From Candidatus Saccharimonadota bacterium (GTDB taxonomy: Bacteria; Pseudomonadota; Gammaproteobacteria; Enterobacterales; Enterobacteriaceae): a DNA stretch of 32,000 bases. Both the position numbers and the translations under genes were made by a program. How positions within the stretch are numbered: the stretch's first letter is position 1; every line of letters starts with the position of its first letter. Location of the stretch: positions 1-32,000 of the forward strand of contig NC_014909.2 of NCBI RefSeq assembly GCF_000185985.2, given 5' to 3'. A model generated the notes under the pieces. That model worked only from the letters and a program-made list of their open reading frames with translations, was not told where the DNA came from and did no database searches. This document shows, piece after piece, positions 1-32,000 of the stretch.

Positions 1-1911
1 ATGTCTTATTTAACTAATTTTGATGTTATTGTTGTAGGAGGTGGTCATGCTGGTACGGAAGCAGCATTAGCGGCATCTCAGTTAAAGTGTCATACTTTAT
101 TGATTACACATAATATTGATACTCTAGGACAGATGTCGTGTAATCCATCAATCGGTGGAATTGGTAAGGGTCATTTAGTAAAAGAAATAGATGCAATGGG
201 TGGAATAATGGCTAATGCTATTGATCGATCTGGAATTCAATTTAGAATATTAAACAGTAGTAAAGGCGCTGCAGTTAAATCGACAAGAGCACAAGCAGAT
301 AAGATTTTATATAAACAAATTATACGGCAATCTTTAGAAGATCAAAGTTATTTATATATTTTACAGGCGTCTGTAGAGGATGTAATTATTAGACACAATA
401 AAGTTATGGGGGTGATTATTCCAAATATAGAAATGAAGATTTTTGCAAGATCTGTGATCTTAACAACAGGTACTTTTCTTAATGGCAAAATTTATATTGG
501 AATGAATAATTTTGAAGGAGGAAGAGCAGGGGATTTAGAATCATCATCGTTATTGTCACGAAGATTACAAGAATTATCTTTAAAAGTGAATAGACTGAAA
601 ACTGGAACTTCTCCTAGGATATATGCTAAGGGAGTTAATTTTGAGTGTATGGTCGAGCAGCATAGTGATTGTCCTATTCCTGTTTTTTCTTTTATAGGAT
701 CGTCAAAACAACATCCTAAACAAATTCCGTGTTATATTACACATACAAATAGTAAAACACATGATATAATTAGATCTAATTTACATCATAGTCCTGTGTA
801 TGCAGGATTGATAAATGGGATTCCACCTCGTTATTGTCCATCTATTGAAGATAAGGTAATACGTTTTCCAGATAAAGATACACATCAAATTTTTTTAGAA
901 CCTGAGGGGTTGACTACATCAGAAATATACTTAAATGGTGTTGCTACTAGTTTACCATTCAACGTTCAAATACAAATCATTCAATCTATTAAAGGGTTAG
1001 AAAATGCTCGTATATTAAGACCTGGATATGCGATTGAATATGATTTTTTTAATCCTATAGATTTAAAGTTAACATTAGAAAGTAAATTTATTTCAGGTTT
1101 ATTTTTATCTGGTCAAATTAATGGCACTACTGGTTATGAAGAAGCAGCAGCACAAGGATTATTGTCTGGTATTAATGCGGCTAGGTATGCGCAAAATAAA
1201 ACAGAATGGTATCCGAAACGAGATCAGTCGTATTTGGGAGTATTAGTAGATGATTTATGTACCCATGGTACTACAGAACCGTATCGTATGTTTACATCTA
1301 GAGCAGAATATCGTTTATCTTTAAGAGAAGATAATGCTGATTTAAGATTAACTGATATTGCCCGACAGCTTGGATTAATTACTGATAATAGATGGAGAAT
1401 TTTTTGTGTGAAACAAGAAAATATTGAAAGGGAATTTCAAAGATTTCGCAATACTTATATTTTTCCAAATACTACAGATATTATTAAATTAAATAGCATT
1501 TTAAAGGTTCCTTTAATGAATAAGGTGAATGGAGAAGATTTATTAAAAAGACCGGAAATAAATTACGCTACTTTGTCCCAATTGAGTACTTTTAAACCAG
1601 TTATATCAGATAATCAAGTATATGAACAAATTGAGATTCAGATTAAGTATGCAGGCTATTTGAATCGTCAAAAAGAGGAAATTGATAGAAATTTGCGTAA
1701 TGAAGATACTTTATTACCTTTTGATATCAATTATAATAATATTGTTGGATTATCTACAGAGGTGGTAGAGAAGCTAAATTATTGTAGACCTTACTCTGTA
1801 GGACAAGCTTCTAGAATTTCAGGAATTACCCCTGTGGCTATTTCTATTTTATTAGTGTGGTTAAAAAAGAAAGGTTTACTTAAAAAAAAGAATAATATTA
1901 ATAGCGTATAA
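1..1911 (+). CDS. mnmG: tRNA uridine 5-carboxymethylaminomethyl modification enzyme MnmG (GidA), 636 aa, complete
   Basis: N-terminal FAD fold [15 protein letters not shown]. Full-length colinearity with enterobacterial GidA (~629 aa). ATG is window base 1 and the stop is TAA at 1909-1911. Confidence 0.97.
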
Positions 1912-2403
1912 TATATTATGTATGTGTTATTATATAATTTTATTTGAGCCTTTGTGTAGATAATGAAGAATGGTTTTTTTGGGTTTATATTGAAATAATT
2001 TATAATATCAGATATTTATTATTTTCTTAGTGTAGTAAGAGTTTTAATAATGTTTGAATTATATTGATTAAAATTATTATAAAATGAGGGTAGTATATTA
2101 CTAACACAGTCCTATTTTATTATTTAATGTAATTTTTATTTTTAAACATCAGAATTATGTATTAATTGTTAAATAATTAGTTGATTTGTTAAATAAGATT
2201 TTCAAATTTAGGTAAGATTTGTATTGCTTTAAATATTTAAAGTAATGTAATGTTTTTATAAATTCAGAGAGAAAGATATATAAGTATTTTATATATCTAT
2301 ATATTTAAATATGAATGTGTTTGTAATAAAGATTATATAAAAGATAAATATATTAGTTTTTTAAATTATATTTAATGCAATTTAGTAGGAGTTTAGAGAA
2401 TAG

Positions 2404-3231
<828 letters not shown>

Positions 3232-3253
3232 TTTTTTGAAAGTGTAGTTTTAA

Positions 3254-3559
<306 letters not shown>

Positions 3560-3648
3560 TTTTAATGTATTATATTTTATATTATTGTGTATATAATTTT
3601 TTATATATATAAGTTTTTGTTTTTTTATTTTAAATTAGGTTTGATGCT

Positions 3649-4134
3649 GTGAATTTGAACGCAACAATATTAGGTCAGTCAGTTTCGTTTATTTTTTTTG
3701 TATGGTTTTGTATGAGATATGTATGGTCTCCGTTAATGTTGATTATTGAAAAACGTCGGAGAAAAATTTCTGATAGTTTAGAAAACATTAAACAATCAGA
3801 AATAAAATGCAAGCTTATGCATAATGAGGCGGAGATTTGTTTAAGGAAAGCTCGAATAAAATCTGAAGAAATTATTAAACATGCATATAAATGTAAATCT
3901 CAAATATTACATGATGCTCAACAAGAAGCTCATCAAGAATTTAGTAAGATTGTATGTAAAGCAAAAGCTCAAATCGATCAAGAAAGAAAACGTGTTGCTG
4001 ATGAATTAAGAAAAAAAATTGGGCAATTTATCATGGAAGGTGTAGAAAAGATTGTTGACAATAGATCAATTAGTAATATTATCTCTGATGATTATATTCA
4101 TGCTGTAGTGCAAACGTTATTGAATGAGGATTGA
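3649..4134 (+). CDS. atpF: F0F1 ATP synthase subunit b, 161 aa (GTG start)
   Basis: The N-terminus (M)NLNATILGQ is identical to E. coli AtpF, which also starts at GTG. It has one N-terminal TM segment followed by a long charged helix. The stop abuts the atpH ATG. Confidence 0.93.
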   Translation: MNLNATILGQSVSFIFFVWFCMRYVWSPLMLIIEKRRRKISDSLENIKQSEIKCKLMHNEAEICLRKARIKSEEIIKHAYKCKSQILHDAQQEAHQEFSKIVCKAKAQIDQERKRVADELRKKIGQFIMEGVEKIVDNRSISNIISDDYIHAVVQTLLNED

Positions 4135-4674
4135 ATGTTTTTTGAAAAGACTATAGCGTATGTTTATGCTAAAGCTGTATTCAGTTTAGCTACAGAGCAA
4201 AATAATATAATTTATTGGAAAACATTGCTTGAATTGTTCTCAAAGGTTAGTCAAAATTTTGTCATTAAATCTTTATGTTATAGATTGTTGTCTTCTCAAC
4301 AAATATTTGAAATTTTTATTAATATTTGTGAATGTTATGAAAAATTAGATTTTTTTAGTAAGAATTTTGTACGTATTGTTTCAGAAAATAATAGAGTATT
4401 ATTGTTTCCAGTTATTCTTGAACAATTTAATAGTTTAAATGATATATATATGAATGTTATAGCAGTAAAAGTAATTTCAGCTACAAAATTACATATTGCT
4501 CAAATTCAAAAAATTTCTACATGCATGACAAATTATTTATCTAAAATGGTAAAAATAGAATGTTCTATATGCCCAAATATTATTGGGGGTATAATAATTC
4601 GTATAGAAGATGTTGTAATTGATGGGAGTGTGAAAGGCCGAATATTGCGTTTACGGGATGTATTGCAATTTTGA
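4135..4674 (+). CDS. atpH: F0F1 ATP synthase subunit delta, 179 aa
   Basis: Position between atpF and atpA. The C-terminal GGIIIRIEDVVIDGSVKGRILRLRDVLQ matches E. coli [28 protein letters not shown]. Confidence 0.9.
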   Translation: MFFEKTIAYVYAKAVFSLATEQNNIIYWKTLLELFSKVSQNFVIKSLCYRLLSSQQIFEIFINICECYEKLDFFSKNFVRIVSENNRVLLFPVILEQFNSLNDIYMNVIAVKVISATKLHIAQIQKISTCMTNYLSKMVKIECSICPNIIGGIIIRIEDVVIDGSVKGRILRLRDVLQF

Positions 4675-4717
4675 TTATTTCATATTTTAATATATATTTT
4701 TTATGGTATAAAAATTT

Positions 4718-6259
4718 ATGCAATTAAATTCGAATGAGATTAGTGAATTAATAAAACGTCGTATCAAACAATATAATATTGAAGTTGAGATACGAAATGA
4801 AGGTACTATTACTACTGTAAGGGATGGAGTCATTCATATATATGGATTGTCTAATGTGATGCAAGGTGAAATGATTGCTTTGCCAGAACATAAATTTGCT
4901 GTTGCATTAAATTTAGAACGAAATTCTGTAGGAGCTGTAGTATTGGGGTCTTATGAGAATATCTCTGAAGGAATGTTAACTAAATGTACGGGGGATATTT
5001 TAAAAGTTCCAGTAGGTAAGGAATTATTGGGAAGAGTAGTAAATGCCTTGGGTATTCCTATAGATAATAAGGGTGCAGTAAATTGTTCTTGTTATTATCC
5101 TATAGAATCTAAAGCGCCAGGAGTTATTGATAGGCAATCAATTAGTGAACCTATTCAAACTGGTTATAAAGCTATTGATTCTATGATACCTATAGGTAAG
5201 GGTCAGCGTGAATTGATTATAGGAGATAGACAAACAGGGAAATCTGCATTAGCGATAGATACTATTATTAATCAACGTTTTAGTGGAGTAAAATGTATTT
5301 ATGTTGCTATTGGCCAAAAAGCAACAACTGTTGCTAATGTAGTAAAAAAATTGGAAGAACATAATGCATTAGGTAATACTATTGTGATTTTAGCTTCAGC
5401 ATCTGAATCTGCTGTGTTGCAATATTTGGCTCCATATGCTGGATGCGCAATGGGTGAATATTTCAGAAATCACGGGGAGGATGCGTTGATTGTATATGAT
5501 GATTTATCTAAGCAAGCTATAGCGTATCGTCAGATTTCTTTACTTTTAAAAAGACCACCAGGTAGAGAAGCGTATCCAGGAGATATATTTTATTTACATT
5601 CCCGTTTGTTAGAAAGATCAGCTAAAGTTAATGTGAATTATATTGAACATAATACTGAGGGCAGAGTTATGGGTAAAACAGGATCTTTAACTGCTTTGCC
5701 TATCATTGAGACTCAAGCTGGTGACGTATCTGCATTTATCCCAACTAATGTTATTTCTATAACTGATGGTCAAATCTTCTTAGAGTCTTATTTGTTTAAT
5801 GCTGGTATTCGTCCTGCGGTTAATCCAGGAATTTCTGTATCAAGAGTTGGGGGTGCTGCTCAAACTAATATTATGAAAACTTTATCGGGAGGCATTAGAA
5901 CTGCTTTAGCTCAATATAGAGAATTAGCTGCTTTTTCACAATTTTCTTCCGAATTAGATAGTTCAACTAGAAAACAATTACATCATGGACAAAAAGTAAC
6001 TGAATTATTAAAACAAAAGCAATATCACCCTATATCTATCGCATGTCAATCTTTAGTTTTATTTGCAGTAATTTTTGGTTATTTAGATGATATTGAGTTA
6101 TCTAAAATTGGTAGATTTGAATTTGAATTAGTATCGTACTTTATGCGAACTGAATCGGAATTAATTAAACATATTAATATAAATGGGTTATATGATAGTA
6201 CTATTGAGAGTAATTTTAAAAGAATTTTACAAGATTTTAAATTAAATCAATTTAATTAA
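4718..6259 (+). CDS. atpA: F0F1 ATP synthase subunit alpha, 513 aa
   Basis: Walker A GDRQTGKS, with highly conserved F1-alpha sequence throughout. The length equals E. coli AtpA (513 aa). Confidence 0.98.
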
Positions 6260-6269
6260 TTACAATAAA

Positions 6270-8575
<2,306 letters not shown>

Positions 8576-8639
8576 TTTTAAATTTTTTATTTTTATAATA
8601 TTATTTATCATGTATATGGTACCGTAGGTATTATAAGAA

Positions 8640-9059
8640 ATGATTACTTATAATTTTCAATTACATGTTGTTTCTGTTGAAAAAAAATTGTTTGATGGAA
8701 TCATTAATAAGATTCAAGTTATGGGGGTAGAAGGGGAAATGGGGATTTACCCTGGTCATTCTCCGTTTATTACTTTCATTAAACCTGGGATTTTAAAAAT
8801 TTCTAAATTATGTAATTCCGAAGAGTATATGTATTTATCAGGAGGAATACTTGAAGTGCAACCTAATATAGTGATTATATTAGCAGATATGGCAATTAGA
8901 GCAGAAGATTTAGATGAAAAGAAAGCCCAGGAATCTAAGCGTTTAGCAGAAGAAAAAATTAAAAATATGACTAGTAGAGGCGTGGATTATATTAAAATTT
9001 CTACAGAAATATCTAAAGCTATTGCTCAACTGAGATTGATTGAGTTATTAAAAAAATAG
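8640..9059 (+). CDS. atpC: F0F1 ATP synthase subunit epsilon, 139 aa
   Basis: Last gene of the atp block. The length matches E. coli AtpC (139 aa), and the GxxGIxPGHxP motif is present ([11 protein letters not shown]). Confidence 0.93.
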
Positions 9060-9251
9060 TGTAATTATTTATATACAATATTGGTAATTAAAAAGTTAAA
9101 ATTTGTAAAGTGTGTTTTTAGTTTTTTAGTATAAAGTGATTTATTTGTTTGTAATGCTACTGATCATAATGGTAGCAATGAATTATAATTTGGTTTTTAA
9201 CTGTGTGTTATGTATATATATTATATATGAAATTATATTGTAAATTTAAGT

Positions 9252-10649
9252 ATGTGTACTGTGTGGAATAAAAATTTTAATGTTATTATTCTTGCTGCTG
9301 GGTATGGAGAAAGAATGCTATCGGATATTCCAAAGGTTATGCATAAAATAGCCGGCAAATCTATGTTACAGCATTTAATTGATTCTGTGTGTGAATTGGA
9401 TATCCAACTGTCTATATATGTAGTATATAGTTGTAAGAAAGATATGTTTGTTAATTCAATTTGTATAAATGATAAAAATATATCTATTTCTTGGGTATTT
9501 CAAGGCATTCCTAAAGGAACAGGACATGCAGTACAGAAAGTTCTTCCCATGTTGTATGAAGATTCTGAAATTTTAGTTTTATATGGTGACGTGCCTTTGA
9601 TATCTAGTAGGACTTTAAAAAAATTATTGAGCGTTAAATTGGAAAGTGATATTGCGCTATTGACAGCTAATGTTAATGATCCCACAGGGTATGGAAGGAT
9701 AATACGTAATGAATTTGGACAGGTAATTGATATTAAAGAAGATTCTGATATTGTTAATGATAATCATAGAAAAATTACAGAAATTAATTCTGGAATTTTT
9801 ATTTCTGTTTCAAAATATATAAAAAATTGGGTGGGAATAGTACAAAATAATAATGTAAAAAATGAATTGTATTTGACTGATATTTTTAAGATTGCTTATC
9901 AAAATAAATATAGAATTAATACTATTAATCCAATTGATGAGTTTGAAATTATTGGAATAAATAGTAAACTGGATTTAATTAAGGTAGAACGAATATATCA
10001 GAAAAATCAGGCATATAATTTTGTAAAATCAGGAGTAGTTATATTAGATCCGTATAGATTTGATTTAAGAGGAACTTTAGTGTGTGGAAAGGATGTGTAT
10101 ATTGATGTTAATGTGATTATTGAAGGATGCGTGTCTTTAGGAAATCGAGTTAAAATTGGAGCAGGTTGTATATTAAAAAATGTAGAAATTGGAGATGATG
10201 TTATTATTTGTCCATTTTCTTTTATAGAGAATTCTAAAATAAGTTTTGCAAGTAAAATTGGTCCGTTTTCTCGATTAAGACCAAATACACAATTAGGAGA
10301 AAAAACATATATAGGAAATTTTGTTGAATTAAAAAATGTGCAATTAGGTAAAAAATCAAAAGTTGGCCATCTTAGTTATTTAGGTGATGCTCAAATAGGA
10401 AATCAAGTTAATATAGGAGCGGGAACTATTATTTGCAATTATGATGGTATAAAAAAACATCAAACTTATATTGAAGATGATGTTTTTATTGGATCTGATA
10501 GTCAGTTAATTGCTCCTATTAGAATTGGAAAGAGTGCGATTATTGGAGCTGGTACTACGGTAACTAAAAATGTAGAAGAAGGAAAGACAGTTATTAGCAG
10601 AATACAGCAATTTTCTATTTCAAATAAAAAATATACTGATAAAAAATAA
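9252..10649 (+). CDS. glmU: Bifunctional UDP-N-acetylglucosamine pyrophosphorylase / GlcN-1-P acetyltransferase, 465 aa
   Basis: N-terminal nucleotidyltransferase motif [12 protein letters not shown] (E. coli VVILAAGKGTRM). The C-terminal half consists of left-handed beta-helix hexapeptide repeats. It sits directly downstream of atpC as in E. coli. Confidence 0.93.
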
Positions 10650-10718
10650 AGTCATAATTAAATGATGTGCTATATACCATTGTGGTAAATGACGAATACA
10701 ATTAATTTTATTTAAAAA

Positions 10719-12143
10719 TTATTTTCCAATGCAAAATGAACTAAAAATTTTTTTTAATAAATTATCAGGAGTAGATTTTCCAAATATTTTATTCAGTTCA
10801 TCGTGGGCGTATCTTAAATCTTCAGCAAAACGATCATTAATGATGGTTACTCCACAGTAGTAGTGGTTTAGTTGTTTTTGAGCAGATAATAGATATTGAT
10901 AAGCGTTTTTAATTATGTTCAAATGTCTTTGTCGAGCAATAAAATTGTTTTGATTTTCTTCAATAGAATGGGGTAGTGTATAATGTTGTATTTTATGTTT
11001 GGTATTGTTATAAAGATATTTTTTTAGTAAGTCTATTCCAGAGTTTAATAATGCAGATAAAGTTATGCATGTATATCCATTTATTATATAGATCCCGTTT
11101 TTTTCTAAACTTAAATCAGATTTGTTTCGTATAATTGTAATAGTCGTTTTTTTATTTATATTTGGAAGAGTTTTTTGTAAAGGAAGTAACATATCATCAT
11201 ATTTATTGGAGCAAGAACTAGAATCTACAACCCATAAAATGTGATCAGCTAATTTTAATTCATTTTTTGCGCGTTTTATTCCAATAAGTTCAATTTCATT
11301 AGTACTATGTTCTTGTAATCCTGCAGTATCCGTAATATGAAATGTTATCCCGTTTAATTGAATAGTTTCATATAAAGTATCCCGTGTAGTTCCAGGTATT
11401 GAACTAATAATAGCACGGTCAAGGTTTATGAGTGCATTAAATAAACTAGATTTTCCAGCATTAGGTTTTCCTGCGATTATTATTTTTATTCCATCTCGTA
11501 ATAAAGAGCCAGAATATGCTGATTTATATATTTTGTCTGTTTCTGTGATTATATTTTTCAGAATTTTTTTTATTTTGTTGTATGAGATAGTGTCAATGTC
11601 TTGATCTGAAAAATCAATAGTTGATTCAACATGCATACGACAATATATGATTTTATCTAAAATATTGTGAATTTGATTAGAGAAGAACCCTTGTAAAGAA
11701 TTGTATGCTGCCTTAGCGGCTTGATAGGAAGTAGCGTCAATAATATCAGCTATTGATTCAGCTTGAATAAGATCTATTTTGTTATTTAAAAATGCTCTTT
11801 CGGTGAATTCTCCAGGATTAGCTAGTCGTATTTTAGAAGATATTTCTAAAATACGACTTAATAATATATTTAATATTATATATCCTCCGTGCCCGTGTAT
11901 TTCTAATATATTTTCTCCTGTAAAGGAATGGGGTTTTGGGAAAAACAATGTAATTACTTTTTCTATTGTAGATCCTTGTTTATCTCGAAATGGTAAGTAT
12001 TCTGCTGTTCTAGGTTTAGGTACTTTTCCTAATAATTCTAAAGCAATTTCCGGTATTAATTCGCCGGATATACGTATAATTCCAATACCACCTCTTCCTA
12101 TTGGAGTAGAAATAGCAGCAATTGTATCAGAATAATATTTCAT
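10719..12143 (-). CDS. mnmE: tRNA modification GTPase MnmE (TrmE), 474 aa
   Basis: G-domain motifs GKPNAGKSS, DTAG and NKSD. The diagnostic C-terminal FCIGK is present. It lies downstream of yidC as in E. coli. Confidence 0.96.
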   Translation of the reverse strand: MKYYSDTIAAISTPIGRGGIGIIRISGELIPEIALELLGKVPKPRTAEYLPFRDKQGSTIEKVITLFFPKPHSFTGENILEIHGHGGYIILNILLSRILEISSKIRLANPGEFTERAFLNNKIDLIQAESIADIIDATSYQAAKAAYNSLQGFFSNQIHNILDKIIYCRMHVESTIDFSDQDIDTISYNKIKKILKNIITETDKIYKSAYSGSLLRDGIKIIIAGKPNAGKSSLFNALINLDRAIISSIPGTTRDTLYETIQLNGITFHITDTAGLQEHSTNEIELIGIKRAKNELKLADHILWVVDSSSCSNKYDDMLLPLQKTLPNINKKTTITIIRNKSDLSLEKNGIYIINGYTCITLSALLNSGIDLLKKYLYNNTKHKIQHYTLPHSIEENQNNFIARQRHLNIIKNAYQYLLSAQKQLNHYYCGVTIINDRFAEDLRYAHDELNKIFGKSTPDNLLKKIFSSFCIGK

Positions 12144-12247
12144 AATAATGTTTTATATATGGGTATAATAATTATGGTATAATCGATTATTTTTTAGTAT
12201 TTAAAAGTTTAATATTTTGATTCAGTATACATATAATTATTATTACT

Positions 12248-13936
12248 TTATGATCTATGTATGTTCATATTATTTTTTTTTGATAATCCATGGTAAATAA
12301 TGTGTTGTTGAATAATAGTAATAACGTTACTAATGATATAATATAACACCAATCCTGATGGAAACCATAGAAAAAATACAGTAAAAGCTGTTAACATAAT
12401 TGTCATGATTTTTTTTTGTGTTGGGTCAGTGATAGTGGTTGGGGCTAATTTTTGTATTAAAAGCATAGTTATGCCCATAATAATTGGTAAAATATAATAA
12501 GGATCTTGTGTAGATAAATCGTTAATCCATAGCATAAATTTGGCGTGTCTTAATTCAACTGAATTTGATAGCATATAATATAACGCTAAAAAAATTGGCA
12601 TTTGTATTAATAAAGGCAAACATCCTCCTAGTGGGTTAACTTTTTCTTTTTTGTATAGTTCTATAGTTTTTTGATGACATTGATATTTATTATGTTTATA
12701 TTTTTCTTGTATTAAAACAAGTTTTGGTTGTAACATACGCATTTTTGCCATAGAGGTATATTGCGCTTTTGTGAGGGGATACATAATAATTCGGATTATT
12801 ATTGTGATTAATATGATTGATACTCCCCAATTATTTATATAGTTGTGAATTAATTGTAATAATTTAAATAATGGTTGGGAAATAAACCAGAACCAGCCAT
12901 AATCAATAACTAAATTTAAATTTGGAGCTATTGTTGATTTAATATGGTCTTGAATTTTAGGTCCAATCCATAAAATTGTTTGAAATTCCTTTTTTTGTCC
13001 AGGTGGAATCTGTATCAAATCAGATTGAAATCCTATAGACATATAATGATCATCAATGTAAGTAGTGTGAAAAACGTTATTAACGGGGGTGATAGGTAAC
13101 CATGCTACTACGAAATATTTTTGTAATAATGCAACCCATCCTCCTATACTGTGAATATTTAAATTATTGTGCTTCATATCATTAAAGCTATATTTTTGAT
13201 ATTTTTCTTTATTGGTAGAGTATGCAGATCCTTCGTATTCGGAAGATAAGTATATTTTATTTTTATTATTTTTTAATGGAATCGGTAAGTAATATTGTGA
13301 TTGTACTAAATTGCCAAGTATTCTAGTATATATGGAATGAATACTAGTATTATCTATAGTATGATTTATGGTGATAAAGTAATTGTTTCTATGAAATAGG
13401 TATTGTTTAGTGTAAATAATACCGTTGGGGTCGTAATGCATTAAAGTAAATTGGAGTGTATTTTTGTTATTTTTAAGAATATATTTGTTTTGATTATTTA
13501 TATCAGTATATAAAAATTTTTTACATTGATTTTCTTCATTTGAAAGATTTGTGTTTGTTGTTAATTCGCTGTAAGTTTGGTATTGATATTTTTTTGATGA
13601 ATTTAATAATCGCAATGGTTGTTGAGAATTTAAATTGTCTAAATATTTTAGAAGATAAGCGTCTTCAATATTTCCTCCATATTTATTGATTTTTAATAAA
13701 AAAACATCGGTTTGCACTGTGATTATATCTTTATTTTCTGAATGAACAATATTTTTTTGTATGTTGTTTGGTGGTGTAGAAGATGATATTTTAGAATTTA
13801 GGTATGAATTTGTATAGTTATCTTTTAAATTATTTAAATGAGTTTTTTGATAGTAATGCTCAATTTCCCATGTTTGCCATAATATAAATGAAATGATTAA
13901 AAAAATTCCAATAAAAAAATTGCGTTGTGAATCCAT
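12248..13936 (-). CDS. yidC: Membrane protein insertase YidC, 562 aa counted from the internal ATG at 13936
   Basis: MDSQRNFFIGIFLIISFILWQTWE matches the E. coli YidC N-terminus [24 protein letters not shown]. It has a large periplasmic P1 domain followed by the conserved 5-TM core (GWFWFISQPLFKLL, GGCLPLLIQMPIFLALY). The track ORF extends upstream to 14200 because no stop separates it from yidD. Confidence 0.93.
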   Translation of the reverse strand: MDSQRNFFIGIFLIISFILWQTWEIEHYYQKTHLNNLKDNYTNSYLNSKISSSTPPNNIQKNIVHSENKDIITVQTDVFLLKINKYGGNIEDAYLLKYLDNLNSQQPLRLLNSSKKYQYQTYSELTTNTNLSNEENQCKKFLYTDINNQNKYILKNNKNTLQFTLMHYDPNGIIYTKQYLFHRNNYFITINHTIDNTSIHSIYTRILGNLVQSQYYLPIPLKNNKNKIYLSSEYEGSAYSTNKEKYQKYSFNDMKHNNLNIHSIGGWVALLQKYFVVAWLPITPVNNVFHTTYIDDHYMSIGFQSDLIQIPPGQKKEFQTILWIGPKIQDHIKSTIAPNLNLVIDYGWFWFISQPLFKLLQLIHNYINNWGVSIILITIIIRIIMYPLTKAQYTSMAKMRMLQPKLVLIQEKYKHNKYQCHQKTIELYKKEKVNPLGGCLPLLIQMPIFLALYYMLSNSVELRHAKFMLWINDLSTQDPYYILPIIMGITMLLIQKLAPTTITDPTQKKIMTIMLTAFTVFFLWFPSGLVLYYIISNVITIIQQHIIYHGLSKKNNMNIHRS

Positions 13937-14200
13937 ATTCACTATATCCTTAGTTTTTTCATGTTGAAAGGAGTGGTAATTTTTATTTTTTTTAAAATTT
14001 AAAGGGTGGCATTGTAAAATACGAATACATATTTTCCAAATACCTTTTAATATTCCAAATTGAAGTATGGAATTAATTCCGTATTGTGAACATGTTATGG
14101 AGAAACGGCAATGATGCCCTAATATAGGGCTAATTGTTATTTGGTATGCGCGTATTAACCATATTATTAATTTTGTTATTAGTATTCGTGTTGCTTCCAT
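13937..14200 (-). CDS. yidD: Membrane protein insertion efficiency factor YidD module, 88 codons, with no stop codon of its own, in frame with yidC
   Basis: LIRAYQITISPILGHHCRFSITCSQYGINSILQFGILKGIWKICIRILQCHP compares with E. coli YidD [52 protein letters not shown]. The start overlaps the rnpA 3' end by 22 nt in another frame. Confidence 0.8.
13947..13951 (-). promoter_or_regulatory. Shine-Dalgarno-like AAGGA 10 nt upstream of the internal yidC ATG
   Basis: The minus strand reads ctAAGGAtatagtgaatATGgattca. This could allow independent YidC initiation inside the yidD-yidC reading frame. A purine-rich pentamer in an AT-rich genome is weak evidence on its own. Confidence 0.35.
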
Positions 14201-14526
14201 AGTTTTTTAAATTCTTCATTTAAATTGTTATGTTTTAAATAAAGAATTTTTTTTGAATAAATAGTTAATACAAAATCTAAATTTAATAAGTTATGTTGAA
14301 GTATTCGAAAGGTTTCTCGTGCGTGTCGTTTAATTGTATTTCGGTCATGCGCTCGGTTGATATATTTTTTTGAAATAGCTAATCCTATTCTAGGAAATCC
14401 TAATTGATTAGGTCGACTAAATAAAAGTATACCATTTGATTTAATAATTTTTTTTGCTTTAAAAACAGAGAAGAATTCTTTAGAATTTAATAATTTTGTT
14501 TGTTTTGATAAACGGATTCTATTCAT
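14179..14526 (-). CDS. rnpA: RNase P protein component, 115 aa
   Basis: The RNR motif region GFPRIGLAISKKYINRAHDRNTIKRHARETFR matches E. coli [32 protein letters not shown]. It is downstream of rpmH in the conserved rpmH-rnpA-yidD-yidC-mnmE cluster. Confidence 0.9.
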   Translation of the reverse strand: MNRIRLSKQTKLLNSKEFFSVFKAKKIIKSNGILLFSRPNQLGFPRIGLAISKKYINRAHDRNTIKRHARETFRILQHNLLNLDFVLTIYSKKILYLKHNNLNEEFKKLWKQHEY

Positions 14527-14577
14527 TTTGAATTTTATTCATTTCTGATAGAAATATGTTTGAGATTCTTAAAATTT

Positions 14578-14718
14578 TTAAGAAGATGTCGATAATCTAA
14601 TCCGACCCTTGGATCTTCGTCTTGATATTATATGTCTTCCATTTTTAGTAGACATTCTAATTCTAAATCCATGAGTTCGGTTTCGTTTTAATATAGAAGG
14701 TTGAAAGGTACGTTTCAT
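14578..14718 (-). CDS. rpmH: 50S ribosomal protein L34, 46 aa (absent from the supplied ORF track)
   Basis: Manual translation of the minus strand gives [47 protein letters not shown]. coli L34 is [46 protein letters not shown]. The ATG is the complement of 14716-14718 and the TAA is the complement of 14578-14580. Confidence 0.95.
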
Positions 14719-14940
14719 ACATGTCACTATATCTTTAGTTGATATATACCTATATTTTTTAACTAAAACTTAATTATATAAAATAAAATTAAGAAAGTCA
14801 ATCATATTTCAATGAAAACCCTACTTCAAAAATAAATATTATTATATCATATTTATGATATGATAGTGTTTGTTATGTATGCGATCAAATAAATAACGGG
14901 CGTATATTAAGTTAAAAAACGATACTAATCAATCATAATT

Positions 14941-16050
14941 ATGACTTTTTGTGTTGAAAGGCAATCTTTATATCCAATTTTGCAGAAAATTATTTCTGTT
15001 GTTAGTAATAGACCAAGATTACCTATTTTAAAACATATATTGTTAGAAATTAATAATAATTGTTTGATTTTAATTGTTACGAATTTAGAGGTAGAAATTA
15101 TAGCTCATGTTTTTTTAGAGAAAAGATATGTTTTTAGGTCGGTTACTGTATCGGGTATTAAATTGTATGAGATTTTTCGTAATTTATCGGCATGTGCTAA
15201 AATTTTTATAAAATTAGAAAATAACAAACTGCTTGTAAATTCTGGGTGTAGTAGCTTTGTTTTATCTACTTTACCTGCTTCAGATTTTCCTAATGTAGAA
15301 ACATTGAAAGTTGATTGTGAATTTAATGTAATTATATCACAATTGATGTTTAAAAAAATAATTGAATTAACTCAATTTGCTATGGGATATCGTGATGCTC
15401 GTCATTACTTAAATGGTATTTTTTTTGAAATTGAAGATAAGGTTGTTCGTGTTGTAGCAACTGACGGGCACCGGTTAGCAATGTGTGAAATAACTGCGGA
15501 TACGTTATCATCATCGCATTCCATAATTATACCACGACAAGGAATAGTGGAAATTTTACGTTTGTTAAATTATACAAAGAATTTGGTTAAAATAAAAATT
15601 TATGATAATCGAATTTGTGTGAAAATTGATAATTATATTGTTCATTCTAAATTAATTGATTCTGTATTTCCAAATTATAAAAGAGTTTTGACGAATAATC
15701 TAAAATTATTTTTTGAGGTTGATCGTATTATATTAAAGCAGGCATTAAAACGAGTTTCTATTTTATCTAATGAAAAACTTAGAGTCGTTCATTTTAATTT
15801 AATGCATGACCAGTTGAAAATAACGGCAAATAATTTTAAACAAGAAACTTCAGAAGAGATTTTAGAGATATTGTACGATAATGAAAATATTGGGATATCT
15901 TTTAACGTAGATTATATATTAGATATAATTAATGTAATAGATTCTAAAACTTTAAAATTTTTTTTGACGGATCCAGTATCCAGTGTGAAAATTGAAGGAA
16001 TTCCTAAATTTTATGAAGCAACTTATGTTGTAATGCCTGTTAGAGCATGA
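14941..16050 (+). CDS. dnaN: DNA polymerase III beta sliding clamp, 369 aa
   Basis: Colinear with E. coli DnaN (366 aa): VATDGHRLA, SKLIDxxFPxYxRVL, ILSNEKxRxV, and the C-terminal YVVMPVRA (E. coli YVVMPMRL). Confidence 0.95.
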   Translation: MTFCVERQSLYPILQKIISVVSNRPRLPILKHILLEINNNCLILIVTNLEVEIIAHVFLEKRYVFRSVTVSGIKLYEIFRNLSACAKIFIKLENNKLLVNSGCSSFVLSTLPASDFPNVETLKVDCEFNVIISQLMFKKIIELTQFAMGYRDARHYLNGIFFEIEDKVVRVVATDGHRLAMCEITADTLSSSHSIIIPRQGIVEILRLLNYTKNLVKIKIYDNRICVKIDNYIVHSKLIDSVFPNYKRVLTNNLKLFFEVDRIILKQALKRVSILSNEKLRVVHFNLMHDQLKITANNFKQETSEEILEILYDNENIGISFNVDYILDIINVIDSKTLKFFLTDPVSSVKIEGIPKFYEATYVVMPVRA

Positions 16051-16407
16051 GATGTGTGTTAATACGTATCAGGGTATAGGGGTATATGATTAATTTATTT
16101 TTTGATATTTTTATTGTTGGATCTATGTATTATAGATATATATAGAAGGTATATATGCAAATTATTATTATATAATGTCAATATATTAATTATACTAATA
16201 TTAGTAGAATATAGATGTCAATTGTGATGTATAAATTTGAGTATTTAAGCGTACGAATATAGAAATGTAATAATATTTATATAGATTGTATATTTTAATA
16301 AAAAGGACGGTGTTTTTGTATTTAGATATTATTATAAATAATAGTGCGTGTATATCAAATTATGATATCTGTTCATATAAGTTTTTATATGTTTATGAAT
16401 AAAGTAA

Positions 16408-18846
<2,439 letters not shown>

Positions 18847-19081
18847 TACATTATTGAAAGAGAGTTTTTCTATATTAAAACAAAAATTCACCACAAAGTG
18901 TGAATGTTATCTTTGTATATTATGAGTCTTTATAATAGAGTACAGAGGAGGAATATCATAGTTACATAATAGTATAAATAAAAATTGTTAAACATATAGG
19001 TATATGTTAAAATGGGCTTTAGTAGTGTAAAGGTGGGGAGTGGTGTGTTTGATTTAAAATATATTTAGAAGAGAGGTTTTT

Positions 19082-19504
19082 ATGCATAATTTTGATTTTT
19101 CACCATTATATGGATCTGTTATAGGATTTGATAGATTAGTAAATTTTTTAGAGGTAGGGCAAAGTAATGGTAATTATCCTGCTTATAATGTTGAATTAGT
19201 TAGTGAACATAAATATTGCATTTCTATTGTAGTGGCTGGATTTTCAAGTGATGAATTAGATATTACTACTCATGATAATATGTTAATTGTAAAAGGTATT
19301 CACACTAGAAATGATAGTAATTCTAATTCAGATTCTAAGAATTATTTATATCAAGGAATTACTGATCATGATTTTGAAAGAAAATTCCAATTAGCTGAAC
19401 ATATTCAAATTACTGGAGCTAAATTAGATCGAGGTATTTTGTATATACATTTAACTAGAGTATTACCAGATATTCTTAAACCAAAGCATATAGAAATTAA
19501 GTAA
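19082..19504 (+). CDS. ibpA: Small heat shock protein IbpA (alpha-crystallin family), 140 aa
   Basis: The N-terminus [16 protein letters not shown] and NYPAYNVE resemble E. coli IbpA (FDLSPLYRSAIGFDRL, GYPPYNVE), followed by an alpha-crystallin domain. There is a single copy and no adjacent ibpB. Confidence 0.9.
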
Positions 19505-19623
19505 AAATATACTAATTTGCACTTTTTTAGCAGACTCAGCTATTGTATACTTCAGATTTTTCTGAAGTATACAATAGCTGAGTCTGCTAAAAAAGTGCAA
19601 ATTAGTATATTTTTACTTAATTT
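19494..19623. repeat. Perfect inverted repeat with 63-bp arms (19494-19556 and 19561-19623) and a 4-nt tttt centre, forming a potential 130-nt hairpin or cruciform. It is a candidate bidirectional terminator or RNA 3' stabiliser between convergent genes.
   Basis: I checked base by base. The reverse complement of aaattaagtaaaaatatactaatttgcacttttttagcagactcagctattgtatacttcaga equals tctgaagtatacaatagctgagtctgctaaaaaagtgcaaattagtatatttttacttaattt, 63/63. The left arm contains the final ibpA codons and the TAA. The repeat itself is certain; its function is not. Confidence 0.95.
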
Positions 19624-19720
19624 GTAATGTTATAACTAACAAATTTAGAAATTAATTTTAAAATTTATAAGTAATCGTTAAATTAAGATGTTTATAGATG
19701 TAGAAAAGTATGTTAAAGTA

Positions 19721-20731
19721 TTAAATTATATTTTTTAGTTGTAATTCTATTTTTAAATAAGCATAAAAAATGGGGGCCGCTATTAGTCCTTCTAGTCCAA
19801 AAATTGATTCTAAAAAAATCATAGCCAGAACTAATTCCCAGGTATGAGAATTTATTTTATTCCCAATGATTTCGGCATTTAAAAAGTATTCTAATTTATG
19901 AATTAAAATTAGATATATTAACATTGTTATTCCAATACTTAATGAAATGGATAAAGCTGAAATAGTTATCATAATATTAGAAATTAAATTTCCAACGATT
20001 GGTAATAATCCTAGAACAAAAGTAATAATAATTAAGGTTTTTCCTAATGGTAATGTTTCTCCAAATACTGGAATCAATATAAAAATCATGATAGATGTTA
20101 ACAGGGTATTAATTGAAGATATTTTTAATTGAGCAAATACTATATTATGAAATGCGTGAGATAAATTATATATTCGTTCTAATAATTGATTAGTAAAATA
20201 TGTATTGCTTTCTATATATTTTTTTTTATATTGAGGATAAGCAATCATTGCTCCAATTATTAATCCGATTAATAAAGTGATACATCCGTGTAAAATAACA
20301 TGTCCCATATTTCGAATTAGGATGATGTTTAATTCAATCCACGAAAATATTCGTTCTTTTAGTTCTGATGTTGTATTTGGAAAAAATTTTGGTAAAAAAT
20401 TAGGGAGTTTTTTTTTAAAGTCAGAAAAAATATGATTAATTTCATTCAACATATTAATTTTATTTGTATTTTCTGAAAAAAAATTAGTACAATTTGAGAT
20501 ACTTATTGCAATAGTAGAAATAAGAATAATAATTATTATTAAAATAGAAAGTTGACGTGCTCGATAGGTTCCTATAAATCGTTCAAAATATGTTGATAAA
20601 GATACGATAATTTCATAAGTTAAAAATCCTGAAAAAAAACAAGGAAATAACCCTAATGGAATAATCATAAGAATAGATGCAAACATTATTATATAAGAAA
20701 TTGCTGTAATCCAAGTTTTTATAGAAAACAT
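19721..20731 (-). CDS. Polytopic inner-membrane protein, probably of the AI-2E transporter / UPF0118 (PerM/YhhT/TqsA-like) family, 336 aa
   Basis: It has about 7-8 hydrophobic segments. The family-like motifs LGLLPIVGNLISN and FGLEGLIAAPIFYA lie near the C-terminus. The family assignment is from motif memory only, so the function is uncertain, but the ORF itself is solid (long, with no competing frame). Confidence 0.55.
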   Translation of the reverse strand: MFSIKTWITAISYIIMFASILMIIPLGLFPCFFSGFLTYEIIVSLSTYFERFIGTYRARQLSILIIIIILISTIAISISNCTNFFSENTNKINMLNEINHIFSDFKKKLPNFLPKFFPNTTSELKERIFSWIELNIILIRNMGHVILHGCITLLIGLIIGAMIAYPQYKKKYIESNTYFTNQLLERIYNLSHAFHNIVFAQLKISSINTLLTSIMIFILIPVFGETLPLGKTLIIITFVLGLLPIVGNLISNIMITISALSISLSIGITMLIYLILIHKLEYFLNAEIIGNKINSHTWELVLAMIFLESIFGLEGLIAAPIFYAYLKIELQLKNII

Positions 20732-21185
20732 TATAATTTTCCTAATATATAAATTATTTGTAATAATAAAGTATTTTAAGATAATTTTTATTATTAGTAT
20801 TTGGTATTTATAATTTATATAAATGTTTATATGGATAAAAAAGTATCTTTTTATATAAAAAAAAGAGTATAGTATATATTATACTAATAATTCAGTAGTA
20901 AATTATGTATAATATATACTATAAGATATATCAGTATTGTAGTATATGAAAATTTTACAATATAAACAATGTATTAATAGTAAGTGTTTTATTAATTTGA
21001 TTTTTTAAAAATTTATCAAAATAATGAGTAAGAATTTTTATATGATAATAGGGGTATAACAATAGTTGGAATTAATATAAACAAAAAGTTTGTATTGAGA
21101 TACATAATATCATTGTATTTCATAATTTTCAGCGTATGTTCAATATGTATAAATATATTAATACATTATTAGTGATTTGGTTAAT

Positions 21186-22124
21186 ATGCAACAACAGTAT
21201 TATGATGTTAATGTCAAAACTATACAAGATTTAATAATGGATTTAGAAAAGTTTTGGATACATAATGGATGTATTATAGTGCCATCGCTAGATATGGAAA
21301 TTGGTGCAGCAACGTCTCATCCTATTACTTTTTTTAAAGCTATTGGTCCAGAACCAGTAGCTGCGGCTTATGTACAAGCATCTCGTCGTCCTGCTGATAG
21401 CAGATATGCAAAAAATCCAAGTAGGTTACAGAAATATTATCAATTTCAAGTGATTATAAAACCATCTCCTGAAAATATGTCACAATTATATTTAAATTCT
21501 TTAAAAGCAATTGGAATAAGTGAATCAGAAAATGATATCAGATTTATTGAAGATAATTGGGAAAATCCTACGTTGGGAGCATATGGGTTAGGATGGGAAG
21601 TGTGGTTAAATGGAATGGAAATAACTCAACTTACTTATTTTCAAAGAATGGGGGGATTAGAATGTTTTCCGATTACTGGAGAAATAACTTATGGATTAGA
21701 AAGATTAGCGTTATTTCTTCAAGATATGGATAATATATACGATTTAATTTGGGGCAATACTATAACTGGTGATATTACGTATAAAGACTTATATTATCAA
21801 AATGAATTAGAACAATCTAGTTATAATTTTAAATATGTTAATGTTAGTTATTTATTTCAGAATTTTAATGAATATGAAAATGAGATAAACTATTTACTTT
21901 CTTTAGATGAACCGTTAATAGTTCCATCTTATGAGTTAATTTTAAAATTAATACATATTTTTAATTTATTAGATGCAAGAAAAGTTATTTCTGTTACAGA
22001 GCGTAAAAATTATATTTTACGCATTCAAAGGTTATCACATATGGTAGCAGAAATGTATTATTTTTTTCGTAAAAAAATAGGATTCCCTTTATGTGCGAAC
22101 AAAACGAATAATATAATCGAATAA
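21186..22124 (+). CDS. glyQ: Glycine--tRNA ligase alpha subunit, 312 aa
   Basis: SHPxTFxxAxGPEPxAAAYVQxSRRPxDxRY, NPxRLQxYYQFQVxIKPSP, and [37 protein letters not shown] are near-identical to E. coli GlyQ. I preferred ATG 21186 (MQQQYY) over the track's TTG 21177. Confidence 0.95.
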
Positions 22125-22129
22125 TAATT

Positions 22130-24235
22130 ATGAAACAATATACTTTGTTAGTAGAAATAGGTACTGATGAGTTACCTGCTAAGTTTTTAAAAAATATAGG
22201 AAAAGATTTTTATTCACATATTAAAAATGAATTTAAAAAAAATAATATTCTTTATAATGAAATTTATTGGTTTGCTTCTCCTAGGCATTTAGCAGTTAAA
22301 TCTCGTATTTCAATCGGTAAAAATCAAAGTTTATTTAAGTCTGACGTATATAATCGTAGTGATATTGATAATTGTATTGTTGATAAAAATTTATTTTTAA
22401 AGAAAAAAAATAATAAATTTTCTCAAAATATTTCAAGTCATGTTAATATTTTAGAATTTAATAGATTTGAAACGGAAGGTATTCGTCAAGATAAGTTTAT
22501 AAATGTTAGGCAATTTAAGCTTTTATTGGTTCAAATTATTAAAAATGCTTTAGGAAATTTGATTAATTATGAAACGATGCGATGGGGGGATGTACTAATC
22601 CCATTTATTCGACCTGTTAATACTGTTACAATTTTATTGGATACTAATATAGTTTCTGGTCGTATTTTTAATAAAAATATAAATAGAATTGTATATGGTA
22701 ATAGGTATATAAAAAATAATAAAATTATTTTGAATAATGCAAATGATTATCCTAATGTGTTGTTTGAACAAGGTTATGTGATTGTAGATTATAATATACG
22801 TAAACAGAAGATACGTATGGATGTTGAGCATAAAGCTTTAAAACTTGGAGGCGTAGTTGATATAAAAAATGATGATTTTTTAGAAAAAATCACTTCTTCG
22901 ATAGAATGGCCTATTATTTTATTTGGTAAATTTAATAAAAGATTTTTAAAATTACCAAAAGAATTAATAATTCATATCATGCAAGATAAACAACAATATT
23001 TTCCTGTATATGGGAAAAATCAGGATATACTTTTACCGTATTTTATTTTTGTGATTAATATAATTATTGATAATTATAACAAAATAATTAATGATCATGA
23101 AAATATTATTAATATGCGTTTTTTAGATGCAGAATTTTTTTTAAAAAATGATAATAAAAATCGTTTAGAGGATTATTTTCCTAAATTAAGTGAAATAGTA
23201 TTTCATAGTCAACTTGGAAGTTTAAAAGATAAAGTGCATCGAATAACAGAATTATCTGGATGGATAGCTAATCAAGTTAATGAAAATGAATTTAAAGCTA
23301 GAAGAGCGGGATATTTATGTAAATGTGATTTAGTTACTGATGTGGTGTTAGAATTTCCTGAGGTTCAGGGTATTATGGGTATGTATTATGCTCAGAGAGA
23401 TGGAGAAGAAAAAGAAGTAGCATTAGCTCAAAAAGAGCATTATCAACCTAGATATTATACAGATAAATTACCTACAGAACGAATTTCTTGTATTGTGTCT
23501 ATTGCTGATAAGATGGATACAATATCTGGTATTTTTAGTGTTAAGGAATTTCCTACAGGAAGTAGAGATCCGTTTGGATTAAAAAGGGCAGCTAAAGGTA
23601 TATTAAATATTGTTCTTGAAAAGAACATGCCTATAAATTTATTAGATTTGATAAGTAAGTCAATTATGTTATATAAATTGCAATTAGTTGACGATGATTT
23701 AATAAATATTAAAAATGATGTTTATACTTTTATGTGTCAACGTCTTTGTTTGTATTATCGAGCATTAGGTTATAAAGAAAATATAGTTCGATCTGTTTTA
23801 AATATTAGGTTTGGGAATATAATTAATTTAGGGAAACATATTGACTCGGTTCATAATTTCTATACCATTCAGAAAGAAAAAGGGGCTATGTTCAATTTAG
23901 TTTATAAACGTATATCAAATCTTATTAGAAATCAAAATGTCTTTTGTAATATAACAGAAGAAATTAATAAAACTTTACTTAAAAGTTTAGAAGAAATTAA
24001 ATTATTTGAGCAGATAACTTATACTAAGATGAATTTAAATTCTGTATTGCAAGAGAGTCGTTATAGTGATGCATTAAACATTGTAGAAAATCTATTCCAT
24101 AGAACTAATTTTTTCTTAGATAATGTTTTTATAATGAGCAAAAATCAAAATATAAAAGAAAACCGGCTATCTTTAATTAAGACGGTGAAAGATTTAGTTT
24201 CAAGAGTAATAGATATATCTGTTTTACTTAAATAA
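22130..24235 (+). CDS. glyS: Glycine--tRNA ligase beta subunit, 701 aa
   Basis: It starts 5 nt after the glyQ stop. LLVEIGTDELPAK at the N-terminus, and EFPEVQGIMGxYYA and RDPFGLKRAA, are conserved GlyS motifs. E. coli GlyS is 689 aa. Confidence 0.95.
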   Translation: MKQYTLLVEIGTDELPAKFLKNIGKDFYSHIKNEFKKNNILYNEIYWFASPRHLAVKSRISIGKNQSLFKSDVYNRSDIDNCIVDKNLFLKKKNNKFSQNISSHVNILEFNRFETEGIRQDKFINVRQFKLLLVQIIKNALGNLINYETMRWGDVLIPFIRPVNTVTILLDTNIVSGRIFNKNINRIVYGNRYIKNNKIILNNANDYPNVLFEQGYVIVDYNIRKQKIRMDVEHKALKLGGVVDIKNDDFLEKITSSIEWPIILFGKFNKRFLKLPKELIIHIMQDKQQYFPVYGKNQDILLPYFIFVINIIIDNYNKIINDHENIINMRFLDAEFFLKNDNKNRLEDYFPKLSEIVFHSQLGSLKDKVHRITELSGWIANQVNENEFKARRAGYLCKCDLVTDVVLEFPEVQGIMGMYYAQRDGEEKEVALAQKEHYQPRYYTDKLPTERISCIVSIADKMDTISGIFSVKEFPTGSRDPFGLKRAAKGILNIVLEKNMPINLLDLISKSIMLYKLQLVDDDLINIKNDVYTFMCQRLCLYYRALGYKENIVRSVLNIRFGNIINLGKHIDSVHNFYTIQKEKGAMFNLVYKRISNLIRNQNVFCNITEEINKTLLKSLEEIKLFEQITYTKMNLNSVLQESRYSDALNIVENLFHRTNFFLDNVFIMSKNQNIKENRLSLIKTVKDLVSRVIDISVLLK

Positions 24236-24288
24236 GTCATTTTAATGCTTAAAACTTAAGCAATGGGCAAATTATTTAAGAAACTTTT

Positions 24289-24918
24289 TTAATTCAAATA
24301 AAAAGATTCATCAAACCTTCTAGAAGCCTCATCCCAATTTATGATATTCCAAAAAGCTTTCACATAATCTAAACGTCTATTTTGGTATTTTAAATAATAA
24401 GAGTGTTCCCATAGATCCAGTCCAAATATTGGGAATCCGTATGTATGAGATAATTTGTTTTCCATAAGAGGATTATCTTGATTTGGGGTAGAAACGATTT
24501 TTAAATTATTATTGTGTATTATTAACCAAGTCCAACCTGATCCAAAACGACTCATAGAAACTTGTTCAAATTCTTTTTTGAAGTTATTATAATCTATAAA
24601 GGTGTTTTCTATTGCTTTTTTTAGTGATCCTTTTAATTCTGTACCTAGTTTAAGAGATTTCCAGAAAAGGCTATGATTAAAATGACCACCTCCATTATTA
24701 CGTAATATATCTTTTTTTTCTTGGGGCAAGAAATCTAGTTGTTTAATTAGATTTTCTATTGTTAAATTTGAAAATTTGGGTAAATTTTTTAAAGCGGAAT
24801 TGGCATTATTGATATACGCTTGATGATGTTTAGAATAATGAATTTCCATAGTTTTTGCATCGAAAAAAGGTTCCAAAGAGTCATATGAATATGATAAATC
24901 AGGTAGTTTAAAAACCAT
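24289..24918 (-). CDS. sodA: Mn-type superoxide dismutase, 209 aa
   Basis: LPxLxYxYDxLEPxFDxxTMEIHxxKHHQxYxNNAN, and the C-terminal GLDxWEHxYYLKxQNRRxDYxKxFWNxxNWDEA, match E. coli SodA (206 aa) throughout. Confidence 0.96.
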
Positions 24919-25142
24919 TTTAAAATCTCTCTTAATTGAATAATGCTAGTATCTAATGATTTAATTATATTGAATAATAATGAATAAGTAAAGCATAATT
25001 TAAAAATTAGAAGAAGGTAGTGGGAATATATAACTTGGGTAGTATTTTAATTGTTATATATTTTTAATTGTGTAAAAATATGTATTTTAAATATAAAATT
25101 CATATTTTTCAAGAAATTAAGATATAAATATAGGTGTCATGA

Positions 25143-27218
25143 GTGAATAAGAAATTTTGTAATTTTGATTTACCTTTGTTTTCTATGATAAAGTTAAATA
25201 GTATTAATGATCTGATAAAGAAGAGAATAGATAACTGTTATACTGAAGTAGATCGAATTGTATCATTAAATAAATCAATAACTTATTGGAAGGATGTATA
25301 TGAACCATTAAGAATATCGGAAAATAAATTAAAAAAGGTTTGGTCTATAATAACTCATTTAAATTCAGTAAAACATGATTTAAAGTTACGTGTTATTTAT
25401 CAAAACAATTTAATGTCTATTTTGGAATATAGAAACTGGGTAAATCATCACCTTGGTTTATATCGGTTATATAAATCTTTACAAAATAATAGTTCTTATC
25501 AATTATTAAGTACTATACAGCAAGTAGCATTAAGAAAAATTTTATCTCGTTATGAGATATCGGGAATTCATTTATGTGGTGATAAGAGAAAATGTTATTG
25601 TAGAATGATGTGTATGTTATCTCAACTTAATACAATTTTTGATAATAATGTTCTAGATTCTATACGAGGATGGAAAAAAATAATTACAGATCAAAGTTTA
25701 TTATCAGGTATTCCAGATGATCAATTACATATAGCTCGTTTGGAGGCTCAACGTAATCAACGACTAGGATGGTTATTTACATTACAATATCCTGTATATT
25801 TATCAGTGTTATCTTATTGTGACAATGAAGATTTTAGAAAGGAATTATATTGGGCTTTTAATACTCGAGCATCTGATCAAGGTCCTAATGCTGGAAAATG
25901 GGATAATACTTTAGTTATAGATGAAATTTTATCTTTACGCTATGGAATAGCTAAAATTTTAGGATTTAATAGTTATTTCGAAAAATCTTTACAGACAAAA
26001 ATGATTCAAAATCCTACAAGTATACTTAATTTTCTTAAGAATTTACTTAATCATGTTCATCCTAATGCAAAGAAAGATTTTTTAAAAATACAAAGTTTTG
26101 CTAAAAAATATTACTCTCATAAATGTGTAAATCCATGGGATGTAAAGTATTTTCAAGAAAAACAGAAATCGCATCTTTTTCAGATTTCAGAAAAAGAATT
26201 GCGCTTTTACTTTTCGGAAGAAAAAGTTTTATCTGAGATGTTTTCGATAGCTAATCGTATGTATGGTATTGTGATAAGAGAACGAAAGGATGTAGATGTA
26301 TGGGATTCAAATGTACGATTTTTTGATATATTTAATCATAAAAATGAGTGGCAAGGAGGATTTTATTTGGATCTTTATATGCGAAGAAATAAATGTGAAG
26401 GAGCATGGATGGATATATATTCGGATACGAAGAATGAAGATGATATGGAATATCAAATGCCTATTGCATATCTTATTTGCAATTTTAATGCTTCTGAAGA
26501 TTCAGGTAGACCATCTTTATTAACTCATGGGAATATAGTGACATTATTTCATGAGTTTGGTCATGTTTTGCATCATATTTTAACATCTATAAGTATTTCT
26601 GAAATATCTGGGGTTAATGGAGTGGAATTAGATGTTGCAGAAATTCCAAGTGTGTTTATGGAGAAATTTTGCTGGGATCCAACTGTATTGAAATCTATTT
26701 CTCAACATTATCAAACAAAAAATTCTTTATCAAATAACATGATTAATGATTTATTAAGATTAAAAACTGAACAAGCTACACATGATTTGTTAAAGCAAAT
26801 TATGTGTAGCTTGTTTGATTTTAAGATTCATCATGAGTATAGCCCAAAAGAGAAAAACCCGGTATTAAACATTTTTAATGAAATCAAACAAAATACAATA
26901 GTGTATCCACCGTTTGGTGACGATAGGTTTCCTCATTCTTTTGCTCATATTTTTTCTGCTGATGATTATGCGGCAGGATATTATAGTTATTTATGGTCAG
27001 ATATGTTAGCGTCAAGTATTTGGTTACATTGTAAAGATTTACGGTTAACCGATTCTCAAATGGGAAATTTGTTTCTTGATCATATGGTGTGTATGGGACA
27101 ATCTATTGATTTCAAACAGTGTTTTACTTGTATTAAAAATAAGGTAGTTACAACTCAAGCTATTTTAAAATATTATAATATTCCTATACAAAATAATCTA
27201 TTTTTTAAGTTATGTTAG
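25143..27218 (+). CDS. prlC: Oligopeptidase A (M3 zinc metallopeptidase), 691 aa (GTG start)
   Basis: Zinc motif TLFHEFGHVLHH. RASDQGPNAGKWDN is identical to E. coli PrlC, and the two are colinear from FDLPLFS (E. coli FELPPFS). The GTG at 25143 is preceded by aggtg, and no in-frame ATG lies upstream of the conserved N-terminus. Confidence 0.93.
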   Translation: MNKKFCNFDLPLFSMIKLNSINDLIKKRIDNCYTEVDRIVSLNKSITYWKDVYEPLRISENKLKKVWSIITHLNSVKHDLKLRVIYQNNLMSILEYRNWVNHHLGLYRLYKSLQNNSSYQLLSTIQQVALRKILSRYEISGIHLCGDKRKCYCRMMCMLSQLNTIFDNNVLDSIRGWKKIITDQSLLSGIPDDQLHIARLEAQRNQRLGWLFTLQYPVYLSVLSYCDNEDFRKELYWAFNTRASDQGPNAGKWDNTLVIDEILSLRYGIAKILGFNSYFEKSLQTKMIQNPTSILNFLKNLLNHVHPNAKKDFLKIQSFAKKYYSHKCVNPWDVKYFQEKQKSHLFQISEKELRFYFSEEKVLSEMFSIANRMYGIVIRERKDVDVWDSNVRFFDIFNHKNEWQGGFYLDLYMRRNKCEGAWMDIYSDTKNEDDMEYQMPIAYLICNFNASEDSGRPSLLTHGNIVTLFHEFGHVLHHILTSISISEISGVNGVELDVAEIPSVFMEKFCWDPTVLKSISQHYQTKNSLSNNMINDLLRLKTEQATHDLLKQIMCSLFDFKIHHEYSPKEKNPVLNIFNEIKQNTIVYPPFGDDRFPHSFAHIFSADDYAAGYYSYLWSDMLASSIWLHCKDLRLTDSQMGNLFLDHMVCMGQSIDFKQCFTCIKNKVVTTQAILKYYNIPIQNNLFFKLC

Positions 27219-27431
27219 TGTAAATATATTGATTTGTTAATAGCGGTATTATCATATTTTAATTCATAATATAATTTATATACATAGAGAATAAATAAAG
27301 ATTAATAAGAGGAGAATATATATTTTTATATTGTGATTAGTATCATGATAATATGATACTATATTAATTGATGAGGTTTTATTTTGTTAATTTTAAAAAA
27401 ATAATTCAAATAATGAATATATGTATTATAT

Positions 27432-29054
27432 TTAAATGTTTTGGTAAAATAATTTAAAAATTAATAAATAGAACCCCCCACTTAATATAATAGATATAGG
27501 TATAGTTAAAGACCAAGTCATTAGGATATTTTTTATTATTTTCCATTGTACTCCTTCCCATCTATGGGTTAACATACTTCCAGTAATAGATGAGGATAAT
27601 ATATGCGTAGTAGAAACAGGCATACCAATATAACTGGCTGTACCTATAGATATAGCAGTAGTTAATTGAGCAGATAAACCTTGTGCGTAGGTCATTTTTT
27701 GTGTACCTATTTTTTCTCCTATAGTAATAGCAACGCGTTTCCATCCTATTGTTGTTCCCAAGGATAAAGATAAAGCTACTGCTACAATAATCCAGGTTGG
27801 AGCGTATTCAATGGTGTTTAGTAGGTTAATTTTTAAGTGTTTTAAGAATTTTTTGTTTTTGTTTGATATGTCTGGATGTTTGATGATTTGATCTAAGATA
27901 TCGGTTATATACATTAGTAATTGTCTAATTTGTAAGCGTTGGTTCAAATTTAGTTGTTCATAATTTTCTAAGTTTTCAAGTAAGCATAAAGAATTTTGCA
28001 TAATAGTTAAAGTTAATGAAAAATCGTAAAAGATTTTTTTTATTTGAGCTGTAGTCAGTACTGTGGATATTCGACAATTGCAATTAGATTGATGATTATG
28101 TTCATGTATTAAGTGTGTTGTAATTTTTTGAATGGATGGGTCAATAATTACCAATTGGTTTAAAGCGACAGATATAGGCATAGACATAATTTCTGAAGGA
28201 ATAATATTTTTGAAGTGATCATGGTGTTGTATATAATATCGTTGAAAATTGTTTATTGCATTTCGAGTATTAGTAATATCATTATTATTAGCATGCATAT
28301 TTAAAACAAAGCTAGCAGGAGCTACTCCTACTAAAAGCAACATAATAAATCCAATTCCTTTTTGTCCATCATTTGCACCGTGTGAAAAACTAACCCCAGC
28401 AGCAGATATAATGAGTATTATACGGATCCATAATGATGGGTGTTGTTTGCCATATAACTGTGCGTGTTTAGATGGAGTCATATGTATTTCTTGATATTTA
28501 CCGAAATTACTCCGATAGCGTAATAATAAAGACATTATTATTTTAGATAAGATTAAACCTATAATTGGAGATATTATCAAAGATAAGAAAATATGAATTA
28601 ATTGAGAAATATTTAATTCTTGATTTACTGAACAATGTGTAATAAATGCATTGGCAAATCCTATGCCAATTAATGCCCCAATTAAAGTATGAGAACTAGA
28701 TGTAGGTAATCCAAAATACCATGTGCCAAGATTCCATAATATTGCTGCGAATAGCATAGAAAAAATCATGATAAAAATATGATTAGCGTTAGTATTCATA
28801 AAAAAATAAGTAGGAAGTAAATGCACAATCGTATATGAAACACTAACTCCTCCTAACATTACTCCCAGAAAATTAAATATTCCTGACATTATAACTGCGT
28901 TACTAGAACGTAAAGCACAAGTATAAATTACAGGAACTACAGAATTAGCAGTATCATGAAATCCATTAATAGCTTCGTAGACGAAAACGAAGCATAATGC
29001 AAGTATTAATAGAACCCTGATATGTATGTCTAAATCGTAAAATAGATATGACAT
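27432..29054 (-). CDS. pitA: Low-affinity inorganic phosphate (metal-phosphate) transporter, PiT family, 540 aa
   Basis: YEAINGFHDTAN, WNLGTWYFGLPxSSSHTLIGA, FSHGANDGQKGIG, IEYAPxWII, and PVSTTHxLSSS all match E. coli PitA (499 aa). The extra length lies in the central cytoplasmic loop. Confidence 0.95.
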   Translation of the reverse strand: MSYLFYDLDIHIRVLLILALCFVFVYEAINGFHDTANSVVPVIYTCALRSSNAVIMSGIFNFLGVMLGGVSVSYTIVHLLPTYFFMNTNANHIFIMIFSMLFAAILWNLGTWYFGLPTSSSHTLIGALIGIGFANAFITHCSVNQELNISQLIHIFLSLIISPIIGLILSKIIMSLLLRYRSNFGKYQEIHMTPSKHAQLYGKQHPSLWIRIILIISAAGVSFSHGANDGQKGIGFIMLLLVGVAPASFVLNMHANNNDITNTRNAINNFQRYYIQHHDHFKNIIPSEIMSMPISVALNQLVIIDPSIQKITTHLIHEHNHQSNCNCRISTVLTTAQIKKIFYDFSLTLTIMQNSLCLLENLENYEQLNLNQRLQIRQLLMYITDILDQIIKHPDISNKNKKFLKHLKINLLNTIEYAPTWIIVAVALSLSLGTTIGWKRVAITIGEKIGTQKMTYAQGLSAQLTTAISIGTASYIGMPVSTTHILSSSITGSMLTHRWEGVQWKIIKNILMTWSLTIPISIILSGGFYLLIFKLFYQNI

Positions 29055-29376
29055 AAGGAATATGCTGTATATAAAATAATCAATTTTAAAATATTAGTAT
29101 AATTAACATAAAATAAATATTTTTTCTCTAATATATTCTAGGCATATATACACATATAGTATGATATACTAGTACGTTTTCTCGTGCATAAAAATATTAT
29201 GTCTAAATTATGATTCTTTATAAAGAAATAATCTTGCATAGTAAATGCATATTTTTATGCATACATTTTTTCAAGTACAATTGTTGTAACGATAAAAATA
29301 AATGTTGTTATAATTAAATATAAATTAGTAGAAATAAAAAAAATTATATAACATCAATATAATTAGTTTTGATTAA

Positions 29377-30249
29377 ATGTTTAATCTCTTTAATATATAT
29401 AATAAAAATTATACTTTAGTTAAGTTGATGCGCATTAATCAACCTATCGGGTTTTTTTTGTTGATTTGGCCAACTTTATGGGGATTATGGATGTCAAATC
29501 GGGGTATACCTGATTTTTTTACTTTAATAATATTTATCATAGGGGCTATAATCATGCGGTCTGCTGGTTGTGTAATTAATGATTATATTGATTGTGATAT
29601 TGATATATATGTGCAACGAACTAAACATCGCCCCCTTTCTAGTAGAATAATTACAAAAAAAAAAGCATTATTAACTTTTATATATTTAATTATTTTTGCA
29701 GCAGGATTAATTTGTGTATTTGATACTTCAACTATATTATTAGCATTGTTAGCTTTGGGATTATTAATAATATATCCTTTTTTAAAAAGATATGTATATT
29801 TGCCTCAATTAATATTAGGAATTTTATTTAGTTGGCCTATTTTAATGGCGTATACTGCTACTTGTCATGTGATTGATAGTACTGCTTGGTTATTATTTTT
29901 GGTTAATACTGTTTGGACTATAATATATGATACGGAGTATTCTATGGTAGATCGAGATGATGATAAAAAAATTGGGATAAAATCTTCTGCTCTTTTATTT
30001 GGAAATATGGATAAATTAATAATAGGCATATTGCAAATAATTACTATATTTATGTTTATCTTTATTGGCTATAAAGAAAAATTACCTATTGTGTTTTATT
30101 GTTTTTCTGTATGTGGGGGGGGGTTATTATTTGTATGGCAACAAATATTAATACATCATAGAATTAAAAAAAGATATTTTAAGGCTTTTTTGAATAATAA
30201 TTATGTAGGTTTATTAGTTTTTATTGGAATAGCATTAAGTTTTATTTAA
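29377..30249 (+). CDS. ubiA: 4-hydroxybenzoate polyprenyltransferase, 290 aa
   Basis: LMRxxxPIGxxLLxWPTLWxLW, AGCVxNDYxD, YDTxYxMVDRDDDxKIGIKSxAxLFG, and FKAFxNNNYVGL match E. coli UbiA. The length is the same (290 aa). Confidence 0.95.
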   Translation: MFNLFNIYNKNYTLVKLMRINQPIGFFLLIWPTLWGLWMSNRGIPDFFTLIIFIIGAIIMRSAGCVINDYIDCDIDIYVQRTKHRPLSSRIITKKKALLTFIYLIIFAAGLICVFDTSTILLALLALGLLIIYPFLKRYVYLPQLILGILFSWPILMAYTATCHVIDSTAWLLFLVNTVWTIIYDTEYSMVDRDDDKKIGIKSSALLFGNMDKLIIGILQIITIFMFIFIGYKEKLPIVFYCFSVCGGGLLFVWQQILIHHRIKKRYFKAFLNNNYVGLLVFIGIALSFI

Positions 30250-30342
30250 ACATATATTAGATAATAAAATGCATTTTACATGAATTAAAAAATATTTTGT
30301 ATTTTATTATAATTGTTAAAACAAATACGGTGAAAATTGTTT

Positions 30343-30840
30343 TTATTTACGTTGTGATAAAAAGGATGAGTTAGTAATAGAAACATGTGTTGAATTAGTA
30401 CAATTGAAGCATAGTCCGTGCGATTCAATTATGTTGTTAGATATGACAAATCCTCTAAGTTTTGCTGTATGGTGTAATATTTCTTCAACACCCTTGATTG
30501 TTTGTTCTGTTACCTGTTTACAATGATTGCAAATAAAAAAAACAAAGTTATGAGATAATTCTAAAAAATATTTACATAACATAAATTTATTAGTAGATTC
30601 AATACGGTGAATAAATCTTTGTGCTAATAAGAAATGTAAAGCTCGATAAATAGTAGAAGGTTTTGCGTGAGGCAATGAAGATGTACGTAATAAATTTAAC
30701 AAATCGTATGCGCTAATAGATTGATGATATTGTTGAGAAATTAATCGTAATACTTCTAATCGTTGTGCAGTGAGTTTTACATGTCTGTGTTCACATATTT
30801 TTTTTATTTGTATTAAAAGCGTTTGAATATTAATGTGCAT
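30343..30840 (-). CDS. zur: Zinc uptake regulator, Fur family, 165 aa
   Basis: KICEHRHVKLTAQRLEVLRLISxxxxxISAYDLLxLLRxxxxxAKPSTIYRALxFLLxQxFIHRIESTN compares with E. coli Zur KICAQRNVRLTPQRLEVLRLMSLQDGAISAYDLLDLLREAEPQAKPPTVYRALDFLLEQGFVHKVESTN. It also has FICxxC...EAHGLCxxC-type Cys pairs. It lies near ubiA and dnaB, as zur does in E. coli. Confidence 0.85.
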   Translation of the reverse strand: MHINIQTLLIQIKKICEHRHVKLTAQRLEVLRLISQQYHQSISAYDLLNLLRTSSLPHAKPSTIYRALHFLLAQRFIHRIESTNKFMLCKYFLELSHNFVFFICNHCKQVTEQTIKGVEEILHHTAKLRGFVISNNIIESHGLCFNCTNSTHVSITNSSFLSQRK

Positions 30841-31175
30841 ACTATTATTCCTTATATGTTAATGGAAAGTACTAAATTTATTTAATAAAATTTTATTTAT
30901 TATTATACCTAAAAAAATAAAAAATATAGATTTATATTAAATAAAGAGATTAAAGCTAGAATATTATTTTAGTATATATTGTATATAATTGATGTTTTAC
31001 ATTTAGTAATAAATTATTGATTATTTTGAAAAAATATTATTTGTAATATGAAAACATGATTTTTTATTAATAATTTTGATGTAATAGACTGAAGAAAAAT
31101 ATCGAAAAAGTTCGTGTGTCATCAATTTTATATATTGAACTTCAATTTATATTGAAATTAGGATATATTTAAGAT

Positions 31176-32000
31176 ATGTGTATGTCTAATCGAAATAAGC
31201 ATGTTAGTGATGTTAAAATTTTGCCATATTCATTAGAAGCTGAGCAATCAGTTTTAGGTAGTTTGATGTTAGATAATGAACAATGGGAGTATATATCAAC
31301 ACAAATCACTTCTAATGATTTTTATAATCCAGCCCATCGAATAATTTTTTCTGAAATTCAACGTTTGTTAGAAATCAATAAACCTATTGATTTAATAACA
31401 TTATCTGAATCTTTAGAAATACGAGGAAAATTAGAATTAGTAGGAGGATTTGGATATTTAGCTGAATTGTCGAAAAATGTACCTAGTGTATCTAATATAC
31501 ATGAGTATGCGCATATAATTAAAGAACGTTCAATAACTCGATCAGTTATCACTACTGCTCATAGAATAGCTGATGCTGGATATAATACTAAAGGTAGAAA
31601 TAGTGACGAATTATTAGATTTTGTTGAGTCTCTTGTTTTTGAAATTGCACATCATAAACATCATGATAATAAACATTTGAAAAGTATAGATTATATTTTA
31701 TCAGATGCTGTTTCTTATATTGAAAAATCATGTAGAAATGCTAGGTTTGGTATTACTGGTATTTCTAGTGGATATAGAGATTTAGATAAAAAAACTGATG
31801 GATTACATCAGTCTGATTTAATTGTTATTGCAGCTCGTCCTTCTATGGGAAAAACTGCGTTTGCTATGAATTTGTGTGAGCATGTAGCAATGAATGAGAT
31901 AAAACCAGTGTTAATATTTAGTTTAGAAATGCCTGGAGATCAAATAGTAATGAGAATGTTATCTTCTTTATCTAGAGTAGATTATATGAATATAAGAACG
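31176..32000 (+). CDS. dnaB: Replicative DNA helicase DnaB, N-terminal 275 codons, continuing beyond the window end
   Basis: Manual translation gives MCMSNRNKHVSDVKILPYSLEAEQSVLGSLMLDNEQWE...PIDLITLSESLE...GGFGYLAELSKN...DLIVIAARPSMGKTAFAMNL...PVLIFSLEMP, which matches E. coli DnaB including Walker A. An alternative in-frame ATG is at 31182. It is not in the ORF track because it runs off the window. Confidence 0.95.
   Translation, partial: MCMSNRNKHVSDVKILPYSLEAEQSVLGSLMLDNEQWEYISTQITSNDFYNPAHRIIFSEIQRLLEINKPIDLITLSESLEIRGKLELVGGFGYLAELSKNVPSVSNIHEYAHIIKERSITRSVITTAHRIADAGYNTKGRNSDELLDFVESLVFEIAHHKHHDNKHLKSIDYILSDAVSYIEKSCRNARFGITGISSGYRDLDKKTDGLHQSDLIVIAARPSMGKTAFAMNLCEHVAMNEIKPVLIFSLEMPGDQIVMRMLSSLSRVDYMNIRT

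What the first reader, a model, noticed from the sequence alone, without database searches (positions are those of the whole stretch)
19494..19623. Perfect 63-bp inverted repeat (130-nt hairpin/cruciform) that begins inside the last codons of ibpA
Bases 19494-19556 are the exact reverse complement of 19561-19623, 63/63 with no mismatch or indel, around a 4-nt tttt centre. The left arm contains the last three sense codons and the TAA of ibpA, so the right arm is an inverted copy of the ibpA 3' end plus 52 nt of spacer.

In spacer DNA this AT-rich, a chance complementary match is roughly 0.37 per base, so 63 in a row cannot be chance. The next-longest spacer inverted repeat I found is 13 bp. The stem is several-fold longer than an intrinsic terminator stem, and neither side has a clean U tract.

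Long perfect palindromes are unstable in E. coli (SbcCD cleavage, slipped replication) and should decay fast in a mutation-prone, AT-biased endosymbiont. Perfect identity therefore suggests one of three things:
- a very recent fold-back or template-switch duplication;
- maintenance by selection, for example as a bidirectional terminator between the convergent ibpA and permease genes, or as a 3' stabiliser of the ibpA mRNA. More speculatively, it could be a cruciform or ssDNA hairpin used as a protein-binding or priming site in a genome with no dnaA at its canonical locus 4.8 kb away;
- an assembly or whole-genome-amplification fold-back artefact.
Basis: partly seen in the sequence, partly recalled or inferred. 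Interest (0 to 1): 0.8.

Follow-up and report, generated by a model that had tools for sequence, protein, structure and literature searches.

The report
Known giant palindrome after ibpA
The 63-bp perfect inverted repeat is real, but it is almost certainly the longest of the "long palindromes" already reported for the Blochmannia vafer genome: an over-grown version of a hairpin found after the heat-shock gene ibpA in related ant symbionts, probably made by a replication copying slip.

Summary
Bases 19494-19556 are the exact reverse complement of 19561-19623 (63/63, TTTT centre). With one mismatch the arms reach 66 nt, giving 136 bp in total.

The window is Candidatus Blochmannia vafer BVAF. 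The genome paper (PMC3017870) already counted ten long palindromes of 64-136 bp; this one matches the 136-bp maximum. That genome was sequenced without whole-genome amplification, from 100-nt Illumina reads at 542x, so an artefact is unlikely.

- **Which arm is the copy.** The IbpA C-terminus (...IEIK) is conserved, so the left arm is ancestral and the right arm is the inverted copy.
- **Relatives.** None of 11 other Blochmannia lineages has this palindrome. All 9 Camponotus-type lineages have a significantly stable hairpin of unrelated sequence in the same spacer. One has a 27-bp perfect palindrome abutting the ibpA stop.
- **Tolerance.** sbcCD and recA are absent; rho, nusA and rnc are present.
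- **Origin ruled out.** GC skew does not switch here.

Best reading: this is a transcript-end hairpin between convergent genes, expanded and made perfect by replication template switching. The class is already known, and selection for the extra length is unproven.

The parts
19082..19504 (+). ibpA (BVAF_017), small heat-shock protein. Its last 11 nt (AAATTAAGTAA, including the TAA stop) form the outer end of the left arm.
   Evidence: ORF. Pfam HSP20. 100% identical to B. vafer BVAF IbpA. C-terminus ...IEIK conserved across Blochmannia and Sodalis.
19494..19556 (.). Left arm (63 nt): the ancestral template, made of the ibpA 3' end plus 52 nt of spacer.
   Evidence: Judged ancestral because it carries the conserved coding end.
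19557..19560 (.). Centre or loop, TTTT (UUUU in the ibpA-sense RNA, AAAA in the perM-sense RNA).
19561..19623 (.). Right arm (63 nt): the derived, perfect inverted copy of the left arm, including an inverted copy of the ibpA stop region.
   Evidence: 63/63. Single-copy in the window. Absent from relatives.
19491..19626 (.). Extended palindrome: 66-nt arms with one mismatch, 136 bp in total. This equals the maximum palindrome length published for B. vafer.
   Evidence: Published range of 64-136 bp (PMC3017870).
19503..19507 (.). A5 run in the left arm, partner of the T5 run. Together they flank an inner 49-bp stem in an A-tract/stem/U-tract layout that reads the same on both strands.
Evidence: Read directly from the sequence.
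19610..19614 (.). T5 run in the right arm. It is the only U-tract candidate 3' of the inner 49-bp stem, in either transcription direction.
   Evidence: Read directly from the sequence. The consensus terminator scan found no site.
19721..20731 (-). Convergent AI-2E/PerM-family transporter gene (BVAF_018). Its stop lies 97 nt from the right arm.
   Evidence: ORF. Pfam PF01594. Ortholog table.

Best explanation
This is a genuine, single-copy, lineage-specific long palindrome in the Blochmannia vafer chromosome. It is almost certainly the 136-bp maximum in the census of long palindromes published with the genome.

**What it does (inferred).** A stable hairpin sits in the ibpA/perM convergent spacer in every Camponotus-type Blochmannia sampled. 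The palindrome is B. vafer's version of that hairpin. Transcribed from either strand, it gives the same hairpin of about -100 kcal/mol. It therefore most likely serves as the transcript-end structure, either a terminator or a 3'-protective hairpin, between the two convergent genes.

**How it arose (inferred).**
- During replication the nascent strand switched template at a pre-existing short or imperfect inverted repeat.
- It then copied the opposite arm.
- In one or a few events this wrote a perfect inverted copy of the ibpA stop region plus 52 nt of spacer.

**Why it persists.** Blochmannia lacks SbcCD, the nuclease that attacks hairpins and cruciforms in E. coli. It also lacks RecA.

**Length and perfection.** These most likely reflect the mutational mechanism and a young age, or repeated homogenisation of the arms. 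Selection for 63 bp is not required to explain them.

**What is shown.**
- The existence of the palindrome.
- The direction of copying.
- Its absence in relatives.
- The conserved hairpin position.
- The gene content, taken from the paper.

The template-switch event itself and the termination or stabilisation role are inferred.
For: **The palindrome is real and not by chance.** 63/63 perfect arms; fold z = -20.

**It matches a published class.**
- The organism is B. vafer BVAF.
- PMC3017870 reports 10 long palindromes in B. vafer, 64-136 bp, four of them at least 100 bp, and nearly all intergenic.
- 66 + 4 + 66 = 136.

**It is unlikely to be an artefact.**
- Phenol-extracted genomic DNA with no amplification step, 100-nt paired reads, 542x coverage, consensus recalled from all reads.
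- tolA is BVAF_339 of 631 features, at roughly 388 kb. The Velvet contigs were 42, 119 and 561 kb.
- With that spacing, no assembly gap can lie at 19.5 kb (inference).

**Direction of copying.** IbpA ends ...IEIK in all Blochmannia and in Sodalis.

**The long form is derived.** It is absent from 11 other lineages.

**The hairpin position is conserved.**
- Best-hairpin z-scores run from -3.3 to -15 in 9 of 9 Camponotus-type spacers, with unrelated sequences.
- One of these (L016) has a 27-bp perfect palindrome, or 32 nt at 97%, overlapping the ibpA stop.
- In 36 control spacers from 4 genomes, z < -3 occurs in 7 of 14 convergent spacers.
- The same threshold is reached in only 1 of 12 tandem and 1 of 10 divergent spacers.
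- The ibpA/perM spacer reaches it in 4 of 4 genomes.

**Tolerance.** The ortholog table has sbcB but no sbcC, sbcD, recA or mutS. It does have recBCD, polA, rho, nusA, rnc and pnp.

**Mechanism precedent.** Template switching creates perfect hairpins, and homogenises and expands inverted-repeat arms (PMC8794818, PMC5453318, PMC13100816, abstracts).
Against: - No read-level data could be inspected here, and no second assembly of B. vafer exists in the collections searched.
- No close outgroup exists. BVAF PerM is only 68-74% identical to every other lineage. The pre-switch sequence cannot be reconstructed and the event cannot be dated.
- Canonical intrinsic-terminator criteria are not met. The stem is 25% GC, the base of the stem is AU-rich, and the T5 run lies inside the outer stem. 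The consensus scan found 0 sites here.
- The same scan found a site in only 1 of 6 relatives, and that one faces the perM direction.
- Two Colobopsis-type Blochmannia lack a significant hairpin in this spacer.
- Four other convergent spacers in the B. vafer window have weak hairpins or none.
- RNase III (rnc) is present. It should cleave a 63-bp perfect RNA duplex, which could destabilise the ibpA mRNA rather than protect it.
Confidence: 0.55

Rival explanations
1. Neutral by-product. A recent template-switch or fold-back duplication that does nothing useful. It sits in a convergent spacer simply because it is harmless there and nothing (no SbcCD) removes it. Termination is left to Rho or is unimportant.
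For: - The long form is unique to B. vafer.
- Perfect arms imply less than about 5% arm divergence (95% bound, -ln 0.05 / 63), which means young or homogenised.
- rho is present and highly conserved.
- Other B. vafer convergent spacers have no notable hairpin.
- Canonical terminator features are missing.
- One of the four >100-nt palindromes carries 3 variants between two genotypes that differ by only 419 variants genome-wide. This suggests rapid turnover.
Against: - A significant hairpin occupies this very spacer in 9 of 9 Camponotus-type lineages, with different sequences.
- Divergent and tandem control spacers mostly have none.
- No other hairpin remains in the B. vafer spacer to do the job.
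Confidence: 0.22
2. The length and perfection are themselves maintained by selection. One version is length-for-GC compensation of a bidirectional terminator in a 20%-GC spacer. Others are an RNase III processing or regulatory site, or a temperature-sensitive 3' structure on the heat-shock ibpA mRNA. This is essentially the genome authors' suggestion that such palindromes would decay without selection.
For: - Authors' argument in PMC3017870.
- A second lineage (L016) independently has a 27-32-nt near-perfect, AT-rich palindrome touching the ibpA stop.
- rnc is present.
- The A5/T5 flanks give a symmetric A-tract/stem/U-tract layout.
Against: - There is no conservation of the long form in any relative.
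- Stems of 9-21 bp evidently suffice in the other lineages.
- Pairing of the ibpA stop region is not significantly conserved across lineages (Fisher p = 0.05-0.08).
- Perfection is equally explained by template-switch homogenisation.
Confidence: 0.12
3. Assembly or library artefact. A fold-back chimera or a de Bruijn graph 'bounce' inserted a spurious inverted copy.
For: - The arms (63 nt) exceed the Velvet k-mer (49).
- Palindromes broke the assembly at two other sites and blocked Sanger reads.
- No independent assembly of this strain was found.
- No single 100-nt read can span all 130 nt.
Against: - No amplification of genomic DNA was used.
- The full read set was re-aligned at 542x and the consensus recalled by eye.
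- A 100-nt read can span flank + arm + loop, so both novel junctions are testable and were covered.
- The site is internal, with unique, syntenic flanks.
- It is not at a Velvet gap.
- Long palindromes also occur in the Sanger-era B. floridanus and B. pennsylvanicus genomes and in an independent Logan assembly (L016).
Confidence: 0.05
4. A member of a dispersed palindromic repeat family (REP, BIME, ERIC or MITE-like), or a remnant of a mobile element.
For: The shape resembles such elements: an extragenic palindrome at a gene 3' end.
Against: - Only the two arms match in the 32-kb window, even allowing 3 mismatches.
- No match in 12 relatives' loci or in JGI metagenomes.
- One arm is ordinary local sequence that includes the ibpA coding end.
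- Rfam gives only sub-threshold matches to microRNA-precursor models.
Confidence: 0.03
5. A DNA-level replication element: a cruciform or single-strand hairpin used for initiation or priming in a genome without dnaA.
For: - dnaA is absent from the rpmH-dnaN locus.
- The DNA hairpin is very stable.
Against: - GC skew is uniformly positive (+0.13 to +0.36) across all 32 kb, with no switch at 19.5 kb.
- The published skew switch lies between yibN and hldD, about 32 kb upstream of gidA.
- The palindrome is absent from B. floridanus, which also lacks dnaA at this locus.
Confidence: 0.01

Closest known systems
Long intergenic palindromes of Blochmannia genomes (Williams & Wernegreen 2010, BMC Genomics 11:687, PMC3017870)
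   Same: Same genome. It meets the paper's search criteria: arms of at least 30 bp, gap of 20 nt or less, no more than 3 mismatches, and at least partly intergenic. Its 136-bp extent equals the reported B. vafer maximum. It is one of the 'four exceptionally long' palindromes of at least 100 bp.
   Different: The paper gives counts and length ranges only, with no coordinates in the text held here. It does not describe the overlap with the ibpA stop, which arm is the copy, or the orthologous hairpins. It proposes selection without considering template switching or the absence of sbcCD.
Template-switch mutations, quasipalindrome correction and inverted-repeat expansion (PMC5453318, PMC8794818, PMC13100816; classically Ripley 1982, from my own knowledge)
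   Same: A perfect inverted copy of directly adjacent sequence across a short loop. One arm is demonstrably the template. The process is RecA-independent. The known outcome is to create, homogenise and lengthen hairpin arms in a single step.
   Different: At 63 nt copied, this is at the long end of what is usually described. The ancestral state cannot be reconstructed because no close outgroup is available.
Intrinsic (Rho-independent) bidirectional terminators between convergent genes
   Same: It lies between two convergent genes. The hairpin is identical in both transcripts. A5 and T5 runs flank an inner 49-bp stem. Orthologous spacers carry hairpins, often with U-rich tails.
   Different: The stem is 63 bp and 25% GC, against the usual 5-14 bp and GC-rich. 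There is no U-tract directly after the full stem. The consensus scan is negative. No transcript data exist.
REP/BIME-type 3' hairpins that protect mRNA from 3' exonucleases (E. coli; from my own knowledge)
   Same: An extragenic palindrome at a gene 3' end. pnp is present in B. vafer.
   Different: It is single-copy rather than a dispersed family. It is far longer. It would also be an RNase III substrate.
Engineered long palindromes in E. coli that are cleaved by SbcCD (PMC4245961, PMC3315005)
   Same: A long perfect palindrome with a tiny centre, able to form hairpins on either strand during replication.
   Different: The host here has no sbcC or sbcD, so the instability seen in E. coli is not expected.

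Membership tests
Blochmannia long palindromes (census of PMC3017870) | Inverted-repeat arms of at least 30 bp, with no more than 3 mismatches and a gap of 20 nt or less (EMBOSS palindrome settings) | tested here: met
   Arms of 63 nt with no mismatch, or 66 nt with 1 mismatch, and a 4-nt gap. It is the only such palindrome in the 32-kb window.
Blochmannia long palindromes (census of PMC3017870) | Located at least partly in an intergenic spacer of a Blochmannia genome | tested here: met
   119 of 130 nt lie in the ibpA/BVAF_018 spacer. The organism is B. vafer BVAF.
Blochmannia long palindromes (census of PMC3017870) | Identity with a specific listed palindrome | tested here: inconclusive
   No coordinate list is held. 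The 136-bp extent equals the published maximum, which is strong circumstantial evidence but not proof.
Template-switch (fold-back) inverted duplication | A perfect inverted copy of immediately adjacent sequence, with one arm identifiable as the template | tested here: met
   63/63. The left arm carries the conserved ibpA coding end.
Template-switch (fold-back) inverted duplication | A derived state that is absent from related lineages | tested here: met
   No long palindrome of this sequence in 11 other Blochmannia lineages.
Template-switch (fold-back) inverted duplication | The ancestral sequence is recoverable from an outgroup, and a single switch event explains the difference | not testable with these tools
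   The closest relatives are 68-74% identical in PerM. The spacers are unalignable beyond about 15 nt.
Intrinsic bidirectional terminator | Positioned downstream of the stop codon or codons, between convergent genes | tested here: met
Intrinsic bidirectional terminator | A short GC-rich stem-loop followed at once by a U-tract (and preceded by an A-tract for bidirectionality) | tested here: not met
   The consensus scan found 0 sites in 18800-21200. The stem is 25% GC. Only a nested reading (49-bp stem plus T5, with A5 upstream) resembles the layout.
Intrinsic bidirectional terminator | Transcript 3' ends map to the hairpin | not testable with these tools
   No transcriptome data are available.
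Intrinsic bidirectional terminator | A structural element conserved at the orthologous position | tested here: met
   9 of 9 Camponotus-type spacers have a hairpin with z of -3.3 or lower. 2 of 2 Colobopsis-type do not.
Dispersed palindromic repeats (REP/ERIC/MITE) | Multiple dispersed copies | tested here: not met
   No further copy in the window, in relatives' loci or in metagenomes. The remaining 690 kb of the genome could not be searched.
Assembly or amplification fold-back artefact | Amplified DNA, low coverage, or a position at a contig end or gap | tested here: not met
   Methods of PMC3017870. Gap geometry against the position of tolA. The reads themselves were not inspected.
Replication origin | GC-skew switch at the site | tested here: not met
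   Skew is positive throughout the window. The published origin is about 51 kb away.

The most novel reading that the evidence does not exclude
Camponotus-type Blochmannia may keep a strong hairpin at the 3' end of the heat-shock gene ibpA under selection. In these SbcCD-less, extremely AT-rich genomes the stem would be repeatedly rebuilt, lengthened and kept perfect by replication template switching. Long perfect palindromes (63 bp in B. vafer, 27 bp in the L016 lineage) would then be a 'length-for-GC' solution for transcript-end or RNase III-processed structures. On this reading they are mutation-driven but functionally retained elements, not accidents.
Probability: 0.2. Interest if true: 0.5.

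Novelty: already known. Interest (0 to 1): 0.3.

Why it matters
A 63-bp perfect palindrome would be remarkable in E. coli. In Blochmannia it belongs to a class documented since 2010, so it is not a discovery in itself.

What this analysis adds is modest.
- It shows which arm is the copy.
- It shows that the long form is lineage-specific while a hairpin at this spacer is conserved in Camponotus-type lineages.
- It finds that a second lineage independently carries a long perfect palindrome at the ibpA stop.
- It notes that the absence of sbcCD and recA removes the expected instability.

Together these points offer a mutational explanation (template switching) as an alternative to the published argument that selection must maintain such palindromes. 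If followed up genome-wide, Blochmannia could be a natural system for studying how template switching builds and renews RNA hairpins when the hairpin nuclease is missing.

Tried and rejected
- **Looking up the B. vafer locus itself.** The look-up of encoding contigs failed twice. The single genome-contig scan returned B. floridanus but not B. vafer. The rest of the genome, including the other nine palindromes and any whole-genome copy count, could not be examined.
- **Metagenome scan with the arm core.** No hits.
- **MAFFT alignment of six orthologous spacers.** Only the flanking coding ends align. No ancestral state could be recovered.
- **Is pairing of the ibpA stop region conserved?**
  - The repeat finder suggested arms reaching into the last ibpA codons in L015 (31 nt, 84%) and L016 (32 nt, 97%).
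  - A pair-probability test against shuffled spacers was not significant outside B. vafer (Fisher p = 0.053 for all lineages, 0.082 for Camponotus-type).
  - I treat this as inconclusive.
- **Possible homology of the B. vafer and L016 arms.** They share the 8-mer ATTGTATA next to the loop. My rough estimate of the chance probability is 0.05-0.1, so I make no claim.
- **Direct-repeat-like match.** 19479-19507 matches 19634-19662 at 72%. I judge this to be chance in AT-rich DNA. It cannot date from the same event as the perfect arms.
- **Rfam.** Only sub-threshold hits to microRNA-precursor models and a Wolbachia sRNA, reflecting shape alone.
- **Consensus terminator scans.** 0 sites in B. vafer and 1 of 6 relatives. 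I do not file the element as a canonical intrinsic terminator.
- **The 45-aa ORF on the minus strand across the palindrome (19463-19600).** A mirror effect of the repeat, not a gene.
Full report
**Observation.** The inverted repeat is exactly as described.
- Bases 19494-19556 are the perfect reverse complement of 19561-19623 (63/63) around a TTTT centre.
- With one mismatch the arms reach 66 nt (19491-19626, 136 bp).
- The left arm overlaps the last 11 nt of ibpA (ORF 19082-19504), including the TAA stop.
- At 27% GC, chance complementarity is about 0.3 per base, so this cannot be chance.
- The next longest perfect short-loop inverted repeat in the 32 kb is 15 bp.
- As RNA the region folds at -102.6 kcal/mol (z = -20.5). 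The other strand gives the same hairpin. As DNA it folds at -69.9 kcal/mol (z = -21.5).
- Pfam confirms HSP20 for ibpA, an AI-2E/PerM-type transporter on the convergent strand, and GyrB, DnaN, GlyQ and MnmG.
- No dnaA lies between rpmH and dnaN.

**Source and prior knowledge.** IbpA is 100% identical to that of Candidatus Blochmannia (Blochmanniella) vafer str. BVAF. The window starts at the ATG of mnmG/gidA, which is BVAF_001.

The genome paper (Williams & Wernegreen 2010, PMC3017870) already searched for long palindromes.
- Its settings were arms of at least 30 bp, a gap of 20 nt or less, and no more than 3 mismatches.
- It reported 10 in B. vafer, 64-136 bp long, four of them at least 100 bp.
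- It reported 20 in B. floridanus and 6 in B. pennsylvanicus, nearly all intergenic.
- It suggested roles in transcription control or mRNA stabilisation, and argued that the palindromes would decay without selection.
- Under those settings the element here measures 66 + 4 + 66 = 136 bp, the published maximum.

A follow-up paper (PMC3268670) mentions 'only four' palindromes over 100 nt. One of them carries three variants between two co-resident genotypes that differ by only 419 variants genome-wide, and it shows a coverage dip. Which palindrome that is cannot be told from the text held.

**Artefact?** This is unlikely.
- The DNA was phenol-extracted from purified symbiont cells, with no whole-genome amplification.
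- It was sequenced as 100-nt paired Illumina reads and assembled with Velvet (k = 49).
- The full read set was then re-aligned and the consensus recalled, at 542x.
- Two Velvet gaps were at palindromes and were closed by hand.
- The three contigs were 42, 119 and 561 kb, and one gap was in tolA. tolA is BVAF_339 of 631 features, at roughly 388 kb.
- With that spacing no gap can lie at 19.5 kb. This palindrome was therefore assembled straight through (my inference).
- A 100-nt read can cover flank + 63-nt arm + loop, so both junctions are verifiable.
- I could not inspect reads, and no independent assembly of the strain exists in the collections.

**Which arm is the copy?** IbpA ends ...IEIK in every Blochmannia examined and in Sodalis. 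The left arm, which contains AAATTAAGTAA, is therefore ancestral. The right arm is a derived inverted copy of the ibpA end plus 52 nt of spacer.

**Comparative evidence.** I retrieved the ibpA/perM spacer from 11 other Blochmannia lineages:
- B. floridanus (L001);
- the Camponotus sp. C-003 symbiont (L008-L010);
- B. ocreatus (L011);
- the Colobopsis obliquus symbiont (L013) and the C. nipponica symbiont (L014);
- six Logan assemblies (L006/L007, L012, L015, L016, L017, L018/L019).

B. vafer is about equally distant from all Camponotus-type lineages (PerM 68-74% identity), so there is no close outgroup.

Three findings follow.
- None of them has this palindrome or its sequence.
- All 9 Camponotus-type spacers contain a hairpin far more stable than dinucleotide shuffles, with z from -3.3 to -15 and unrelated sequences. 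Stems range from about 9 to 28 bp.
- L016 has a 27-bp perfect palindrome (32 nt at 97%) that overlaps the ibpA stop codon and is followed by a U-rich tail.

The two Colobopsis-type spacers show no significant local hairpin.

As a control I scored 36 spacers in four genomes. Hairpins with z < -3 occur in 7 of 14 convergent spacers. They occur in only 1 of 12 tandem and 1 of 10 divergent spacers. Among the convergent spacers, ibpA/perM scores 4 of 4 genomes and glyS/sodA 3 of 4.

A stable hairpin is therefore a specific, conserved feature of this convergent spacer. The B. vafer palindrome is its extreme form.

**Function.** Because the arms are perfect, transcripts from either strand carry the same hairpin. 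An A5 run (19503-19507) and a T5 run (19610-19614) flank an inner 49-bp stem. This is the A-tract/stem/U-tract layout of a bidirectional terminator.

There are caveats.
- The stem is 25% GC and its base is AU-rich.
- The consensus scan finds nothing here, and a site in only 1 of 6 relatives.
- rho and nusA are present.
- rnc (RNase III) and pnp are present, so a 63-bp duplex would probably be cleaved.

I therefore infer a transcript-end role (termination and/or 3' structure). I do not file the element as a canonical intrinsic terminator.

**Origin and persistence.** The published ortholog table lists sbcB but no sbcC or sbcD. It lists no recA and no mutS, while recBCD and polA are present. Without SbcCD, the E. 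coli pathway that attacks long palindromes (PMC4245961, PMC3315005) is missing. Without RecA, a replication-based mechanism is the natural source.

Template switching is known to create perfect hairpins in one step, and to homogenise and expand inverted-repeat arms (PMC8794818, PMC5453318, PMC13100816).

Sixty-three perfect pairs imply less than about 5% divergence between the arms (95% bound). The event is therefore recent relative to the deep splits between Blochmannia lineages, or the arms are repeatedly homogenised. Either way, perfection alone is not evidence of selection. That is the point on which I differ from the published argument.

**Rejected alternatives.**
- Replication origin: GC skew is positive across the whole window, and the published skew switch is about 32 kb upstream of gidA.
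- Dispersed repeat: the arm is single-copy in the window. It is absent from relatives and from metagenomes.
- Known RNA family: only sub-threshold microRNA-precursor look-alikes.
- Conserved sequestration of the ibpA stop codon: suggestive in L015 and L016 but not significant overall.

**Verdict.** This is a real and striking structure, but it belongs to an already published class in this very genome and most likely is its longest member.

The best mechanistic reading has three parts:
- it is a conserved transcript-end hairpin;
- it was enlarged by template switching;
- it is tolerated because SbcCD is absent.

That reading is plausible and testable, but the functional part is inferred. Interest is moderate to low.

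Noticed in passing
L016:2407-2480 (Logan SRR32934590 contig _3671): A second long palindrome at the same place in another Blochmannia lineage. It has 27-bp perfect arms (32 nt at 97%), a 10-nt loop, a left arm overlapping the ibpA TAA stop, and a U-rich tail. Its sequence is unrelated to the B. vafer arms apart from a shared ATTGTATA next to the loop.
   Followed up: partly
L015:3401-3491: An inverted repeat with 31-nt arms at 84% complementarity. Its core is an 18-bp perfect stem with a 27-nt loop. The left arm starts at the same ibpA position (AAATTAAATAA) as in B. vafer. The test for conserved pairing of the stop region was not significant.
   Followed up: yes
window 24236-24288; L008:15020-15190; L011:14952-15080; L012:14898-15020: The glyS/sodA convergent spacer carries a strong hairpin in three relatives (z -3.3 to -6.5; a 21-bp inverted repeat in L008) but only a weak one in B. 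vafer (z -1.5). It is a second conserved hairpin site, apparently eroded in B. vafer.
   Followed up: partly
window 14719-14940 (inverted repeat at 14834-14871): The rpmH/dnaN divergent spacer, where dnaA would normally sit. dnaA is absent. B. vafer alone shows a significant AT-rich hairpin here (z -3.9; 18-nt arms with 3 mismatches). The three relatives scored about z -0.3.
   Followed up: no
window 12248-14200 (- strand): A 650-aa ORF combines a YidD domain with YidC domains (Pfam). This is a yidD-yidC fusion. The genome paper's ortholog table also notes it.
   Followed up: partly
window 11824-11858: A 15-bp perfect inverted repeat (22 nt with 3 mismatches, 5-nt loop) inside the mnmE/trmE coding region. 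It is the second-longest perfect short-loop inverted repeat in the window.
   Followed up: no
window 1-32000: GC skew is strongly and uniformly positive (+0.13 to +0.36) with G well above C (5399 against 3262). The whole window lies on one replichore, with the + strand as leading strand.
   Followed up: yes
L006:443-2858 (Logan SRR31046795): gyrB is called as three consecutive ORFs (470, 170 and 146 aa) in this Logan assembly. This indicates frameshifts, either real (homopolymer slippage, common in Blochmannia) or assembly errors.
   Followed up: no
window 19479-19507 and 19634-19662: A 29-nt direct-repeat-like match (72%) between the ibpA 3' end and the sequence just beyond the right arm. It is probably chance in AT-rich DNA.
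   Followed up: partly
window 19463-19600 (- strand): A 45-aa TTG-start ORF runs through the palindrome. It is a mirror effect of the repeat and not a credible gene.
   Followed up: no
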